Shown: piece after piece, positions 1 through 64,000 of the stretch
Position numbering within the stretch: position 1 is the first letter of the stretch
Layout: each line of letters opens with the position of its first letter
Origin: Candidatus Cloacimonadales bacterium
Lineage (GTDB): Bacteria > Cloacimonadota > Cloacimonadia > Cloacimonadales > JAIOQZ01
Length of the DNA stretch: 64,000 nucleotides
Reading direction: 5' to 3'
Assembly (NCBI GenBank): GCA_963665015.2
Contig: CAXXSY010000003.1
Location: 64,373-128,372 of the forward strand
Notes under the pieces: model-generated
The model's database searches: none
The model's input: only the letters and a program-made list of their open reading frames with translations
What the model was told of the DNA's origin: nothing
Translations under genes and position numbers: made by a program

Positions 1-151
1 TCTCGGCGCCGATCAGCCGGTAGAAGTACACCGGTTCCAGCTTGTAGAGCAGTGCGAAGCCCAGCGCCATCAGCCGCGTCGATAGGGGATTGACAATCAG
101 GATTATGATGAGAAGAAGCGCCAGCACGAATCTGACAAACGGACGTTTCAT
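1..151 (-). CDS. hypothetical membrane protein, 5' fragment (gene continues beyond window start)
   Basis: ATG (rc) at 149-151 opens a stop-free frame to position 1: MKRPFVRFVLALLLIIILIVNPLSTRLMALGF..., with a hydrophobic N-terminal helix. It is absent from the ORF track because it is truncated. Confidence 0.35.
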   Translation of the reverse strand, partial: MKRPFVRFVLALLLIIILIVNPLSTRLMALGFALLYKLEPVYFYRLIGAE

Positions 152-158
152 ACGCGGA

Positions 159-965
159 TCAAGTCTTGCGCTTGAGGTGTTTCAGGTTTTCCTGGAATCG
201 CGGATTATCGGGATCGAGCGCCAGCGCCTTCTCGAACCAGTCGAGCGCCTGGTTTGCCGGTTGTCCCATCAGAAGCATGACCGAACCGATGTTGTTGATA
301 ACCGTGGCGTTATCCGGATCGATCTCATGCGCCTTCTTCAAATTCTCGAGCGCTTTCGTGTACTCTTTGTTTTCGACTTCGAGCTGCGCCTGCGCGTAGT
401 ATTCCTTCGATATCACGAACCGGTCGCGCTTCACAGGGTCGCGAACCATGTCCAGATACTCCTGATATCGCTTGTAGTTCGGCTGAAGCCTCGATAGCTG
501 CGCGAAGACCACCTCGGCGGAGTCCCACTTGCGCAACATGGTCAGGCACTCGGCGTACGAAAGCAGGACGAGTTCATTGCGATCGTACGTGTTATAGACC
601 GTCTCCAGATGCTTCTCGGCTTCCTTGTAGCGGTTCAACGCCACCAGCGCCAGCGCCATCATGAAGAGACTTCCCTCGGTTGCGTCCTCCAGGACGACCT
701 TCTCGAAGTAGTCCAGCGCCTTTTTCGCCTGCCCCTTCATCAAGAGCCTGCGACCCCGGCTGAGCCGGTAGTTTTTCACGAATGTTTTCCAATGTTCCAG
801 CATGATCCTATTCTTGAAGGCAGACGTTTTTCGGCAATGTTTTTCTACGGCGCTAATAAGATCGAGCATTGCGGTTGATGTTATACTGCCCCAGCAGTAA
901 CTTTTCCGAGATGTGATTGATGCAAATGTGAAAATAAACTTTACAGTTTTCCGGTAATATTTCAT
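159..965 (-). CDS. tetratricopeptide (TPR) repeat protein
   Basis: 268-aa ORF with several TPR-like units (KALDYFEKVV, YKEAEKHLETVY, YTKALENLKKAHEIDPDNA, QALDWFEKALALDPDNP). The start is uncertain; in-frame ATGs also occur at 869 and 803. Confidence 0.6.
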   Translation of the reverse strand: MKYYRKTVKFIFTFASITSRKSYCWGSITSTAMLDLISAVEKHCRKTSAFKNRIMLEHWKTFVKNYRLSRGRRLLMKGQAKKALDYFEKVVLEDATEGSLFMMALALVALNRYKEAEKHLETVYNTYDRNELVLLSYAECLTMLRKWDSAEVVFAQLSRLQPNYKRYQEYLDMVRDPVKRDRFVISKEYYAQAQLEVENKEYTKALENLKKAHEIDPDNATVINNIGSVMLLMGQPANQALDWFEKALALDPDNPRFQENLKHLKRKT

Positions 966-1059
966 AATTCGGTGCAGTTAATCAGACCTGTCAGGTAATT
1001 GCTTGGGGTATTCCGTTTTATCGAGATTTTCGCGAGCATCGCAAGTAGAGGAGAAAAAG

Positions 1060-3093
1060 ATGAGATTGATCGTACTGTGTATGGCATTTCTTACTATTAT
1101 CAACGTTGCCGTATGCGCAACAGCGTCGAATGAACCGGATCGCATGCTTGATGCAAGTAAAATCAATCGCTTCGGAGACATCGCGCTCCGGCTTACGAAT
1201 TACGGAATCATCGGTGGTGATAACGAGGATATACCGTCTCTGGAGTGGCCTCGCGGATCGGGTATCAGTTACCTCTACAAGGGAGCGCTGTGGTTCGGCG
1301 GTAAAGTTCATCGAACGAACGAAAACGGCGAGATTCTCTTTTGGGGGCATTGGCCACCCGAAGATGAGGATGACTATATCACGGAAGACGATCCGAATTG
1401 GAATGCCAGCTTGCCTTACGTCGTTGATACGCTGACTTCGGTCGGGACCGACGGCGATTTAGATTTAGTTGAGCTGCTTCCGTCATACAATCCTTTGGAA
1501 GAGAGTTATCTCGACGAACTGTTCGAAGAATACAATAAATTCGACGTGCTGCGCATCTTTTACCTGAATATATACGGGCAAGACGACGATGCCGACGGGC
1601 TGATCGATGAGGATTCGCCTGGAAGAGCTTTCGTGTATCCCGATCCCGACGGCGTCTATTGCTTCAGCCTGCCTTGCGACGACGACGGCGATGGACGGAC
1701 CGACGAGGACGGCGGTTACCCTGGTCTTGAGACCGGTGTCGGTTACTGTTACGATATCAGTCCCTTCGGACCAGTTGTCGATCGGGATTGGGGAAGCAAT
1801 ATGGTCAGTAGCATTCATTTTCCGCTCGGAATCTCAATCGAGCAGCGGACATATTTCTGGAACAATCTGAGCCTCGCCAACGTAATGATCCTGCACTTCA
1901 AGATCACGAACGTCGGTGAAAATACCATCTATGACTATGCGTTGAGCTACTACCTCGACGCCGATATCAAGCCTTTCGATATGGGTTCTGAAGGCAACGA
2001 CGACGACGTGAGCACGTATCTATGCTCAGAAGATTATGAAATTGCCTACTCCTTTGATGCCGACAGTGACGATGGAGAGACTCCGGGGCTTCTAGCTGTC
2101 AGCATCCTCGGTGAAACTAATTGTGATCGAGCTTGTTGGGTATGGGCATTAGGTGATGGACCTGACGATTCTGATCCCCTTGATCTTATTCACTTCGGAA
2201 GATGTTCAGCAAATGAGAAATACTGGTTGCAAACATGTCTCAATCCCGACATAGAAAAGTTTACATCTATACGCGATTACCCGCTAGCTCAAATAGATAA
2301 TCCCTGCGATACTCGCTTTCTTTCTACAGTTTGCGGAGATCAGCAGGGATTCGACAATCCGACGGAGAACAGCTTCAACCTCGAACCTGGCGAGACCCGC
2401 GACTTTTTCGTGGCGATTTTTCTGTCGGACTCCGAGGGAGGTCTGATCGATATCAACGACGATTTGGAGGCATTCTATGCAAGCGATTTCGATCTGTCGA
2501 TGTTCGACGGCGAACCGTGGATGCCTGGCATCGTCCATACGTCCGGCATGCCGGACGGACAATCGATCTATGTTGACTGTTATGTCGGAACCACGCCCGA
2601 CGACCTTACTATGTGCTACAGACAGGCTTCGGAAACCGAGTGGTTCGAACTCGATCTCGACCCGGAAATCGACGATTTCATTATCGAGAATCTCGCGGGA
2701 GAAACGGACTACAACATCAAAGTGGTTGCGACGTATGAAGACTTGAGCCTGGAGAGCGCGATTGTAACCCGCAACACCTACGACTACTACAATACCGACC
2801 AGAACACGTCGAAGTTTCAAACGAAGGAGATGTTAGCATACCCCAACCCGTTCAACCCGACCACCACCATCGCCTTCTCCATCCCGACCGACAGCCGCGT
2901 CACGCTCGACGTGTTCAACATCCGCGGCCAGAAGGTCAGAACACTGCTTGACGAGCGGATGGAAAGAGGCGAACACTCGGTTCAATGGACGGGTGACGAC
3001 GACAATGGCAAACCATGCTCCAGCGGCGTCTATCTGTACCGGATGAAGGCGGGGGATACGACGAAGACGAGCAGGATGCTGTTGATGAAATGA
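1060..3093 (+). CDS. secreted Asp-rich protein with T9SS-type C-terminal sorting domain
   Basis: ATG at 1060 follows GAGGAGAAAAAG. Signal peptide MRLIVLCMAFLTIINVAVCA. Calcium-binding-like D-rich runs (DDDADGLIDEDS, DDDGDGRTDEDG). C-terminus YPNPFNPTTTIAF...GVYLYRMKAG...MLLMK is typical of Por/T9SS CTDs. Confidence 0.75.
   Translation: MRLIVLCMAFLTIINVAVCATASNEPDRMLDASKINRFGDIALRLTNYGIIGGDNEDIPSLEWPRGSGISYLYKGALWFGGKVHRTNENGEILFWGHWPPEDEDDYITEDDPNWNASLPYVVDTLTSVGTDGDLDLVELLPSYNPLEESYLDELFEEYNKFDVLRIFYLNIYGQDDDADGLIDEDSPGRAFVYPDPDGVYCFSLPCDDDGDGRTDEDGGYPGLETGVGYCYDISPFGPVVDRDWGSNMVSSIHFPLGISIEQRTYFWNNLSLANVMILHFKITNVGENTIYDYALSYYLDADIKPFDMGSEGNDDDVSTYLCSEDYEIAYSFDADSDDGETPGLLAVSILGETNCDRACWVWALGDGPDDSDPLDLIHFGRCSANEKYWLQTCLNPDIEKFTSIRDYPLAQIDNPCDTRFLSTVCGDQQGFDNPTENSFNLEPGETRDFFVAIFLSDSEGGLIDINDDLEAFYASDFDLSMFDGEPWMPGIVHTSGMPDGQSIYVDCYVGTTPDDLTMCYRQASETEWFELDLDPEIDDFIIENLAGETDYNIKVVATYEDLSLESAIVTRNTYDYYNTDQNTSKFQTKEMLAYPNPFNPTTTIAFSIPTDSRVTLDVFNIRGQKVRTLLDERMERGEHSVQWTGDDDNGKPCSSGVYLYRMKAGDTTKTSRMLLMK
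2841..3093 (+). repeat. T9SS CTD cassette, copy 1 (about 94% identical to 3820-4072)
   Basis: By-eye alignment of the two 253-nt segments gives about 15 mismatches. The encoded 84 aa differ only by D/E near the end. Confidence 0.9.
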
Positions 3094-3106
3094 GAGGAGA
3101 AAGCTC

Positions 3107-4072
3107 ATGAGGATAAGGCTGTCGATTCTTCTTATAGTATTTTGCGCATCCATATGGGGAGCGACGATAATCGATACCCTTGGCGTAAGACCCGAAATAT
3201 CCGGAACGATCGACTTCGATCAACAGCTCAATGTGATCCGGATGTTCGGATTTCCAATGTCATACTGTGTGGGTGATGGCTGGAATGCCTTCGAGTTTTA
3301 TTATTTCGGCGCATATACATATCTCACATTTCCATGTCCGGAAAAACCTGAAGGATACAAGATTGAAGAGGCCTTCCTCTATTTATGCTGCCATGCGATT
3401 ATCGGTAACGGCGAATCTTCCACATACCCGATCTTCGACTCCCCAAATGGCGGACACTTCAATCCATACCTCATTCTCGATCACATCGACTATGGTATCA
3501 GCCTTGATGAACAGGATATCCATATTCCGCCGAGTCAACTGGATCAGCCACTTTACCTTCAGAACTGGATGGATTACGGGTGGTTTGCAATCGATGTAAA
3601 AGACTTCGTCATTAACGACGTCGAAGAAGGCCGCATGTATTCACAGTATCGCTTGAGATTGCAGAACAATGCAGATTGGGACGATTACGATGACCTCCTC
3701 CAATTCGAGTGCTGCGGCGAAGATTACAGACCACATATCCTGTGTACCTTTCGAGATGCGACCTCCGCAGATGACAATGTAAATGCAGAATCGGATAATG
3801 TAGTAACCATGACCGCCTTCCCCAACCCGTTCAATCCGACCACTACCATCGCCTTCTCCATCCCGACCGACAGCCGTGTCACGCTCGACGTGTTCAACAT
3901 CCGTGGTCAGAAGGTAAGGACGCTACTCGACGAGCGGATGGAAAGAGGTGAGCACTCGGTTCAATGGACGGGTGACGACGATAATGGCAAACCATGCTCC
4001 AGCGGCGTCTATCTGTACAGGATGAAGGCGGGGGAGACGACGAAGACGAGCAGGATGCTGTTGATGAAATGA
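3107..4072 (+). CDS. secreted protein with T9SS-type C-terminal sorting domain
   Basis: Signal peptide MRIRLSILLIVFCASIWG. The body is unrecognised and lower in GC (23-27 G+C per 60 nt in lines 3241 and 3301). The C-terminal 84 aa are nearly identical to the upstream gene. Confidence 0.7.
   Translation: MRIRLSILLIVFCASIWGATIIDTLGVRPEISGTIDFDQQLNVIRMFGFPMSYCVGDGWNAFEFYYFGAYTYLTFPCPEKPEGYKIEEAFLYLCCHAIIGNGESSTYPIFDSPNGGHFNPYLILDHIDYGISLDEQDIHIPPSQLDQPLYLQNWMDYGWFAIDVKDFVINDVEEGRMYSQYRLRLQNNADWDDYDDLLQFECCGEDYRPHILCTFRDATSADDNVNAESDNVVTMTAFPNPFNPTTTIAFSIPTDSRVTLDVFNIRGQKVRTLLDERMERGEHSVQWTGDDDNGKPCSSGVYLYRMKAGETTKTSRMLLMK
3820..4072 (+). repeat. T9SS CTD cassette, copy 2
   Basis: See 2841-3093. 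Both copies run to the stop codon and diverge immediately after it. Confidence 0.9.
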
Positions 4073-4103
4073 GGATGAAAGCAGCCAGGGATGGCTGCGC
4101 TCC

Positions 4104-4136
4104 AACCGGCAGCCGTGACCGACCGCCGGTTTTTTG
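4104..4136 (+). terminator. candidate intrinsic terminator between convergent genes
   Basis: Stem aaccggc (4104-4110) pairs with gccggtt (4125-4131), followed by a T6 run. A second hairpin, cagcca-ggga-tggctg, lies at 4082-4097. Confidence 0.5.
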
Positions 4137-4151
4137 CGCGCATTATAAAGT

Positions 4152-5147
4152 CTAAAACTCTTCGAGATGCTCCTGAATCCACTTCTCGGCCGAGAATGCT
4201 GCGGTCGCGCCGTCGGAGACAGCGGTAACCACCTGCCGGAGCACCTTGTGGCAGATATCACCCGCCGCGTAGATGCCCGGGATGTTGGTGTGCTGGCTGT
4301 CGTCTGTAAGGATGAATCCCTGCTCGTCCAGCTCGACGCGTGATTCGAACAGCTTGTTGTTCGGGATGATGCCCACATAGACGAAGACGCCATCGACTTT
4401 CAGGTTGCTCACCTGCTCGGTCTTGCGGTTGAACAGCACAAGATTCTCGACCTTGTTCTCACCCTCGACGCCCTGCACCACGGAATCCCAAATAATCTCC
4501 ATCTTCGGATTCTTGAAGGCGCGCTGCTGGATGGTATAGACCGCCCGGAGCTGGTCGCGCCGGTGGATCAGATAGACTTTCTTGGCAAACCGGGTCAGGA
4601 AGAGTCCCTCTTCCACAGCCGAATCGCCACCGCCGATCACCGCCACCACCTTGTCGCGGTAGAGCGCGCCGTCGCATGTCGCACAGTAGGATACACCGCG
4701 TCCGGTCAAACGTTCCTCACCCGGCACGGAGAGCTTTCGCGGTGAGGCGCCGGTCGCTATGATGATCGACTTGGCGCGGTAGAAACCGTTCTCGGTCTCG
4801 ATGATCTTGCAGATACCCTCCAGTCCGACCGCGATCACGGATTCCTCGCGGAAATCGGTCTTGAACTTCTCCGCTTGCCCCTTCATCCTATCGATCAGAT
4901 CGAATCCCGTCATTGATTCGACAAAGCCCGGGTAATTCTCGACCTCGGTGGTCAATACGATCTGCCCGCCGAAGAGTCCGTGCTCGAACACGACGGTCTT
5001 GAGTCCGCCGCGTGCAGCATAGATCGCAGCGCCCAGTCCCGCCGGACCGCCGCCGATGATCGCCACGTCGTATTTAACGCATTCACCGGTCTTCTTCGTA
5101 TCCACTTCCGCTTCGCCGGTGTCGATTTTCTGAAAATCGAAATTCAT
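4152..5147 (-). CDS. trxB: thioredoxin-disulfide reductase
   Basis: FAD motif IIGGGPAGLGAAIYAARGG, redox centre CATCDG, NADPH motif VIGGGDSAVEE, and AAGD near the C-terminus. Confidence 0.9.
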   Translation of the reverse strand: MNFDFQKIDTGEAEVDTKKTGECVKYDVAIIGGGPAGLGAAIYAARGGLKTVVFEHGLFGGQIVLTTEVENYPGFVESMTGFDLIDRMKGQAEKFKTDFREESVIAVGLEGICKIIETENGFYRAKSIIIATGASPRKLSVPGEERLTGRGVSYCATCDGALYRDKVVAVIGGGDSAVEEGLFLTRFAKKVYLIHRRDQLRAVYTIQQRAFKNPKMEIIWDSVVQGVEGENKVENLVLFNRKTEQVSNLKVDGVFVYVGIIPNNKLFESRVELDEQGFILTDDSQHTNIPGIYAAGDICHKVLRQVVTAVSDGATAAFSAEKWIQEHLEEF

Positions 5148-5231
5148 GATTCCTCCAAATTCGTTTTAATCAATTCTGGAGACAAACTACCGAATTATTT
5201 CACACTGTCAAATATTTTGCTTTGCATTCTG

Positions 5232-5618
5232 TCACGAATCGAGTTCGAACCGCATCGGCAGCAATTCGTCCAGTGTGGAAGTTTCTACCCTGTTACGGTT
5301 TGCCATGATTATTCGCAGGTCGCCGGAGAACTCGGACATCACCTGACGACAAGCCCCGCATGGCGGAAAGAATTCGTCCGAATCTGCGTAGATTGCGATC
5401 TTGGTGAATTCGCGTTCGCCCCACGCGACCGCCTTGAAGATCGCGTTGCGTTCCGCGCAGATGGTCAGCGAATAGGACGCGTTTTCCACGTTGCAGCCGA
5501 TATAGACATTGCCTTTGCTCGACAGCAGCGCCGCACCGATCTTGAAGCCCGAATACGGCGCATACGCCTTCTTCGAGGCTTCCTTCGCCTGCTCGATAAG
5601 TTGTTCGTCTGAAATCAT
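5232..5618 (-). CDS. cdd: cytidine deaminase
   Basis: Zinc motifs CAERNAI and PCGACRQ. The start is taken at the ATG at 5618, preceded by GGGAGA. The ORF-track start at 5630 would put that SD inside the gene. Confidence 0.85.
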   Translation of the reverse strand: MISDEQLIEQAKEASKKAYAPYSGFKIGAALLSSKGNVYIGCNVENASYSLTICAERNAIFKAVAWGEREFTKIAIYADSDEFFPPCGACRQVMSEFSGDLRIIMANRNRVETSTLDELLPMRFELDS

Positions 5619-5667
5619 GTTTTCTCCCAAGATGCAGGCAAGGGTGCCTGCGTTCCAGATAGGGACG

Positions 5668-6954
5668 TTAAAACGACGTCGTATCGACGAAATTGAAGCC
5701 GTCGATCAGCATGGAGGGTACCTTGGCGTAATCGGACTGGACTTCCGGTTTTCCGAGCGCCAGGATACGCCGTGTCGATTCGTGGATCACTTCGTTGAAG
5801 CGGAGGTTGACGATCGGGTGCTTGATCTTTCCGTCTTCGAACCACAGCACGCCGTCGCGTGTCATGCCGGTCAGTTCGCCGCGTTTCGCGTTCACGAAGC
5901 GGATGTACCACAGGTGATTGACGATGATCCCACTGCCGGCGATTTTCATCATCTCTTCTTCCGTCGCGTCTCCGCCTTCGATGAGCATGTTGTACGCCTG
6001 GCACGGCTCGATCCCCTTCACGCCCGCATAGTAACGGGCGACGGGCATGTTTTCGAGCACACCGTTGCGAACCCAGTGGATTTCCCTTGCCGGCACGCCT
6101 TCGTAGTTGTAGCGGGGAGCATTCAGGTCCGGATCGCCGATCGTCGAGCGGAGCGTGAAGTCCTTGCCGAAGAATTCTTTACCGATCTGGTCGGAGAAGG
6201 GCGATGTCCCCTCGTCGGCCCTGCGCAGGTCCATCATGTAGTTCAGGAACTGGAAGAAGTTACCAACCGCCTGCGAACGCAGGATGACCGGGTATTTTCC
6301 CGGCTCGATGGGCTGCGGCTTGGAGAGGGACGAGAACTGCCCGTTCAGGCGTTCGAGCTCGTCATCGATGCTGAAGCAGGCAAAATCCTTCACGCCGCGC
6401 GATACCTTCGTTTCCACGTCGTCGCGCTTCATGGTCATCGAGTGATCGAACGAGGATGAGCGGTCTTCGCCTTCAAAGCCGTTCTTGGTAATCATGCACG
6501 ACCGGCTCAGGTAGCGCGAGGTCATACCGGAAATCTTCGCGTCGATTTTCTTCGCGTTGGCTACGCATTTTTCGACCACCGATACCATGTCGTCCGTGGT
6601 TAGCGCAGCGGTCGCGTCGGAGTAGTTTTGCACATCCGGAAGGCTCTGCTTCGCCGGGCTGGGAACATGTTCCGGGTCCGGCTGGTTGAGCTTCGCCATC
6701 TGTTCGGCGGTATCGATCATGTGCCCAAGATGCTCTTCATCCGGCTGGTTGACCACGGCTGTACCGGTCTTGTTTCCGAACGAGACCTCCAGCATGAGCG
6801 AGTAGTGGCTTCCGTTCATGTGTTGGGTGATCATGTTCTGGGCGAAACGGGTCTCGTGCGAGTCCGTCTGGTTGAACATGAAGGTATAGTCGTCGGCCTT
6901 GCAGTGCTTGCGGATGTATTCTATCGCTTTCTCTTTGAATCTTGTATCGGTCAT
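5668..6954 (-). CDS. pmbA: TldE/PmbA-family metalloprotease partner
   Basis: 428 aa with a typical PmbA/TldD-family C-terminal half. It has a 4-nt overlap with the upstream tldD. Confidence 0.7.
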   Translation of the reverse strand: MTDTRFKEKAIEYIRKHCKADDYTFMFNQTDSHETRFAQNMITQHMNGSHYSLMLEVSFGNKTGTAVVNQPDEEHLGHMIDTAEQMAKLNQPDPEHVPSPAKQSLPDVQNYSDATAALTTDDMVSVVEKCVANAKKIDAKISGMTSRYLSRSCMITKNGFEGEDRSSSFDHSMTMKRDDVETKVSRGVKDFACFSIDDELERLNGQFSSLSKPQPIEPGKYPVILRSQAVGNFFQFLNYMMDLRRADEGTSPFSDQIGKEFFGKDFTLRSTIGDPDLNAPRYNYEGVPAREIHWVRNGVLENMPVARYYAGVKGIEPCQAYNMLIEGGDATEEEMMKIAGSGIIVNHLWYIRFVNAKRGELTGMTRDGVLWFEDGKIKHPIVNLRFNEVIHESTRRILALGKPEVQSDYAKVPSMLIDGFNFVDTTSF

Positions 6955-8393
6955 TGTGAACCTCCTACGCGGATTTTACGGAACCGCGTCAGGGAGGCTC
7001 CGTGCGTCATACGTCCGGACTGGCTGGGCTGTCCCTTACCGCAGTTGATCACACCGAATGTTCGGAAGAAGCGGTCGTCGCAGATCGCGTCGCAACTGTT
7101 CCAGAATTCGGGGTTGTTCGAGCGGTAGATCACCTTCTTCAGCATCCGGTGTTTCTTGCCGTTTTTGATCTCCCAGAACAGATCGCCGCCAAACTGGAAG
7201 TTGACGCGGTGCTGGTCGATGGAAAACGATCCCTGCCCTTCGATATAGACGCCGTCCTCGGTGTCGGAGATCAGTTGCTGCGGCGTGAGTTCCTTTTTGC
7301 CTGGCTGGAGGTAGAGGTTGGGAATCCGGTTGATGGGGAAATCGTAGTAGTAGGTCGCACGGCAGCAGCCACGGCTCATCTTTTCACCGATGCGCATCGC
7401 GGTATCGCGCGTGGTGCCGTACTCGTTGAGGATACCGTCCTTGACGATGTGCCATTTCTGGTTGGGGACGCCGTCGTCGTCGTATCCCGCCGTGGCGAGT
7501 CCGGTATCGAGCGTGTTATCGCCGAAGAAATTGACGATCTCGGAGCCGTAGCGGTAGTTTTTGAGCTTCTCTGGCGTGGCGAACGAGATGCCCGCGAAAT
7601 CGGCTTCCCACCCGAGCACGCGATCGAGCTCGGTCGGGTGTCCTACCGATTCGTGCATGGTGAGTGAGAGGTGCTGCGGATCGAGCAGCAGGTCGCGGCG
7701 GGTCTCCTCGCCCAGTTCGCCGGCGTAGCATTTCTGGATGGCTTCTTCCGCGACGCGTGACGCGTTACCCGGGAAATCCATCTGATCCATCATCTCCCAG
7801 CCCATGTTGCGTCCACCGATCTGATACGACCTCGACTGGCTGTCGCCGTTTGCCACCGCGGTTGCGAACAGCATCGGCGCCATATACGTTGTCTGGATAT
7901 CCAGATCGGTACCCAGGGTGGATACGATCTGCTTCCGGTTCGTCTCCGCGCGGATCACGAACATCGCCTGCCGAATCTGCTCGTAGTTCATGATCGTGCG
8001 GTTCACCTCGAGCATCATTTCGACCTTGTCCTTGAGTGGAATCTGGAACGGATCCTTCTCGACCCTGGTTTTAAAGGTGTCGATATGACCGCGTTCGTAC
8101 GCCAGTTCGATTCCGTCGCCGACCTTGACGCGAGATGAAGCCTCCGCAATCTCGACGGCTTTCTTCGCCGTCTCCGCGATCGCGTCCGCCGTGAAGATGT
8201 TATTGTGCGCGAAACCCCAGGCGCCGTTTTTCAATACCCGTATTCCGTAGCCGTATTTCACCGAGTTCATCGTGCTCTTCAGGCTCAGATTACGCAGGAA
8301 AATCGACTCGGTCTGCGAGTGCTGAATGCGTATATCGGCATAGCTCGCACCAAGTGATTTCGCCTTTTCCATTGCGATTTCTGCAAAATTCAC
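6951..8393 (-). CDS. tldD: TldD-family zinc metalloprotease
   Basis: HESVGHPTELD motif and a GxC-rich C-terminus. GTG start at 8393, 5 nt after AGGAGG. Confidence 0.8.
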   Translation of the reverse strand: MNFAEIAMEKAKSLGASYADIRIQHSQTESIFLRNLSLKSTMNSVKYGYGIRVLKNGAWGFAHNNIFTADAIAETAKKAVEIAEASSRVKVGDGIELAYERGHIDTFKTRVEKDPFQIPLKDKVEMMLEVNRTIMNYEQIRQAMFVIRAETNRKQIVSTLGTDLDIQTTYMAPMLFATAVANGDSQSRSYQIGGRNMGWEMMDQMDFPGNASRVAEEAIQKCYAGELGEETRRDLLLDPQHLSLTMHESVGHPTELDRVLGWEADFAGISFATPEKLKNYRYGSEIVNFFGDNTLDTGLATAGYDDDGVPNQKWHIVKDGILNEYGTTRDTAMRIGEKMSRGCCRATYYYDFPINRIPNLYLQPGKKELTPQQLISDTEDGVYIEGQGSFSIDQHRVNFQFGGDLFWEIKNGKKHRMLKKVIYRSNNPEFWNSCDAICDDRFFRTFGVINCGKGQPSQSGRMTHGASLTRFRKIRVGGSQ

Positions 8394-8518
8394 ATATTCC
8401 TCCTGTGATCTGGATTTCCACCATTTGTCCCGTATTGCCCTGTATCATATTCGATCAAATCTGGCAAATGAAAAATGTTACGCTCATCGCCACGATGCAA
8501 ACCGATCCCAGAGAATAA

Positions 8519-8620
8519 CCCCCTTTAATCCCCTCTTGTCAGGGGGGGTGAGAAAGCCATCCTGACAAGGTATAGGTTTGACGAAGGAAAACCTGAATCT
8601 CTCAACAGGGATTAAGGGGG
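8519..8620. repeat. REP/MITE-like composite element with terminal inverted repeats
   Basis: Termini are ccccctttaatccc ... gggattaaggggg. An internal perfect 9-bp stem joins cttgtcagg (8535-8543) and cctgacaag (8561-8569). The left arm recurs (rc) at 55419-55456. The right arm 8592-8620 is identical (rc) to 61658-61686. Confidence 0.75.
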
Positions 8621-8621
8621 A

Positions 8622-9944
8622 TTATTCCATTAAGCTCTCTACCGGTGACGATTCCTTCGCAAAAGGCTTCCAGACGTATGAGATATTGAGCAGCGCCATC
8701 GCACCGCCGAGGATGACCCAAAAATAGATATGGCTGCTGATGGAACTCGGTATCGAAGCCGACACGACGAAGAGCGCCGAACCCGCCGCAAAACCCGCAT
8801 ACAGCCACCGGAGCTTTCCCTTGACCTTGATGGCGTAGTACAGATTCCCGATAACCAGATACCCGATCAGCGAGACCAGGAACAGAAAGACCGGCAGTCC
8901 GTCCGTGGCGAGCTTTTCCATAAAGAAATTATGTGTGATGGTCACTTGCGCGGTGTCCTTCAATCGCGGTGTTCGCATGTAGCGGGAGAAGTTGCCCGAT
9001 CCCACGCCGGTGTAGTTCGATTCTTCCGTGATCTCGAGGGCGTGCTTGAGCAGGTTGACGCGGGTCTCGATCGATTCGAGCTTGTGGCTCTTGCTTTCTT
9101 GCTGGATCGAGAGCAGCTCGCGGTCCAAGAATTTAGACACAATCTGATACTCGGCGGGGTACATCCGGATGAATCCAGCGAACAGAAGCCAGATCAGCGC
9201 GGCGATCACAATCTTCGCCTTCCAGTTCACGAACAGAAGGTAGAAGACAAGAGCTTCACCAATGAACGCGACCAGGCTTAGCCGGGAGCCCTCGAGCAGC
9301 ATGGTGATGAAGATCAGGATGGTAACGACGAACGCCAGCGCGTTGAACCAGCGATTCCGTAGCGCCTTTACCAGCGCGAACATGAACGGCGAGAGGATCA
9401 GCAGCGCCGAGGCGAAATCGTTTACGTTGTAGAACGGTCCGTTGGGCACGAAGGGGAATGTGTCCAGCCTTGCCACGCTGGAGGTTTCGAAGTGGTTGAA
9501 CGTTATCATTTCCCAACAGGATATGGCAATGAAGACCAGCAGGATGAAATTGAAGAAGTACAACAGGAACCAGGCGCGCTCGATCCGGTCGATCATGAAC
9601 AGCATCAGAAGCACGAAGATCAAGTAACCGAAATTGAAAAAACCGTTCAGAAGCGCCAGCCTGATATCGCTTGCCCAAAGCACGCCGGTCAGGACATAGG
9701 AGTCCCAGATCACCAGCAGTCCGACAATCAGGATGCTCGTCAGGGACAGACTGTGCTTTTCGTGCCGTCCCAGGGTCACGAGCATGTATATGCCGAGAAG
9801 AAACAAGCCGGTCAGTAGGTTGTACCTGATCATTCTGCCAACATGGAAGAACGACTGGAAAAAGCTGTAAAGCAGGTAAACGAACGTTACGAGGAGCAGG
9901 ATCCGGACCAGGAAATCCGGTCTATTCCTTTGCTCGATTACCAT
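8622..9944 (-). CDS. O-antigen ligase / Wzy-like polytopic membrane protein
   Basis: At least 10 hydrophobic helices and a periplasmic loop with the motif THNFFMEKLATDGLP, typical of the O-antigen ligase-like family. It lies next to a Wzz-like gene. Confidence 0.6.
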   Translation of the reverse strand: MVIEQRNRPDFLVRILLLVTFVYLLYSFFQSFFHVGRMIRYNLLTGLFLLGIYMLVTLGRHEKHSLSLTSILIVGLLVIWDSYVLTGVLWASDIRLALLNGFFNFGYLIFVLLMLFMIDRIERAWFLLYFFNFILLVFIAISCWEMITFNHFETSSVARLDTFPFVPNGPFYNVNDFASALLILSPFMFALVKALRNRWFNALAFVVTILIFITMLLEGSRLSLVAFIGEALVFYLLFVNWKAKIVIAALIWLLFAGFIRMYPAEYQIVSKFLDRELLSIQQESKSHKLESIETRVNLLKHALEITEESNYTGVGSGNFSRYMRTPRLKDTAQVTITHNFFMEKLATDGLPVFLFLVSLIGYLVIGNLYYAIKVKGKLRWLYAGFAAGSALFVVSASIPSSISSHIYFWVILGGAMALLNISYVWKPFAKESSPVESLME

Positions 9945-11103
9945 ACAGGAGAATCCTGAATATCTTTTTCAGTCGGTTACGGATATCGTCGTCGATCAAC
10001 CCATGCAGAATCGCGAGTATGCTCGAGAACATCAAGGCAGCAAAGAAGACGACAATACAGGTCAGTCCCCGTCTCGGCTTGGTTCGAATTCCCGTCACGT
10101 ACGCCTTGTCGATAATCTGAATCGTGGGCAGATCGCGTACCTCTTCGATCTTCGAGCTCTCGAATTCCGGCAGAAGGTATTTATAGGTTGTCTCCAGCAG
10201 CGTCAGCTTCATCCTGAGCTCTGTATATTTTCTCAGTTTTTCGGGCAGCGAATTCAACGCGATCAGATACGAACTGCCGTCCATATCCTCGGTTCCCGTT
10301 TCCATCTCTCGCAGCTTGCGTGTGAGGACATTTTTCTGTTCCCGGAGCGAGAGCGTCGCGGGATCTTCGGCACGACCGTATTCACGCATATAGTCGAGCT
10401 CGAGTTCGGTCTTGAATAGCTTGGACGCAAGCTCCGTATAGACGCCCATAATCCCCTGAAGCTGATCTGAGGTATCGAAGATTTTATTGGTCTCCTGAAA
10501 ATCCTGAACCAGAGAGGCTACGGAATCCATCTCCGCCTCGATCTCTTTCAACCTCGTCTCGATGAATATTCGCTTGTCCCGACCGCGCGAACGACGATCG
10601 AAACGGTTGTACTGGTCGAGCTGCTCGACAACGTAGTTGGCGATATCGGCAGAAAGCTGATTGTTCTCCGTCTCGGCGCTGATGTAGATGAATCCGCTGT
10701 CGATGTCGTAATAAATCTGGATAATGGTTTCGTACAACAACAGATACGCGATGTCCAGCGCTTTCAGGGTATCTGTCTCTTCGATCTTGAGCAGATTGAT
10801 CATGTCGAATTCTTCGATGATCTTGTATGCGAATGTCCTCGATGTCATGATCGCCACCAGCTCTTCCTGCTCGAGCGAGGCCCCGCCCAAAAGCGACGAA
10901 TAGCCGCCCAGAAGCGATGAGAGCATACCGGTGTCCGTTGCCTCAAGCGGGTAGATCACAGCAGTCGATTTCCAGTACTTGGGTACCAGCATCACATAGA
11001 TTACAACCGCGATACTGGCGATCGCGACAAACGATATTATGAACTTTTTATGCCTGGCGAGAATCTCCAGGATATCGAGCAAATCAAGTTGTTTGACGTT
11101 CAT
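9922..11103 (-). CDS. polysaccharide chain-length determinant (Wzz/GumC-like) protein
   Basis: N-terminal Wzz signature (LDLLDILEILARHKKFIISFVAIASIAVVIYVML.PKYWKST), a long coiled-coil middle region and a C-terminal TM helix. Confidence 0.65.
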   Translation of the reverse strand: MNVKQLDLLDILEILARHKKFIISFVAIASIAVVIYVMLVPKYWKSTAVIYPLEATDTGMLSSLLGGYSSLLGGASLEQEELVAIMTSRTFAYKIIEEFDMINLLKIEETDTLKALDIAYLLLYETIIQIYYDIDSGFIYISAETENNQLSADIANYVVEQLDQYNRFDRRSRGRDKRIFIETRLKEIEAEMDSVASLVQDFQETNKIFDTSDQLQGIMGVYTELASKLFKTELELDYMREYGRAEDPATLSLREQKNVLTRKLREMETGTEDMDGSSYLIALNSLPEKLRKYTELRMKLTLLETTYKYLLPEFESSKIEEVRDLPTIQIIDKAYVTGIRTKPRRGLTCIVVFFAALMFSSILAILHGLIDDDIRNRLKKIFRILLYGNRAKE

Positions 11104-11201
11104 GCATTTACCTCTTTCATGATTGGTCAGGTTCCATGCGCCTTTGAATCTGTCAAGAAAAGAAGCGTCGGGCAGCGCTCTCCAATCGATTTGTGTCGAA
11201 T

Positions 11202-12338
11202 CTACGTAAGAGAGTTGTAATTATCTATCACCTCACGATATACGATGCGGTTTGTCTCCAGAATCGTTTCGATATCGGGATGAATTACGTTGTCGCAACG
11301 ATCCATATAATTTCGCAAGATGGTCTCGATCTGTCGGAACGATATCTTCCTGGTCAGGAAAAGCTCGATGGCAGCCTCGTTCGCAGCGTTCAGAATCGTG
11401 GGCATTAATCCCCCTTTTCTCGCAACCTCCAGCGCAAGAAAGAACACCGGGTACCGCTCCTTTTCGACCGTCTCAAACGTCAATTCGGCCAGATCGGCGG
11501 CTTTCGTGCGAACCAGGTCCGATTGAATCCGCTCCGGATAGCCCAGCGCGTAGAGGATGGGCAACTTCATGGATGGCGTGCTCATCTGGGAGAGGATCGA
11601 GCCGTCGATGAACTCGACCATCGAGTGGACGATCGACTGCGGATGGATCAGCGCTTCGATATGGTCGTAGGGAATGCCGAACAGCCAGTGCGCCTCCATC
11701 ACCTCGAGCGCTTTGTTCATCATGGTCGAAGAATCGATGGTGACCTTGGCGCCCATGTCCCAGGTGGGATGCTTGAGTGCGTCCTGTGGCGTGATCGTGT
11801 CGAATCGATCCAGCGGCATCGTGCGGAACGGTCCGCCCGACGCGGTGAGAAGCAGTCGGTCGATCTCGCGTCTGGGGCTCTGCCCGATGACCTGGAACAA
11901 CGCGCTGTGCTCGCTATCGACCGGGATCAGTCGCGCGCCGGTCTCGCGGCAGATTTCGGTAACCAGATGCCCCGCCATCACCAGCGATTCCTTGTTCGCC
12001 AGCGCGACATCCTTGCCGCGTCGGACCGCTTCGATGGTGTAGATCAGTCCCGCGGAACCGGATACCGCGTTGAGCACGATATCGTAATCGGCGTGGCGCA
12101 GCAGATCGAGCAGCGCTTCGCTGCCGGTTGCCATGCCCTCCGGAATACCGGCGATGGAGCCGTCGGTGATGACCGGGTGCAGGATGTCGAATTCGATGGA
12201 GCGTTCAATGAGGTTGTCGAGGTTTCGGTGCGTCGATGCGATGACGATCTCGAATCGATCGCGGTGGTGCCGGACGACGTCGATTGTCGATGTCCCGATC
12301 GATCCCGAAACACCCAGAATGGCGATTTTCTTCTTCAT
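11202..12338 (-). CDS. dxr: 1-deoxy-D-xylulose-5-phosphate reductoisomerase
   Basis: MKKKIAILGVSGSIGTSTIDV NADPH motif, then LANKESLV, DSEHSA, NKALEVMEAHWLF. Confidence 0.92.
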   Translation of the reverse strand: MKKKIAILGVSGSIGTSTIDVVRHHRDRFEIVIASTHRNLDNLIERSIEFDILHPVITDGSIAGIPEGMATGSEALLDLLRHADYDIVLNAVSGSAGLIYTIEAVRRGKDVALANKESLVMAGHLVTEICRETGARLIPVDSEHSALFQVIGQSPRREIDRLLLTASGGPFRTMPLDRFDTITPQDALKHPTWDMGAKVTIDSSTMMNKALEVMEAHWLFGIPYDHIEALIHPQSIVHSMVEFIDGSILSQMSTPSMKLPILYALGYPERIQSDLVRTKAADLAELTFETVEKERYPVFFLALEVARKGGLMPTILNAANEAAIELFLTRKISFRQIETILRNYMDRCDNVIHPDIETILETNRIVYREVIDNYNSLT

Positions 12339-12347
12339 GATTGCCCG

Positions 12348-13301
12348 TTAGAATTGGAGCCCCAGGGAGACGCGATGCGAATCCTCGAGTTCGGTATTCT
12401 GTTCGAAGGCGTAGTGCAATTCGAGCGGTAGCAGGCTGAGTGTCACGCCTGCGGTGACGTTCTCGACGTCGTATCCGAGGAACAGCGCCAACACTTCGTG
12501 TGCCTGAACGGCCATGCCCGCATGGTAGTCGAGACTCATGAATCCCACTGAGGTGGTCGCACTCTCTTCGCGATCTTCGAAGTAGGTTTCGATCCCGCCA
12601 ATCAGACTGACCGGGCACTTGATCCACGGCAGATTGAAGTGCAGGTTCGTCTCCAGATCGAGCCCGGGATTGACCGTCTCGTGGGTACCGTTCTCCCAGA
12701 ATATCTGCGTACTGAAGAAGTCGCGCAGCTTCGCGCCGACAGTCAGGTAACCGGTGGGCTCGTACCAGGTGGAAAGGTCGGCGCCAAACCCGTATCCGCC
12801 CTCGTCCGCCAGAACGCGGTAGGCGAATTTCGGGGTAATGCCGAGAGGAATCTTGCCCACATGGGTCGCAAATCCGGCGTAGAGAATATAGTCCGCGTTG
12901 TTCACGCTGTCGTATTCGTAGGGTTTGTTGTTCGCGGAGAGCGTATCGTCGGGATTCTCCTTCCGGGTCAACGGAATATCGTCGATACCGATGCGCGAAA
13001 TGACGATCGAGAAGGGATGTTTCGAACCGACCACGCCCGACACGGTGTCGTACTGGAATTCGCCCAGTTCTTCCGCGTGCATCAGCTCGACGCGCGTATT
13101 CTGCTTCTTCGTGAGCAGGGACGCGTTCCAGTATGCCAGCGCGGGTGAGTCGCTGTCCGTCAGGCCTGTACCGCCCATGGCGTAATTACGCACACCGGCG
13201 CCCATCCGAAATATCTCACCGGCGTATTTTTCCGCATGCAATGTGGCCGCACCCATCACAACTATTATCAGCATCCATTTGAGAGCCCCGTTCATCATCA
13301 C
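12348..13301 (-). CDS. outer-membrane beta-barrel protein, PorV/PorQ-like
   Basis: Signal peptide. N-terminal GAGVRNYAMGGTGLTDSDSPALAYWNASLL resembles the PorV/PorQ/UPF0164 signature. Alternating beta-strand pattern and a terminal aromatic residue (LGLQF). Confidence 0.5.
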   Translation of the reverse strand: MMMNGALKWMLIIVVMGAATLHAEKYAGEIFRMGAGVRNYAMGGTGLTDSDSPALAYWNASLLTKKQNTRVELMHAEELGEFQYDTVSGVVGSKHPFSIVISRIGIDDIPLTRKENPDDTLSANNKPYEYDSVNNADYILYAGFATHVGKIPLGITPKFAYRVLADEGGYGFGADLSTWYEPTGYLTVGAKLRDFFSTQIFWENGTHETVNPGLDLETNLHFNLPWIKCPVSLIGGIETYFEDREESATTSVGFMSLDYHAGMAVQAHEVLALFLGYDVENVTAGVTLSLLPLELHYAFEQNTELEDSHRVSLGLQF

Positions 13302-13340
13302 CTCATCCTATGTGTTTATCGATACAACGCTTTCGCGATG

Positions 13341-15542
13341 TCAGCGTTTCATTTCTACCGGAGCCGTCTGCACGAAACTCCCCAGAATTCTTTTCAGTGC
13401 GCCGCCCTCGAACGAGATGGTCAACTTGGCGTTTTCGCCCGTACCATCCACACTCAGGATCGTTCCCCTGCCGAAGTTCTTGTGCAGCACCTTTTGCCCG
13501 ATCTTGTAAAATTTCTGCGATTCGAGAATCACATCCGCCTTGCTGGCTTCCTTCCTTGGAGAGACCCGTGTCGGGCTAGCTTTCACCTCGTAGAAATCCG
13601 AACCGGCGAGGTGCAGATACTCCTCGTCCATCTCTTTCAGAAACCTGCTCGGAATCGTCGGCTCGATGGTGTTGTACTCCCGCCGCCAGCGACTGTAGCT
13701 GAGCCACAGCGAACGCTTCGCGCGCGTAATGGCAACATAGAGCAGTCGTCGTTCCTCTTCAAGTTTTTTTTCGTCGTCGAGGTTCAGACGATGCGGAATC
13801 AGTCCGTCGCAGATACCGCTGATCAGTACGTGGTCAAACTCCAGTCCCTTTGCGTTGTGCATGGTCATGAGCTGCACCACGCCCTGTTCGTCCGACGCGG
13901 TGTCCAGATCGGTCTGGAGCGTCACGTTTTGCAGGTAGTCGCCGAGTAGCGGCGGATTCTCGTTGTCGATGGAAAATTCTTCCGTATAATCGCGTGCTGC
14001 CGCCATGAGTTCCTTGAGGTTGTCCGCGCGGGTAGCGTCCTGGATATCGCCGGTCGATTCGTAGAGCCGGATCAATCCCAATTCGGTGATGACCCGTTCG
14101 ATCACATTCGCCACCGGCTCGGTCTCCGCCAGGACACGCCATTTCTCGATCATTTCGGCGAATTCCTTCACATGCTTGATAGCGGAAGCGCTCAGAAGTG
14201 GATTTTTCTCCACCTCCTGCACCGCACGGTAGAGGTTCATCTCGTACTTGATGGCGTAATCGAGCAGCCTGCCGACGGTCGTGTTACCGATCTTGCGCGA
14301 GGGGTAGTTGATGATGCGCACCAGGCTCTCGCCGTCGTCCGGATTCACCAGCACGCGCAGGTAGCTGAGGATGTCCTTGATCTCCTTGCGCTGGAAGAAA
14401 TTGACTCCGCCCACCACCGTGTAGGGAAGCTGGCGCTTGGCGAATTCCTGCTCCAGCACGCGCGACTGGGCGTTGGTGCGGAACAGCACCGCGATATCGG
14501 AGAGCGCTTCTTTGCCTCGTAGCGCCTCGATCCGGTCCGCGATCGCCTTCGCCTCTTTCCGTTCGTCGTCGAAGATCGAAAGCTCGGGCATCTCGCCCTT
14601 TCCCTTATCGCTCCAGAGGTCTTTGACGTGTCGGCCGTTGTTGTTCTTGATGAGGCTGTTCGCGAGGTCGAGGATCGTCTGCGTGGAACGATAGTTCTGC
14701 TCCAGCCGGATAGTCTTCACGCTGCCGTAATCCTTCTCGAAGCGCAGGATATTCTCCACGTCGGCACCGCGCCATCCGTAGATCGCCTGGTCGTCGTCGC
14801 CCACCACACAGAGGTTCTGGTGATCCTTCGCCAGCAGGTTGATGATCTTGAACTGCGCGTAGTTGGTGTCCTGATATTCGTCGATCATGATGTAGCGGAA
14901 CTGGCCGGCGTATTTCTGCCGTACCTCTTCGTCCCGGTCGAACAGAAACGCGGTTTGCAGGAGCAAATCGTCGAAGTCGAGCGCGTTGTTTTTCAAGAGA
15001 TCGCTCGTGTATGCCTGGTAGATTTTGTGAAAGACTTTCGTCCACTGGTTCTCGTCCTGGAATTCGAAGAAATCCTCGGGGCGGATGAGGTTATTCTTGT
15101 TGCAGCTTATCAGGCTGTGTATTTTGCTGGGCGGAAAGGCCTTGCTGTCGATATCCAGCCGCTTGATGATGCGCTTGACGAGTGTCTTCTGATCGTCGGC
15201 GTCGTAGATCACGAAATTCGATTTGAAAGGCAGCCGGTCGCTCTCGTAGCGCAGAATGCGACTGCATATGCTGTGGAAAGTTCCCACCCACAGGTTGCGC
15301 GTCTGAAGCTGGAAGGTGGATTCGAGACGATCCCGAAGCTCCCGCGCGGCCTTGTTGGTGAAGGTTACGATCAGGATGTGATTGGGATAGACGCGCCTCT
15401 CCCGGATCAGCCAGGCGGTACGGAAGATCACTGAGCGGGTCTTTCCACTCCCTGCGCCGGCGAGGACCAGAACCGGTCCGTCAACTGCCTGTACGACTTC
15501 CTGCTGGCGCGAATTCAGATCGCGTAGCAGCGAATCATTCAA
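13341..15542 (-). CDS. uvrD: ATP-dependent DNA helicase UvrD/PcrA
   Basis: Walker A AGAGSGKT, DEYQDTN, TFTNKAA, TMHNAKGLEF, VAITRA, and a C-terminal Tudor-like GQKVLHKNFGRGTI. Confidence 0.9.
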   Translation of the reverse strand: MNDSLLRDLNSRQQEVVQAVDGPVLVLAGAGSGKTRSVIFRTAWLIRERRVYPNHILIVTFTNKAARELRDRLESTFQLQTRNLWVGTFHSICSRILRYESDRLPFKSNFVIYDADDQKTLVKRIIKRLDIDSKAFPPSKIHSLISCNKNNLIRPEDFFEFQDENQWTKVFHKIYQAYTSDLLKNNALDFDDLLLQTAFLFDRDEEVRQKYAGQFRYIMIDEYQDTNYAQFKIINLLAKDHQNLCVVGDDDQAIYGWRGADVENILRFEKDYGSVKTIRLEQNYRSTQTILDLANSLIKNNNGRHVKDLWSDKGKGEMPELSIFDDERKEAKAIADRIEALRGKEALSDIAVLFRTNAQSRVLEQEFAKRQLPYTVVGGVNFFQRKEIKDILSYLRVLVNPDDGESLVRIINYPSRKIGNTTVGRLLDYAIKYEMNLYRAVQEVEKNPLLSASAIKHVKEFAEMIEKWRVLAETEPVANVIERVITELGLIRLYESTGDIQDATRADNLKELMAAARDYTEEFSIDNENPPLLGDYLQNVTLQTDLDTASDEQGVVQLMTMHNAKGLEFDHVLISGICDGLIPHRLNLDDEKKLEEERRLLYVAITRAKRSLWLSYSRWRREYNTIEPTIPSRFLKEMDEEYLHLAGSDFYEVKASPTRVSPRKEASKADVILESQKFYKIGQKVLHKNFGRGTILSVDGTGENAKLTISFEGGALKRILGSFVQTAPVEMKR

Positions 15543-15948
15543 CGCGGATTCCCTGCGGTGCGGAAAGCGGTCCGATCAATCCTTCCTCGCTCCTTCCCGC
15601 GAGTCGGTACCAGTAGTAGTTACCGGAATAGACCCTGTTGTCGCGATAGGTATATCTGGTCGAATCGGAGGTGTTGGGGATTCCGTCGGGGAAAAGGTTT
15701 TCGTAGGAGCCGTTATAGTCGAGAGCCCTGTAGATCAGGTAGTTATCCACGCCTTCCGATTTGTTCCATTCGACCTCGACCCACTTCGAAGTAGAACCGG
15801 AGCCGGAAGCCGTGATGTCTTCGATCTTTATTTCGCTGGGAACGTCGATGTTACCGTTGTTCTCCGGATCGAGCGGATTGCTTCGTTCCAGATCGCATGA
15901 CAGAGCGACAATCGCGACGACTGCCAGGACAAACAATAGCTTCTTCAT
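15535..15948 (-). CDS. lipoprotein with fibronectin-type-III-like domain
   Basis: The start is moved to the ATG at 15948 (MKKLLFVLAVVAIVALSC lipobox). WVEVEWNKSEGVDNYLIYRA...YYWYRLAG resembles Fn3. The ORF-track start adds a His/Arg-rich extension that overlaps the upstream gene. Confidence 0.5.
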   Translation of the reverse strand: MKKLLFVLAVVAIVALSCDLERSNPLDPENNGNIDVPSEIKIEDITASGSGSTSKWVEVEWNKSEGVDNYLIYRALDYNGSYENLFPDGIPNTSDSTRYTYRDNRVYSGNYYWYRLAGRSEEGLIGPLSAPQGIRVE

Positions 15949-15950
15949 GA

Positions 15951-16526
15951 TCAGAACCTCACGGATATGCCTGTGGGCGTGATAATGACATTCTGGCGGT
16001 TGTATTCGCGGATGATGTCGTTCCACAGGTTGCTGTTGTAGTCTTCGGTAACGTTGACCGTGTCGTAGAGCGTATAGGCCCAGACGAGGATCGCCAGCCC
16101 GAGGAACGCCTGCGAATAGCGATAGGGCTCGAGCGCATCGTTGTAATTCTGGTTCATCTCGTCGATCTGGTCGGAATTCTTGTACTTGTCATAGCTGTCC
16201 ATCGCCTGATCGTAGAAGTAGAGCGAGCTTCCCAGCAGGACGACCTCCATACCGAGCAGAATCTGTCCCTTGGTATAGCTCTTGGCGGAGAAGTGTCCCC
16301 AGCCGGGAATGAGCGCCGATTTCGCCAGACTTCCGGCGGCGGTCAGCTTGTTCATGCGATAGATTTGCAGAAGGCGCTGCCGTTCCTGAAGGTCCATCTT
16401 CGCCTCGTTCCGCTGCTCGAAGTCATCCCAACCGTACTTTTGTGGGTCGGTGAACTTCTCCAGATCGAAATCCTGTGCGAACAGGATCGAGAACAGGCAC
16501 GCCATAATGAGTATCGTTCGTTTCAT
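15951..16526 (-). CDS. DUF5683-like membrane protein
   Basis: Start at 16526 (MKRTILIMACLFSILFA). SALIPGWGHF followed by two TM helices matches the DUF5683 pattern as I recall it. Confidence 0.4.
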   Translation of the reverse strand: MKRTILIMACLFSILFAQDFDLEKFTDPQKYGWDDFEQRNEAKMDLQERQRLLQIYRMNKLTAAGSLAKSALIPGWGHFSAKSYTKGQILLGMEVVLLGSSLYFYDQAMDSYDKYKNSDQIDEMNQNYNDALEPYRYSQAFLGLAILVWAYTLYDTVNVTEDYNSNLWNDIIREYNRQNVIITPTGISVRF

Positions 16527-16568
16527 GTATTTATCCATAAATAGCCGTGTATTCCGCATGGGTCATCC

Positions 16569-17981
16569 CTATTCCAGTAGTTCGTCGCTTGTCTTGTTCA
16601 AGGGCGATACGGATCGATCTTTGAGGTTGACCAGCCATCCGAGGAAATAGCTCTTGTCCGGCGTGGTGATATCGTACAGAACCTCGTATTTCGCCTCGCC
16701 CACCGAGAGGATATAGCGCCATCCGGTGGAGCTGAGCAGGTCTCCGTACTGCATTAGCAATTCCTGTTCGAGCTGGCTGACGGCGCGAATGATCCGTCCG
16801 CTCCGGTAGTTATTGATAATTCTGCGTGCAAACGCGACAGGGTCCTTCTCGATCTCGATCATGTTGGACATCAGGAACGCCTTGTCCTTGTATGCGTTCA
16901 AGGCATCCAGCTTGTACGCCCGACGATAGAACTGAAGCGCTGTAGCCCATTCTTCTTTTTTCTCGGCTTCCTGTCCTTCGAGGCTGAGCCGGTTCGCCTG
17001 TATAATATTCTGCTTCAGGATGTTCGCTTCCGAGATGGCGATTGCCGCTGGCTCGTAGTCCGCGATGATGTTGAAGCAACGACCGTAGATCGCGATCGCC
17101 TCGTCGATGCGGCGCTCCCGAAGAAGCTCGTCGCCCTTCTCCGTAAACTTCGAGCAGATGTCGATCAGCCGCGCATCGACCATATCCTTCTTGGTTGGAT
17201 CGAATTCGACGACGAAGTGATAGGTCTCTTCCGCCTTCACATATTCGCCTTCTTCGACCTGTTTCTCCGCCAGCTTCATGTAGAGGTCGCTCAGCTCGAG
17301 ATAGATACGATCCTTGAACGAGGATGGATACCGCTCGAGGTAAAAGAGTCGCTCCAGCGCGTGACGGTAATCTTCCGAATACTGAAGCTCGACAGCCTCG
17401 TCGATGTAGCGATCCATGAAGCGATCGATATACGGCTGCGCGGCGGCCATGTAGTCGCTGTCCGGAAAACGCTGGAAGAGGATTTCGTAGTTCTCCCAGG
17501 CGGATACATCGTCGTTTCGAAGGTCCATGAATATCTGGATCCGGTTAAAGAGTATCTCGGGGATCAGCTCCGAGCCGGGAAGGTTATCGACGATCATGGT
17601 GTAGTACGCGAGCGTGATATCGAATTCCTTGCGCTCGTATGCCGCCTGCGCGAGGCTGAAGTAGCAATTGTCCATCACCTCGTCGGCCTTGTCCGAATTC
17701 GCCAGGAAGAAGAATCGGATCGCCAGCTTCCACTTATCGGTGTTGTACGATTTGATTCCCAACTGGTAGTAGCACTCGGAGCGTGCCAGTTCGGCTTCGG
17801 TCCTCTTCGCGCCGTTTTTGGCGACGGCGATAAAGTCGTCGTATCGCTCGATCGCGGCGGCGTACTTGCTTCGAGCCTGAAGGCTCTGCGCGATCGAATA
17901 ATTCGACGTGCAGCCGGTGATAACAAGCGCAACGGCGATGATTGCGAATATGAAACTAAAGTATGATTTCCTTCTCTTCAT
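16569..17981 (-). CDS. TPR-like repeat lipoprotein
   Basis: Lipobox VALVITGC, then repeated helical A/Y/L units along 470 aa. Confidence 0.5.
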   Translation of the reverse strand: MKRRKSYFSFIFAIIAVALVITGCTSNYSIAQSLQARSKYAAAIERYDDFIAVAKNGAKRTEAELARSECYYQLGIKSYNTDKWKLAIRFFFLANSDKADEVMDNCYFSLAQAAYERKEFDITLAYYTMIVDNLPGSELIPEILFNRIQIFMDLRNDDVSAWENYEILFQRFPDSDYMAAAQPYIDRFMDRYIDEAVELQYSEDYRHALERLFYLERYPSSFKDRIYLELSDLYMKLAEKQVEEGEYVKAEETYHFVVEFDPTKKDMVDARLIDICSKFTEKGDELLRERRIDEAIAIYGRCFNIIADYEPAAIAISEANILKQNIIQANRLSLEGQEAEKKEEWATALQFYRRAYKLDALNAYKDKAFLMSNMIEIEKDPVAFARRIINNYRSGRIIRAVSQLEQELLMQYGDLLSSTGWRYILSVGEAKYEVLYDITTPDKSYFLGWLVNLKDRSVSPLNKTSDELLE

Positions 17982-18705
17982 CAGCTATCTCGAATATTTC
18001 GTTTTCCCGCTCTTTCAGCATTTTCTGAAGTTCCTGCGAGACTCCGTGTGTCAAAATGATTCGTGCAATTTCGTCTTCGCGGAGAGCGTAGAGGTCCTCC
18101 GCTTTCGGGTGCAGTCCATCCACGATAAGGATATCGGTGCGCACCAGATGATTTCCCAGGGATGTCAGCTTCAGGATGTCCGAAGTGTAGATCACCTTTT
18201 TATCAAACTCGATCTCTTCTTCCTCCACCACGAATGAAAAACTCTTCATCTCATTAGCAAGATGTTTGTCGCGTACCACCTTGGCATAGCTTTGCAGGTG
18301 ATCGGACTCCAGCGGTGTCATAAAGGGCAGCGTTTCGCTCAGCTCCTCCATCGGCTTGAAAAAGATGCTGAAGTGGAATTTCTCCGGGATGGTGTAGAAC
18401 ATGTGCATGGTATCGATGAAATCCTTCACCCTTTCCGGCAGGAAAACGGTCAGGTTCTTGACACGGTGCTGCAAGTACATCATCTGGATCAGCATGAAGA
18501 AGCCGGCGACATGATCCGGATGGTAGTGCGAGATGATCACGTAGTCGATCACGTCTCCGTCGAGCTCGTATTTCATCAGTTGTTGGGATACGCCCTCACC
18601 GCAATCGATCAGGATGTTCTTCCCGTGGGTGTAAAACCAGAGCGCCGAGTGGTTCTTGTCCGGAACGGGAATGCCTGGAGCGGAACCGAGTATTCTGATT
18701 TTCAT
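17956..18705 (-). CDS. MBL-fold metallo-hydrolase
   Basis: HxHxDH motif (ISHYHPDHVAG) and an early D.G.G motif (LIDCGEG). Confidence 0.7.
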   Translation of the reverse strand: MKIRILGSAPGIPVPDKNHSALWFYTHGKNILIDCGEGVSQQLMKYELDGDVIDYVIISHYHPDHVAGFFMLIQMMYLQHRVKNLTVFLPERVKDFIDTMHMFYTIPEKFHFSIFFKPMEELSETLPFMTPLESDHLQSYAKVVRDKHLANEMKSFSFVVEEEEIEFDKKVIYTSDILKLTSLGNHLVRTDILIVDGLHPKAEDLYALREDEIARIILTHGVSQELQKMLKERENEIFEIADEEKEIIL

Positions 18706-19805
18706 GCTTTGACCTCTTTAGGTTTGATCTGGTTGGCGGGAATCATTACGGGTATTTGATCCAGCTTTCGTCCGAAGAAGAGGAAGAAAGCGGCAAACAA
18801 TACGGTTGATGCTATCAGCAGGATAATCGAATTCATGCGATAGATCAGAATGGAGCAGATGACGATGATGGCGTTGATCAGGTAGATGATCAGTGCCGTG
18901 ACGCGCGCGGAGCCCATGGCGTTGTCGATACGATGGGTGGAGTGGTCCTTACCACCCTGGGTGATGCGTCTGCCGTCGCGCTTCCGGGTGATGCTCACCA
19001 GCGAGATATCGAAGATGGCGTAGCTGAGCATCAGCACGGGCAACAGGTAGTAGATTTCGCTACTGCGGTGGATGACGGCCAGCCGCCCGCTGAGGATGCC
19101 CATCGTCGAGAGAAAATAGCCGATGAACATGCTGCCGGCGTCGCCGAGGAATATCTTGGCGGGACGGAAGTTGTGCGGCAGGAAACCAAAGATCGCGCCG
19201 GCGAAGGTCAGCGACATGAGGCCGATAAAGTTGGTCTGCGGCGCAAGCGAGCTCGTCTTGATGGACACACTGAGTACGTAGAATCCGATGGCAAGGATGC
19301 CCGACATCCCCGAAATAATGCCGTCCATGTTGTCCAGAAAGTTCAGCGCGTTCATCAGCCCGATCATCCAGAAGATCATGATGGGGACGCTGAGCCACGG
19401 CGAGAGGAACATGTTCAGGAAGTTCCCATAGTAGAGCTGCTGCGAAACGATGAACACGACGCACGCGGCGAGCTGCCCGAGCATCTTGACCTTGGGCGAC
19501 ATGGTGTAGCGATCGTCGATCAGCCCCACCAGCGTGATAATCAGCGCACCGCCCAGATAGCCGATGACCGGCAGGTTGAACGCCCGTTCCGAACAGAGCG
19601 CGATGTGATAGACCGCAAAAAGGATGAAACCGGTAAATACCGCCACACCGCCCATCAGCGGCGTCGCCTTCTTGTGGACTTTCCGCGCCTCGGGGTTGTC
19701 CATGAAATTCGTCGCGACCGCCAGCCGTATAATGAACGGTGTCAGCGCGTACACAAAAAGAAACGGCAGCGTCAAAGCGCTTGCGTAATGATAAATGACT
19801 TTCAT
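18702..19805 (-). CDS. undecaprenyl-phosphate sugar-1-phosphate transferase (MraY/WecA family, GT4)
   Basis: MDNPEARKVHKKATPLMGGVAVF, NALNFLDNMDG and DAGSMFIGY motifs in about 10 TM helices. Confidence 0.8.
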   Translation of the reverse strand: MKVIYHYASALTLPFLFVYALTPFIIRLAVATNFMDNPEARKVHKKATPLMGGVAVFTGFILFAVYHIALCSERAFNLPVIGYLGGALIITLVGLIDDRYTMSPKVKMLGQLAACVVFIVSQQLYYGNFLNMFLSPWLSVPIMIFWMIGLMNALNFLDNMDGIISGMSGILAIGFYVLSVSIKTSSLAPQTNFIGLMSLTFAGAIFGFLPHNFRPAKIFLGDAGSMFIGYFLSTMGILSGRLAVIHRSSEIYYLLPVLMLSYAIFDISLVSITRKRDGRRITQGGKDHSTHRIDNAMGSARVTALIIYLINAIIVICSILIYRMNSIILLIASTVLFAAFFLFFGRKLDQIPVMIPANQIKPKEVKA

Positions 19806-19910
19806 GCTCTACAGACTGATTCCTCGATTATTCTATCTCGATACACTTTGCGAACTTCCTTCATATGATCCATTTCGATTTTGTCAATGAATTTACCGGT
19901 TTTCCGATAA

Positions 19911-20558
19911 TCAAAGCGTCAATCCGGTCAGCAGTTTCATGAGAAAATTCAGCGGTGGCATGATGATGTAACTGACAATCGGAATCCCGAGCACATAGGA
20001 CAGCAGCATGATCGCCATGAATGCGATCATACCCTTTCGCTCCTGCGCCGTGTATTTAAAATAGACCTGATCGGACAGGAATCCCCCCAGAATCTTCGAG
20101 CCGTCCAGCGGTGGAAATGGGATCAGGTTGAACAGACCCAGCGCCAGATTGAAGAAGATGGTCAGAAACAGGATGCGCCCGATGAAGAGGGTGACTGTGT
20201 TGCCCATGATCATCGAGTCGTTGAAAACCTTCATGTAGCCGTTGAAGACGATCGAGAAGAGGATCGCCATGATGAAGTTCGACGCGGGGCCCGCGGCCGC
20301 GGTCAGCGCCGTATCCCGCTTGAAATTCTTGAAGTTGTACGGATTGATCGGAACCGGTTTCGCCCAGCCGATCTTGATGATGAACAGCGCGATCAGACCG
20401 AAGATATCCAGGTGCGACAGCGGATTCAGGGTCAGACGTCCGGCTCGCTTGGCGGTGTCGTCGCCCAGCCAGTACGCGGCCAGCCCGTGGCTGAATTCGT
20501 GAACGCTGAGGCTGATGATCAGGATCGGCGCCAGCACCAGTATTTCGGTAATATTCAT
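19911..20558 (-). CDS. site-2 protease family (M50) membrane metalloprotease
   Basis: HEFSHGLAAY (HExxH) and NLIPFPPLDG motifs. The start is moved to the ATG at 20558; the 54-aa R/G-rich extension in the track overlaps tyrS. Confidence 0.75.
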   Translation of the reverse strand: MNITEILVLAPILIISLSVHEFSHGLAAYWLGDDTAKRAGRLTLNPLSHLDIFGLIALFIIKIGWAKPVPINPYNFKNFKRDTALTAAAGPASNFIMAILFSIVFNGYMKVFNDSMIMGNTVTLFIGRILFLTIFFNLALGLFNLIPFPPLDGSKILGGFLSDQVYFKYTAQERKGMIAFMAIMLLSYVLGIPIVSYIIMPPLNFLMKLLTGLTL

Positions 20559-20560
20559 CG

Positions 20561-21763
20561 CTACTCCTTGGGAACCAGTTTCAGGAACCGGCGCTTGCCC
20601 ACCTTGAGGATCGTCTCGTGATTGATCTCCAGATTCAGATCCATATCGTCGAGCTTCTCGTCGTCGAGCTTCACCGCGCCCTGCTTGAGCATGCGACGCG
20701 CCTCGCCGCTGGACTGACACAACCCGCTGTCCGTCAGAAGCTTCACGATCCAGATGGAGCCATCCATCACATATTCCTCGATATCGGTGGGAATGTTGCG
20801 CTGGCTGAATACGCGGTTGAATTCTTCCTCCGCCTCTTTCGCCGCCGATTCCCCGTCGTACAATGTAACGATTTCACGCGCCAGACGTTGCTTGATGAAT
20901 TTCGGGTTCTCGCCCGACTTCAGTTGCCGGTCGATCTCCGAGATATCCTCCGGCGTCATGCGCGTGGCGTATTTATAATAATTCAGGATAATCTCGTCCG
21001 GGATGGACATCACCTTACCGTACTTGTCGGACGGCTTGTCGAACACGGCGACGTAGTTGCCCATGCTCTTGCTCATCTTGTTCACGCCGTCGGTGCCCAG
21101 CAGGATCGGAAACATGATGGCGATCTGCTCCGGCTTGCCAAAGTAGCGCAGCATGTCTCGTCCGCACAGCAGGTTGAACTTCTGCTCGGTGGCGCCCAGC
21201 TCGATATCCGCGTCGATGGCGACCGAGTCGTACGCCTGAAGCACCGGGTACATCAGCTCGTGCATCGCAAGCGGGAGTCCATTCTCGTAGCGCTTGCGGA
21301 AGGTATCGTGCGCCAGGAACTGCGCCAGCGTGAATTTACCAAGCAAATTGATCACGTCCGCAAGATTCAGTCCGTCGAACCACTCCGACTGCCACCGTAT
21401 CTCGGTCTTGTCCCTGTCCAGCACGGTGTAGAGCTGCTCCATGTAGGTCGCGGCGTTTTCCCTGGTCTGCTCGGCGGTAAGCGGCGGTCTCGATTCGTCA
21501 CGCCCGGTCGGATCGCCGATGCGCGCGGTGAAATCGCCGATGATGATCACACCGGTGTGCCCCATATCCTGGAAATCCCGCATCTTGCGGATAGGAACCA
21601 TGTGCCCGATGTGCACGTCCGTCCCGGTCGGGTCGATCCCCATCTTCACCCTGAGCGGACGATCCTCCTTCTTCGCCAGCAGAAGCTTCTGCTTCAGCTC
21701 GCTCTCCGGAACGATCTCCTCGGCGCCGTTCTTGATGATCTCGATCTGTTTTTCTATGTCCAT
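20561..21763 (-). CDS. tyrS: tyrosine--tRNA ligase
   Basis: HIGH motif (DVHIGHM), KMSKS motif, and a C-terminal S4-like domain. Confidence 0.92.
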   Translation of the reverse strand: MDIEKQIEIIKNGAEEIVPESELKQKLLLAKKEDRPLRVKMGIDPTGTDVHIGHMVPIRKMRDFQDMGHTGVIIIGDFTARIGDPTGRDESRPPLTAEQTRENAATYMEQLYTVLDRDKTEIRWQSEWFDGLNLADVINLLGKFTLAQFLAHDTFRKRYENGLPLAMHELMYPVLQAYDSVAIDADIELGATEQKFNLLCGRDMLRYFGKPEQIAIMFPILLGTDGVNKMSKSMGNYVAVFDKPSDKYGKVMSIPDEIILNYYKYATRMTPEDISEIDRQLKSGENPKFIKQRLAREIVTLYDGESAAKEAEEEFNRVFSQRNIPTDIEEYVMDGSIWIVKLLTDSGLCQSSGEARRMLKQGAVKLDDEKLDDMDLNLEINHETILKVGKRRFLKLVPKE

Positions 21764-21859
21764 CGTAAACCTCGTGTTTCGTAGTCACTCCAAAACATTT
21801 AACTACACCGCATTTGTCAATGAATACCGTGTCCCCTGGGTACGCAGACGTCCCCGTCT

Positions 21860-23466
21860 CAGGCTGTTGACCAAGCATGGTCTGCGGCAACGTGTGCACT
21901 TGTAATCATAATACAGCGGTTCTATTTTACGATTTTCAGGCTGAAATTGGGCATCGGAAGCCGTATATGCCCCCAGCGAAAAAAAGACGAAAAAGCCTGT
22001 TGACCAGCTTTTTCACGTTTTGGGCAATAGCGGTCATGTAGGCTTGTTCTTTCACTCTCTCCAATCCTCTGTATCTTGCGTATCGATATCCGTGTAGTTG
22101 CTTCGCGTTGGCGAAGCTCCGCTCAATCGTCTCTTTTCGTCCCTTGAAGATTTCTCTTCCACAGAACGATTTCCGATTTCTGTCTATCTCGTCTCGATAG
22201 TCTTGCCAGACATGACGATGCACGATTCTTTGACATTTCTTACTCGCAGTGCATTTATCTCGAAGTGGACACTTACGACAGTCTTCAGGGTTGGATATAT
22301 ACGCCTGACTGCCATCCCGATTAGTTCCTTGATAGCTTAAAATACACCCGTTTGGGCAGACATAGTAATCGTTTATGGGATCATAGTCGAACCGCCATTT
22401 TCTGAAAAGTCCTTTGTGACCCGAGTCTCGACGTGGGCTGATCACTCCCATTATCTTTCGTTCGTGCAGCTTCTTACAGATATAGTACGTATTGTATCCC
22501 GAATCAAGACCGACGGCTTTGACGTCGAATCCAAACCGTTCGATCTGCCGATCGAGCAGCGCTAGATAAGGGATACAATCATTGACATTGCCAGGGAATA
22601 CATCCACATCCGTGATGAAGTTACATTTGGAATCAACCGTGCGCTGAGTCAGAAAGAAAAAGCCCTTGGGTTTGCCGTCTCGAACCATGTATCCGCTGTC
22701 CGGATCCGTCGTGCTGGACTTGATCTTTTTGGTGGGTGGATCATCTTCTTTTCGCGGCGGTAGAGGTTTTTTACCCCTTTTCTCACGGTCATCGTTGATG
22801 TCTTTATCCAGTTCTTTGAGATAGGTTTTCGGCTCTTCTTCCACCACAATCTTCTTAAACTTCTGCTTGTTAGCGTTTGCCTTCGTGTGGGTCGAATCCG
22901 TATAGAGTATCTTTCCCTCGACCAGACCTTTCGCAATCCCCTGCCGGACAATCTCAACAAAGATTTCCTCAAACACCTTGCTATCGGTGAACCTTCTGCG
23001 CCTGTTCTGGCTAAATACGGAATGGTGCGGTATCTTGTCCAGCAGCCCAAACCCCAAAAACCAGCGGTAAGCCACATTTACCTCGATCTCTTTAACAAGC
23101 TGGCGTTCGGAACGGATGCCAAATAGATACCCAATCAACAGCATTTTGAACAATCGGATCGGATGAACGGGGGGCCTGCCATTATCTTCGCAATAAAGAT
23201 GAGCTGTATTCTTCAGGATAAAGGAAAAGTCGATGTGGCGTTGGATTTTTCGCAGAAGGTGATTCTTCGGAACCAAATCCTCGATGTTAACGAACTCCAT
23301 CTCAGGTTGAAAATCGATTTCTTTTTTCAGCATTATTTACCTCAAATATGAGACAACAATAATGCGCATCCCTCTGATGGCAAGCGTTTTATGCTATATT
23401 TACAACCTTTTTCATGTGCTGTAAATCCCGCACGGAAAATGGACGGTCATCTTTGTCAACAGTCTG
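21860..23466 (-). mobile_element. IS1182-family insertion sequence, apparently intact (about 1.6 kb)
   Basis: Imperfect terminal IRs: tctcaggctgttgac (21857-21871) against the rc of gtcaacagtctgaga (23455-23469), 14/15 matches. It is flanked by the direct repeat agacgtccccgtct (21846-21859 and 23467-23480). It carries a single 465-aa transposase ORF. Confidence 0.8.
21936..23333 (-). CDS. IS1182-family (IS5-like DDE) transposase
   Basis: The N-terminal LVPKNHLLRKI..IDFSFI motif (transposase InsH-like N-terminal domain), a basic linker, and a C-terminal DSGY...ERSFA..K DDE region are typical of IS1182 transposases. Confidence 0.85.
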   Translation of the reverse strand: MLKKEIDFQPEMEFVNIEDLVPKNHLLRKIQRHIDFSFILKNTAHLYCEDNGRPPVHPIRLFKMLLIGYLFGIRSERQLVKEIEVNVAYRWFLGFGLLDKIPHHSVFSQNRRRRFTDSKVFEEIFVEIVRQGIAKGLVEGKILYTDSTHTKANANKQKFKKIVVEEEPKTYLKELDKDINDDREKRGKKPLPPRKEDDPPTKKIKSSTTDPDSGYMVRDGKPKGFFFLTQRTVDSKCNFITDVDVFPGNVNDCIPYLALLDRQIERFGFDVKAVGLDSGYNTYYICKKLHERKIMGVISPRRDSGHKGLFRKWRFDYDPINDYYVCPNGCILSYQGTNRDGSQAYISNPEDCRKCPLRDKCTASKKCQRIVHRHVWQDYRDEIDRNRKSFCGREIFKGRKETIERSFANAKQLHGYRYARYRGLERVKEQAYMTAIAQNVKKLVNRLFRLFFAGGIYGFRCPISA

Positions 23467-23496
23467 AGACGTCCCCGTCTGTATCTCTACTCTTCT

Positions 23497-23553
23497 GTCT
23501 GAACCAGGATTTTCAGGATTTTCACGATTGACAGGATGGAGATAGAAGGGCGC
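23497..23553 (+). repeat. degenerate ~60-bp intergenic repeat, copy 1 (CAGGATT-rich)
   Basis: gtctgaaccaggattttcaggattttcacgattgacaggatggagatagaagggcgcg aligns with 23753-23810 (gtctgaaacaggataggcaggattgcggaaatcagcagaacggatatagaaagacgcg). Confidence 0.6.
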
Positions 23554-23752
23554 GCCCGGAGGTCACGCGCTACGAGGGATAAAGGGATTCGAGGAATGGG
23601 CGCTACAAGGGAAAGGAGAATATGCCGACCCCGATCATTTCCCCTCTGTAGGCGCCGATCTCCTGAGATTTTCAGACGAAGTCTGATAAATCGAATCCCC
23701 CCCCCAATAGCGGCGTTCTCTGGGAAATCAACTTCCGAATGTTGATTTCTAT

Positions 23753-23810
23753 GTCTGAAACAGGATAGGCAGGATTGCGGAAATCAGCAGAACGGATATA
23801 GAAAGACGCG
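23753..23810 (+). repeat. degenerate ~60-bp intergenic repeat, copy 2
   Basis: See 23497-23553. In addition, atctctactct occurs at 23483-23493 and again around 23815-23827. Confidence 0.6.
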
Positions 23811-23863
23811 ACCGATCATCTCTACTCTGCACGCGCATTCTCCGGGCAAGCAACCCTTTAGCT

Positions 23864-23887
23864 CCTTCTCCCGCTTGCGGGAGAAGG
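23864..23887. repeat. perfect palindromic hairpin (REP-like)
   Basis: ccttctcccgc-tt-gcgggagaagg, an 11-bp perfect stem, followed by gcgggggatgaggg. Confidence 0.7.
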
Positions 23888-24049
23888 CGGGGGATGAGGG
23901 CTTCAATGGGTACCGGATCGCGAGCAGATTCGTTCGTTTCGCGCGCGAAGGCGTGGTGTTACGCGCATTCATTTCATGTCCGGTAGTAAAAATGCGCGTT
24001 ATATCCACGTCGTAGGGCGCGACCGGACGAAGATGCCGCGATCTGTGGA

Positions 24050-24907
24050 CTATTCGCCGGTTCGATCCGCGTGCAGGTGTTCGTAGATGTAGAGCACGGC
24101 GCGGACGTACGCTTCGCTGTGGTTGTAGGCGTAAACCGCGTCGTAGCGAGACTGGCGTTTACCCATATTCTCGCGTTTCAGACCGTGCTTGTGGAGGTAG
24201 TTTTCGATGCTGAAGAGGTTGTCGTCAACGGAGAAGATGTCGATATCGGTCTCGTCGTCATTCGCGTCGATGAAGAAGCTCTGCATGGACGAGGGGATGA
24301 ACTGCCCCCACCCCGCAGCACCAGCGAACGACCCGATGAATTCCCACACGTCGCGTTCGGTGCGCTCGGAGAATTTGTAGAGCGACTCGATCTCGCGCAT
24401 CGCGAACCTGCGTCGCCTCGGCATCAGCACGTACTGCGAGACCAGCGTGTTGAACGTGTGGAAGCTGCCACGGTGGCGTTTCTGGGCGAAATTCGTCTCC
24501 ATGCCGATGATCGCCACGACGATCTCGTAGTGGATGCCGTTGCGCGCTTCGACCTTTTCGAGGATTTCGCGGTTTTCCTCGATGAACGCTCTGCCCAGCT
24601 CGATCTTTCGCGGCACCCCGAAGAAGTTCAGATACCAGTCGAAATCCTTCTCCTGCTTGTGATCGACGCGATGCTCCGCCATGCGTTCGAAGTAGTCGTT
24701 CATGGAGGGGTAAATCTGGAAATTCTCGTGGGATACAAGGTCGTCGAACCACGCTTCCGGAACGCCCCGCCCGATGATCTCCTGCCGGAGCGAATCAATC
24801 TGTACGCTGTAGTCATCGGCGCCGAGAATGCCGACGAAAAGGATCAGCGCGATCGCCAGAAGGACGCTATTCGAAGTGATAGAAAATGGAAAACTGGTCT
24901 TGGGCAT
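24050..24907 (-). CDS. lytic murein transglycosylase (MltB/SLT_2-like)
   Basis: IIGMETNFA (catalytic Glu context) and SFAGAAGWGQFIPSS motifs, with an N-terminal TM anchor. The start is set at the ATG at 24907 (MPKTSF...). Longer track starts overlap the upstream gene further. Confidence 0.75.
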   Translation of the reverse strand: MPKTSFPFSITSNSVLLAIALILFVGILGADDYSVQIDSLRQEIIGRGVPEAWFDDLVSHENFQIYPSMNDYFERMAEHRVDHKQEKDFDWYLNFFGVPRKIELGRAFIEENREILEKVEARNGIHYEIVVAIIGMETNFAQKRHRGSFHTFNTLVSQYVLMPRRRRFAMREIESLYKFSERTERDVWEFIGSFAGAAGWGQFIPSSMQSFFIDANDDETDIDIFSVDDNLFSIENYLHKHGLKRENMGKRQSRYDAVYAYNHSEAYVRAVLYIYEHLHADRTGE

Positions 24908-25685
24908 CGTTTTCAAGGTGGAGAACGGTACCGATTTTCTCAATATGGTCATCTTTATTCTTTTCATCAAGTGCTTTTGGAGGTGTGAGTGTGAATGTCC
25001 GGTTGAAATCGCTGATCCTTGCCTTCGTACCGCCGGCAATCATGTTGAGTATCTCGAAAATACCCTCTTCGATATCGGGGTGTGAAAGAAGTTCCGGTTC
25101 GATGGAGAGGATTCTCGAAATAATCCTCGCTCCGAGATCGTACGACATGAGCAGTATGATAAATCCCTTCATCTCGCCCTCGACATGCATCAAGACCGCC
25201 AGATCGTCATCCGGCATCCGGAGCTTCTCATGGCTGATTTCGTTGAGCTTGACGGACATCCGGACCATGGTCGCAAACACCTCTTGAACCGATTCGGTAA
25301 TCGAATTGGATATCGAATCGTGCTGCACACCGTCAATCTCGAGCAAGTCCAGAGCATATTCCAAGATGGGAAGGAATCCCTCGGGAGCCGTGGGCAGCAC
25401 TTCTGCAATATCCGCTCCGGAAGCAATGAAGTCGGAGGCCGCTTCGATATCCGCTTCCGAGAGAAACACAAGAATCGCCACAGGCTGAGAATGGAATTTC
25501 TGTCGGATAAAATGGATGAGATCGACATGGGATTGTTCCAGATGGATCGCGACCAGGTTGTACTGGATGATCGTGTCGTCCGTAAGTTCTTCCCAGGTCT
25601 TGAAATCGATTGCCAGATCAGCGGATTCGAGATCGCTCTTCCTCTCGACGTGGTGATCCATCCCTATAAAAACGGCTCTATACAT
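24867..25685 (-). CDS. CheX-like domain protein with degenerate N-terminal receiver-like region
   Basis: The C-terminal half (ESVQEVFATMV...GEMKGFIILLMS...EEGIFEILNMIAGG) fits the CheX phosphatase-like pattern. The N-terminal ~120 aa is alpha/beta-like but lacks clear receiver Asp motifs. It has a TAATG overlap with the upstream HDOD gene. Confidence 0.5.
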   Translation of the reverse strand: MYRAVFIGMDHHVERKSDLESADLAIDFKTWEELTDDTIIQYNLVAIHLEQSHVDLIHFIRQKFHSQPVAILVFLSEADIEAASDFIASGADIAEVLPTAPEGFLPILEYALDLLEIDGVQHDSISNSITESVQEVFATMVRMSVKLNEISHEKLRMPDDDLAVLMHVEGEMKGFIILLMSYDLGARIISRILSIEPELLSHPDIEEGIFEILNMIAGGTKARISDFNRTFTLTPPKALDEKNKDDHIEKIGTVLHLENDAQDQFSIFYHFE

Positions 25686-26536
25686 TATCGACCACCCAGT
25701 CGGAGTATTTCCTTGGCCTTCTGGGTTTCTTTCATGACCACATCGATGAGGGACGGAATCTCGTCAACACGCAGCCCCAGCTCATCCCAGATATCGTCGT
25801 AAAAACCTTCCGGGAAAAAGCCGCAACCGTTATCGATTCCGCGATTGTTGCAAATAAAGTTGGCAAGATAGACCAGGCGCGTCGCGATGGCATTGATCTT
25901 GGCCCTCTGCGGCATGTGATGATTCAGTATCACATCGGTCACCGTGTCGGGCAGCTTCCATTTACGCAGAAGGAACGCGCCCACCTCCGCGTGCGAGATT
26001 CCAAGAAGCTTCTCCTCGACGATCGGCAAGTCGAAACGTCTGCGCTCGGCGATTTCGAATACTTTCTTGTAGATGGTGGTGAAATACTGATCCATGATCA
26101 GGACGCCGATATCGTGCAGGATACCGCAGATATAGACTTCGTCCTCTTCCGTCTGCTGCACCGCTTTCTTGTGCAGCGCGACGCCCAGATAGGCGGTCGA
26201 GATCGAGTGAATCCAGAATTTCTCGTAATCGACGAAGAAATTCTTGAAGCTGTTGATGACCGCGATGGAGATGGTGATGCGCCTGATCTCGGAAAAGCCG
26301 AGACGCGCGATCGCCTGCTGGAGACTGACAATCCGTTGACGTGATGCATAAACCGCGGAATTGGCGATCTTCAGAACCTTACCGGTCAGGGCCGGGTCCA
26401 ATCGAATAATGCTGCTGATCTGACCTGCGGACGTATCGGGATTTCTCGACAAGCGATCAATCTCCAGCGCGATTGTCAGCATGGTTGGCGCTTCTTCGAT
26501 TCTCGACAGGCGTTCCAGGATCGTGTTCCGATACAT
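25685..26536 (-). CDS. HDOD domain signalling protein
   Basis: LPTMLTIALEI..L..NPDTSAGQISSIIRLDPALTGKVLKIANSAVYA...IVSLQQAIARLG is a classic HDOD N-terminus, with HD-like ILHDIG. Confidence 0.8.
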   Translation of the reverse strand: MYRNTILERLSRIEEAPTMLTIALEIDRLSRNPDTSAGQISSIIRLDPALTGKVLKIANSAVYASRQRIVSLQQAIARLGFSEIRRITISIAVINSFKNFFVDYEKFWIHSISTAYLGVALHKKAVQQTEEDEVYICGILHDIGVLIMDQYFTTIYKKVFEIAERRRFDLPIVEEKLLGISHAEVGAFLLRKWKLPDTVTDVILNHHMPQRAKINAIATRLVYLANFICNNRGIDNGCGFFPEGFYDDIWDELGLRVDEIPSLIDVVMKETQKAKEILRLGGR

Positions 26537-26544
26537 TCAAACCT

Positions 26545-26952
26545 CTATAGCTGTACTTCGTCCGTGTCCGAAAAATCTTGCGGCAATTCGCCCAGGACTT
26601 CACCAATTTTATCCACCAGACTCTCCGGTGTAAAGGGTTTCTTCAGATAATTTTGAGCGCCGTGCTGGATCGCGTCGATCACATGCTTGCACTCGCTCTC
26701 CGTCGTGACCATCATTACGGGAATCGATTGGTATAGTTTGTTGGCCTTCAGTTTCAGCAGCAGATCGTAACCACTGATACCCGGCATATTCCAGTCGAGA
26801 AGGATCAGGCTTGTGTCCTCGTAATGATTCCTCAGAATCTTGAGCGCCTGATACCCGTTCGACGCCTCCAGCGCTTCAAAACCAAGCGCTTCGATCGTGC
26901 AGCGAATCATTGCCCGCATCAACCGGGAGTCATCAACGGTCAGTATCTTCAT
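26545..26952 (-). CDS. cheY: CheY-like response regulator
   Basis: MKILTVDDSRLMR, LLDWNMPGISG and KKPFTPESL motifs; single receiver domain. Confidence 0.85.
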   Translation of the reverse strand: MKILTVDDSRLMRAMIRCTIEALGFEALEASNGYQALKILRNHYEDTSLILLDWNMPGISGYDLLLKLKANKLYQSIPVMMVTTESECKHVIDAIQHGAQNYLKKPFTPESLVDKIGEVLGELPQDFSDTDEVQL

Positions 26953-26960
26953 CCTATGAC

Positions 26961-27812
26961 CTACCGTTTCGCAACATAATACGCACTCTTTTTATACTCG
27001 TGTTTCCGGAACTTCGTCGAAATACCGTCCAGCGATTCCGACTCGCCAATCAATAGGTACCCATCGTCATTCAGGTTGTGGAACATCTTGTCGAAAAGCT
27101 TCTTCTTGGATTCAAACGGAAAATACACCGCCACATTGCGCAGAAAAATCAGATCGCAGGACGGAATATTGATGAAGTCGAGCTGCAGGTTGAACGGACT
27201 GAAAGTTACCATATCCCGGACATCCTTCGATATCTCGCTGATGCCATCCTCTTCCGTGAAATATCGTTCCCGGAAATGCGGTATCATCCCTTTCCGCATC
27301 GCTTGCACACTATAACGTCCCGATATCGCCCGATAGAGAGCACTCGGCGATATGTCGGTCGCCAGAATGCTGAAGGTGGAGGGATTGATCATCGGATAAC
27401 GCGTCAGCGCTTCGAGCAGAATCATGGCAAAAGAATAGATTTCCTCTCCCGTCGATACGCCGGCCGACCACACCTGTATCTGTGACTTCCTGCCCGAGCG
27501 GATGTCAGAGATAAACCGCGGAACGATCAGCTCATCGACGATCCCCCAGGGCTTGTTATCGCGAAACCAGGACGTCTCGAATATCGTGATCGCATCGATG
27601 ATCTTGTTTCGAAGGTTGCCCGTCGTGTCCATCTTCGCCTTGTGATAAAACTCACGAAACGTCTTGCAACCGCATTCGATCACCAGATTCGACAAGTACC
27701 CCTCGATAAAGGTAGCCTTCTCGTCACCGATTACAATTCCGAATTCTTTCTGGATATACTCACGAAGTAATACAAAATCTCCAGGCTCGAGCGGTATCTT
27801 CGAAGATATCAT
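26961..27812 (-). CDS. cheR: chemotaxis protein methyltransferase CheR
   Basis: ETSWFRD, QVWSAGVSTGEEIYSFAMIL and FLRNVAVYF motifs. Confidence 0.88.
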   Translation of the reverse strand: MISSKIPLEPGDFVLLREYIQKEFGIVIGDEKATFIEGYLSNLVIECGCKTFREFYHKAKMDTTGNLRNKIIDAITIFETSWFRDNKPWGIVDELIVPRFISDIRSGRKSQIQVWSAGVSTGEEIYSFAMILLEALTRYPMINPSTFSILATDISPSALYRAISGRYSVQAMRKGMIPHFRERYFTEEDGISEISKDVRDMVTFSPFNLQLDFINIPSCDLIFLRNVAVYFPFESKKKLFDKMFHNLNDDGYLLIGESESLDGISTKFRKHEYKKSAYYVAKR

Positions 27813-28232
27813 CGCACGCTCCGGGACATCATGATTTTATCTATAAACACGAATATTGATTTACCCATATCATACTCATTTCGACAAAACATGACAGGCA
27901 ACATACACCCGATATTGCGATTGATGGAAACGGGCTATTCATTATTGCAGATTCTCCCTTTCTGATCAGATCAATCGCCCAATCGTTACGAATTTACGTA
28001 ATCCACCTCTGCCCAGAAGAGCCCAATATCAACTCAACACGGGACACCATGGATTACAAGGTTTTTCCTATTGATAGTTTAGCAAGAAATCCCATCGTGT
28101 CAAGTCGTTTCATTATCGTTGATTTCTTATTTTTCAGAATCGACAATCCCTTAATACCCCTTCCGAGTTTTTTTGTGTATTACTCTTCTTTTATTTCTAT
28201 AGATCGACTCATGAACCTCCCGCTATCCTATC

Positions 28233-28263
28233 TATAGAAAAGGGAGACTCATACGAGCCTCCC
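28233..28263 (-). terminator. intrinsic terminator of the carboxyltransferase operon
   Basis: On the - strand: GGGAGGCUC-GUAU-GAGUCUCCC (9-bp stem with one G-U pair), followed by UUUUCUAU. It starts 25 nt after the stop at 28288. Confidence 0.6.
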
Positions 28264-28287
28264 ATCTATCTCTTTTGTTCGATTTCG

Positions 28288-30258
28288 TTATTCGATCACG
28301 CAGAGAACGGCGTCCTTGGAAACGTTGTCACCGGCGCCGAAAGGAATCTCCTTGATCGTGCCTTCGAAAGTGGCTTCGATGTTGTTGTACATCTTCATGG
28401 CTTCCAGAATCAGGATCGTTTCACCGACCGCAACCTTGTCGCCCACCTGCTTCTTGTATTCGATCACCATGCCCGGCATGGGGGCCGTAACGACATGCTG
28501 GCCTTCCGCAACGGCAACCTGTGGTTTGGGCGCTTCTTTCTTCGGTGCGGGTTTCGCAGCCGGAGCCGGAGCAGCAGGTCTCGCAACCGGTCTCACACTC
28601 GGTGCGACCGCCGGCATACCGTCCGATCCGATCTCGACCTTGAAGTACTCGTCATCAACATAGACGTCGAAGCTGCGCACGTTCTCCGGTTTGGGAGGTG
28701 CTTCTTTGACAGGCTTTTCGACCAGCTCGCCGCACAGCGCTTTGTGAACGAGCTTCCGCTCCGCTTCGCACTCCTCGATGGTCTTGGGCATCACGTCTTT
28801 CGGAGGCTCTTCCTTACCGTATTTCCACTTCAGGAAGCGCTTTCCGGTGACCGGATAGAGCGCCACGATCAGTTCGTCGTCGAGGTCTTTTGCCAGACCC
28901 TTGCACTCTTCCTTCACTTTGGGCAGTTCCGGTTCGAGGACATCGCCCGGGCGCACGTCGGTCGGTTCCTCGCCGCGCGGGTAATCCTTCAAGGCCTTCG
29001 CCTGAACGTCCTTGTCGATCGGTCGCGGCGTCCTCCCGTAGAGACCGAAGCAGAGGTCTTTGACCTGCTCGGTGATGCGGTTGTATTCGCCTTCTTCCTT
29101 GTCGAAGAGGACGTTGTTCACCGTCTGGATGCCGACGATCTGACTGGTCGGAGTCACGAGCGGCACCTGGCCGAGGTCTTTGCGCACCTTGGGCAGGGTT
29201 TCGAAGACGTCTTCGAGCCGGTCGAGCTGCTCCATCTGGCGAAGCTGGTTGACCAGGTTGGAGAGCATTCCGCCCGGCGTCTGGTGCAGGATTACGTTGA
29301 TATCGATGACGGACAGCTTGGTGTTGTCCAGGAAGTGCATGTATTTCGGCGCGATCTTTTCGAGTTTCTTGTCGATGTCGCTGAGCAGGTTGATATCGAA
29401 TCCGGTATCGCGGTTGGTGCCGAGGAGGCTGACCACCAGCGGTTCGATGGCCGCGTGCGAGGTACGGTAGGCAAACGGCGCCAGGCAGGTATCGACGATA
29501 TCGACGCCGGCCTCGATCGCCTTGAAGATCGAGAGATCGCCCATCCCGGATGTGAAGTGCGTGTGCAGATGGATCGGGCATTTGACGGTCTCTTTGAGCG
29601 CCTTGATCAGGTTGTAGGCGTCATACGGCGCGATCAGACCCGCCATGTCCTTGATGCAGATCGAGTCCGCGCCCATCGCCTCGAGCTCCTTCGCCTTGTC
29701 GAGGTAGTACGCGAGATTATAGACGTCGCCACCCATGCGCTGCTCGGTGAGCGAATAGCATATCGATCCCTGGAAGTGCTTCTTGTTCTTCTGGATGATT
29801 TTCACCGCGGTCTCGAAATTGCGGAAGTCGTTGAGCGCGTCGAACACGCGGAAGATATCGATGCCGTTGTCTGCGGCACGCTGCACGAACGCCTCGACCA
29901 CGTCGTCCGCGTAGTTGCGGTAACCCACCAGATTCTGGCCGCGAAGCAGCATCGAGAATGGGGTGTTCTTCATGTACTTCTTCAGGGTGCGAATCCTTTG
30001 CCACGGATCCTCGTTGAGGTAGCGATGCATGGTGTCGAAGGTCGCTCCGCCCCATACTTCTGTCGAGTAGAAGCCGACCTGATCGATTTGCTCGGCGACT
30101 TCCAATAAATCCTCGGTTCTGCCGCGCGTGGCGAAGATGGATTGATGTCCGTCGCGGAAGGTCAAGTCCTGCACCTTGACAGGATTGGCTGCTTTCGGGC
30201 GATCCTGGCCGTACTTCATGTCGGTCAGTTCGAGCGCCCCGTGCTTGTCGTATTTCAT
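28288..30258 (-). CDS. carboxyltransferase 5S-type subunit fused to biotin carboxyl carrier domain (oxaloacetate decarboxylase alpha / transcarboxylase 5S+1.3S-like)
   Basis: LTFRDGHQS carboxyltransferase motif, HLHTHFTSGM, an Ala/Pro-rich linker (PVARPAAPAPAAKPAPKKEAPKP) and the biotinyl motif EAMKM near the C-terminus. Confidence 0.85.
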   Translation of the reverse strand: MKYDKHGALELTDMKYGQDRPKAANPVKVQDLTFRDGHQSIFATRGRTEDLLEVAEQIDQVGFYSTEVWGGATFDTMHRYLNEDPWQRIRTLKKYMKNTPFSMLLRGQNLVGYRNYADDVVEAFVQRAADNGIDIFRVFDALNDFRNFETAVKIIQKNKKHFQGSICYSLTEQRMGGDVYNLAYYLDKAKELEAMGADSICIKDMAGLIAPYDAYNLIKALKETVKCPIHLHTHFTSGMGDLSIFKAIEAGVDIVDTCLAPFAYRTSHAAIEPLVVSLLGTNRDTGFDINLLSDIDKKLEKIAPKYMHFLDNTKLSVIDINVILHQTPGGMLSNLVNQLRQMEQLDRLEDVFETLPKVRKDLGQVPLVTPTSQIVGIQTVNNVLFDKEEGEYNRITEQVKDLCFGLYGRTPRPIDKDVQAKALKDYPRGEEPTDVRPGDVLEPELPKVKEECKGLAKDLDDELIVALYPVTGKRFLKWKYGKEEPPKDVMPKTIEECEAERKLVHKALCGELVEKPVKEAPPKPENVRSFDVYVDDEYFKVEIGSDGMPAVAPSVRPVARPAAPAPAAKPAPKKEAPKPQVAVAEGQHVVTAPMPGMVIEYKKQVGDKVAVGETILILEAMKMYNNIEATFEGTIKEIPFGAGDNVSKDAVLCVIE

Positions 30259-30279
30259 TCCTTATATCCTCCGTATATT

Positions 30280-30465
30280 CTATCTCTTGATAACTCTTCG
30301 TTGCAGTAATTCTCGATTTTGCATGATGGTGCGTCTGCCATGCTGCGCCCACGGAACCGGCACGTTCACCGGAACCGGCTCGACGCGGCTACGCATCGAC
30401 TGCTCCTCTTCCATCAGCATCATCACGCCGGCGATCGCCGCGCGGATTTTCTTCTCTCGCTGCAT
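30280..30465 (-). CDS. small decarboxylase/transcarboxylase-associated protein (OadG-like?)
   Basis: 61-aa ORF packed between the two carboxyltransferase genes, with 9- and 21-nt gaps. KIRAAIAGVMMLMEEE resembles the AAI-rich segment of small subunits in such operons. The family assignment is from memory only. Confidence 0.35.
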   Translation of the reverse strand: MQREKKIRAAIAGVMMLMEEEQSMRSRVEPVPVNVPVPWAQHGRRTIMQNRELLQRRVIKR

Positions 30466-30474
30466 CGATACCCC

Positions 30475-32034
30475 CTACACCGGAATGTTGCCGTGCTTCT
30501 TGGGCGGCAGCGATTCGCTCTTGGTGGTGAGGACTTCCAGGGCGTCGATCAGCCGGACGCGCGTTTCCGAAGGACGGATCACCGCGTCGATGTACCCGCG
30601 CTCGGCCGCGTTGTACGGATTGTTGAACGCCTCTTCGTACTCGGCGATCAGCTCCTTGCGAAGCTCCGCGGGATTCTCGGACGCCTTCAGGCGCTTGCGG
30701 TAGCCGGACACGATGTTCACCGCGCCCTGCGCGCCCATCACCGCGATTTCGGCGGAGGGCCACGCGAAAATCATGTCGCCGCCCAGGTGTTGCGAGCTCA
30801 TCGCGATGTAGGCACCACCGTAGTCCTTGCGGGTGACCACGGTAAGCTTGGGAACCGTCGCTTCCGAGTAGCTCCACAGGAGTTTGGCGCCGTGCCGGAT
30901 GATGCCGTTCCATTCCTGCTCGCAGCCCGGGAGGTAGCCCGGGACATCCACGAAGGTGATGATCGGCAGATTGAAGGCGTCGCAGAACCGGATGAAGCGG
31001 GAAATTTTGTCGGATGCGTCGATGTCGAGGCAGCCGGCGAGAACCAGCGGCTGGTTGCCAATGATGCCCACCGCGCGACCGTTCATGCGACCGAAACCGA
31101 TGATAGCGTTCTGCGCGTAGAACTGGTGCGGCTCGAAGAATTCGCCGTTATCGACAATCGAACGAACGATGTCCTTTATATCGTAGGGTTGACGCGCGCT
31201 GTCGGGTACCATCGTGTCGAGCTCGGGACAGAGACGTCCGGGATCGTCGGTCGGCTGGTAGCGCGGCGCGTCTTCCATGTTGTTGTTGGGCAGGTAGCTC
31301 AGCAGCGCTTTGACCTGCTCGATGGCGTCCTCGTCGCTCTCGCAGGCGAAGTGCGCGTTGCCACTCTTGGTGTTGTGTGCCATGGCGCCGCCGAGGTCTT
31401 CGAAAGTGGTGTTTTCGCCGGTGACCGTCTTGATCACGCTCGGGCCGGTGATGAACATGTAGCTGGTGTTCTTGACCATGAAAACGAAGTCGGTCATGGC
31501 GGGTGAATAGACCGCGCCACCCGCGCAAGGTCCCATGATGGCGGTGATCTGTGGGATCACGCCGGAGGAACGCGCGTTGCGGAAGAAGATGTCGCCGTAG
31601 CCCTTGAGCGAGTCGATACCTTCCTCGACGCGTGCGCCGCCGGAATCGTTGAAGCCGACGATCGGAACGCCGGATTTCAGCGCCAGGTCCTGAATCTTGC
31701 TGATCTTGGCGGCGTGCTTCTCGCCCAGCGATCCGCCGCGCGAGGTGAAGTCCTGCGAATAGGCGAACACCGGACGACCGTTGACCAGTCCGTGGCCGGT
31801 GACCACGCCGTCGGACGGGATATCGTGTTTGGGCATGTCAAAATTTGTGGAGCGATGGTGGACGAACATGTCGATCTCGCGGAAGGTACCCGGATCGAAG
31901 AACATGTCGATGCGCTCGCGGGCGGATAATTTTCCCGCCTTGTGCTGCTTTTCGATGCGCGCTTCGCCGCCCATCTCTTTCGTCTTGCCGATTCGTTTTT
32001 CCAGCAGTTCGATTTTCTCTTTTACCGTACTCAT
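30475..32034 (-). CDS. methylmalonyl-CoA carboxyltransferase 12S subunit / acyl-CoA carboxylase beta
   Basis: 519 aa. AGKLSARERI, GFNDSGGARVEEG and GPCAGGAVYSPA motifs, and a duplicated crotonase-like carboxyltransferase fold pattern. Confidence 0.9.
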   Translation of the reverse strand: MSTVKEKIELLEKRIGKTKEMGGEARIEKQHKAGKLSARERIDMFFDPGTFREIDMFVHHRSTNFDMPKHDIPSDGVVTGHGLVNGRPVFAYSQDFTSRGGSLGEKHAAKISKIQDLALKSGVPIVGFNDSGGARVEEGIDSLKGYGDIFFRNARSSGVIPQITAIMGPCAGGAVYSPAMTDFVFMVKNTSYMFITGPSVIKTVTGENTTFEDLGGAMAHNTKSGNAHFACESDEDAIEQVKALLSYLPNNNMEDAPRYQPTDDPGRLCPELDTMVPDSARQPYDIKDIVRSIVDNGEFFEPHQFYAQNAIIGFGRMNGRAVGIIGNQPLVLAGCLDIDASDKISRFIRFCDAFNLPIITFVDVPGYLPGCEQEWNGIIRHGAKLLWSYSEATVPKLTVVTRKDYGGAYIAMSSQHLGGDMIFAWPSAEIAVMGAQGAVNIVSGYRKRLKASENPAELRKELIAEYEEAFNNPYNAAERGYIDAVIRPSETRVRLIDALEVLTTKSESLPPKKHGNIPV

Positions 32035-32242
32035 TCAAACCTCTTGTCATAGCCCGCGCACGGCGAGCCGTCGTTATTGTTTTCTATCCGATAGAAAAAA
32101 GTATTTTGCGTTCATAAGGGCAAGTTTTTTTTCGCGAAGAGGGTAGAAACCATTGAACCAGACATGGTTATCGGGTGGGGAATCAGGTATGAAACAAAAT
32201 GTTGTAAATCCAACACTAAATCGTCTCGACCGGTTATTTTAC

Positions 32243-32271
32243 TTGACATAAACCTTGATTTTCATTATCAT
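32243..32271 (+). promoter_or_regulatory. candidate sigma70-type promoter for the AT-rich operon
   Basis: TTGACA (32243-32248), a 17-nt spacer, then TATCAT (32266-32271). A second TTGACA at 32361 has no good -10 element. Confidence 0.3.
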
Positions 32272-32411
32272 AATAATGAAGGTTGAATAGAATGGGGAAG
32301 AGATGATTAGCTTCTGCAGCGCCTTGATTTATATTAAATAATGACTAAAACAAAAAAAACTTGACATGCTGTTTACACATGAATCTCCTTATCCCATAAA
32401 AGGAGGTGACC

Positions 32412-32858
32412 ATGTTCCAGTCAAATGGAAGATACTCATCGATGTTCAATATCGGAAAAGATATTGTCAAGCGAGAACATTCCGTACCGTTGAAAAGCAT
32501 TGAGAAGTTCTATCTCAATAATTTGCGGGAATATTTCGAGAAATATTTAGCCGGAGTGTCAGCTTGGAATTCTGGTGATCAGGTTACCTATAATACCGTT
32601 TCCAGCTTATGCGCATTTCCGAGCATTGGCAGCTTACAGAAGATCAAGATTGAAGAATCATACACCAAGAAGTACAATCCCGTTTCAACATTGCATTTTA
32701 TTGTTGATTATATCAGCGATGTCTCACAAATGAAACCTGTAAAACAAGAAAGCAGAGAGGCTTTGAGTGAGATTTTTGATTACTTTTATAAAATTCACGA
32801 AAAAGCCGAGAGCTCAGAAGACATTCAAAGTGATATAATTGATAATTTCGACGACTAA
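32412..32858 (+). CDS. hypothetical small protein with strongly acidic C-terminal tail (island gene A)
   Basis: ATG at 32412, 5 nt after AGGAGG (32401-32406). 148 aa with no motif I recognise. The C-terminus is EKAESSEDIQSDIIDNFDD. Its stop lies 3 nt before gene B. Confidence 0.6.
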   Translation: MFQSNGRYSSMFNIGKDIVKREHSVPLKSIEKFYLNNLREYFEKYLAGVSAWNSGDQVTYNTVSSLCAFPSIGSLQKIKIEESYTKKYNPVSTLHFIVDYISDVSQMKPVKQESREALSEIFDYFYKIHEKAESSEDIQSDIIDNFDD

Positions 32859-32861
32859 CAT

Positions 32862-34229
32862 ATGCTTTCCCAATCAATTAGACGCAATGAGCTCTTAAGG
32901 TGCGTAAGGTCCATTCTTGAGTTTATCGAGGAATTGAGCGCAAAAGATTACCATTCCCAAAGTATCGTTGAATTATTGGATGCTTACAGATTGACACTGA
33001 ACTCACTATACGGATGGCTTCAATATATTAAACCATCAGACCTAATACCGAAACATAGTAACGAAATCCATAATATTCTTGTTAATGGCATCTCCACCAG
33101 CCTGCGATACATCCAAAGATCACAAACAAAATATACTCCGTGGAGCATGCTAACATTATTAGAGGAACTTGTAGGCAAGATATATGAAGATCAAAGAATC
33201 GTTATTAGGCCAAAATGGCGATGGCATTATCAAATCGCCACAAAGCCGATGAATATCAAACTCTCTGAGTTACTAGCATACATGTGCGCTAATGATCCCA
33301 CCATAATCGATGAGTGTAATAAACTCGAGATGATGAGAAAAATTCGTTTTGTTTCCTTTCCAATAATGGAAGTAGATAATTATCTCGCACACATACTTTT
33401 TTTTCACGAAATTGGACATCTTATCCAGGAAGAAATGTTTGATAACATTATCCCCAAGAAACTTTCAGAAATGATGTATGACAAGAATAGAAAAGATGAT
33501 AATGACGACATGAATGCCAGGCAGATAACCGTTTACATCAACATGCTCCTACAGGAAATTATCCCAGATGTTGTGGCATATCTCCTCGTAGGACCAGCAT
33601 ACTTTATTGGTTTATTCACAGCGCAAAACTACTCTTTAGTTAACGGAAGCGATAAATTGCCAACAAAACAGGAGTGCTCAGATATTATAAAGAGGTCGTC
33701 ACTACCAACATACCCGCACCCTCCTCTTGCATTACGCTTAACATATCTTTATGACTATTATTATAAGAGAGACATAAAAGAGAAGTATCAAGGCTGCTAC
33801 TACAGACTGAAACCGTTTAGTGATTGTAACGACTACACACACAAAGAAACAATAGCTAGATACAGCTCCACCGAACCAAATATTGATATAGCATACAGGA
33901 TATTTATTGCAATTATGGAAGCAGTCAAACCAGATATCAAGAAAAGACTCGATGGTTTAGTTTATTCTGGCGCTTCCCGTACTGATATCGAATATTTGCT
34001 CAATAAATTGAGACACGATATTCCACCAGTAGAACTCAAGAATGGAAACGTTGCCGAAATTGGAGATGTTTTTCTTGCCGCCTTTTTTTATGTATATTTC
34101 GAGATAATTCGCAAAGAAAAGAATCCTGTTTCCTATTGTGAGAAAATGGAAACCATGAATAAGTTAATTAAATTTACTTTCAATGGAATAAGATATAAGG
34201 ATATGTATAATGCCTGTTTATCGCGATAG
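32862..34229 (+). CDS. hypothetical 455-aa protein with HExxH zinc-metallopeptidase motif (island gene B)
   Basis: FFHEIGHLIQEE at aa 181-191 (nt 33405-33419 encode HEIGH). A downstream EIIPDVVAYLLVGPAY (aa 232-247) could supply a third ligand, as in ImmA/IrrE- or M48-like gluzincins. The rest of the protein is unrecognised. Confidence 0.6.
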   Translation: MLSQSIRRNELLRCVRSILEFIEELSAKDYHSQSIVELLDAYRLTLNSLYGWLQYIKPSDLIPKHSNEIHNILVNGISTSLRYIQRSQTKYTPWSMLTLLEELVGKIYEDQRIVIRPKWRWHYQIATKPMNIKLSELLAYMCANDPTIIDECNKLEMMRKIRFVSFPIMEVDNYLAHILFFHEIGHLIQEEMFDNIIPKKLSEMMYDKNRKDDNDDMNARQITVYINMLLQEIIPDVVAYLLVGPAYFIGLFTAQNYSLVNGSDKLPTKQECSDIIKRSSLPTYPHPPLALRLTYLYDYYYKRDIKEKYQGCYYRLKPFSDCNDYTHKETIARYSSTEPNIDIAYRIFIAIMEAVKPDIKKRLDGLVYSGASRTDIEYLLNKLRHDIPPVELKNGNVAEIGDVFLAAFFYVYFEIIRKEKNPVSYCEKMETMNKLIKFTFNGIRYKDMYNACLSR

Positions 34230-34833
34230 AATTATCGAATTAATGAGTTTGCCGCCAGATAGAAAAGATGCTCTATACATTACGCCACAATTGGATTTGG
34301 AAAGCATTGGAGATATAGGTATCGATTTACGATTGTCAAACCAATTTATTGTTTTCAATGCTGATTCATTGTGTCATATAGATTTTCTTGATTCATCTGA
34401 GGGTAAAGAGAGAATTAGAAAATATCAAAAATATGTCGTTGTTCCCCCAAATAAACCATTTATTCTACACCCCAACACACTCGTATTAGGATCAACTTTG
34501 GAGTTTGTCTCAATGCCCAATAACCATTCAGGATCAATTGATGGTAGATCGTCTTGGGCTAGACACGGACTAATTATTGCTACTGCGTGTGCAATAGATC
34601 CAGGCTTCAAAGGCACAATTACACTTGAATTAACTAATCTCGGGGAATCTCCGTTGTACTTGTATCCAGGAGTTAGAGTTATCCAGCTTTTTCTGGAGAA
34701 TTTGGGAAATAAGGCCAGAGATTATTCAAAAGGGTGCCGAAAATACCGTGTTCAAGTTGGTCCTGAATTTAGTAAAATTCATGACGATAGAGAGATGCCA
34801 ATACTTAGAAAAATGTACGGAAGAAGTCACTAA
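34210..34833 (+). CDS. dcd: dCTP deaminase family protein (island gene C)
   Basis: It aligns by eye along the full length of E. coli Dcd. DGRSSWARHGL matches GRSSLARLGL, IDPGFKGTITLELTN matches IDPGWSGCIVLEFYN (catalytic Glu retained, E140), and the N-terminal DRDI-like RDRIIE is present. The start overlaps gene B by 20 nt. Confidence 0.8.
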   Translation: MPVYRDRIIELMSLPPDRKDALYITPQLDLESIGDIGIDLRLSNQFIVFNADSLCHIDFLDSSEGKERIRKYQKYVVVPPNKPFILHPNTLVLGSTLEFVSMPNNHSGSIDGRSSWARHGLIIATACAIDPGFKGTITLELTNLGESPLYLYPGVRVIQLFLENLGNKARDYSKGCRKYRVQVGPEFSKIHDDREMPILRKMYGRSH

Positions 34834-36911
34834 TACTTAATCAACTCTTCCCGCTCCAGATAGAACGCATCATACTGCTCTCTCACCGTCTGATTCTCCG
34901 GTTTTTCGAGCTTCGGGTCGCTACTGACGAGGTCGAATGCGTCCTTGCGAGCCAGCTTGAGCCACTCCTGATGGCGTAAGAGATTCGCGTGGCGGAAATC
35001 GGGCATGCCGGACTGCCGCGTGCCAAAGAAGTCGCCCGGACCGCGCAGGTCGAGATCCTTCTCGGCGATATCGAATCCGTCGTTGGTCTTTGCCATGGTG
35101 GAGATGCGCTCCCAGCCGTTGTGCGAGATGGGCGGGTAGTAGATCAGGTAACACGAAGACTGCTCCGCGCCGCGCCCGACCCTGCCTCGTAGCTGATGCA
35201 ACTGGCTCAACCCGAAGCGCTCGGCGTGCTCGATCACCATCATGGTCGCGTTGGGGACGTCGATGCCCACCTCGATCACGGTCGTCGCCACCAGGATCGA
35301 AAATTCCTTCTGCTTGAACGCGTGCATGATCTCGTCCTTCTCGCGAGACTTCATCCTGCCGTGCAAGAGCGCCGACGCGTACTCGGGAAAGATGTTCTCC
35401 GAGACATCCTTGTAGAGCGTCTCCGAATCGAGCAGATAGCTCTTCTCCGATTCCTCCACCAGCGGGCAAACCAGATACGCCTGACGCCCCTTCCGCAGCT
35501 CCTTGCGCATCTCGTTGTATATCTGAAACTTGTGCTCCTGGTTCTTGTGCACGGTGTGGATCGGCTTGCGTCCGGGCGGCATCTCATCGATCACGCTGAC
35601 ATCGAGGTCGCCGAACGCGGTCATGGCCAGCGAACGCGGGATGGGTGTGGCGGACATGTGCAAGAGGTTCGGTCTCTCGCCTTTCTCGCTGAGCAGCGCG
35701 CGCTGTCGAACGCCGAAGCGGTGTTGCTCGTCGATGCAGATAAAGCCGATGTTGTGGAATCGCACCTTCTTCTGGATCAGCGCGTGCGTTCCGAAGACGA
35801 GGTCGATCTCGCCGGCCGCGATTTTCTCGAGCGTCGCTTTCTTGCCCTTGTAGTTACCGCCCTTTAGCAGCGCGATACGTAGTTCCGGCTGGTTTTCGAG
35901 CAGATTCGTCGCGCTGTGGAAGTGCTGTTCGGCAAGGATTTCGGTGGGAGCCATGAGCACTGCCTGATAGCCGTTCTCGACCGCCAGCAGCATGGCGAAG
36001 AGGGTCACGATGGTCTTGCCCGAGCCGACGTCGCCTTGCAGGAGCCGGTTCATCTGACTGGTCGATTCCATGTCATGAACAATCTCGCGGATCACCCGTT
36101 GCTGCGCCTTGGTGAGCCGGAACGGAAGGATGTTTTTAAGCTGCGTGGTAAAGGTTTTCTGCACGGGTAGCGAAACGCCGGTCGGGTTTTTCTTCCGCTC
36201 GCCATAGACACGTGCCAGAAGCAGTTGATGGTAGAAGAATTCCTCGTAGATAAACCGCTGCCTGACCTTCTCGATGTCGGTCTCCGGCACCGGGAAGTGC
36301 ATCTTCTCGAGCGCCGCTTTTCGAGGCGGGAAATCGTAGTGTTGAAGGATGTGTTCCGGTAGGGTTTCCGGGATGTAGGCGTGGAATTTCTGAAACGCGG
36401 CGACCACCAGCTTGCGCATGATGGTGACGGTAAGCTTGTCGGTCAGCGGGTAGATGGGCAGGATGAGCCGGTTTTTCCAGAAGTCGTCGGGTGCGTCCTC
36501 CGCGTCGAGGATTTCGAATTCGGGATGGATGATCTGCGGCATGCCGTGATATCCGCTCACCATTCCCGAAACCCAGATGGACGCGCCCTCTTCGAGCTGC
36601 TCCGTCAGCCACTTGCCGTAGCGAAACCACGTACACATCAGCACCGCTTCGCCATCGGTTACCGAGACGTTGAGCTGCCGCTTGCCGCGTGATGTGCGAT
36701 GCTCGTCGATCGCCTGAACCTTGCCGATGATCGCGCTCTGCCGATCGATCTCGAGGTCTCCGACCCGCAGCATGGTCTTGCGATTGATGTAGGCGCGTGG
36801 AAAGCTCTCGATAAGATCGCCGATCGTGTGGATATTCAGTTTGGCCAGCAGGTGGGCACGGTGTTCACCGACACCCGAAAGATACTGTACTTCCACACTC
36901 CAGGGGTTCAT
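34830..36911 (-). CDS. recG: ATP-dependent DNA helicase RecG
   Basis: N-terminal wedge/OB region, LQGDVGSGKT Walker A, DEQHRFG, and a C-terminal helicase domain with QLHQLRGRVGRG. Confidence 0.92.
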   Translation of the reverse strand: MNPWSVEVQYLSGVGEHRAHLLAKLNIHTIGDLIESFPRAYINRKTMLRVGDLEIDRQSAIIGKVQAIDEHRTSRGKRQLNVSVTDGEAVLMCTWFRYGKWLTEQLEEGASIWVSGMVSGYHGMPQIIHPEFEILDAEDAPDDFWKNRLILPIYPLTDKLTVTIMRKLVVAAFQKFHAYIPETLPEHILQHYDFPPRKAALEKMHFPVPETDIEKVRQRFIYEEFFYHQLLLARVYGERKKNPTGVSLPVQKTFTTQLKNILPFRLTKAQQRVIREIVHDMESTSQMNRLLQGDVGSGKTIVTLFAMLLAVENGYQAVLMAPTEILAEQHFHSATNLLENQPELRIALLKGGNYKGKKATLEKIAAGEIDLVFGTHALIQKKVRFHNIGFICIDEQHRFGVRQRALLSEKGERPNLLHMSATPIPRSLAMTAFGDLDVSVIDEMPPGRKPIHTVHKNQEHKFQIYNEMRKELRKGRQAYLVCPLVEESEKSYLLDSETLYKDVSENIFPEYASALLHGRMKSREKDEIMHAFKQKEFSILVATTVIEVGIDVPNATMMVIEHAERFGLSQLHQLRGRVGRGAEQSSCYLIYYPPISHNGWERISTMAKTNDGFDIAEKDLDLRGPGDFFGTRQSGMPDFRHANLLRHQEWLKLARKDAFDLVSSDPKLEKPENQTVREQYDAFYLEREELIKY

Positions 36912-36917
36912 ACGACG

Positions 36918-39749
36918 TTAATAGACTTCGACGCCCACCGTCGCGCGATACTCGTGCATCCAGTCGTCGAATTTCTTGCGCAGAAGCGCTTCCTTGAAGC
37001 TTTGCAGGTCTCTTTCGATGCTGTCCCGATCGGCCTGATGGGCATTCTCGACGCGATAGATCAGGTAGTTGTCGTCCTCGAGCTGGATGGGGTAACTGTA
37101 TTCTCCGTTCGCCTTCTTCACCGCATCCGCAAGGATATATTCGGAATACTCAATCCCGGGGATTTCTCCATCGACGGTAAGGTCGTGCGCCATCTTCCAT
37201 TCGCCCAGGAATACGAGCTGCGACGCGTTGCTTTCGCCACTGCGGAGCCGCTGGATGAGCAGATTCAGGAACTCCTTGCGATTCTTGCGACGGGTCTCTT
37301 CCTCGTACATCGCGTGAATCTGCGGCAGCGATTCTTCATAGGATACCTGCTTTCCGGGCAGCTTTCGGCGCATGAAGATCACGGAATAGCCGTTGCGATT
37401 CTTGACGACACTGGTGTATTTCTCGTTTTTATAGAGCTGCATGATGCGCTGCCGGAAGTCTTCGATGCTGCCGAAAGGTTCGAATTCATCGTTGATCGAC
37501 TGCAAGGCCGTCTCGTGGACATAATTGCTATCCGCGAGGGTCAGCACGTCGGCAAAATAGTTCGCGTTGTCGAAAACGAACCGCGCCTTGTCGTAGGCGA
37601 GGCTGTCCGCCTTGCGAAGCTCCAGCTTCCGGGATATTTCGCCGAAAACCTCTTCCAGCTTCGCCGCGCCTGCCGGTTTCTGAGCTGTTTTCATCACCAT
37701 CAGCCATCCGCCATCCACAAAGACCGGATTCGACACCTCCCCGCGATAGATATCCTCCAGCGCGTCGCGCATCTCGACGGGAAGCTCGTCCAGATAGGCG
37801 CTGCCGGACATCGGAACCTTGTACTCCGTTCCGAGAAGCTCTTGTAGTAATTCGAGATTCTTCTCACGATTGGCGTAGCGATAGAGCAGATCGACGTATT
37901 TCCGGCGCGTGCCGTCCGAATCGGGCAGGAAAAACGCTTCGTACGTCACCCGCGGCGACATATAGAATTCCTTCTTGTGCTTCTCGAAATATGTTGTCAC
38001 CTCGTCGTCCGTCACATACACCGAATCGGTCTCGATCGGATAGAACACCCCGCCGATGCTCAGACTGTCCGGCGTCATGAAATAGGTCTGATTGCGATTG
38101 TAGAAGAGGCGATAGGCGGATGTGTCGGCAGGCACCAGTTCCTCGCTCATCCGCGGGAGCTGATTCTTCACCTGTTCGTAGGATGGAATGTACTCGGGGA
38201 AGACCGAATCGACGCGATAGATCACCAGACGATTGCGGTAGGTCACCACACCACTGGCAGCGTTATCGCTCCGTTCTATGGCATAGGCGATATAGTTATC
38301 GATCGGTTCGAGGTTCTCCAACCGGTCGAGGAACACGATCGTCCTGTCCATGTCGAAGCGGTATTCGACTTGCAGCGCCTTCAAGGTACGGTCGTCGTGG
38401 AGAACGGGCAGCACGTTGCCGCGGATTTCTTCCAGCCGCTCCTGGATCGCCTGGTCCTGCAATTTGGTCAAAATCGTCTCACGGGCATCCGTGAATGACA
38501 TGGTTCTACCGCTGCGGTTGAATTCCTGCCGGTTCGAACGGTAGTATTGACGCACCGCCGCTTCCGGGATATCGATCAGAGCACGATACTTCTCCGGATC
38601 GATCACGATGCGCGTCACGTACGCAGCCGGAACGACGAAACGATCGATATTCTTGTAGTAGTAATCGAGGAAATCACCCGAATACTGCATGGCTCGGGCA
38701 TCCTCGACATAGTCTTTCCACACGCGTTCGCCCACTTCCGGGGTTAGTTCGCTGTGCGGTTCCTCCATATCCAGAACGCGGAAAAACAGGTATCCGAAAC
38801 CGATGTCGAACAGCTCCGAAACGCTTTTCTCGCGCAGCTCGAACGCCCGTGCCAGAATCCGTTTCGCCTGATCAAACCCGCCGATCGTGCTCGAGTACTC
38901 GAGATAGTCTGTCAGCACCGGTGAGATGGCCACAGGTTCGTTATCCTTCACTGATTGCCGGATACTCTCCAGCGAATCCTGCACCATGCCATGCCGCGCC
39001 TGGTGCGTCAGAACGGCGGTGAGGCTGTCTCGCACCTCGTCGAAAGGCCGCACGGATGCCAGCGGCATATAGAGCTGCATCAAAGCCGATTCCGAGACCT
39101 TCGCCGGCAGCTCGATTTCATCGTCCGGAAGGGCATACAACTCCAGCCGCACCCTTTTCGGCGACCGGTATCGCTGGAAGTGCTTCTGGTAAAACGCCAT
39201 CGCGCCCTCCAGCGTACAGCTCTGCGGGACGTCGAGGAGCTCACCTTCGATGGTGATATAACCGATGTCGAATTGAAAATTACTGGTCACGAACTGATCG
39301 CGGATCATCGCGTCCGTCAGCTCGAAACTCTCCTCGATGATCGAGCGGGTCTTGCTCAGCAGCAAGTCCTTGTACAGGTCCTGCCAGACCTTCTTGACGC
39401 GTGGGTTTCTCAGGAGCCGCTTGAATTTGAAATAGCTGAAAGCGCCGTTTTCCTGAAACTGCGGGTGGTCGCCGTATTCGTTGATGAAATAAGCCTCGAC
39501 CTCGCTGCTATCGACGATGATGCCGTATTCGCCGGCGAAACTGGTCATCAACGCTTCCTCGATGAGATTGTCCAGCGCCTGACGACGAAGCGCGTAGTAG
39601 GTGCTCGGCGTTCGCTGCAAGTCGAAGAGGTAGTCGATCTCCTCTTCCAGACGGGTTTCGGTGATGTACTGCTCTCCAACCCGGGCTACGACCTGCGCGT
39701 TCAGGCACAGCGTTCCCAGAAGAATCAAGGCGACGAATATCTTTCGCAT
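36918..39749 (-). CDS. very large SurA/PpiD-like periplasmic chaperone-type protein
   Basis: Start at the ATG at 39749 (MRKIFVALILLGTLCLNA signal). The N-terminal VVARVGEQYITETRLEEEI resembles a SurA N-terminal domain. It is 943 aa and I see no clear parvulin motif. Confidence 0.4.
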   Translation of the reverse strand: MRKIFVALILLGTLCLNAQVVARVGEQYITETRLEEEIDYLFDLQRTPSTYYALRRQALDNLIEEALMTSFAGEYGIIVDSSEVEAYFINEYGDHPQFQENGAFSYFKFKRLLRNPRVKKVWQDLYKDLLLSKTRSIIEESFELTDAMIRDQFVTSNFQFDIGYITIEGELLDVPQSCTLEGAMAFYQKHFQRYRSPKRVRLELYALPDDEIELPAKVSESALMQLYMPLASVRPFDEVRDSLTAVLTHQARHGMVQDSLESIRQSVKDNEPVAISPVLTDYLEYSSTIGGFDQAKRILARAFELREKSVSELFDIGFGYLFFRVLDMEEPHSELTPEVGERVWKDYVEDARAMQYSGDFLDYYYKNIDRFVVPAAYVTRIVIDPEKYRALIDIPEAAVRQYYRSNRQEFNRSGRTMSFTDARETILTKLQDQAIQERLEEIRGNVLPVLHDDRTLKALQVEYRFDMDRTIVFLDRLENLEPIDNYIAYAIERSDNAASGVVTYRNRLVIYRVDSVFPEYIPSYEQVKNQLPRMSEELVPADTSAYRLFYNRNQTYFMTPDSLSIGGVFYPIETDSVYVTDDEVTTYFEKHKKEFYMSPRVTYEAFFLPDSDGTRRKYVDLLYRYANREKNLELLQELLGTEYKVPMSGSAYLDELPVEMRDALEDIYRGEVSNPVFVDGGWLMVMKTAQKPAGAAKLEEVFGEISRKLELRKADSLAYDKARFVFDNANYFADVLTLADSNYVHETALQSINDEFEPFGSIEDFRQRIMQLYKNEKYTSVVKNRNGYSVIFMRRKLPGKQVSYEESLPQIHAMYEEETRRKNRKEFLNLLIQRLRSGESNASQLVFLGEWKMAHDLTVDGEIPGIEYSEYILADAVKKANGEYSYPIQLEDDNYLIYRVENAHQADRDSIERDLQSFKEALLRKKFDDWMHEYRATVGVEVY

Positions 39750-39750
39750 A

Positions 39751-41286
39751 CTATTCCCACTCGATGGTTGCGGGCGGCTTGGAACTGATGTCATAGACCA
39801 CCCGGTTGACTCCCTGAACCTCGTTGATAATACGGTTCGAGACGCGCTTGAGGAAATTGTAAGGCAATTCCGTCCAGTCGGCGGTCATACCATCCGAGCT
39901 ACCGACCGCACGCAAGGCGCAAACATTCTCGTAGGTACGCTCATCGCCCATCACGCCGACTGACTGCACCGGCAGCAGCACCGCAAACGCCTGCCACGTC
40001 GTATGATACAAGTCCTGCTCCCACAGCTCGCCAATAAAGATCGCATCGATCTTTTGCAGGATATCGACCTTGCACTGCGTGACATCGCCGATGATGCGAA
40101 TCGCCAGACCGGGTCCGGGGAAGGGATGCCGCTCGACCAGCTTCGAAGGCAGACCGAGCTCCCTGCCGACCTCGCGAACCTCGTCCTTGAAGAGCTCCCG
40201 AAGCGGCTCGACCAGCTTCAGGTTCATCTTCTCGGGCAGTCCGCCCACGTTGTGGTGCGACTTGATCGTCGCGGACGGTCCCTTGAACGAAACGCTCTCG
40301 ATCAGATCGGGATAGAGCGTTCCCTGCGCCAGATAGTGCGCATCGGGATGCTTTACCGACTCCCGTTCGAAGATTTCGATGAACGTGTTGCCGATGATCT
40401 TGCGCTTCTTCTCGGGGTCCGACACGCCCTCCAGACGACGCAGAAACTCCTCGCCCGCGTCGATAACGATCAGCTCCATGCCGAACGCCTCCCGGAACGC
40501 TTCTTCAACCTCCCGCGCCTCGTTCATGCGCAGGAGTCCCGTATCGACCAGGATCGGGATCAGGTTGTCGCCGATTGCCTTGTGCAGCAGCGCGCCGACG
40601 ACCGAGGAATCGACCCCGCCGCTCAGACCGAGGATTACCTTGTCCTCGCCGACCTGCCTCCGGATCGCGTCGATGGACGCGTCGATAAACGACTCCGGGG
40701 TCCAGTCGTGCGAGAATCCGGCGATCTCGCAGAAATTCTTCAGCATTTCATAGCCATGCGTGGTGTTGGTCACCTCGGGATGAAACTGCAAAGCGTACAT
40801 CGGCTTCTCGTCGTGCGCGATGGCGGCGTAGGGCGAATTCTCGCTCCACGCGATGCGATGGAATCCCCAGGGGAGCTCCTTCACCGCGTCGCCGTGGCTC
40901 ATCCAGACATCCTCGAATTGCGATAGCCCCTTGAACAGCGATTCGTGGTTCTCGACGTGTATCCGCGCATAACCGTATTCCTTTTTATCGGAGCGAATCA
41001 CGGTTCCTCCGAGCGTGTGGGTCATGAGCTGCATACCATAGCAGACACCCAGGATCGGGACATGCAGATCGAAGATGCGCTCGTCCGGAATCGGCGCACC
41101 CGGCGCGTTGACGCTGGACGGGCTTCCGGAGAGGATCAGGGCTCTCGGCGATTTGGCGACAATCTCGTCGTAAGAGGTATTGTAGGGCACGATTTCGGAG
41201 TAGATGTTCATGCGCCGGATCGTCTTGGCGATCAACTGCGTGTATTGGGAACCGAAATCGAGGATCAATGCGAGTTCATGCTTCAT
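39751..41286 (-). CDS. guaA: GMP synthase (glutamine-hydrolysing)
   Basis: GATase domain (GVCYGMQ), the ATP-PPase motif SGGVDSSV, and the C-terminal KPPATIEWE. Confidence 0.95.
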
Positions 41287-41298
41287 GTTGGCTCCAGA

Positions 41299-41877
41299 TC
41301 ATTTCTCGGGTTTTTCACGTGTGAAGCGGATCGTCTGATCTTTGAAGAGAAATTCCAGGTTAATGTTTCGGACCGGTACCTTCTGGAAGAAGACGAAACC
41401 GGACTTGGTCGCCTTGGGGCTTATATCGCCGAAATGAAACGACTGCGACATGAGCTTCTGACGGGCATCCAACTGATCCGAATACCACTCCTGTTCCTCC
41501 CGGAGGGTCACCGGCGTGTCGGAAAAATGCCGCAACGAGGGCGATTCGTCAATCAGTAGGTGGATAATCTCGTCGGTGGATACCGGATCGTATTGTCTCC
41601 GGTTCTGATCGAGCAGCACGACATCTTTGGCCAGGACGCTGATCGTGCGATGCGTCTTGTTCTCGACCTGCACCTCGAACGCCGTGTAGTAATCGGAAAG
41701 GTTATCCGGCTTGTACGACCAGTAGGAAGGACGCACGGCTATCGAATACACCGGCGTCTCGATGTACCCGATGTCGTTATGGACATGCACATGTTCGTCC
41801 CCTATGGGAAGGTAACCCGGTGTGCACGCCGTGACGGCTATCGCCAGAAGAAATAGTACGATCCACTTCGTTTTCAT
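41299..41877 (-). CDS. hypothetical lipoprotein
   Basis: The start at 41877 gives MKTKWIVLFLLAIAVTAC (lipobox). No recognised domain. Confidence 0.5.
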   Translation of the reverse strand: MKTKWIVLFLLAIAVTACTPGYLPIGDEHVHVHNDIGYIETPVYSIAVRPSYWSYKPDNLSDYYTAFEVQVENKTHRTISVLAKDVVLLDQNRRQYDPVSTDEIIHLLIDESPSLRHFSDTPVTLREEQEWYSDQLDARQKLMSQSFHFGDISPKATKSGFVFFQKVPVRNINLEFLFKDQTIRFTREKPEK

Positions 41878-42004
41878 CGTTTTTTCCATGAAGAACGATA
41901 ATCGCAGCCGCGTCATTGCGTCAAGACGAATATTTACGGATCGGGGATATCCTTAAAACAAATGAACCCCCCGCCCACCCGGTGAGCGAGGGCATCAAAT
42001 GTCA

Positions 42005-44254
42005 CTATTTCAGTATCATGACCTTGCGGGTCTGGTCGATGTTGTCGGCGGTCATGCGGATGAAGTAGATTCCGGACGGAAGACCTTCCGCGTCCCAGGT
42101 GAGGGTGTTGTCGCCCTTCTTGCCGTTCGGCGTCAGTTCTTCCACCTTGCGGCCCCTGATGTCGAACATGGTGAATCTCGCCCTGCCATCCTGTTTCAAC
42201 GAATAGCTGATCGTGGTCACCGGATTGAACGGATTGGGATAGACACCGCTGAACTCGGTCAGATACGTGACGACCGGCGGCTCATTGAATCCGCCCTCTT
42301 CGGCGATGGTCACCGAGACGGGACCGAACAGGGTCGAGGAGCCGTTCAGCTCCACGCTCTCCAGCCAGTAGTTGTACGTGGAATTCTTCGTCACATCTTC
42401 GTCGATATATCGGTAGCTTGCGCCGTCGGAGGCGTTTTCTCCTGGGATAAGCTGAAGGTTGACACGCATCGCGTCGTCGAGAACGTCGTTGTCCGCGCGC
42501 AGCAGGTTGTAACCCGCGATATCGCACTCGGACTGGGTCGCCCACTCGATCTTCGCAAAATTTTGCGAGGTGACGGTCGCGGAGAAGCTGGACAGCTCGA
42601 CCGGCAGGGTGGAGCCGTCGCCCTCGTTCATCACGAATTCCTCGCCGCCGTCGCGGAGCGGAGAATCGAAGGTCCAGGTGAAGGTCGCGGTCTGATCGAC
42701 GTAGTTCCACACCACGCCGGGGACAGCTACCCATACCCCGCCGTTGTTCCAGACCAGTTCGTCCGGCTCGAAGGGCAGTCCGTCGAAGTGCAGCACGATT
42801 TCCACAGGCTGGATCGTGCCGGTGACGGTCACTTCGTAGGTAAGGCATGCGTTGACGGGAATCATGACATCGCCGTTGCCGACGGTGACCACGACATCCA
42901 CCGCGATCGCCGCGCCGACTTCTTCCGGGTCGATATCCACGTCCGGATCAACCACCACCGCGCCGCCGCCGTTGTAGTCGTACGGATCGAGCGGCTCGAC
43001 AGCCACGGGCAGCGGATCGTCGTCCGCCGGGGTGCCGTTCGCTGTGCCGGTGCCGGGAATTGGAGCTTGAAAAATGTATGCAGAGCCATAACCATCATCC
43101 CATGCGCCAGCAATTGCATACTCACTATTGATAGAAACAGACCAGCCAAAATAATCTAGTTCAGCTCCATCACTCGCTATCAATTTAACTTCCTGAGCCC
43201 ATGCTATTCCTTCTCTCCGATATATATATGCCGAACCGGAATTAGAACCGAGGGTATCATCAAGATATGCACCCACAATTGCATCTTCACCAGAGATAGA
43301 TACTGAAATACCAAAACAGTCACTTTCCGCTCCATCATTGGCCACCAGTTTTGTTTGCTGAGTCCATGTTGAACCTTCTCGATGGAAAATATATGCTGAG
43401 CCGGAGCTTGCACCAAGATCACCATCACCAGGTACTCCAATAATTACATCATCACCACAAATTGATACTGATCTGCCGAAATAATCGCATTCTACGCCAT
43501 CATCTGATTTCAATTTGGCTTGTTGAGACCATATTGTACTTTCTTTATAGAATATATATGCCGAACCACTCATGTTTCCTAAATCATCATCATTTGCAGC
43601 ACCAATAACCGCATAATCACCATCGATTGAAACAGACCATCCAAACGTGTTACCCAAACCTCCATCATCGGCTGTAAGTTTTTCATAATGATTCCATTCT
43701 GTTCCTTCTCGATGATAAACGTATGCTGAACCGGATGAGAAGTTTAAATCGTCATCCCCATAGGCACCCACAATCGCATAATCACCTGATATAGATACGG
43801 AATAACCGAACCTGTCTTCCTCGGCGCCATCATATGCAATTAGTTTTACTTGTTGATTCCATGATGAACCATCTCTTTGGAATATATAGGCCGAGCCTGA
43901 ATTGTTACCAAAATCGTTGTCACCATACGCACCAACTATCACGAAATCTCCAGAAATTGAGACAGAAAAACCAAATATATTGTTCGCCGCTCCATCGTTA
44001 GCAGTCAATTTTGCTTGTTGTGTCCAGCCTACAATATCACGATGGAAAATATATGCAGAACCAGAATTATTACCCAAGTCATCATCACAATAAGCCCCAA
44101 CAACCATATAATCACCTGAGATCGAAACCGAATAACCGAATCGATCATTTGATCCCCCATCACTCGCGAGGAGCTTCTGGATTTCGTTCCATTCCGCGTG
44201 GATCGTGGTTACCGTGAAGATGGTAATAAGCAGGATAAAAAGTGCCTTTTTCAT
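42005..44254 (-). CDS. FG-GAP-like beta-propeller repeat protein with T9SS C-terminal sorting domain
   Basis: Signal peptide MKKALFILLITIFTVTTIHA. About 7-8 tandem ~50-aa units (D.FG.SVSISGDY.IVGA..DD....SGSAYIF.R.G..W.Q..KL.A.DG). The C-terminus is VYPNPFNPVTTISY...GIYFIRM...VMILK. Confidence 0.75.
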   Translation of the reverse strand: MKKALFILLITIFTVTTIHAEWNEIQKLLASDGGSNDRFGYSVSISGDYMVVGAYCDDDLGNNSGSAYIFHRDIVGWTQQAKLTANDGAANNIFGFSVSISGDFVIVGAYGDNDFGNNSGSAYIFQRDGSSWNQQVKLIAYDGAEEDRFGYSVSISGDYAIVGAYGDDDLNFSSGSAYVYHREGTEWNHYEKLTADDGGLGNTFGWSVSIDGDYAVIGAANDDDLGNMSGSAYIFYKESTIWSQQAKLKSDDGVECDYFGRSVSICGDDVIIGVPGDGDLGASSGSAYIFHREGSTWTQQTKLVANDGAESDCFGISVSISGEDAIVGAYLDDTLGSNSGSAYIYRREGIAWAQEVKLIASDGAELDYFGWSVSINSEYAIAGAWDDGYGSAYIFQAPIPGTGTANGTPADDDPLPVAVEPLDPYDYNGGGAVVVDPDVDIDPEEVGAAIAVDVVVTVGNGDVMIPVNACLTYEVTVTGTIQPVEIVLHFDGLPFEPDELVWNNGGVWVAVPGVVWNYVDQTATFTWTFDSPLRDGGEEFVMNEGDGSTLPVELSSFSATVTSQNFAKIEWATQSECDIAGYNLLRADNDVLDDAMRVNLQLIPGENASDGASYRYIDEDVTKNSTYNYWLESVELNGSSTLFGPVSVTIAEEGGFNEPPVVTYLTEFSGVYPNPFNPVTTISYSLKQDGRARFTMFDIRGRKVEELTPNGKKGDNTLTWDAEGLPSGIYFIRMTADNIDQTRKVMILK

Positions 44255-44552
44255 GATCGTACTCCTTTCCATTTTTCATGGATATGATGGTGGATGTCAT
44301 GCCGGCATCGTTTTCAGCCGGATTTGATTTCGTTGATCATGTTTGGAGGGAATACCAGTTGTCACCCCGGCAGCCGGTATATCTAACCGATATAAATGAA
44401 TGATATGCGATGGAATTAATTTTTGTCAAGCGGTATTTTGCGAATTATTTAATAAAATGTGTCGAATGTGGAAACGAATTTCTCACCGACTACGAATCAT
44501 TCAACCGTGAAGAGAAAGAAAATACGAAGGACGTCCGCGTCCCGGCAATATC

Positions 44553-45794
44553 TCAGAACTGCGTCGTCGCCCAGGGTTGTTCCGACTGAACGAACAGCCT
44601 CCTCAAAACACGCTCGCTCTTCGCGTTTTGCCTTCCGCAGAGGCCATATTCGAGGCATTTTTCCAGCGTGATCGATCCTGCCATCAGCGACGAGAAATTC
44701 TGGATGCTCATCTCGATGGTCGCATCGACAGAGCGCGCTTTGGTGATCGAGGGTTTTCCGTTGTCCCAACGGATGGCGAAGCGTGTTTTCGCGCGCGGCA
44801 GGAAGTCGTCCTCGATACGAAACCTTATGGCGCAATCGACCTCATTCCATGGTCTCTGCATAATCGCCAGGGGCGCGTCCAGCGCGCGATACATGAATCC
44901 CGTGCCGGTGTGATAGGTCTCGTGATAGACGGGCATGACCAGGTCGCGGCCGATGTGGCGTGCGTCGGGCATCAGGAATAGCAGGTTTTCGTCGAAGGTG
45001 GTCAGGATGACCTCCTGTATCTGGTCGAGTTGCGACTGGATGAAAGCCAGCATGCCGCGCAAGGCTTCGGTGTTTTCGTAGAGCATCACGAAGATTTTTA
45101 TCTGGTTGGTCAGCGGATTCTTGCCGATTTTCTCGAAGCTGAAGATGCAGTAGCCGGTGATTTTCGAGCCTTTGCGGTACCCGATCCAGCGGATGTTGGG
45201 ATTCCTGAGGTCTTTCTCGAAGTCGTATTTCTGCTGACGGATCATGCCGTGGCGCTGTTTCAGGACGCGTTCGTAGCAGCCCTGCACCGCTTGCAGGTTG
45301 TCGATGGAGAGGTATTCGACACCCTTGCGCAGTTCCGAGGCGGGAAGCTGGCTCGGCTCGAGTCGATACACGTGCAGCATGATGCCGTGTCCGTAGCCCA
45401 TCCTGTAGTAGAAATCGGGCCGGAAGGGATAGAGGATCGAGAAGGAGACGCCCTTTTTTCTGCCGTATTCGTGGTACCACCTCAGCATATCGCGCGCGAC
45501 TTTTTGCTTCTTGTGCATGAGATCGACCGCGACCAGTCCGATGCCCACGGTGGGAACAATGGTGCCGTGGTAGTTCATCTCGAAATCGAAGATGCGCATA
45601 CCGCCCAGCATTTTCCCATCTTCGAAGAGCCCGTACATCTGCTTGTTCGGGCACTCCTTCTGGTCTTTAATCAACGACTCGCGAAAGCGTTTTCGTTGTT
45701 CGGGTGAGTTGATCGCCCAGCCCGGGTACGCGTTGCGTACGATGTCTTCGAATGGCTCGATGTCCTTGTCGATCAGTGTGCGTATCTCTCTCAT
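44553..45794 (-). CDS. GNAT N-acetyltransferase, Eis-like (GNAT + SCP2-type C-terminal domain)
   Basis: The start at 45794 (MREIRTL...) gives 413 aa. An acetyl-CoA motif region (VAVDLMHKKQKVARDML) and the overall length fit the Eis family. The 57-aa upstream extension in the track is unlikely to be real. Confidence 0.55.
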   Translation of the reverse strand: MREIRTLIDKDIEPFEDIVRNAYPGWAINSPEQRKRFRESLIKDQKECPNKQMYGLFEDGKMLGGMRIFDFEMNYHGTIVPTVGIGLVAVDLMHKKQKVARDMLRWYHEYGRKKGVSFSILYPFRPDFYYRMGYGHGIMLHVYRLEPSQLPASELRKGVEYLSIDNLQAVQGCYERVLKQRHGMIRQQKYDFEKDLRNPNIRWIGYRKGSKITGYCIFSFEKIGKNPLTNQIKIFVMLYENTEALRGMLAFIQSQLDQIQEVILTTFDENLLFLMPDARHIGRDLVMPVYHETYHTGTGFMYRALDAPLAIMQRPWNEVDCAIRFRIEDDFLPRAKTRFAIRWDNGKPSITKARSVDATIEMSIQNFSSLMAGSITLEKCLEYGLCGRQNAKSERVLRRLFVQSEQPWATTQF

Positions 45795-46134
45795 GATGCT
45801 ACCTTCCTTGCCTTTTTGCCCTGAACCGTGTCGATGGAATTTATACGATGACGGGTTGAAGTTTGTAAAGGAAAAAATCCGACAAACGGGAAGATAGAGA
45901 GCAGCCCGGGGTGGCTGCGTACCATGGGGAAGATGCAGCCGGAGGTGCGACAGAATCAAGATCAACGCGCAATATATCGTATCTACCTTTGATCGTTAAC
46001 AGGATCGAAATTATTTCACAGCGTGTAATATTTTTTTTGTTGTGAATGAATTTTCAGATATATTGTTTGGAGAACACGGGATAGACAACACGACGATCGG
46101 TCTCAAAAGATTGCAAAATAAGGATTTTAGATAA

Positions 46135-46917
46135 ATGCCAGAACTGCCGGAAGTGGAAACCATCGCTCGCGGATTGCGAGAGAAGATCACCGGGCATCGC
46201 TTGATCGAGATCGCGAGCTACCGCGAGGGGACGGTCAAGGGAGACGGTGCAGGAACGATCGAGCGGATCGACCGACGGGGCAAGTATATCCTGATGCGGC
46301 TTTCGGGCGGAAAGACGATCGTGGCGCACCTCGGCATGACCGGCAAGCTGATCGTCTCCGATACGCTGCCCACGGACCATCCCCACCTGCGCGCCAGCTT
46401 CCGTTTCGAGGATGGAATTTTTCTGCTCTTCATCGATCCAAGGACGTTCGGATTCATCTCCATCTGCGATACGAATAGCGATATCAAAGGCGTTTGCACG
46501 CTCGGGCCGGAACCTTTGAGTAAATCGTTTGACAGGAAATACCTGATTGGCATCCTTTCGAAAAGAAAAGTGCCCGTGAAGAATCTTTTAATGGATCAGC
46601 GTTTGATCGCGGGACTGGGTAATATCTACGCCTGCGAAGCGTTGTTCCACAGCGGGATTCACCCGGAGCGACCAGGCAACAGCCTGAGCGAAACGGAATC
46701 CGTTCGATTGCACAGGGCGATCAGAAAGGTTCTGCGGGAAGCGCTTGACAAAAACGGCACCAGCATCTCCGATTTCCGGAGCGTCGAGGACAAGACCGGC
46801 GAGTTTCAGGATTTCCTGCGGGTCTATGGCAAGAAAATCTGTACCTGCGGGACACCGATCCAGCGCATCCGGCAGGCGGGACGCTCGAGCTATCTCTGTC
46901 CGAAATGTCAAAGTTGA
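46135..46917 (+). CDS. mutM: formamidopyrimidine-DNA glycosylase
   Basis: MPELPEVE N-terminus, an H2TH region (LMDQRLIAGLGNIYACEALF) and the C-terminal zinc finger C..C...R......YLCPKCQ. Confidence 0.92.
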   Translation: MPELPEVETIARGLREKITGHRLIEIASYREGTVKGDGAGTIERIDRRGKYILMRLSGGKTIVAHLGMTGKLIVSDTLPTDHPHLRASFRFEDGIFLLFIDPRTFGFISICDTNSDIKGVCTLGPEPLSKSFDRKYLIGILSKRKVPVKNLLMDQRLIAGLGNIYACEALFHSGIHPERPGNSLSETESVRLHRAIRKVLREALDKNGTSISDFRSVEDKTGEFQDFLRVYGKKICTCGTPIQRIRQAGRSSYLCPKCQS

Positions 46918-46932
46918 GAAAGGAGAATATAC

Positions 46933-48099
46933 ATGAAGGCTATCAAGATCAAGGAAGGAATCTACTGGGTCGGCGGAGTTGACTGGGACCTGAGGAATTT
47001 CCACGGCTACCTGACACAGCGCGGTTCCACCTACAACGCGTACCTGATTATCGACGAGAAGATCACCCTGATCGACAACGTGAAATACTACCTCGCGGAC
47101 GAACTGCTGTCGCGCATCAGCAGCGTCATCGATCCTTCGAAGATCGACGTCATCGTACAGAACCACATCGAGATGGATCACTCCAGCTCGCTACCGATGA
47201 TCAAGAAAGCTGCGCCCAACGCCAAAATTTACGCTTCCCCAAAAGGCGTGGAAGGACTGCCCAAGCACTACAAGGCGGACTGGGAATACGTGACCGTCAA
47301 GACGGGCGACACGCTCGACCTCGGCAAGCGCACGCTGCAATTCGTTCAGACCCCGATGGTCCACTGGCCGGACAACATGGTCTCCTACTGCCCGGAAGAG
47401 AAAATCCTCTTCTCGAACGACGCCTTCGGTCAGCACATCGCGTCCTCGGAGCGTTTTGACGACGAATTTCCCTTCAATATCATCATGGAAGAGGCGATGA
47501 AGTACTACGCCAACATCGTGCTGCCGTACGGAAAACAGGTGCAGAAGGCACTCGAAGTTGTCAGAAAGCTCGACGTCGAGGTGATCTGCCCCAGCCACGG
47601 CGTCATATGGCGCAAGCACATCCCGGCGATCGTCGAAAAGTACGTGAAGTGGTCGGCGAACGAGACCGAGGAGAAGGCGCTTATCATCTACGACACCATG
47701 TGGAAATCGACCGAAACCATGGCGAAGGCGATCCAGAGCGTGTTCGAGGATGCGGGAATCCACACCTGCATGTGCAACCTCCAGCACAACCACATCTCCG
47801 ACATCATGACGCACCTGACCACCGCGAAGTATATCTGCGTCGGCTCACCCACGCTGAACAACAACATGCTGCCCACCGTCGCCGCATTCCTGACCTACAT
47901 GAAGGGTCTGGCGCCGAAGGATCGCTACGGCATGGCGTTCGGCTCCTACGGATGGGGCGGACAGAGCATCGGGCTGGTCCACGATGTGCTCGAGTCGTGC
48001 GGATTCGAGATGATGCCGATGCACCGTCTCCAGTATATCCCGGACGAAACGACGCTCAATGAAATGAAACAGAAAATCCGTGAGAATCTCAAAAAGTGA
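46933..48099 (+). CDS. class A flavodiiron protein (O2/NO reductase)
   Basis: An MBL-like di-iron domain (HIEMDHS) followed by a flavodoxin-like domain (ALIIYDTMWKSTETMA). 388 aa. Confidence 0.85.
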   Translation: MKAIKIKEGIYWVGGVDWDLRNFHGYLTQRGSTYNAYLIIDEKITLIDNVKYYLADELLSRISSVIDPSKIDVIVQNHIEMDHSSSLPMIKKAAPNAKIYASPKGVEGLPKHYKADWEYVTVKTGDTLDLGKRTLQFVQTPMVHWPDNMVSYCPEEKILFSNDAFGQHIASSERFDDEFPFNIIMEEAMKYYANIVLPYGKQVQKALEVVRKLDVEVICPSHGVIWRKHIPAIVEKYVKWSANETEEKALIIYDTMWKSTETMAKAIQSVFEDAGIHTCMCNLQHNHISDIMTHLTTAKYICVGSPTLNNNMLPTVAAFLTYMKGLAPKDRYGMAFGSYGWGGQSIGLVHDVLESCGFEMMPMHRLQYIPDETTLNEMKQKIRENLKK

Positions 48100-48131
48100 C
48101 ATTTGGCATTATCAAGCTTACGTTGTCAGAT

Positions 48132-48159
48132 ATCATTGATTGCAAAATGTCACAATGAT
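48132..48159. promoter_or_regulatory. inverted repeat, candidate Fur/PerR-family operator upstream of ferritin
   Basis: atcattg-N14-caatgat, located about 200 nt upstream of the ferritin start. Confidence 0.3.
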
Positions 48160-48365
48160 CATCTCGCATGTGAGCTGAAATGCTGTGAGATTCGAGCGTA
48201 ACGTAGAACAATAGATGTGTTAGATAGGTAAGGAAGAGATGCGGACGATTTTGGGGATTCAGGTTTTTCGTTCCTCAAAACCTACAGACATCCGCGTTCC
48301 TTAGAGATTGTAGCGCTCGACCTCCGGGCGAGCATCCTTTGAAACGAAAAAAAACAGGAGGAAAC

Positions 48366-48875
48366 ATGATTTCCGAAAAATTGCAAGACAGAATCAATCT
48401 GCAGATCAACAGGGAGTTGTTCTCGGAATACCTATATTTCAGCATGGCGGCGTGGTTCGCATCGATGAACCTGCCCGGTTTCGAGAACTTCTTCGTCGTA
48501 CAGGCACAGGAAGAGCATTTCCACACCATGAAGTTCTACAACTACCTCAACGAACGGGGTGGTCGTGTAATACTGGACAAGATCGAGAAACCGCAAGTCG
48601 ATTTCGAATCGGCCGAGGAGATTTTCGACTTGGCGTACAAACACGAGCAATTCGTAACCAAATCGATCAACGAACTGATGGACCTGGCGATCGAGGAGAA
48701 CGATCATGCGACCCGAAGTATGTTGAACTGGTATGTCGATGAGCAGGTGGAAGAGGAAAACTCCATGGAAGCGATCCTCGGTCAGTTGAAATTCATCGGC
48801 GGCAAGGGTCACGGCATGTTGATGCTGGACCGTGAACTCGCGTCCCGAACCTACACTCCGCCGGCGGCGGAATAA
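48366..48875 (+). CDS. ftn: non-haem ferritin
   Basis: ATG at 48366 after AGGAGGAAAC. LQINRELFSEYLYFSMAAW...QEEHFH ferroxidase-centre residues. Confidence 0.85.
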   Translation: MISEKLQDRINLQINRELFSEYLYFSMAAWFASMNLPGFENFFVVQAQEEHFHTMKFYNYLNERGGRVILDKIEKPQVDFESAEEIFDLAYKHEQFVTKSINELMDLAIEENDHATRSMLNWYVDEQVEEENSMEAILGQLKFIGGKGHGMLMLDRELASRTYTPPAAE

Positions 48876-48896
48876 CCCAAACAGAGGAGAAACGAA

Positions 48897-49283
48897 ATGA
48901 CAAAGCTGAGAGATATTTACTACTGCGAAGTATGCGGTAACGTCGTCGCGATCCGCAACGAAGGCGCCGACGCGCTGGTCTGCTGCGGACAGCCGATGAA
49001 GAAACTGGAAGAGCAGAGTCAGGATGCCACGACCGAGAAGCACGTGCCGTACGTCGAGGAAGTCGAGGGCGGCGTTCTGGTGAAGGTCGGCAAGGAGACC
49101 GCGCACCCGATGCTCGAAAAGCACTACATCAAGTTCATCGAAGTGCAACTGAAAGACCGCGTATGCGTCGCGGAACTGAATCCCGGCGATGCCCCGGAAG
49201 CGTTCTTCCCCGTTAAGAAGGCCGATATCGTCAAGGCGAGAGAGTGGTGCAACGTTCACGGTCTCTGGAAATACGAAGTATAA
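48897..49283 (+). CDS. dfx: desulfoferrodoxin (2Fe superoxide reductase)
   Basis: N-terminal desulforedoxin CxxC...CC (YYCEVCGNVV...VCCGQPM), followed by an SOR domain (KHVPYV, H..., C.H). Confidence 0.9.
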   Translation: MTKLRDIYYCEVCGNVVAIRNEGADALVCCGQPMKKLEEQSQDATTEKHVPYVEEVEGGVLVKVGKETAHPMLEKHYIKFIEVQLKDRVCVAELNPGDAPEAFFPVKKADIVKAREWCNVHGLWKYEV

Positions 49284-49306
49284 ATCGACATACAGGAGGA
49301 TGATGG

Positions 49307-49894
49307 ATGGAATTCAAAGGTTCAAAAACTGCCGAGAATCTGATGAAAGCGTTTGCCGGCGAATCGCAGGCACGCATGCGCTACACTTACTATGCAAAAG
49401 CCGCAACGAAGGAAGGTTACCTGCAGATCGCGAATATCTTCATGGAAACCGCCGAGAATGAGAAGGAACACGCCAAGGTGTTCTACAAAAAGCTGATCGA
49501 GCACGGCTTGAACGGTGAGATGATCGTGATCAACGACGCCGGTTACCCGGTTGGCCTCGACGACACGATGAAGAACCTCGAATGGGCCGCCAACGGCGAG
49601 AACGAAGAATGGACCGACCTTTACCCCACGTTTGCCAAGATCGCGGAGGAAGAGGGATTCAAGGATGTCGCGCATGTCTTCAAGATGGTGGCGCTGGTGG
49701 AAGTTCGTCACGAGAACCGCTTCCGCAAGCTGCTCGCCAACGTGAAGAATCACGAGGTCTTCAAGAAAGACGGCAAGGTCTTCTGGAAATGCCTCAACTG
49801 CGGCCATATCGTCGAATCGATCGAGGCACCGGAAAAATGTCCGGTATGCCTGCACCCGAAGAAGTACTTCGAGCTCTGGATCGAGAACTATTGA
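49307..49894 (+). CDS. rbr: rubrerythrin
   Basis: [23 protein letters not shown] di-iron domain plus a C-terminal rubredoxin-like CLNCGH...CPVC. Confidence 0.92.
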
Positions 49895-49921
49895 TCCGGC
49901 TCGGCCAATACAGGAGGAACC

Positions 49922-50059
49922 ATGAAATACGTCTGTGACGCGTGCGGATACATCTACGATCCCGCAGAAAACGACAACGTAGCCTTCGACGACCTTCCCG
50001 AAGACTGGGTTTGCCCGGAATGCGGAGTCGGCAAGGATATGTTCAGTCCGATCGACTAA
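49922..50059 (+). CDS. rubredoxin (45 aa; below the ORF-track size cut-off)
   Basis: My own translation: [45 protein letters not shown], with CxxCG...WxCPxCG motifs. AGGAGGAAC precedes the ATG. Confidence 0.85.
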
Positions 50060-50072
50060 TTTCCCGAATCTT

Positions 50073-50105
50073 GCAGCCGCCGGTGAGAGCCGGCGGTTGC
50101 TGTAT
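50073..50105 (+). terminator. candidate terminator after rubredoxin
   Basis: gcagccgccgg-tgagag-ccggcggttgc, an 11-bp stem including one G-U pair. The downstream T tract is weak (tgtatct). Confidence 0.45.
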
Positions 50106-50325
50106 CTCCATTCCAACTTCCGAATGTCACGAAATGTCTTCTGAATGCTGGAATGTAGCACCGTAGCGCGTGACCTCTGTGTTTGACCCTTCAAGAGAAC
50201 GCCGCTCAGGGATCGGCGCCTACAGGTAGTAATGTAAAAAAATACATTTACAGAATCGTTCGGAATCGTGATATCGAATCGGTTACGAGATCGATGAATT
50301 TTTAACCATAAAGGAGAACAGACCT

Positions 50326-50778
50326 ATGACGATCAATGAATTCCACGATGTTATCGACTTCGCCGTGGAGCGCGAGAAGGAAGCCGTGCAGTTCTACACC
50401 GACTTGCAGGAAATCGCAAAATTCGCCGCGCAAAAGGTGATGCTCGGTGAACTCGCCGATATGGAACGCGGTCACATCCGGGTCCTTGAAGGAATCCGCA
50501 AACAAGGCAATACCGACAAGGCCGTCGCGAGCGTGCCGGACCTCCAGATCAGCGACTATCTGGTACCCGCCAAGCCGACCGCCCAGATGACCTACCAGGA
50601 TATCATCATCACCGCCATGAAGCGCGAAGAGAAATCCAAAGCGCTATACGAGAACATCGCTTCGAAAATCGACGATGCGGAACTCGCCGCCACACTGCTT
50701 CGTATCGCCGCTGAAGAAGCACAGCACAAGCTCCGCTTCGAGAAGATTTACGACGAAGAAATTCTGAAGGATAACTGA
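50326..50778 (+). CDS. rubrerythrin/ferritin-like di-iron domain protein
   Basis: Two ExxH motifs (DMERGH, EEAQH) in a four-helix-bundle-like 150-aa protein. Confidence 0.6.
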   Translation: MTINEFHDVIDFAVEREKEAVQFYTDLQEIAKFAAQKVMLGELADMERGHIRVLEGIRKQGNTDKAVASVPDLQISDYLVPAKPTAQMTYQDIIITAMKREEKSKALYENIASKIDDAELAATLLRIAAEEAQHKLRFEKIYDEEILKDN

Positions 50779-50788
50779 GACAATTTTG

Positions 50789-50815
50789 CCGGGCACTCCG
50801 GTGCCCGGTGATTTT
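50789..50815 (+). terminator. candidate terminator hairpin
   Basis: ccgggcac-tccg-gtgcccgg (8-bp stem), followed by tgatttta. It lies inside the ORF-track extension of cobO, which is why I moved that start. Confidence 0.4.
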
Positions 50816-50830
50816 ACCTGGAGGGATAAC

Positions 50831-51337
50831 TTGATTCAGCTCTACACCGGAAACGGAAAAGGGAAAACCACCGCTTCCATCGGACTCTGCATTCGGGCGC
50901 TCGGTCGCAGCAAGAAAGTCTGCCTGATCCAGTTCATGAAGAAGAACTGGGAATACGGCGAAATGCGGTTCCTGCAAAACACGCCTGGCATCGATGTCTT
51001 CCAGTTCGGCACCGACAAGCTGATCGATCCGAACAATCCCGCACCCATCGATTTCGAAGAGGCGGAACTTGCTTTCAACAAGGCGAAGGAAGTCTTGCTG
51101 AGCAACAGCTACGACATCGTCGTCATTGACGAGATCAACGTCGCGGTTGCGTGGAAACTGCTGCCCGTCGAGAAGCAACTCGAACTGCTGGATATCGAGA
51201 CCGACAGCGAGGTTGTCATGACCGGTCGCTACGCGCGTCAGGAGGTCATCGACCGCGCCGACCTGGTCACCGAGATGCGCGAAATCAAGCACTACTACGT
51301 CAACGGCATACCCGCCCGGGAAGGCATCGAGCACTGA
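50831..51337 (+). CDS. cobO: cob(I)yrinic acid a,c-diamide adenosyltransferase
   Basis: YTGNGKGKTTASIG P-loop. TTG start at 50831, 5 nt after GGAGGG. The stop overlaps the lpxK start (TGATG). Confidence 0.8.
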   Translation: MIQLYTGNGKGKTTASIGLCIRALGRSKKVCLIQFMKKNWEYGEMRFLQNTPGIDVFQFGTDKLIDPNNPAPIDFEEAELAFNKAKEVLLSNSYDIVVIDEINVAVAWKLLPVEKQLELLDIETDSEVVMTGRYARQEVIDRADLVTEMREIKHYYVNGIPAREGIEH

Positions 51338-52374
51338 TGAACCAGCGCTTCATCCAAAGGCACCTCTACAGTAGAAGCCCACTCTCGTACCTGCTCTACC
51401 CGTTATCGCTGCTCTACGGCGGTATCCAGGGCGTCCGACGAAAATTCTGCCGACCGGACGACATCCCCGGCTCGCCGAAGATCATCGGCATCGGCAACAT
51501 CGTATCCGGCGGCAGCGGCAAGACGCCGTTCACCATCTTTCTGGCAAACCACCTGAAGAAGCAGGGAAAACATCCCGCCGTTTGCCTACGCGGCTACCGC
51601 GGCGGATTCGAGCACGACAACCGCGTCATCTCGACGTTCGACGAAATCCTGCCGGAAGCGAAACACGCCGGCGACGAAGCCCGCATGCTGGCGGAGAAAC
51701 TCCCCGGCGTACCGATCGCGGTCGGCGCAAACCGAAGGCTCTCGATCCGGATGCTGATGAAACGGATGCCGGAGATCGACTGCATCCTGCTGGACGACTC
51801 GTTTCAGCACTTGAAGGTGAAGAAAGACGTCATGTTCGTGGTGTTCAGCGCCACGGGCGGTGTCGGAAACGGATTCGTGTTGCCGGCCGGAATCCTGCGC
51901 GAACCGCTCTCCGCATTGCGCCACGCCGATTGCGTCGTGATCAACGGGCGAGGCTGGGAACTGCCCGGCAATCCCTGGAACAAACCCGTCGTCCGCGGCG
52001 ACTACGTCATCGACAGGCTCTACCGGATGGATGGGGAAGAGGTGTCGATGAACGAGCTCGGTCAGAGGAAAATCCTGCTGCTGTCCGGCATCGGCAATCC
52101 GTCGTCCTTCGAGAAGACTGTGCGGCAAAGCGGCATCGGATTCGTCGATCACCTGAAATACGGCGACCACTACGACTACGCGCAGCCGTCGTTTCTTCCC
52201 GATCTGCGCAAGAAGATGAAGCAGACCGGTTGCGATGTGATCCTCACCACTGAAAAGGATTTCTCAAAGCTGAAAGGACTCGATCTAACGGGCGTTCCGA
52301 TTGTCGTGGTGTCGGTCAAATTCGAGGTGGAAGAGGTGGAACGATTGGACACAATGTTACCATTGATATGTTAA
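51337..52374 (+). CDS. lpxK: tetraacyldisaccharide 4'-kinase
   Basis: The start at 51337 gives MNQRFIQRHLY...GNIVSGGSGKTPF (P-loop). The 62-aa Arg-rich extension in the track lies inside cobO. Confidence 0.85.
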   Translation: MNQRFIQRHLYSRSPLSYLLYPLSLLYGGIQGVRRKFCRPDDIPGSPKIIGIGNIVSGGSGKTPFTIFLANHLKKQGKHPAVCLRGYRGGFEHDNRVISTFDEILPEAKHAGDEARMLAEKLPGVPIAVGANRRLSIRMLMKRMPEIDCILLDDSFQHLKVKKDVMFVVFSATGGVGNGFVLPAGILREPLSALRHADCVVINGRGWELPGNPWNKPVVRGDYVIDRLYRMDGEEVSMNELGQRKILLLSGIGNPSSFEKTVRQSGIGFVDHLKYGDHYDYAQPSFLPDLRKKMKQTGCDVILTTEKDFSKLKGLDLTGVPIVVVSVKFEVEEVERLDTMLPLIC

Positions 52375-52466
52375 GGAGTTTTTCGTATATTATACGTGAT
52401 CGTTGGCTGAATTTGTCCTTGACATCCAAATACAGCAAAATTATTTTATCTTTGAAGGGAGGAATT

Positions 52467-52700
52467 ATGAGGAGATCAACCCAGCACGTTATTCCGAATC
52501 CCAACGGCGGATGGGATGTTTTGCGCGGCGGAGCCGAACGGGCAACGAAGCATTACGCAAGGAAAGCCAACGCAATCAGTAGAGCTATTGAGATTAGCAA
52601 GAATCAGAAATCCGAATTATATATTCATGGAAGTGATGGACGAATTCTAAGTAAGAATAGCTATGGGAATGACCCTTGTCCACCCAAGGATAGGAATTAG
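52467..52700 (+). CDS. DUF2188-like small protein
   Basis: ATG at 52467 after AAGGGAGG. HVIPNPNGGWDVLRGGAERATKHYARKANAISRAIEISKNQKSELYIHGSDGRI matches the DUF2188 pattern as I recall it. Confidence 0.6.
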   Translation: MRRSTQHVIPNPNGGWDVLRGGAERATKHYARKANAISRAIEISKNQKSELYIHGSDGRILSKNSYGNDPCPPKDRN

Positions 52701-52715
52701 AGAGAATACGCCTAA

Positions 52716-53321
52716 GTGAATCAAGTATTCATCAACTGTCCCTTCGAAGAGAAATTTTACCTCCTACAAAGAGCAATCATTTTCACAGTAAGAATACTTA
52801 ATTTAAGACCTGTATTAGCCCCTATGAGGATTGACTGCTCCGAATCGAGACTAATGAAGATCATTGAAATCATGAAAAAATCAGAATATGGAATACACGA
52901 TTTATCATTGAACAAATCATCGAAAAAAGAGTACTGTAGAATGAATATGCCTCTTGAGCTGGGGATTGACTTTGGACTCAAGAGCTCCGGAAATGATCAA
53001 TTATCCACCAAATCCATGTTGATTCTTGAAAAGAAAAAGAACGAGTATGACAAATATATTTCTGATTTATCCGGAAACGATATATTCGCCCATGAAAACA
53101 AAACTGATAAACTTGTTGAGATTGTCAGGGATTGGCTTGTCGAAGCAAAAGCGACAAAAGAAAGAAAAGGATCCAAGGAAATCTGGAATGATTATAATGA
53201 TTTTAATTCATATATATGGAGCGTAAGAGAAAAACAGGGGTACAGTACACCTAAAGATAAAAATTACATGCCGACAAATGAAATGCTTGAGCAGCTTGAG
53301 AACTGGCTTTCGAAAACATAA
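52716..53321 (+). CDS. hypothetical protein with TIR/nucleoside-deoxyribosyltransferase-like motif pattern
   Basis: GTG start. VFINCPF (beta1), then helix, then LRPVLA, then RLMKIIEIMKKSEYGIHDLS, then YCRMNMPLELG. The conserved Glu (E81, nt 52956-52958) sits where TIR/NDT-type enzymes place their catalytic Glu. This is pattern-level inference only. Confidence 0.35.
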   Translation: MNQVFINCPFEEKFYLLQRAIIFTVRILNLRPVLAPMRIDCSESRLMKIIEIMKKSEYGIHDLSLNKSSKKEYCRMNMPLELGIDFGLKSSGNDQLSTKSMLILEKKKNEYDKYISDLSGNDIFAHENKTDKLVEIVRDWLVEAKATKERKGSKEIWNDYNDFNSYIWSVREKQGYSTPKDKNYMPTNEMLEQLENWLSKT

Positions 53322-53442
53322 AGACCCATCAATTATCATATAGAATAAGTTTACTACCATCCCCACGCGATTCTTAAAAAATTCTGGACATGTTTGTTCC
53401 GATCCTGTGTATCGGTATTGAGGACTGATTTGGAGGTGCCAG

Positions 53443-54324
53443 GTGAAAGGAATCATACTTGCCGGTGGAAGCGGGACACGTCTGTATCCTGCCACGAAGG
53501 CCGTAAGCAAACAACTCATGCCCGTTCACGACAAGCCCATGATCTACTATCCGCTATCGGTGCTGATGCTTTCCGGTATCCGCGATATCCTGATCATCTC
53601 GACGCCGGAGAGCCTGCCGATGTTCCAGAAACTACTCGGCGACGGCAGCGAATTCGGGCTGAAATTCAGCTACATCGAACAGCCCAGGCCGGAAGGGATC
53701 GCGCAGGCGTTCATCCTCGGCAGGGACTTCATCGGCGACGACGACGTGTGCCTGATTCTGGGCGACAATATCTTCTATGGCGACAAGCTGAACAGCTATC
53801 TGCTCAAAGCGGTCAGGACGGTGGAAAGCGATCGCAGTACGGTTGTGTTCGGATACTGGGTTAAAAACCCGCAACGCTACGGCGTGGTTCATTTCGACGA
53901 GGACCGCATCGTCCTGGGGATCGAAGAGAAACCGGAGAAGCCGAAGTCGAACTACGCGGTCGTGGGACTGTATTTCTACCCCAACGACGTGGTCAGGGTC
54001 GCGCAGGATATCAAGCCCTCCTGGCGCAACGAACTCGAAATTACCGACGTGAACAGGGAATACCTCGCGCAGAAGCGCCTCAAGGTCGAGATTCTCGGTC
54101 GCGGCTATGCCTGGCTCGATACCGGAACCCACGAATCGCTGGCGGATGCGTCGGTGTTCGTTAGGGCGCTGGAAGAGCGGCAGGAACTCAAGATCGGATG
54201 CCCGGAAGAGATCGCCTTTCGTCTGAAATACATCACGCGGGAACAGCTCAAAGAGAAAGCGGAAACAATGAAGAACAACCAGTACGGGCAGTACCTGTAC
54301 TCGCTACTCGAATGGATCAAATAA
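53443..54324 (+). CDS. rfbA: glucose-1-phosphate thymidylyltransferase
   Basis: [18 protein letters not shown]...[17 protein letters not shown] and LGDNIFYG motifs. Confidence 0.93.
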
Positions 54325-54326
54325 CG

Positions 54327-55361
54327 ATGAAAAAAATCAAATTTGCACTGGTTGGATGCGGCCGAATCTCGAAGAACCACTTCGAGGCGATCAAACAGCT
54401 CGAACACGGACAGATCGTCGCGTGCGCGGACATCGTCGATGACCGCGCGAAAGAGACGGCGGAGAAATACGAAATCGACCGCTATTACACGGACTATCTC
54501 GAGATGCTGGACAAGGAAAGACCGGACGCCGCCATCATCTGCACGCCGAGCGGTCTCCACCCGGAAATGGGGATCGAGGCGGCAAACCGCGGAATCAACG
54601 TCATCACCGAAAAGCCGATGGCCATCCAGCTCGAGGACGCCGACAACCTCGTCAAGGCATGCGACCGCAACCACGTTATGCTGTACGTCGTCAAACAGAA
54701 CCGGCTCAACACCACCATGCAACTGCTCAAATCGGCGATCGACAAGGGCCGCTTCGGACGCATCTACATGGTCCAGTCCAACGTGTTCTGGCAACGCCCA
54801 CAGGAATACTACGACCTCGCGAAATGGCGCGGTACCTGGGAATTCGACGGCGGTGCCTTCATGAACCAGGCGAGCCACTACATCGACGCCCTGCACTGGC
54901 TGATCGGCGAAGTGGATCACGTTCTCGCCGAGACCGCCACCATGGCACGGAAAATCGAGACCGAAGACACCGGCTCGGCTATCCTCAAGTTCCGTAGCGG
55001 CGTGATCGGCACCATCAACGTCACCATGCTAACCTACCCCAAGAATTTCGAGGGCTCCATCACCATCCTGGGCGAAAAAGGAACCGTCAAAATCGGCGGT
55101 ATCGCGGTCAACAAGATCGAAAAATGGGAATTCGAAAACTACGACGACGACGACCGAATCATCTCCGAATCGAACTACCAGCCGCCCAATATCTACGGCT
55201 TCGGACACATCCCGTACTTCAAGAATGTCATCGACACGCTGATGGGAAGCCCCAAACCGCATACCGACGGACGCGAAGGCAGAAAATCGCTCGAGATCAT
55301 CCACGCAATCTACCGCTCCGCCAAGAACGGCACCAAGGTCGCGCTCCCGCTGGACTACTGA
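54327..55361 (+). CDS. Gfo/Idh/MocA-family sugar-nucleotide oxidoreductase
   Basis: Start at 54327 (MKKIKFALVGCGRISKNHFEAI, a Rossmann fold). EKPMA motif. It sits in an rfbA context. Confidence 0.7.
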   Translation: MKKIKFALVGCGRISKNHFEAIKQLEHGQIVACADIVDDRAKETAEKYEIDRYYTDYLEMLDKERPDAAIICTPSGLHPEMGIEAANRGINVITEKPMAIQLEDADNLVKACDRNHVMLYVVKQNRLNTTMQLLKSAIDKGRFGRIYMVQSNVFWQRPQEYYDLAKWRGTWEFDGGAFMNQASHYIDALHWLIGEVDHVLAETATMARKIETEDTGSAILKFRSGVIGTINVTMLTYPKNFEGSITILGEKGTVKIGGIAVNKIEKWEFENYDDDDRIISESNYQPPNIYGFGHIPYFKNVIDTLMGSPKPHTDGREGRKSLEIIHAIYRSAKNGTKVALPLDY

Positions 55362-55418
55362 TCCGCAAATTACCCGAGGTTGTACGTTTCCCGATGATCG
55401 TGCTGTAAAGGATAGTAA

Positions 55419-55456
55419 CCCTTTCTCACCCCCCTGACAAAGGGGGAATAAGGGGG
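55419..55456 (-). repeat. REP/MITE-like repeat, left-arm copy
   Basis: The rc reads cccccttattccccctttgtcaggggggtgagaaaggg. Compare 8519-8557, ccccctttaatcccctcttgtcagggggggtgagaaagcc. Confidence 0.7.
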
Positions 55457-56014
55457 TTTTTCATCTTGAAACATTGAACGAAAACAATGATGCAGTCTCA
55501 TCACGGACTCGCAGACTCAATCCACAACCATACAATAAAAAAACAACAACCAATACATATATTATAATAAAATATTGTAACATTTCACCCATCTTCAGAT
55601 TTTACAGGAGACTACCATACATCCCCCGCACCGATTTCCTTAACACATCACATAAACACATGCAATAAAATATCTTACGAATCAATTTCATCCCAAGTCT
55701 ATCGTGCCGGAAATTTTTTTTACCCCTATTCCTCACAATCCGTTTTTTCCATGTATCGCATTACGATAATGGACTTTTCCACAAAATAGAAATCCCGGGG
55801 TGAAGCGCATAATACATTGATAAATATCAAATTATAAACATCGAGATTTTCAGCTCTCATGGTTTACGGAAAACAAACGCGGCTTGACAAATATCCTTCG
55901 TGTGTAGAATCTTGGAAGGTTGGACAATGAACAACTGCCAACAATACGGATTTCACCGATGCCGGAAATCGGGTGAAATCGCAAACACGGGATTGTTGTG
56001 CCAAAATTATTGGA

Positions 56015-56125
56015 TGTGGATAAATCAAGGGGTGCCAGAAGGAACGTTGATCTGAATCTGTTGTTGTTATTGAAATTAAGGTATTCCAAGTCCCATCGGT
56101 AATGTGTGGATAAGTTTGTGGATAA
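56015..56125. promoter_or_regulatory. DnaA boxes upstream of dnaA
   Basis: Perfect tgtggataa (rc of TTATCCACA) at 56015-56023, 56105-56113 and 56117-56125. A one-mismatch box, ttttccaca, lies at 55775-55783. A long AT-rich tract spans 55470-55860. Confidence 0.7.
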
Positions 56126-56165
56126 CTTGCCCGGAGAATTTGAAGAAACATTCCGAGGAGTCTTA

Positions 56166-57500
56166 ATGGAAAGAGATCAGGACATTTGGGAAAATGTATT
56201 AAATACACTGGAAGATCATATAAATCCGAAGAGTTTCAAGACCTGGTTCAGCGATACCAAGCTCATTGATATCGATAACAACATCTTGCTGGTACAGGTA
56301 CCGACGAAATTCACCGCCGACTTCCTGAATCAGAATTACACCATTCTGTTATCCGAGATATCTTACAATCTTTACAAAAAGGAATACAAGGTTCGCTTTA
56401 CGAATTACCCGCTCAAAAAGCAGAAGAACGGCAGCTTCCGGCTCAACGGCAACCAGCAGCAGAGCAGCGGCAAGCTCAACCCGAAATACACCTTCGACCA
56501 GTTTGTCGTGGGCAAGAGCAACAACTTCGCTCACTCCGCGTCCATGGCAGTCGCCGAGTCGCCCGGAACCGCCTACAATCCGCTGTTCATATACGGCGAA
56601 TCGGGCATGGGCAAGACCCATCTCATGCAGGCGATCGGCAACTTCCTGGGTGAGGAACAGAGCTCGAGATGCGTCTATTACACCACGGCGGAGGAGTTCA
56701 CAAACGAGATGATCGACGCGCTGAAGACCAAGAACATGACCGAGTTCAGGAACAAATTCCGCAACGTCGATGTCCTGCTGGTGGACGATATCCATTTCCT
56801 GGCCGGCAAGGAGAGCACGCAGGAAACCTTCTTCCACACCTTCAACGCGTTGTATGAGAACAAAAGGCAGATCGTGATCACCAGCGATCGACCGCTCAAG
56901 GACATCCACGACCTGGAGAAGCGACTGGTCACGCGGTTCGAGTGGGGACTAATGGCGGATCTGAAAAGCCCCGATTTCGAAACGCGCGTCGCCATCCTGA
57001 GCAAGAAATCCGAGAACGAAGACATCTTCCTGCGGGAGGACGTCGTCGGCTTTATCGCCGAATTCGTCTCCAGCAACGTCCGGGCGCTGGAAGGCTCGCT
57101 GATCCGTATCCTCGCGTACGCGTCCTACAACAACCTCAATACCGAGGACATCGATCCTGAACTGGCGAAAGAGATACTATCCGATCTGATCTCCGAGAAG
57201 ATACGGGATATCAATCTGGATACGATCATGCAGAAGGTCTGCGACATGTACGACGTCACGCCCAGGCAGTTGATGGACAAGACGCGCAAGAAGAACATCG
57301 CATTCCCGAGGCAGGTCGCCATGTACCTCTCCAACCTCCTGATTCCGCAGGCGTCGCTGAAGGAAATCGCAGAATATTACAAGCGGAAGGATCACACGAC
57401 GGTCCTGCACGCCAAGAAGATGATCGAGAACCAGTTCCGTTCGGACAACAAATTCCGCATCCAGATCGAGCTACTGATCAAGGAAATCAAGAATCCCTGA
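56166..57500 (+). CDS. dnaA: chromosomal replication initiator protein DnaA
   Basis: The start at 56166 gives MERDQDIWENVLNTLEDHINPKSFKTWF. Walker A GESGMGKTHL, LLVDDIHFL, and the C-terminal DNA-binding DHTTVLHA. Confidence 0.95.
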   Translation: MERDQDIWENVLNTLEDHINPKSFKTWFSDTKLIDIDNNILLVQVPTKFTADFLNQNYTILLSEISYNLYKKEYKVRFTNYPLKKQKNGSFRLNGNQQQSSGKLNPKYTFDQFVVGKSNNFAHSASMAVAESPGTAYNPLFIYGESGMGKTHLMQAIGNFLGEEQSSRCVYYTTAEEFTNEMIDALKTKNMTEFRNKFRNVDVLLVDDIHFLAGKESTQETFFHTFNALYENKRQIVITSDRPLKDIHDLEKRLVTRFEWGLMADLKSPDFETRVAILSKKSENEDIFLREDVVGFIAEFVSSNVRALEGSLIRILAYASYNNLNTEDIDPELAKEILSDLISEKIRDINLDTIMQKVCDMYDVTPRQLMDKTRKKNIAFPRQVAMYLSNLLIPQASLKEIAEYYKRKDHTTVLHAKKMIENQFRSDNKFRIQIELLIKEIKNP

Positions 57501-57524
57501 TCCGGTTTCCATGATTTTATATAT

Positions 57525-57572
57525 CACTGCATTTCAACGAACTACCAGTCTTGAAATCGCAGTGTTTTTTTT
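57525..57572 (+). terminator. intrinsic terminator of dnaA
   Basis: cactgcatttcaa (57525-57537) pairs with ttgaaatcgcagtg (57551-57564) with a 1-nt bulge, followed by a T8 run. Confidence 0.75.
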
Positions 57573-57584
57573 GGGTCGAAGCGT

Positions 57585-57846
57585 TTATCCACTTATCCAC
57601 ATGAAAAGGTGTCGATCGCTGTGGATAACGATTGAAATTCCTTTGACAAATTCGATGATCGTGGATAAGTGACGTGTTATTCAAGAGTAATCCACGGGTT
57701 ATCCACATTTCCCGTGATATTGTAAATGGTAACACGGTAGCGGTTTCACCGTTACTGATGCAGGGTTATCACCATATCCACAGCCCTTGTTATTATTATT
57801 ATCTCTATGTATTATGTATAAAATAGAAATCGTATAAGGAATATGT
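57585..57846. other. candidate oriC (DnaA-box cluster plus AT-rich unwinding region)
   Basis: Boxes: ttatccact 57585-57593, ttatccaca 57593-57601, tgtggataa 57620-57628, cgtggataa 57660-57668, taatccacg 57688-57696, ttatccaca 57699-57707, atatccaca 57774-57782. An AT-rich stretch (ttgttattattattatctctatgtattatgtataaaatagaaatcgtataagg) follows at 57787-57840. Confidence 0.75.
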
Positions 57847-59079
57847 ATGAAGCGATATCTCGCGCTGCTCATCGCAGTCGTTCTGCTCGGTGCCGGATGC
57901 ACCAATAACTCGAATCACACCGGATACACCGATGAAATCCTGAAGCTGGAAGACGTCATCGTTTCCGGAAACCTGGTCGATAATATCTGGAATTACCGCG
58001 ACACCGTGCAAACCTACTCCGGTGCTACCGTCACCACTGTGGGCAATAGCCGGAACATCCGTTTGCTTACCCTGATGCGCTGGAGAAGTCTTCCCTCGGA
58101 TGCGCAGGCTCTTTCGGCGACGTTGACTATCAAGCCATCGACAACCCACACTCCGGACGCCATGAATATTGAGATCGCCAGACTCGACGAAAACTGGAGC
58201 GAGGACGAGGTGACCTGGACCTATACCGATTCGGACGTGCTGTGGGAAAATGTCGATCACCAGTACGAATCGATCGCCACCCTCGATTATTCTCCCGAAT
58301 CCGATACCGTGTCGGTCGATTTTCCGCTCGAACTTCTCCAGGACTGGCTGGACAATGTTACCGGGATGAACAACGACTCCGAAGTGGAGACGAACAACTT
58401 CGGTATCGTCCTCTTCTCCGATACCCCGGACCAGTTCATGGAAATCTATACGATGGATTCCGATTACGGTCCTGTACTGCAATTCGACTACATCGTCGAT
58501 GGCGATACCCTGACCTACTCGAGCACGACAATCGACGATGTCACCATCTACAACGATCCGGATGAAGACAACACGTTGGGTGAAGCGTTCGACGGAATGG
58601 TCATCTCCAATATGTATCCCTATCGAACGGTGATAAAGCTCGATTTCGACCACGAGGTATTCGACCGGGCCCTGACCGATGCCGGAATGAACGGTATGGA
58701 TGCGGGCGATTACAGATTGACGACCGTGAACATGGCCGAATTGATCTTCGACATCGATGTGGACCAGTCGTACATGGTGGATGGAACCTATGCTGTGCAG
58801 GCGTACATGATGTTGAACGACAATCCGTCGATCCCGCTGGTCTATACCGAAGATTACAAGTACTATTCCGGCAACAGCGTATCGTATTTCGATTCGAATA
58901 CAAGTCAGTTGCGGGTTGAAGTCACCTCGATGATTCAGGCGATCATGGCGGGAGGAGCCGTCAATTACGGTTTCCTGATTCGTTCCATCGAGGAGGATCG
59001 CGATTTGGGTCGCATCATTTCGACAACCGAACCCCAACTCGAAATCAAATTCACCAGACCTTTCGTCGAGGATTTCTGA
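57847..59079 (+). CDS. lipoprotein, possibly DNRLRE-type domain
   Basis: MKRYLALLIAVVLLGAGC lipobox. LTIKPSTTHTPDAMNIEIARLDENWSEDEVTWTY resembles the DNRLRE-domain hallmark. The + strand is preferred over the equal-length antisense ORF 57805-59037. Confidence 0.45.
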   Translation: MKRYLALLIAVVLLGAGCTNNSNHTGYTDEILKLEDVIVSGNLVDNIWNYRDTVQTYSGATVTTVGNSRNIRLLTLMRWRSLPSDAQALSATLTIKPSTTHTPDAMNIEIARLDENWSEDEVTWTYTDSDVLWENVDHQYESIATLDYSPESDTVSVDFPLELLQDWLDNVTGMNNDSEVETNNFGIVLFSDTPDQFMEIYTMDSDYGPVLQFDYIVDGDTLTYSSTTIDDVTIYNDPDEDNTLGEAFDGMVISNMYPYRTVIKLDFDHEVFDRALTDAGMNGMDAGDYRLTTVNMAELIFDIDVDQSYMVDGTYAVQAYMMLNDNPSIPLVYTEDYKYYSGNSVSYFDSNTSQLRVEVTSMIQAIMAGGAVNYGFLIRSIEEDRDLGRIISTTEPQLEIKFTRPFVEDF

Positions 59080-59080
59080 T

Positions 59081-59884
59081 ATGAAGAACTACATCATTTT
59101 CCTGTTGGTGATCACCCTTCTGATCGTTTCCTGCGGGAAGAAGGAGACTGCTCCCAACGGAACGGTCATCGCGCAGGTCAACGACGCGGTGCTGTTGCTG
59201 GAAGATTTGCAGTCCGAGTATTCGCCCGAAGCGTGGAATGCGCTCCCGACTCCGGAGAAGCAGGAAGTCGTTAACCAGTGGAAGCGGCTGGCGCTGCTCA
59301 GTCAGGAAGCGAAGAACATGCAGCTCGATCAGCATCCCGCCGTCCGTATGAAGCTGGACACCGCCCGGATGAAAGTCCTGTCCAACGCGGTACTGGCGCA
59401 GCGAATCCGGCAGATCGACGTGTCGGAGGAAGAGGCGTTCGAGTATTACAAGCGTAATTATCTGACCGAGGAGACCGAGCTGAAGATTCAGCGTATCTTC
59501 GTCAAGACGCGCGAGAAGCTGAAAGAGGTGCAGGAGGCGATCCGCGGCGGCATGAAGTTTACCGACGCTGCGACGGCGTACTCCGAGGAAGCGATCGGCA
59601 AGAACGGCGGCTGGGCCGGCTTCAAGTCGCGCAAGGAACTCGGCGATCGAATCTGGAACGAATTGATGAAGCGGAACCCGTGGGAGTATGCCGTGGTTCA
59701 GGTCGATAACGGATACTACCTTATCCTGCATTACAGAAGCCGCAAGGTTCCGTCGCAGGCGGCGGACTTTGAAGATGTCAAGGCCGAGATCGAAGAGAAG
59801 CTCCGTATGGACAAGATGAAGAACGAGACGGACGAGTTCATCCGCGAACTGGAAAAGAAAGCCAATATCGTCACCAACGTATAA
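59081..59884 (+). CDS. PpiC/parvulin-type peptidyl-prolyl isomerase-like lipoprotein
   Basis: Lipobox LLIVSCG. A SurA-N-like segment (VIAQVNDAVLLLEDL) and a degenerate rotamase region (IQRIFVKT...GGWAGF...). Confidence 0.55.
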   Translation: MKNYIIFLLVITLLIVSCGKKETAPNGTVIAQVNDAVLLLEDLQSEYSPEAWNALPTPEKQEVVNQWKRLALLSQEAKNMQLDQHPAVRMKLDTARMKVLSNAVLAQRIRQIDVSEEEAFEYYKRNYLTEETELKIQRIFVKTREKLKEVQEAIRGGMKFTDAATAYSEEAIGKNGGWAGFKSRKELGDRIWNELMKRNPWEYAVVQVDNGYYLILHYRSRKVPSQAADFEDVKAEIEEKLRMDKMKNETDEFIRELEKKANIVTNV

Positions 59885-59906
59885 AAGAAAATAGGAAAGC
59901 AGTCGA

Positions 59907-61178
59907 ATGAGAACAGCACGCATACTATGGATTACACTGATCCTGGCCGTTTTGAGCGTATCCGCCGGCGCGGAAGTTCTGGACCGGATCGTCGCCAAGA
60001 TCGGCAGGGAAATCATTCTGGAGAGTGAACTTCAGACGCAGATCATGCAGATGCAGAGCATGAAGATGATGCCGCCGGACATGACCGAGATGGATGTCCT
60101 GGATCAGATGATCGAGTCGCGCCTCATCATCCAAAAAGCCAGAGATGAAGAATATTCGGTCGATGATTCGAAGATCAAGATGCTGGCGCAGGAAGAACTG
60201 GACAAGGTGGAAGAGCAGTTTCCGTCCCGCGAGGCGATGGAACGCGAGATGCAGAAAGCCGGGCTCACCTACTACGATCTGAAGAAAATCTATCAGGATC
60301 GTATCCGGGAGGAGCAACTCAAACAGCAGATTTTTCAGCAGGAAATCCGCAGCAAGGTCACCGTCACCGAGGCGGAGGTCGAGGAATACTACGAAGAGAA
60401 CCGCGACGATATCCCGTTGCGCCCGGAAAAGGATCAGATCGGCATGATCATGCGGAAGATCGAAGCCAGCGAGGAAACCCGCGAGAGGGCGCTGCGTGAG
60501 ATCAGCGAGATATTGGACGAGCTACGCGAGGGCGCGGATTTCGCGGAACTGGCGAAGGAACGAAGCGATTGCCTCAGCGGAAAGAAGGGCGGTGATCTCG
60601 GATTCTTCGGCCCTGGCCAGATGGTGCACGAATTCGAGAAGGCGGCCTACGAGCTGCGCCCGGGGCAGATCAGCGACGTGGTCGAGACCCAGTTCGGTTA
60701 CCACATCATCAAGGTGGAAGAACGGGACGGCACGAACGTGCGTGCGCGGCATATCCTGAAGCAGGTGGTCTCGTCGGAGACGGACGTCGATGCGGAGATT
60801 CAGTTGATGCAGAACGTGCTGCAAAGGCTGCGCGAGGGCGAGGATTTCCACGAGCTGGCGAAGGTCTATTCCGAAGACGACTCGACCGCGGTTCGCGGCG
60901 GCGTGATGGGAGAATTCACCGTCGATGAGTATCCGGAGATGTTCAAGGAGCAGCTTGTAAAGCTCGACTACGGCGAGTACACCGATTTGATCCGGCAGGA
61001 CGAATTGCTGTACATCTTCGGCAAGCTGAAGACAGTCCCGGAACGACCCTACGAATACACGGAAATCCAGGAACGACTGTACGGCTACGTGGAGAACATG
61101 AAGCAGATGGAAATCTACGAAGACCTGATCCGGCAGTTGAAAAAAGACAAGTACGTAGAAGTATTCCTCGAAGAGTAG
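59907..61178 (+). CDS. surA: SurA-like periplasmic chaperone / parvulin PPIase
   Basis: Signal peptide, VLDRIVAKIGREIILESEL (SurA N-terminal domain), and a parvulin domain GGDLGFFGPGQMVHEFEKAAYELRPGQISDVVETQFGYHIIKV followed by a second ARHIL...GGVMGEF domain. Confidence 0.75.
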   Translation: MRTARILWITLILAVLSVSAGAEVLDRIVAKIGREIILESELQTQIMQMQSMKMMPPDMTEMDVLDQMIESRLIIQKARDEEYSVDDSKIKMLAQEELDKVEEQFPSREAMEREMQKAGLTYYDLKKIYQDRIREEQLKQQIFQQEIRSKVTVTEAEVEEYYEENRDDIPLRPEKDQIGMIMRKIEASEETRERALREISEILDELREGADFAELAKERSDCLSGKKGGDLGFFGPGQMVHEFEKAAYELRPGQISDVVETQFGYHIIKVEERDGTNVRARHILKQVVSSETDVDAEIQLMQNVLQRLREGEDFHELAKVYSEDDSTAVRGGVMGEFTVDEYPEMFKEQLVKLDYGEYTDLIRQDELLYIFGKLKTVPERPYEYTEIQERLYGYVENMKQMEIYEDLIRQLKKDKYVEVFLEE

Positions 61179-61188
61179 AACGAAATCG

Positions 61189-61647
61189 ATGAAAAAACTG
61201 TCCGTTTTTATCGCGACATTCTTTTATACGGGATATTTCCCGGTGGCACCCGGTACGTTTGCAAGCCTGATCACTGCCGGCATCTACCTGATCCTTTCCT
61301 CGCGCATGGTCGGCGCGACACAGACAACGCTCTGGATCATCGCCGTCGGTACGTCGCTCGTGAGCATCGTCTTCAGCGATATTGCCGAGCGTGTGCTCGG
61401 TCATGACGACGGGCGTATCGTGATCGACGAGGTTTGCGGCTATCTTGTTGCGACCCTGATGCTTCCGCAGACGATCCTCACCGCCGCGCTGGCCTTCGTG
61501 CTGTTTAGATTCTTCGATATCGTGAAACCGTTTCCCGTGAAACAATTGCAAAAACTCACCGGTGGCATGGGCATCACCGCCGACGATCTCATGGCGGGTA
61601 CGATCAGCAATATCATCCTGCAAATCCTGTATCGATTCGTTTTGTAA
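61189..61647 (+). CDS. pgpA: phosphatidylglycerophosphatase A
   Basis: FFYTGYFPVAPGTFASL, DEVCGYL, FRFFDIVKPFP and DDLMAG motifs. Confidence 0.88.
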   Translation: MKKLSVFIATFFYTGYFPVAPGTFASLITAGIYLILSSRMVGATQTTLWIIAVGTSLVSIVFSDIAERVLGHDDGRIVIDEVCGYLVATLMLPQTILTAALAFVLFRFFDIVKPFPVKQLQKLTGGMGITADDLMAGTISNIILQILYRFVL

Positions 61648-61656
61648 AAGGGAAAA

Positions 61657-61689
61657 CCCCCCTTAATCCCTGTTGAGAGATTCAGGGGG
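61657..61689 (+). repeat. REP/MITE-like repeat, right-arm copy
   Basis: cccccttaatccctgttgagagattcagg (61658-61686) is identical to the rc of 8592-8620. It lies between convergent gene ends. Confidence 0.8.
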
Positions 61690-61695
61690 TATTCA

Positions 61696-64000
61696 TTATT
61701 CGTATCGCAGCGATTCCACCGGGTTGGAGCGTGCGGTCTTGATCGCGTGCCATCCCACCGAGAAAAGCGCGATCAAAAGGGTGGCAACTGCGGCCACAAT
61801 GCACGGCCACGCCACGAAAGCCACCACGTACGCCATGTTGTTTGTCACCTGTTTCATGACGAACCACGCGAACGGGATCGCGATGACGTTGGCGACGATC
61901 ACGAATTTGAGCAGGTAAGACGACACTTCGTAGGCGATTCTTCCGCCGGATGCGCCGAACACCTTGCGGATGCCCATCTCTTTCCGTTTCTGATCGGCAA
62001 CCAGCGATACAAGCCCAAACAAGCCCATACAGGCGATGAAAATCGATAGACCTGTAAACATCGAAATCATGCGAACGAACGGCTTGATGCCCTGTATTCG
62101 GCGAATCAGGATGTCCTCGAAAAAGGTACCGTAGTTGATTGGCTGATCCGGCTGATACTCCTTCCAGATTCTGACCACCTCGTCCTTGATCTCCTGGCGC
62201 CGCGAAACATCGTATTTCATGTTCGCGATGTTCATGAAATTGGGATTGAACATGATGATCATGGGCGTGATGGGCTCGACGAGGCTGTCCGAATGGAAAT
62301 CCTTGACCACGCCGATGATCGTGCGGGTCGAGTCGCCGAACTCCTGATACATGTAATCAACCGTCTTTCCGACTGCGGTGTCCCATCCGAACTCCCGCAG
62401 CGCGGCTTCGTTGATTATCGCCGTATTGATGCTGTCGGTGGCGAATTCGGTGGAGAAGAAGCGTCCTTCGAGGAGCTTGAAATCCATCATCTGCATAACG
62501 CGGTCGTCAACGAAGAGCACCTTGTACATGCGTCCGTCTTCCTGCTGAGCGTCTTCGGGCAGGAAGCGACCCCACCAGTAGCCGAGACCTGGCGTGTTGG
62601 CGGAGAATCCGACTTCCTTCACGCCCTCGATATCGAGCAGTCTCTGGCGGAAAACCTCGGCGCGTTCGTAGCGCGAACCGATCGGGTTGGATATCATGAA
62701 CAGGCTGTCCGGGCTGTAACCGTAGTCCTTGGTTTCCATGTATTTGACCTGGCGGTAGAAGTTGATGTTGATGACCAGCAGCGTGATCGCCAGGAAGAAC
62801 TGCACCACGATGAAGAGTTTGCGAAACCACATCCCTTTCAGACCCTTGGTCGAGCCGTCTTTGAGCGCGGCTGCGGGACGGTAGGACGAGAGGACGAAGG
62901 ATGGGTAGATTCCGGCGAGGAGTCCGACGATGACCGAGATGATCATCGTGGTCGCGAAGATATAGCCTGTGGAGTAGTACGACGTGGGGAAGATGTTGTC
63001 GAAGGAGGCAGCGTTCAGGTGATTGATGATGAGCTCCAGCAGGATGGTGCCGATGATGCCGGACGGGATCGAGAGGATGAGCGATTCGGCGATGAACTGC
63101 ATAATGATCTGTTTGCGTTGGGAACCGAAGATTTTCCGCATTCCCACCTCGCGGGATCGTCGTAATGATATGGCGCTGGACAGATTGATATAATTGATCG
63201 AGGCGAGGATGATCACCAGGAGACCGATTCCGCCGATCAAGAGCACGATGTTCTGATCGATGAAATTTCCACGTTCGCTACGCATGAACCGTTTCCTCAG
63301 ATGGTAGTTCTTCATCGGTTGCAGGAAGGGTTTGTAGCGTCCTACCTTTTCGGTGTCCATGTGCTCGTCGATGAATCCGGAGAATTTTGCCTGAAGTTTT
63401 TTATAATCGGTGTTCGGTTTCAGGAGCAGGAAGTTCGTGGTCGCGTGGTAGTACCAGGAGCGGTAGTACTGGTAGTTGTCCGCGTTCAGGGTATTGTACG
63501 AAGCGATGGCCGGCAGGTACATTGTAGTGTTGAACGGCATTTCGTCCATGACACCGGTCACCAGATAGTTACGGTTATCGACAACAGCGAAGAGTGTTTT
63601 CCCGACGGGGTCTTCGTCGGGGAAGAACTGCTCGGCGTAGTCCTTTCCGAGGATGATGGAATAGGGCTCGTCCAGAGCGGTTTCCGGGTCTCCCGCGATG
63701 AGGGGAAAATCGAAGACATCGAAGAGGGTCGAATCGGCGAACATGACGAAGTAGTTGTTGACCTCGTCCCCGAGTCGGATATTCACGCTTCCATCCTCGA
63801 ATCGGACGAAGTTCTCGATTTCGGGGAATTCCTCTTTCATCGCATACGGCCATTCGGGCGGCGTGAGTGCGGTGTTGTGATCGACGCTTCCCTGTCCCAC
63901 GATGCGGTCGTTCAGCCGGTAGATGCGATCGATTTTCGTGTGGTAGTCATCAAAGTGGAAATGGAAGTTCGCGATGAGGATCAGGAATACGCATGATGAC
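61696..64000 (-). CDS. FtsX/MacB-type ABC transporter permease (5' end beyond window)
   Basis: The frame stays open from 63900 to the window end (..SSCVFLILIANFHFHFDDYHTKIDRIYRLNDRIV..), which is a typical first TM plus MacB periplasmic-core start. Two FtsX 4-TM modules are present and the protein ends in SNPVESLRYE. Confidence 0.8.
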   Translation of the reverse strand, partial: SSCVFLILIANFHFHFDDYHTKIDRIYRLNDRIVGQGSVDHNTALTPPEWPYAMKEEFPEIENFVRFEDGSVNIRLGDEVNNYFVMFADSTLFDVFDFPLIAGDPETALDEPYSIILGKDYAEQFFPDEDPVGKTLFAVVDNRNYLVTGVMDEMPFNTTMYLPAIASYNTLNADNYQYYRSWYYHATTNFLLLKPNTDYKKLQAKFSGFIDEHMDTEKVGRYKPFLQPMKNYHLRKRFMRSERGNFIDQNIVLLIGGIGLLVIILASINYINLSSAISLRRSREVGMRKIFGSQRKQIIMQFIAESLILSIPSGIIGTILLELIINHLNAASFDNIFPTSYYSTGYIFATTMIISVIVGLLAGIYPSFVLSSYRPAAALKDGSTKGLKGMWFRKLFIVVQFFLAITLLVININFYRQVKYMETKDYGYSPDSLFMISNPIGSRYERAEVFRQRLLDIEGVKEVGFSANTPGLGYWWGRFLPEDAQQEDGRMYKVLFVDDRVMQMMDFKLLEGRFFSTEFATDSINTAIINEAALREFGWDTAVGKTVDYMYQEFGDSTRTIIGVVKDFHSDSLVEPITPMIIMFNPNFMNIANMKYDVSRRQEIKDEVVRIWKEYQPDQPINYGTFFEDILIRRIQGIKPFVRMISMFTGLSIFIACMGLFGLVSLVADQKRKEMGIRKVFGASGGRIAYEVSSYLLKFVIVANVIAIPFAWFVMKQVTNNMAYVVAFVAWPCIVAAVATLLIALFSVGWHAIKTARSNPVESLRYE

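What the first reader, a model, noticed from the sequence alone, without database searches (positions are those of the whole stretch)
32035..34833. AT-rich three-gene operon (acidic-tail protein / orphan HExxH protein / dCTP-deaminase-fold enzyme): candidate novel nucleotide-depletion defence module
Seen in the sequence:
1. There is a sharp composition break. Hand counts give 25, 19 and 26 G+C per 60 nt in lines 32861, 33421 and 34501, against 36 and 35 per 60 in flanking lines 30481 and 35041.
2. Apart from the two T9SS genes at the far left, these are the only + strand genes in a run of - strand genes from 4152 to 45794.
3. The genes are tightly coupled. A strong SD lies 5 nt before ATG 32412, the A/B gap is 3 nt, and B and C overlap by 20 nt.
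4. Gene C is a full-length Dcd homologue with catalytic residues intact.
5. Gene B (455 aa) carries HEIGH plus a downstream E/D-containing helix and is otherwise unrecognisable to me. Gene A is unrecognisable and ends in a very acidic tail.
6. I see no integrase, tRNA or flanking direct repeats.

Established knowledge:
- dCTP deaminases have been shown to act as anti-phage effectors by draining dCTP.
- Small repressor plus HExxH protease pairs (ImmR/ImmA, DdrO/IrrE, CapH/CapP) gate mobile-element and defence operons.

Inference: genes A and B may form a sensor/derepression or activation pair controlling a Dcd effector. I am not aware of this three-gene arrangement having been described.
Basis: partly seen in the sequence, partly recalled or inferred. 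Interest (0 to 1): 0.85.

Follow-up and report, generated by a model that had tools for sequence, protein, structure and literature searches.

The report
Conserved zincin–dCTP deaminase three-gene cassette
A sharply AT-rich three-gene island next to recG is one copy of a rare, previously unannotated cassette found across many environmental bacteria, in which a new-fold zinc-motif protein is always paired (sometimes fused) with a dCTP deaminase; its role, anti-phage defence or regulated nucleotide metabolism, is still unproven.

Summary
Window 32035-34833 has GC 0.37 against 0.53 elsewhere (z -6; tetranucleotide z +15.6). It holds three tightly coupled + strand genes between a carboxyl transferase and recG. 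C is a catalytically intact Dcd-fold dCTP deaminase. A and B match no Pfam, NCBIfam, PADLOC or PHROG family.

New findings:
- B belongs to a rare family (204 clusters among 1.84 billion) with invariant HExGH, ExxxD and a conserved Arg. Its confident model (pLDDT 92.6) matches no solved or viral structure.
- In 27 of 28 non-redundant loci a Dcd gene follows B directly, and a fast-evolving ~150-aa gene precedes it.
- All seven long family members are B-Dcd fusions.
- Neighbours vary: some are integrase, OLD nuclease, transposase or XRE regulators, but most are housekeeping genes.
- A sister species carries the island at the identical recG junction. Synonymous sites are saturated, yet GC3 stays near 0.3 beside genes at 0.77.

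Verdict: this is a real, undescribed functional unit. The defence reading is plausible but unproven, and the ImmR/ImmA-type analogy fails. Known defensive dCTP deaminases use a different fold.

The parts
32035..32411 (+). 377-nt AT-rich leader between the divergent carboxyl transferase gene and gene A. It contains a TTGACA-17-TATCAT promoter-like site (32243-32271), a second TTGACA at about 32361, an SD GGAGG at 32402-32406, and a local hairpin that pairs an anti-SD (CUCCUU) with the SD.
   Evidence: Sequence. The promoter scan scored 11 of 12, but the total number of sites is not above shuffles. The hairpin appears in the MFE and centroid folds, but the whole-leader z-score is only -0.32. No Rfam match. 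The leader does not align with the sister species except at the SD.
32412..32858 (+). Gene A: 148-aa predicted helical protein with an acidic C-terminal tail. It is the fast-evolving first gene of the cassette.
   Evidence: ORF and SD. Its only sequence relative is in the sister species, at 64% identity. An ORF of 143-204 aa occupies the same position with tight coupling in essentially every related locus. The four sequence clusters are linked by weak co-linear hhalign matches (P 1e-3, 4e-4, 3e-5) and share one near-invariant Phe. No Pfam or PDB hit.
32862..34229 (+). Gene B: 455-aa mainly alpha-helical protein (two short beta-strands) of an unannotated family carrying a gluzincin-type motif set.
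   Evidence: No Pfam, NCBIfam, PADLOC or PHROG hit. 204 family representatives at E<=1e-3 among 1.84 billion clusters. AlphaFold2 model with pLDDT 92.6 and pTM 0.92. No significant Foldseek match in the PDB (best E 0.84) or BFVD (best E 0.02, TM 0.15).
33405..33419 (+). Codons for H182-E183-I184-G185-H186 (HExGH) of B.
   Evidence: H182, E183, G185 and H186 are invariant in 42 family members and >=90% conserved in 149. They lie on helix 176-195, directly after strand 160-167.
33555..33569 (+). Codons for E232-I-I-P-D236 of B (ExxxD, the presumed third metal ligand helix).
   Evidence: E232 and D236 are invariant in 42 family members and >=90% conserved in 149, on helix 214-243.
33711..33737 (+). 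Codons for Y284-PHPPLAL-R292 of B (family motif YPPxxxR).
   Evidence: P287 and R292 are invariant in 42 members, and R292 is >=90% conserved in 149.
34210..34833 (+). Gene C: 207-aa Dcd-fold dCTP deaminase. It overlaps B by 20 nt.
   Evidence: TIGR02274 139 bits (cutoff 92.8); PF22769 7.6e-30. Best PDB relatives are the M. tuberculosis and E. coli Dcd proteins, E 2e-25 to 9e-24.
34546..34629 (+). Codons R113-E140 of C: the catalytic segment DGRSSWAR...ITLE, equivalent to E. coli R110, S111, R115 and E138.
   Evidence: These four positions are invariant in all 21 cassette-linked Dcd proteins aligned with the validated E. coli Dcd sequence.
34789..34830 (+). Last 14 codons of C: a C-terminal extension beyond the end of canonical Dcd.
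   Evidence: All 21 cassette-linked Dcd proteins extend 7-21 residues past the E. coli C-terminus, usually with an aromatic or hydrophobic residue followed by Pro or a basic residue.
34830..34833 (.). 4-nt convergent overlap of the stop codons of C (+) and recG (-): the right-hand junction of the island.
   Evidence: The same overlap and surrounding sequence are conserved in the sister species L002, so there was one ancestral insertion.

Best explanation
The island is one copy of a rare, horizontally spread three-gene cassette that works as a single physical unit.

The parts:
- C is the catalytic output, a competent Dcd-fold dCTP deaminase (dCTP to dUTP, or to dUMP if bifunctional).
- B is a new-fold protein with a gluzincin metal site (HExxH plus ExxxD). 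I infer that it sits on C and controls it by metal-dependent hydrolysis. The most likely target is A, or the family-specific C-terminal tail of C. In Dcd enzymes that tail has to close over the active site.
- A is the rapidly diversifying partner. I infer that it is the inhibitor or specificity subunit.

Shown:
- The cassette is conserved as a unit.
- B and C are fused in some lineages.
- The catalytic and metal-site residues are invariant.
- The three genes co-diversify.
- The cassette sits at many unrelated chromosomal sites with atypical composition.

Inferred:
- The hydrolytic (proteolytic) control step.
- The biological role. I think the most likely role is a conflict function: phage or mobile-element defence, or a toxin-antitoxin-like module that collapses the dCTP pool on a trigger.

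In the window's lineage the cassette was inserted once next to recG and has been kept under purifying selection ever since.
For: Unit:
- A Dcd gene lies immediately downstream of B in 27 of 28 non-redundant loci, in contigs with GC from 0.25 to 0.67.
- An ORF of about 150 aa lies immediately upstream in essentially all of them.
- All 7 family representatives of >=650 aa are N-terminal B plus C-terminal Dcd fusions (Dcd E<=1e-52), with both motif sets kept.
- Pairwise divergences of A, B and C are correlated (Mantel r 0.57-0.67, p<=5e-4). Conservation runs C >> B > A.

Competence:
- R110, S111, R115 and E138 are invariant in 21 of 21 C proteins. K178 and Q182 are kept in the window's clade.
- HExGH, E232, D236 and R292 are conserved in B.

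Mobility and conflict flavour:
- The cassette lies between unrelated housekeeping genes in different genomes.
- It lies next to a tyrosine integrase plus OLD nuclease (L010), an integrase (L014), a DDE transposase (L021), and an E1-N/ThiF protein (L024, L032) with an AAA_15 ATPase also nearby in L024. XRE HTH genes adjoin it in L011, L018 and L021, and one lies about 1.5 kb upstream in L009.
- B genes are typically 5-13 GC points below their contig.
- A evolves fast, as sensor or immunity partners do.

Selection: between the window and its sister species dN is 0.23, 0.22 and 0.09 for A, B and C, with synonymous sites saturated.
Against: - There is no experimental or database link to defence. 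A, B and C give no PADLOC hit. The near clade has no relatives in IMG/VR viral contigs. Three family members searched against plasmids gave a single marginal match, and B searched against phages gave none.
- Most neighbourhoods are plain housekeeping genes.
- In the window's lineage the island is old and vertically inherited at a fixed site. That is unusual for defence systems, which usually turn over fast.
- C passes the NCBI equivalog model for ordinary dCTP deaminase and could be the host's only dcd.
- The peptidase assignment of B rests on motifs and helix/strand order only. Foldseek finds no zincin match, and profile searches find no peptidase family beyond one marginal M48 hit in 1 of 42 members.
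Confidence: 0.42

Rival explanations
1. Regulated nucleotide metabolism. The cassette is a xenologous, self-regulated route from dCTP to dUMP for thymidylate synthesis. C deaminates dCTP. B is not a peptidase but a metal-dependent nucleotide hydrolase or regulatory scaffold, for example a dUTP pyrophosphatase analogue. That would create a channelled two-step enzyme, which would explain the fusions. A tunes its activity.
For: - C is a canonical Dcd by the curated equivalog model and by its residues.
- B-C fusions are typical of consecutive metabolic steps.
- The island has been kept vertically under purifying selection at one locus.
- Most flanks are housekeeping genes. In L037 a deoxynucleoside kinase gene lies directly upstream.
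- No other Dcd or dUTPase ORF occurs in the 64-kb window.
- There is a precedent for an HExxH-fold protein annotated as a nucleotide hydrolase: E. coli ygjP is listed as 'UTP pyrophosphatase' (the fold assignment is from my own knowledge).
Against: - The family is very rare (204 clusters among 1.84 billion), whereas Dcd is near-universal and normally stand-alone.
- Distribution is patchy across hosts with GC 0.25-0.67, with atypical composition and different insertion sites.
- Some loci have integrase, transposase or OLD neighbours.
- A diverges almost beyond recognition, which is unusual for a metabolic regulator.
- The B family aligns with YgjP only over the 17-residue HExxH helix (probability 2.6%).
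Confidence: 0.3
2. B is the effector and C is the sensor. B would be a Lit-like toxic metalloprotease (or other hydrolase) that arrests the cell. The Dcd domain would act as a nucleotide-sensing or licensing module that responds to phage-altered dNTP pools or modified dCTP. A would be the antitoxin.
For: - B is the largest protein and is motif-invariant.
- HExxH proteases do act as abortive-infection effectors (Lit; own knowledge).
- dUTPase-fold proteins act as signalling partners in SaPI derepression (own knowledge).
- In the more distant C clades the position equivalent to E. coli D128 and the C-terminal lid residues vary while the core is kept, so substrate handling may differ.
Against: - The full catalytic set of C is invariant in 21 of 21 proteins, which points to a turnover enzyme rather than a mere binder.
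- B has no Peptidase_U49 (Lit) or any other toxin-family hit.
Confidence: 0.12
3. One reading: A is a small repressor and B its HExxH anti-repressor protease (ImmR/ImmA, DdrO/IrrE or CapH/CapP type), together gating transcription of a Dcd effector.
For: - The gene order is small protein, then HExxH protein, then effector.
- XRE-type HTH genes do occur next to several cassettes. These are separate, additional genes.
Against: - A and 22 A-position homologues have no HTH or any other DNA-binding domain hit.
- B does not hit Peptidase_M78 or the PADLOC capP model, even at E<=1.
- B is about 450 aa with a different predicted fold.
- B is fused to the effector in seven lineages, which a transcription-level regulator would not need.
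Confidence: 0.05

Closest known systems
Housekeeping dCTP deaminase Dcd (E. coli 1XS1; M. tuberculosis bifunctional Dcd:dut 2QXX; TIGR02274 / PF22769)
   Same: Gene C has the same fold family. It scores above the curated equivalog cutoff, keeps the catalytic Arg/Ser/Arg/Glu, and in the window's clade keeps the C-terminal lid residues K178 and Q182.
   Different: C is always embedded in, or fused to, a two-partner cassette. It carries a 7-21 aa C-terminal extension. It sits in a compositionally foreign islet, and its family is rare and patchily distributed.
Defensive dCTP deaminase (Tal et al., nucleotide-depletion defence) and AvcD/AvcI
   Same: The possible outcome is the same: dCTP is removed by deamination on a trigger, and the enzyme is held in check until needed (AvcID and own knowledge).
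   Different: The fold and architecture are unrelated. Those proteins are single polypeptides with a kinase-like domain plus a zinc-dependent cytosine deaminase domain, 576 aa in the Tal et al. example. C has no hit to PADLOC models or to cytidine deaminase Pfam families. No partner zincin or A-like protein is described for them.
Repressor/metalloprotease switches ImmR-ImmA, DdrO-IrrE, CapH-CapP (Peptidase_M78 plus HTH)
   Same: A small protein is encoded next to an HExxH protein, upstream of an effector.
   Different: A has no HTH. B is not M78, is three times larger, and is fused to the effector in some lineages.
Gluzincin metallopeptidases (clan MA(E): thermolysin, M1, M3, M48-like)
   Same: The HExxH helix is preceded by a beta-strand and followed by a helix bearing ExxxD. 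All of these positions are invariant in the family.
   Different: No sequence-profile or structural match to any peptidase family. The best fold hits are non-significant (PDB E 0.84; BFVD 'Peptidase' E 0.02 at TM 0.15).
Lit (Peptidase_U49) abortive-infection protease; YgjP/DUF45 'UTP pyrophosphatase'
   Same: Both are HExxH proteins, one with a role in phage exclusion and the other in nucleotide hydrolysis.
   Different: B has no Pfam hit to either family. hhalign against YgjP aligns only the 17-residue motif helix.

Membership tests
dCTP deaminase, Dcd fold (TIGR02274 / PF22769) | Scores above the curated family cutoff | tested here: met
   139.3 bits against a cutoff of 92.8 for TIGR02274; PF22769 104.5 bits against 27.
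dCTP deaminase, Dcd fold (TIGR02274 / PF22769) | Catalytic residues equivalent to E. coli S111, R115 and E138 (plus R110) | tested here: met
   Present in C as R113, S114, R118 and E140, and invariant in 21 of 21 cassette-linked homologues.
dCTP deaminase, Dcd fold (TIGR02274 / PF22769) | Housekeeping role: the genome's source of dUMP, stand-alone gene, dTTP feedback | not testable with these tools
   Only 64 kb of the genome is available, and it holds no second Dcd or dUTPase ORF. The genome record is masked.
Defensive dCTP deaminase (Tal et al.; PADLOC dCTPdeaminase) | N-terminal kinase-like domain plus C-terminal zinc-dependent cytosine deaminase domain, >350 aa | tested here: not met
   C is 207 aa with the Dcd/dUTPase fold only and has no PADLOC hit at E<=1.
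Defensive dCTP deaminase (Tal et al.; PADLOC dCTPdeaminase) | Enrichment next to known defence genes (defence score >0.33) | tested here: inconclusive
   About 5 of 19 non-redundant contexts carry an integrase, a transposase, an OLD nuclease, an E1-like protein with an AAA_15 ATPase, or an excisionase-like gene. Flanks are short, +/-6 genes at best.
ImmR/ImmA, DdrO/IrrE, CapH/CapP regulator pairs | HTH (XRE-type) repressor as the small partner | tested here: not met
   No HTH family hit for A at E<=1, nor for 23 A-position proteins at E<=0.01.
ImmR/ImmA, DdrO/IrrE, CapH/CapP regulator pairs | Peptidase_M78 (COG2856) protease partner | tested here: not met
   B does not hit PF06114 or the PADLOC capP model at E<=1. 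None of 42 family members hits M78.
Gluzincin metallopeptidases (clan MA(E)) | HExxH plus a downstream Glu ligand in an ExxxD helix | tested here: met
   H182, E183, H186, E232 and D236 are invariant in 42 members and >=90% conserved in 149, on consecutive helices that follow a beta-strand.
Gluzincin metallopeptidases (clan MA(E)) | Recognisable zincin fold or profile similarity to a peptidase family | tested here: not met
   Foldseek against the PDB: best E 0.84, TM about 0.1. BFVD: best E 0.02, TM 0.15. The PDB profile search found nothing. One member of 42 hits M48 at E 0.009.
Gluzincin metallopeptidases (clan MA(E)) | Zinc binding and peptide-bond hydrolysis | not testable with these tools
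   Needs biochemistry.
Lit (Peptidase_U49) and YgjP/DUF45 | Sequence-profile membership | tested here: not met
   No Pfam hit for B. hhalign of the B family against E. coli YgjP gives probability 2.6% over 17 columns.
Toxin-antitoxin / abortive-infection module | Toxic effector neutralised by a cognate, labile partner | not testable with these tools
   Only indirect evidence: tight coupling, a fast-evolving small partner, and co-diversification.

The most novel reading that the evidence does not exclude
This is a previously unrecognised class of prokaryotic conflict system. A zinc hydrolase of a new fold is physically docked on, or fused to, a trimeric Dcd-fold dCTP deaminase. It licenses the deaminase by cleaving a hypervariable inhibitor (A) or the enzyme's own C-terminal lid extension, so that the dCTP pool collapses on infection. 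The operon's AT-rich composition is itself under selection, for silencing or low and labile expression of a dangerous enzyme. That would explain why the composition has not drifted towards the host's even though synonymous sites are saturated.
Probability: 0.3. Interest if true: 0.85.

Novelty: new variant of a known kind. Interest (0 to 1): 0.68.

Why it matters
- If the cassette is a defence or toxin-like module, nucleotide-depletion immunity has arisen independently on the Dcd/dUTPase fold. It would also add a new protease-type (or hydrolase-type) control mechanism and two new protein families, one of them with a fold absent from the PDB.
- If it is metabolic, it is a new regulated or channelled route from dCTP to dUMP, with an unprecedented zincin-like partner.
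- Either way, B-Dcd is a clean and testable two-domain system. Natural fusions exist, and the catalytic residues are known on both sides.
- The island is also an unusually clear case of foreign composition being maintained after synonymous sites have turned over completely. That bears on how long 'foreign' signatures can persist, and why.

Tried and rejected
- AlphaFold2 of B with only two sequences failed (pLDDT 37.5). It was repeated with 149 sequences.
- The word-indexed homologue searches found only the sister species for A and B and little more with a profile. The exhaustive HMMER search was what found the family.
- Both genome-contig scans found nothing. Their patterns were specific to C itself or to B's nearest clade, so they say nothing about the wider family.
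- The viral-contig scan of the near clade found nothing.
- tblastn of B against plasmids and phages, and of two other family members against plasmids only, gave a single marginal hit. It is a truncated B-like gene on a Haloplanus plasmid with no Dcd next to it.
- jackhmmer from A did not reach the other A-position proteins. Only profile-profile comparison linked them, and weakly.
- No flanking direct repeats or att-like sites were found, and no tRNA.
- No Rfam element, and no significant overall structure in the leader.
- The window's own record could not be looked up, so the organism and the rest of its genome, including any second dcd, remain unknown.
- YgjP-like nucleotide pyrophosphatase membership for B is rejected at the sequence level.
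- The weak DUF3629 hit of A (E 0.001, below cutoff) is treated as chance.


Full report
**1. The observation**

- Composition. The segment 32035-34833 has GC 0.369. The 112 other 2.8-kb segments of the window have a mean of 0.532 (sd 0.027, minimum 0.472), so z = -6.1. Its tetranucleotide profile is far outside the window's range (z = +15.6). GC3 of A, B and C is 0.42, 0.38 and 0.28, against 0.73-0.82 in five neighbouring genes.
- Strand. The three ORFs are the only credible + strand genes inside a run of - strand genes that spans about 42 kb.
- Coupling. GGAGG lies 5 nt before ATG 32412. The A/B gap is 3 nt and the B/C overlap is 20 nt.
- Flanks. The flanking genes are a carboxyl transferase (PF01039, E 6e-195) and RecG.
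- Mobility marks. There is no tRNA in the window and no meaningful flanking repeat.
- One correction. The 'T9SS genes' at the left end are T9SS-sorted cargo proteins, not secretion machinery.

**2. The three proteins**

Gene C (207 aa) passes the curated dCTP deaminase equivalog model (139 bits against a cutoff of 92.8). It aligns over its full length with E. coli and M. tuberculosis Dcd. I validated my reference E. coli sequence against 1XS1 and aligned it with C and 20 cassette-linked homologues. The equivalents of R110, S111, R115 and E138 are invariant in all 21. The window's clade also keeps D128, K178 and Q182. Every cassette-linked Dcd carries a 7-21 residue extension beyond the canonical C-terminus.

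A (148 aa) and B (455 aa) have no significant hit in Pfam, NCBIfam, PADLOC or PHROGs.

**3. B is not an orphan**

Word-indexed searches found only one relative of A and of B (64-67% identity). The exhaustive HMMER search found 204 cluster representatives at E<=1e-3 among 1.84 billion, mostly 430-510 aa.

In 42 full-length members the invariant residues include P167, H182, E183, G185, H186, E232, D236, P287 and R292. Most of these stay >=90% conserved in 149 members. This gives HExGH followed by ExxxD on the next long helix, which is the gluzincin signature, plus a family-specific YPPxxxR.

With the deep alignment AlphaFold2 gives a confident model (pLDDT 92.6, pTM 0.92). It is almost all alpha-helical, with two short strands, the second just before the HExxH helix. 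Foldseek finds nothing significant in the PDB (best E 0.84, TM about 0.1) or among viral models (best E 0.02 for 'Peptidase', TM 0.15; 'Zincin protease AR9' at E 0.31). A profile search of PDB sequences is also empty. B therefore has a zincin-type metal motif on a fold with no solved counterpart. Calling it a peptidase is an inference.

**4. The cassette is conserved as a unit**

I fetched 31 metagenomic loci through B's nearest subfamily and further contigs by exact protein look-up.

- B then Dcd. In 27 of 28 non-redundant loci that contain sequence downstream of B, a Dcd-fold gene follows immediately on the same strand. It either overlaps B by up to about 45 nt or follows within a few nucleotides; in L027 the gap is larger, where B is truncated. 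L012 is the single exception.
- A position. An ORF of 143-204 aa lies directly upstream of B in essentially every locus that has upstream sequence. These ORFs form four sequence clusters. The clusters are connected only by weak but full-length, co-linear profile matches (P = 1e-3, 4e-4, 3e-5). They share one near-invariant Phe in a C-terminal 'FFxxL'-like helix. None has a Pfam or PDB relative. The acidic tail is peculiar to the window's clade.
- Fusions. All seven family representatives of >=650 aa are fusions of B (N-terminal) and Dcd (C-terminal; E<=1e-52). Six of the seven keep both HExGH and the GxS..R / TLE motifs. One such fusion still has a 154-aa A-position gene upstream.
- Co-diversification. 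Divergences of A, B and C are correlated across 16 loci (Mantel r 0.57-0.67, p<=5e-4). Conservation runs C >> B > A.

Together these results show that A-B-C is a functional unit and that B and C act in physical contact.

**5. Genomic context**

The cassette sits at unrelated sites in different genomes:

- HisRS and GyrB
- Ddl and ParB
- MutY and ThiG
- aconitase / OPT transporter and an M3 peptidase
- glycoside hydrolases
- menaquinone and pantothenate genes
- carboxyl transferase and RecG (the window itself)

Other loci have mobile or defence-type neighbours:

- a tyrosine integrase immediately downstream plus an OLD-family nuclease (L010)
- an integrase (L014)
- a DDE transposase (L021)
- an E1-N/ThiF protein (L024, L032), with an AAA_15 ATPase also in L024
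- an excisionase-like HTH_17 (L040)
- XRE-type HTH genes abutting the cassette (L011, L018, L021), and one about 1.5 kb upstream in L009

No fourth gene is consistently present. B genes are typically 5-13 GC points below their contig mean. This is the behaviour of a small, self-contained, horizontally moving islet. Roughly a quarter of contexts look mobile or defensive, which is suggestive but below the thresholds usually used to call defence genes.

**6. The window's lineage**

A second organism, recovered in two ENA samples as L001 and L002, has the same three genes at the same place. The convergent 4-nt overlap of the C and recG stop codons is conserved at nucleotide level, as is the surrounding sequence. 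The insertion was therefore a single ancestral event.

The two lineages are deeply diverged. The RecG C-terminus is 80% identical with dS 1.34, and synonymous sites of A, B and C are saturated. dN is 0.23, 0.22 and 0.09 respectively, so purifying selection is clear. Both islands nevertheless keep GC3 of 0.26-0.43 beside a recG at 0.76-0.77.

Two consequences follow. First, the cassette has been useful to this lineage for a long time, which fits a domesticated or physiological role at least as well as a fast-turnover defence role. Second, the AT-rich composition has not ameliorated although synonymous sites have turned over. That implies selection, or some other bias, on composition itself. I have no tested explanation for it. 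My speculation is silencing, or low and labile expression of a hazardous enzyme.

**7. Comparison with known systems**

The defensive dCTP deaminases shown experimentally are ~576-aa proteins with a kinase domain plus a zinc-dependent cytosine deaminase domain. That fold is unrelated to Dcd, and C hits none of the PADLOC models. The precedent is therefore functional analogy only.

The repressor/protease analogy (ImmR-ImmA, DdrO-IrrE, CapH-CapP) fails on both defining features. A has no HTH and B is not M78. The fusions also argue for protein-level control.

B is not Lit-like. It is not YgjP/DUF45-like either: only the 17-residue motif helix aligns. ygjP is annotated as a UTP pyrophosphatase, which keeps open the possibility that an HExxH protein acts on nucleotides.

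Literature searches of the held library (open-access PMC and bioRxiv) found no description of a Dcd-fold plus HExxH cassette.

**8. Most likely mechanism, and rivals**

Best-supported reading (confidence about 0.4). C is the catalytic output and drains dCTP to dUTP or dUMP. B is docked on C and controls it by metal-dependent hydrolysis, most plausibly of A or of C's C-terminal extension. In Dcd enzymes the C-terminal segment must close over the active site (my own knowledge of the Dcd structures). A is the variable inhibitor or specificity subunit. The biological role is a conflict function. The unit, the fusion and the residue conservation are shown. The proteolytic step and the defence role are inferred.

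- Main rival (about 0.3). A regulated or channelled metabolic route from dCTP to dUMP, with B as a non-peptidase hydrolase or scaffold. It is supported by the canonical nature of C, the fusions, the long vertical retention, the mostly housekeeping flanks, and a deoxynucleoside kinase next to one fusion. It is weakened by the family's rarity, its patchy distribution, its foreign composition, the mobile neighbours and the extreme divergence of A.
- Minor rival (about 0.1). B is the effector and the Dcd domain is a sensor.
- Minor rival (about 0.05).

**9. Limits**

The key question of a second dcd is therefore open; within the window there is none.
- The negative genome and viral scans used patterns specific to C or to B's nearest clade and do not bound the whole family.

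**10. Verdict**

This is a real, conserved three-gene cassette for which I found no prior description. It contains two new protein families, one with a new predicted fold, wrapped around a Dcd-fold deaminase. It is best filed as a new variant of the known theme of nucleotide-pool-targeting modules. The defence interpretation is plausible but unproven, and a metabolic alternative is serious. Interest 0.68.

Noticed in passing
window 32035-34833 compared with L002 1-2745: The island has not ameliorated. Synonymous sites between the two species are saturated (recG dS 1.34), yet island GC3 stays at 0.26-0.43 beside genes at 0.76-0.82. The C/recG junction is conserved, so the insertion was a single old event. 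This suggests selection on composition itself.
   Followed up: partly
window 32381-32410: A local hairpin pairs an anti-SD (CUCCUU) with the SD (AAGGAGG) of gene A and could mask translation initiation. The whole leader does not fold better than shuffles (z -0.32). The sister species has only a weak 4-bp equivalent.
   Followed up: partly
L012 3-1094; L036 (Haloplanus rubicundus plasmid NZ_CP031151.1) 6214-7675: Two B-like genes have no Dcd downstream. L012 is a clear family member. The Haloplanus hit is marginal (26% identity over 40% of the query). It sits with a small upstream gene, beside a PD-(D/E)XK nuclease plus UvrD helicase pair and a DUF790/DEAD helicase pair.
   Followed up: no
L037 6622-7272: A deoxynucleoside kinase (PF01712) gene lies directly upstream of the A-position gene and the B-Dcd fusion in NCBI MAG GCA_036399915.1. 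This is a possible metabolic link, or a coincidence.
   Followed up: no
L024 5330-6727 and L032 2129-2830: A convergent gene for an E1-N/ThiF (E1-like) protein lies immediately downstream of the cassette in two related loci. L024 also has an AAA_15 ATPase and an HTH gene nearby, so this may be a defence-island context.
   Followed up: partly
Alignment of cassette-linked Dcd proteins: Outside the window's clade the residue equivalent to E. coli D128 (IDPGW motif) is replaced by H, Q, E or N, and the lid residues K178 and Q182 vary, while the catalytic R/S/R/E set stays invariant. Substrate or regulation may differ between clades.
   Followed up: no
L006 3872-4303: A 143-aa dUTPase-like ORF (weak hit to the C-family HMM, E 1e-8) lies about 3.7 kb upstream of the cassette in one host. 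That host therefore has a separate dut-like gene.
   Followed up: no
window 27600-28300 and 43000-44000: Two further, milder GC dips (0.39-0.43). The first spans the 3' end of the CheR gene and the intergenic region downstream of it. The second lies inside the FG-GAP repeat T9SS cargo gene (42005-44272).
   Followed up: no
window 4152-45965: About 42 kb of co-directional - strand genes, mostly housekeeping (CheR, oxaloacetate decarboxylase-like, carboxyl transferase, RecG, SurA-like, GuaA), is interrupted only by the counter-oriented island. The host uses T9SS C-terminal sorting domains, so it probably belongs to the FCB group.
   Followed up: partly

Follow-up and report, generated by a model that had tools for sequence, protein, structure and literature searches.

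The question raised by this locus is whether a complete dCTP deaminase (Dcd) gene lying in an AT-rich island serves the nucleotide metabolism of its host or acts as the effector of a defence module together with the two genes that precede it. The window is the whole stretch of DNA that was analysed, 64,000 nucleotides of a Candidatus Cloacimonadales genome, and all positions below refer to it. The Dcd gene, denoted gene C, and the codons that matter for its assignment are as follows.

34210 to 34833, plus strand: gene C, a 207-aa dUTPase-fold dCTP deaminase; its start lies 20 nt within gene B, and the stop codons of gene C and recG overlap.
34549 to 34629, plus strand: codons of the catalytic set of gene C, namely S114 (34549-34551) with S115 following, R118 (34561-34563) and E140 (34627-34629), assigned by alignment with E. 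coli Dcd.
34597 to 34599, plus strand: codon of D130 of gene C, an Asp kept in 23 of the 65 members of the cassette clade.

Judged by its sequence, gene C is a genuine dUTPase-fold dCTP deaminase in which all deaminase catalytic residues are present. The product matches the TIGR02274 dCTP_deam model over residues 20-190 at 139.3 bits (curated cutoff 92.8) and PF22769 DCD at 104.5 bits (cutoff 27, E 7.6e-30). It also matches the solved Dcd structures of M. tuberculosis (2qxx, 2e-25) and E. coli (1xs1, 9e-24), and it is 36% identical to E. coli Dcd over the whole length. The motif strings YRDRIIEL, DGRSSWARHGL, IDPGFKGTITLELTN and RKYRVQVGPE were found in the open reading frame. Residues S114, S115, R118 and E140 fall in the catalytic Ser/Arg/Glu columns of the E. 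coli enzyme, numbered S111, R115 and E138 there, and are invariant in a 14-sequence alignment; cassette-type homologues keep S114 in 65/65 sequences, R118 in 64/65 and E140 in 65/65. The product is probably active as a dCTP deaminase. The dUTPase-type Asp D130 is kept by gene C, yet 'TACAIDPGF' replaces the 'TAGF-IDPGF' motif of the M. tuberculosis type. A sequence-only reading of this DNA had already proposed the Dcd identity with its quoted strings and E. coli match, the conserved catalytic set and a start inside gene B (ATG 34210, a 20-nt overlap, the B stop being at 34227-34229), and these proposals are all borne out. It had further described the enzyme as stand-alone and minimal. Minimal holds for the polypeptide, which contains the Dcd domain only within its 207 aa, while stand-alone does not hold in the genome, where gene C belongs to an A-B-C unit. 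No second Dcd-like gene was found in the 64-kb window.

The unit occupies an island whose borders and flanks are given here.

32184 to 34831, no strand: low-GC island of 2,648 bp with genes A, B and C, delimited by blastn against the syntenic locus L031 and by GC content.
30475 to 32034, minus strand: carboxyltransferase gene, one flank of the island.
34830 to 36911, minus strand: recG, the other flank of the island.

In the blastn comparison with L031, from a related Cloacimonadales genome, homology continues until 32183 and is found again from 34832, and between these borders L031 has no more than 757 bp. The cassette is absent from this syntenic site in the closest Cloacimonadales relative, locus L032 carries other cargo at the same site, and none of A, B or C was found among 80 related loci. 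With a GC content of about 0.365, the island is the lowest 2.6-kb stretch in the window (mean 0.527, sd 0.036). Genes A, B and C have a GC content of 0.37 and GC3 values of 0.42, 0.38 and 0.28, respectively, compared to 0.73-0.82 for five flanking genes, which agrees with the AT-rich, non-host codon composition previously remarked for gene C. Host GC exceeds cassette GC at nearly every cassette locus. Flanking direct repeats, a tRNA gene or an integrase marking the island were not found within the window. Because the site in the closest relative is empty, we consider the cassette to be foreign; as far as synteny and composition tell, it is horizontally acquired, and gene C is its 3' gene.

The remaining features of the island belong to the two upstream genes.

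32243 to 32271, plus strand: promoter-like site ahead of gene A, TTGACA-17-TATCAT (11/12), from a consensus scan.
32412 to 32858, plus strand: gene A, 148 aa, with its ATG 5 nt past AAGGAGG.
32862 to 34229, plus strand: gene B, 455 aa, with an M48-like zincin signature; obligate partner of the Dcd clade of gene C.
33405 to 33419, plus strand: codons of H182-E183-x-G185-H186 of gene B, invariant in a 50-sequence alignment.
33555 to 33569, plus strand: codons of E232...D236 (ExxxD) of gene B, invariant columns of the 50-sequence alignment and candidate third metal ligand.

The promoter-like site is only a candidate, since such sites are no commoner in the region than in shuffles. Gene A had been assigned a start at GTG 32406; the ATG at 32412 behind AAGGAGG is most likely the correct one. 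Its product is acidic (pI about 5), probably helical, and has a conserved C-terminal helix of the 'FFxxLxE' type. No significant match to it was found in Pfam, PADLOC or NCBIfam. At most loci, an equivalent open reading frame of 143-197 aa lies directly upstream of B.

Gene B gave no sequence match in Pfam, PADLOC, NCBIfam or PDB, and a profile search against PDB sequences returned coiled-coil noise only. Word-indexed searches, either with the single sequence or with a 6-sequence profile, gave only 1-3 relatives, and an exhaustive profile search was required; it gave 645 cluster representatives at E<=1e-3. The HExxH motif is present in all 126 full-length homologues. The AF2 model reached a pLDDT of 91 from the 50-sequence alignment (37.6 from a 3-sequence input) and places HExxH on a predicted helix (residues 176-195) that follows strands at 111-118 and 160-167; B also has large helical N- and C-terminal domains. 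The downstream ExxxD would supply the third ligand of a gluzincin. The lone hydrophobic segment of B bears the invariant E and D, and the protein appears soluble. Foldseek with this model returned no significant neighbour, the best E values being 0.6 in PDB and 0.059 in BFVD (a 'Peptidase'). Weak Peptidase_M48 matches spanning the HExxH region were obtained for 11 of 50 homologues, the best with E 0.0088 and all under the Pfam gathering score. The short motif and these sub-threshold matches suggest that B may be a peptidase. Phage collections, plasmid collections and IMG/VR gave no match to B, which is weak evidence because the queries are divergent.

The association of the three genes is not particular to this genome. 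Around Dcd homologues of 42-88% identity, archaea included, the order A-B-C is kept in 11 of 12 contexts; in the remaining one (L191) gene calling gave B and C only. Further loci came from a scan of 185,579 species genomes in which either B or C served as the query. With contexts and scan combined, B adjoins C at 57 loci and is fused to it at 8, and A-B-C recurs at about 65 loci in unrelated bacteria and archaea. Fusions are known from Thermoanaerobaculia, Pyrinomonadaceae and Ignavibacteria among others, they account for 7 of the 153 B cluster representatives, and the reading frames of B and C often overlap across loci. B was never seen paired with another effector. Mirror-tree (Mantel) correlations are 0.85 for B-C, 0.84 for A-B and 0.79 for A-C, each with p<=0.001. 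Mean pairwise identity is 17% for A, 23% for B and 44% for C, the first two evolving much faster than the third. Regulation of gene C in trans by A and B, which the sequence-only reading had put forward, gains support from the roughly 65 conserved loci, the B-C fusions and the co-evolution.

In the phylogeny which that reading had also proposed, the Dcds linked to B group together, apart from the B-less ones (NJ bootstrap 194/200), and gene C lies in the B-linked clade, outside the B-less enzymes. Signatures of the clade are W116 for L, 'TA[TSC]x' for 'TAGF' and A158 for C, together with a relaxed Asp130 and a C-terminal extension with aromatic residues at its end. Neighbour families of the cassette are not conserved; B-less Dcds adjoin TyrRS, trigger factor and DnaG. 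Six 'B-less' members were observed nested within the B-linked clade, and 3 of these 6 have a short upstream open reading frame overlapping or abutting the Dcd gene. By eye its N-terminus is B-like, but the B HMM gave no match.

Genes for restriction-modification, type IV restriction or toxin-antitoxin (TA) systems were found within 10 kb in 4-5 of the 12 Pfam-annotated contexts, and one further cassette locus has a BREX PglZ neighbour. Cassette loci are frequently situated amid ordinary metabolic genes, and only around one in three annotated contexts has defence genes nearby; the guilt-by-association benchmark of Tal et al. is a defence score >0.33. A PADLOC scan of 141 random cassette neighbours gave few convincing matches and was noisy; the B-less control set also matched. 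The control-set matches are DnaG and kinase look-alikes and apparently false positives. Genes A, B and C themselves matched no PADLOC model, gene C having none at E<=1. Our literature search found no Dcd-fold or COG0717/PF22769 protein in defence and no pairing of Dcd with a metalloprotease. Taken from gene neighbourhoods, the defence context of the cassette is no more than suggestive.

That phages can be countered by deaminating, and so depleting, dCTP is established (Tal et al., bioRxiv 10.1101/2021.04.26.441389). With a little better than even confidence, we read A-B-C as a conflict or anti-phage cassette not described before, in which Dcd would be a dCTP-depleting effector gated by B and A. 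Such a module would be directed at phage or mobile elements and may be abortive. As its effector, the Dcd trimer would convert dCTP to dUTP/dUMP, leaving replication short of dCTP and possibly flooding the pool with dUTP. More speculatively, B could be a metalloprotease-type sensor or switch that is physically bound to Dcd, and A an inhibitor, substrate or adaptor of B. Upon a trigger, B would cut A, or else the C-terminal arm peculiar to this Dcd clade, and the deaminase would be released. The gating mechanism, that is who cleaves what, is something we purely infer. The more specific proposal of a new three-component immune system widespread in bacteria and archaea, in which a novel family of M48-like zincins bound or fused to Dcd would be a proteolytic switch, infection would result in dCTP loss and uracilated invading DNA, and nucleotide-depletion immunity would have evolved convergently on a second fold, is possible and, in our estimate, rather doubtful.

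A selfish addiction module of TA type would also be small, tightly overlapping, mobile and low in GC, as the cassette is. Gene C would then be a toxin acting via dCTP depletion or dUTP poisoning and neutralised by A and/or B, and the cassette would persist through post-segregational killing, not phage protection. The fast evolution of A and B and the presence nearby of IS, integrase, Tn7-like elements and TA genes (PIN, MNT, SocA/Panacea) are consistent with it. However, a 450-aa enzyme with an invariant motif would be an unusual antitoxin, and the cassette was not found on plasmids, where addiction modules thrive. We consider addiction unlikely, and it overlaps with the conflict cassette, since many TA-like modules also serve phage defence. 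Less likely again is an accessory role in nucleotide metabolism, in which the cassette would provide a regulated route from dCTP to dUTP/dUMP for thymidylate supply or pool balance and B would serve as a dedicated regulator, assembly factor or chaperone. The catalytic set matches that of housekeeping Dcd, B is exclusive to the cassette Dcd clade, and several loci lie amid metabolic genes, with L026 adjoining ribonucleotide reductase and Fpg. This has to be reconciled with a sporadic distribution in bacteria and archaea without conserved synteny, with foreign composition, with absence from the 80 related loci and from the corresponding site in the nearest relative, and with a rapid divergence of A and B that is atypical for metabolic regulators.

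Fusion is typical for consecutive pathway enzymes as well, and B could accordingly be imagined as a metal-dependent hydrolase or transferase acting on the substrate or product of the deaminase, in a two-step nucleotide or DNA modification with a modified nucleotide, signal or base as output. Neither sequence nor structure gives B a significant relative that would fix its chemistry, and the relaxed dUTPase-type Asp of the cassette clade hints at altered chemistry. On the other hand, the one recurrent resemblance of B, to the M48 zinc peptidases, is centred on HExxH, and glycosyl-, methyl- or hydroxymethyl-transferases do not accompany the cassette; we place modification lower still, as a slim chance. 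If gene C were simply a housekeeping dcd, mono- or bifunctional, that was acquired horizontally and has A and B as mere neighbours, its full length, intact motifs and score above the TIGR02274 equivalog cutoff would be explained. This alternative, which the sequence-only reading had listed, is very improbable given the A-B-C linkage at about 65 loci, the fusions, the co-evolution and the position of gene C inside the B-linked clade, apart from the B-less Dcds with their housekeeping synteny. We also considered gene C as an orthologue of the housekeeping Dcd; the empty site of the relative, a GC3 of 0.28 vs about 0.8 and the unconserved neighbours contradict it.

Should the cassette prove defensive, depletion of dCTP would have arisen two times or more with enzymes of unrelated fold, and a new sensor or regulator family without a Pfam model would join the immune repertoire. 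The B family is found mainly in uncultured lineages that are missed by screens centred on E. coli and Bacillus. For annotation, more than 60 species genomes hold a gene labelled 'dCTP deaminase' whose role is probably other than housekeeping. The B-C fusions together with the confident B model offer a testable handle on the switching of a dUTPase-fold enzyme, and cultured carriers allow experiments: Pseudoxanthomonas sp. Root630 and CF125, Dokdonella fugitiva, Kolteria novifilia, Aporhodopirellula rubra and Bosea sp.

Compared to housekeeping Dcd and bifunctional Dcd:dut (E. coli 1XS1; M. tuberculosis 2QXX/2QLP; M. jannaschii 1OGH), gene C has the fold family and length in common and shares the catalytic Ser/Arg/Glu, GRSS-x-R, PGF-x-G-x-ITLE and the C-terminal arm. 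Unlike them, its clade is always linked or fused to B, mobile and without housekeeping synteny. The known defensive dCTP deaminase is a single polypeptide, about 576 aa long, in which a kinase domain at the N-terminus is followed by a zinc-dependent cytosine deaminase domain at the C-terminus (Tal et al., bioRxiv 10.1101/2021.04.26.441389). The sequence-only reading was right that such deaminases carry an additional N-terminal domain, here a kinase, but their deaminase domain has a different fold from Dcd, and gene C is for this reason not a minimal version of that family. The predicted outcome is alike, with dCTP turned into deoxyuridine nucleotides, and both have an extra regulatory moiety, a sporadic spread and a partial association with defence islands. 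Gene C lacks both the N-terminal nucleotide-kinase domain and the zinc-dependent deaminase domain, and the folds are unrelated. The cassette instead combines a predicted metal-independent, trimeric dUTPase-fold Dcd with a zincin-like partner, separate or fused, and a small third protein. AvcD of the AvcID system is related to the defensive dCTP deaminase.

Gene B resembles the M48 family (HtpX, Ste24, BepA) in having the HExxH helix after beta strands and an invariant ExxxD downstream, and it differs in its sub-threshold matches, the lack of a significant fold match, its apparent solubility and its dedicated Dcd partner. Signal transduction by metalloproteases is known from M56 members such as BlaR1. 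Whereas many modular defence sensors vary their effectors, B is seen only with Dcd. Metallopeptidase regulators of the CapH/CapP type in CBASS act on a transcriptional repressor and accompany many effector types; compared to these, B is fused to one enzyme family and has no evident DNA-binding partner. The idea common to both would be that of an HExxH peptidase linking a stress or infection signal to the activation of an immune effector.

The 207-aa product of gene C matched the Pfam family DCD (PF22769; 7.6e-30, residues 20-190) and, over the same residues, exceeded the cutoff of the NCBIfam dCTP deaminase equivalog, TIGR02274 (139.3 bits against 92.8). Among solved structures it is nearest to the bifunctional Dcd:dut of M. 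tuberculosis (2qxx, 2e-25) and to E. coli Dcd (1xs1, 9e-24). In an alignment with E. coli Dcd (reference from NC_000913.3), to which it is 36% identical, S114, S115, R118 and E140 occupy the invariant catalytic columns. This confirms both the Dcd identity and the conserved Ser/Arg/Glu set proposed in the sequence-only reading, and every peptide string quoted there was found in C. Judged by these residues, C is an intact Dcd. The same reading had described C as a stand-alone gene, which did not hold, since three co-directional genes, the last of them C, fill an island that has the lowest GC of any 2.6-kb stretch in the window (about 4.5 sd under the mean):

32412-32858, co-directional with B and C: gene A, 148 aa, AAGGAGG site upstream
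32862-34229, co-directional with A and C: gene B, 455 aa
34210-34833, plus strand: gene C, Dcd, ORF of 207 aa

The foreign composition claimed for C was borne out, with GC3 of 0.42 in A, 0.38 in B and 0.28 in C versus 0.73-0.82 in five flanking genes. As had also been noted, C starts within B, its ATG lying 20 nt inside that gene; its stop overlaps the stop of the convergent recG.

We compared the window to related genomes. The host is a Candidatus Cloacimonadales bacterium, and the MAG CAXXPU01 (locus L031) encodes a carboxyltransferase protein with 98% identity to its own. This MAG shows synteny on either side of the cassette site (about 85% nucleotide identity), and its carboxyltransferase-recG interval of 757 bp has neither the cassette (the A-B-C unit) nor a convincing gene. 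In a second relative (L032), the site is occupied by two unrelated genes. Given these three different contents, the carboxyltransferase-recG junction behaves as a variable hotspot. In L032, a related Cloacimonadales MAG, the junction (6198-7900) contains a 254-aa ORF and a 189-aa ORF, the latter HD-domain-like by eye only. A, B and C were absent from each of 80 related loci, and in nearly every locus that has a cassette its GC is below that of the surroundings. The A-B-C unit is mobile. GC drops a second time at 43-44 kb of the window (0.43, with strong GC skew), a patch accounted for by the 5' half of a minus-strand gene (42005-44272). Its product, 755 aa long, contains the sequence 'FGxSVSISGDY...GSAYIF' repeated many times in tandem; it looks like a secreted repeat protein and is unrelated to the cassette.

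We looked up the contigs encoding twelve Dcd homologues (42-88% identity), a Nitrosotenuis archaeon among them. In 11 of the 12, an ORF of 127-162 aa is followed by an ORF of 440-508 aa and the Dcd, mostly with overlapping or abutting borders, while the neighbourhoods are entirely unlike one another. In the twelfth (L191), B and C are called and an unannotated gap lies at the expected position of A. When one genome per species (185,579 species) was scanned with the B alignment as query, 15 loci came up, from Spirochaetota, Acidobacteriota and delta-, beta-, gamma- and epsilon-proteobacteria. A Dcd directly follows B in every evaluable locus, and in six loci of Thermoanaerobaculia and Pyrinomonadaceae the two make up one ORF of 722-746 aa. 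The reciprocal scan with the C alignment gave 80 loci. Pooled and freed of duplicates, the full set of fetched loci comprised 57 Dcds with an adjacent B, 8 fused to B, 23 without B and 5 too near a contig edge to be assigned. Most loci, also those in which B and C are fused, have an A-type ORF ahead of B. In one locus (L010:6674-7893) B is broken into two ORFs (347 and 85 aa) and C follows only after a gap; the cassette there may be in decay. One B-C fusion gene is followed downstream, after about 400 bp, by a 296-aa ORF (L014:12520-13410, identical to L146:10981-11871) with a weak second match to the Dcd profile (33 bits).

Neither A nor B had a significant match in Pfam, NCBIfam, PADLOC or PDB sequences. 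An exhaustive profile search for B gave 645 cluster representatives at E<=1e-3, of which 291 reached E<=1e-10; most have 430-520 aa and some about 720 aa. The HExxH motif is present in 126/126 full-length homologues, and H182, E183, G185, H186, E232, D236, G244, P287 and R292 are among the residues invariant in a 50-sequence alignment. The AlphaFold2 model built with this alignment (pLDDT 91, pTM 0.91) is mostly helical, with strands 111-118 and 160-167 before the HExxH helix (176-195), and E232 and D236 on a long helix (213-243). Foldseek found no significant neighbour of the model in PDB or BFVD, the top BFVD rows, 'Peptidase' and 'Zincin protease', being below significance. Peptidase_M48 was the only recurrent Pfam family among B homologues (11/50, best E 0.0088), and its matches span the HExxH region. 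We take B to be a new family, marked by a zincin signature (M48-like, HExxH...ExxxD), and we infer that it is a peptidase. It is probably soluble, since the invariant E and D lie in its single hydrophobic segment. B-C fusions account for 7 of 153 B representatives. Another representative, P0228 (598 aa), may be a natural A-B fusion, as a weak match to the A profile (N-terminal residues 25-101) comes before a complete B domain; if so, it would support a physical A-B interaction.

Protein A is poorly conserved (mean pairwise identity 17%), its one invariant residue being a Phe in a C-terminal 'FFxxLxE'-type helix. In order to assess co-inheritance, pairwise distance matrices from 33 non-redundant loci were compared, and they correlated for B-C (r=0.85), A-B (0.84) and A-C (0.79; Mantel p<=0.001 each). 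Divergence is far more rapid in A and B than in C, a pattern of a conserved effector with fast-evolving partners. C is obligately linked to, co-evolves with and is sometimes fused to the HExxH protein, together with the small partner; linkage, fusions and co-evolution strongly support the earlier proposal that A and B are its partners.

In a neighbour-joining tree rooted on E. coli Dcd, one clade holds all B-linked and fused Dcds plus six apparent exceptions, the other B-less Dcds falling outside it (bootstrap 194/200); the window Dcd lies deep within it. Three exceptions (L147, L153, L156) have an upstream ORF of 250-297 aa that overlaps or abuts the Dcd and has an N-terminus B-like by eye, with no match to the B HMM, and a fourth (L189) has a truncated B. 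The clade keeps the deaminase triad (S114 65/65, R118 64/65, E140 65/65) and has changes of its own: W116 in place of L, 'TA[TSC]x' in place of 'TAGF', A158 in place of C, and a C-terminus that is extended and ends in F/W. The 'IDPGF' Asp, the counterpart of the dUTPase catalytic Asp, is kept in 23/65 members versus 20/20 B-less Dcds and is otherwise replaced by H, A, E or Q; the window protein retains it (D130, nt 34597-34599), and its product could be either dUTP or dUMP. Its loss from most B-linked Dcds beside an invariant triad hints that dUTPase or sugar-recognition chemistry may be relaxed or altered in the clade.

B-less Dcds have conserved housekeeping neighbours (TyrRS, trigger factor, 5-FTHF cyclo-ligase, YebC, DnaG). 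Among cassette neighbours only phage-type integrase (4/141) and IstB (2/141) recur. The suggestion that C is a horizontally acquired housekeeping dcd is contradicted by the separate clade and the non-housekeeping neighbours; C belongs to the Dcd/dUTPase-fold family, not to the housekeeping orthologues. Individual contexts include a type I R-M operon in which the cassette is inserted (L010), HsdR-like and DUF3427/NOV_C genes (L004), a ScoMcrA-like SBD-HNH gene with PIN and MNT (L190), BREX PglZ (L126), Tn7-like TniB and TnsB (L192) and, in the archaeon, IS110 and IS66 (L028); other loci lie among metabolic genes. Roughly one third of annotated contexts are thus defensive, a raw share that is near the threshold of Tal et al. 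(bioRxiv 10.1101/2021.04.26.441389) and is a plain count, not a score.

We lean slightly towards reading A-B-C as a conflict or defence module; competing readings see it as an addiction module, an accessory route of metabolism or a two-enzyme modification pathway. In dUTPase-fold enzymes the active site is closed by a C-terminal arm, and within a conflict module B might, speculatively, be a proteolytic switch acting on A or on this arm of C, a mechanism that we regard as rather doubtful. In a conflict module, C would deplete dCTP and raise dU nucleotides. Depletion of dCTP by deamination is proven for an unrelated deaminase family (Tal et al., bioRxiv 10.1101/2021.04.26.441389).

That described defensive dCTP deaminase has 576 aa, with a kinase domain at the N-terminus and, at the C-terminus, a zinc-dependent cytosine deaminase domain (bioRxiv 10.1101/2021.04.26.441389), whereas C has neither domain and gave no match in PADLOC. 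C is thus not a member of the Tal et al. family, although it might work like one. Full-text literature searches turned up neither a defensive Dcd-fold enzyme nor a defensive pairing of Dcd with a metallopeptidase, and the Tal et al. family is the only one listed in a review of January 2026. If the defensive reading is correct, which we consider a little better than an even chance, the cassette would be a nucleotide-depletion conflict system, known in kind, on a different fold and with a new partner family.
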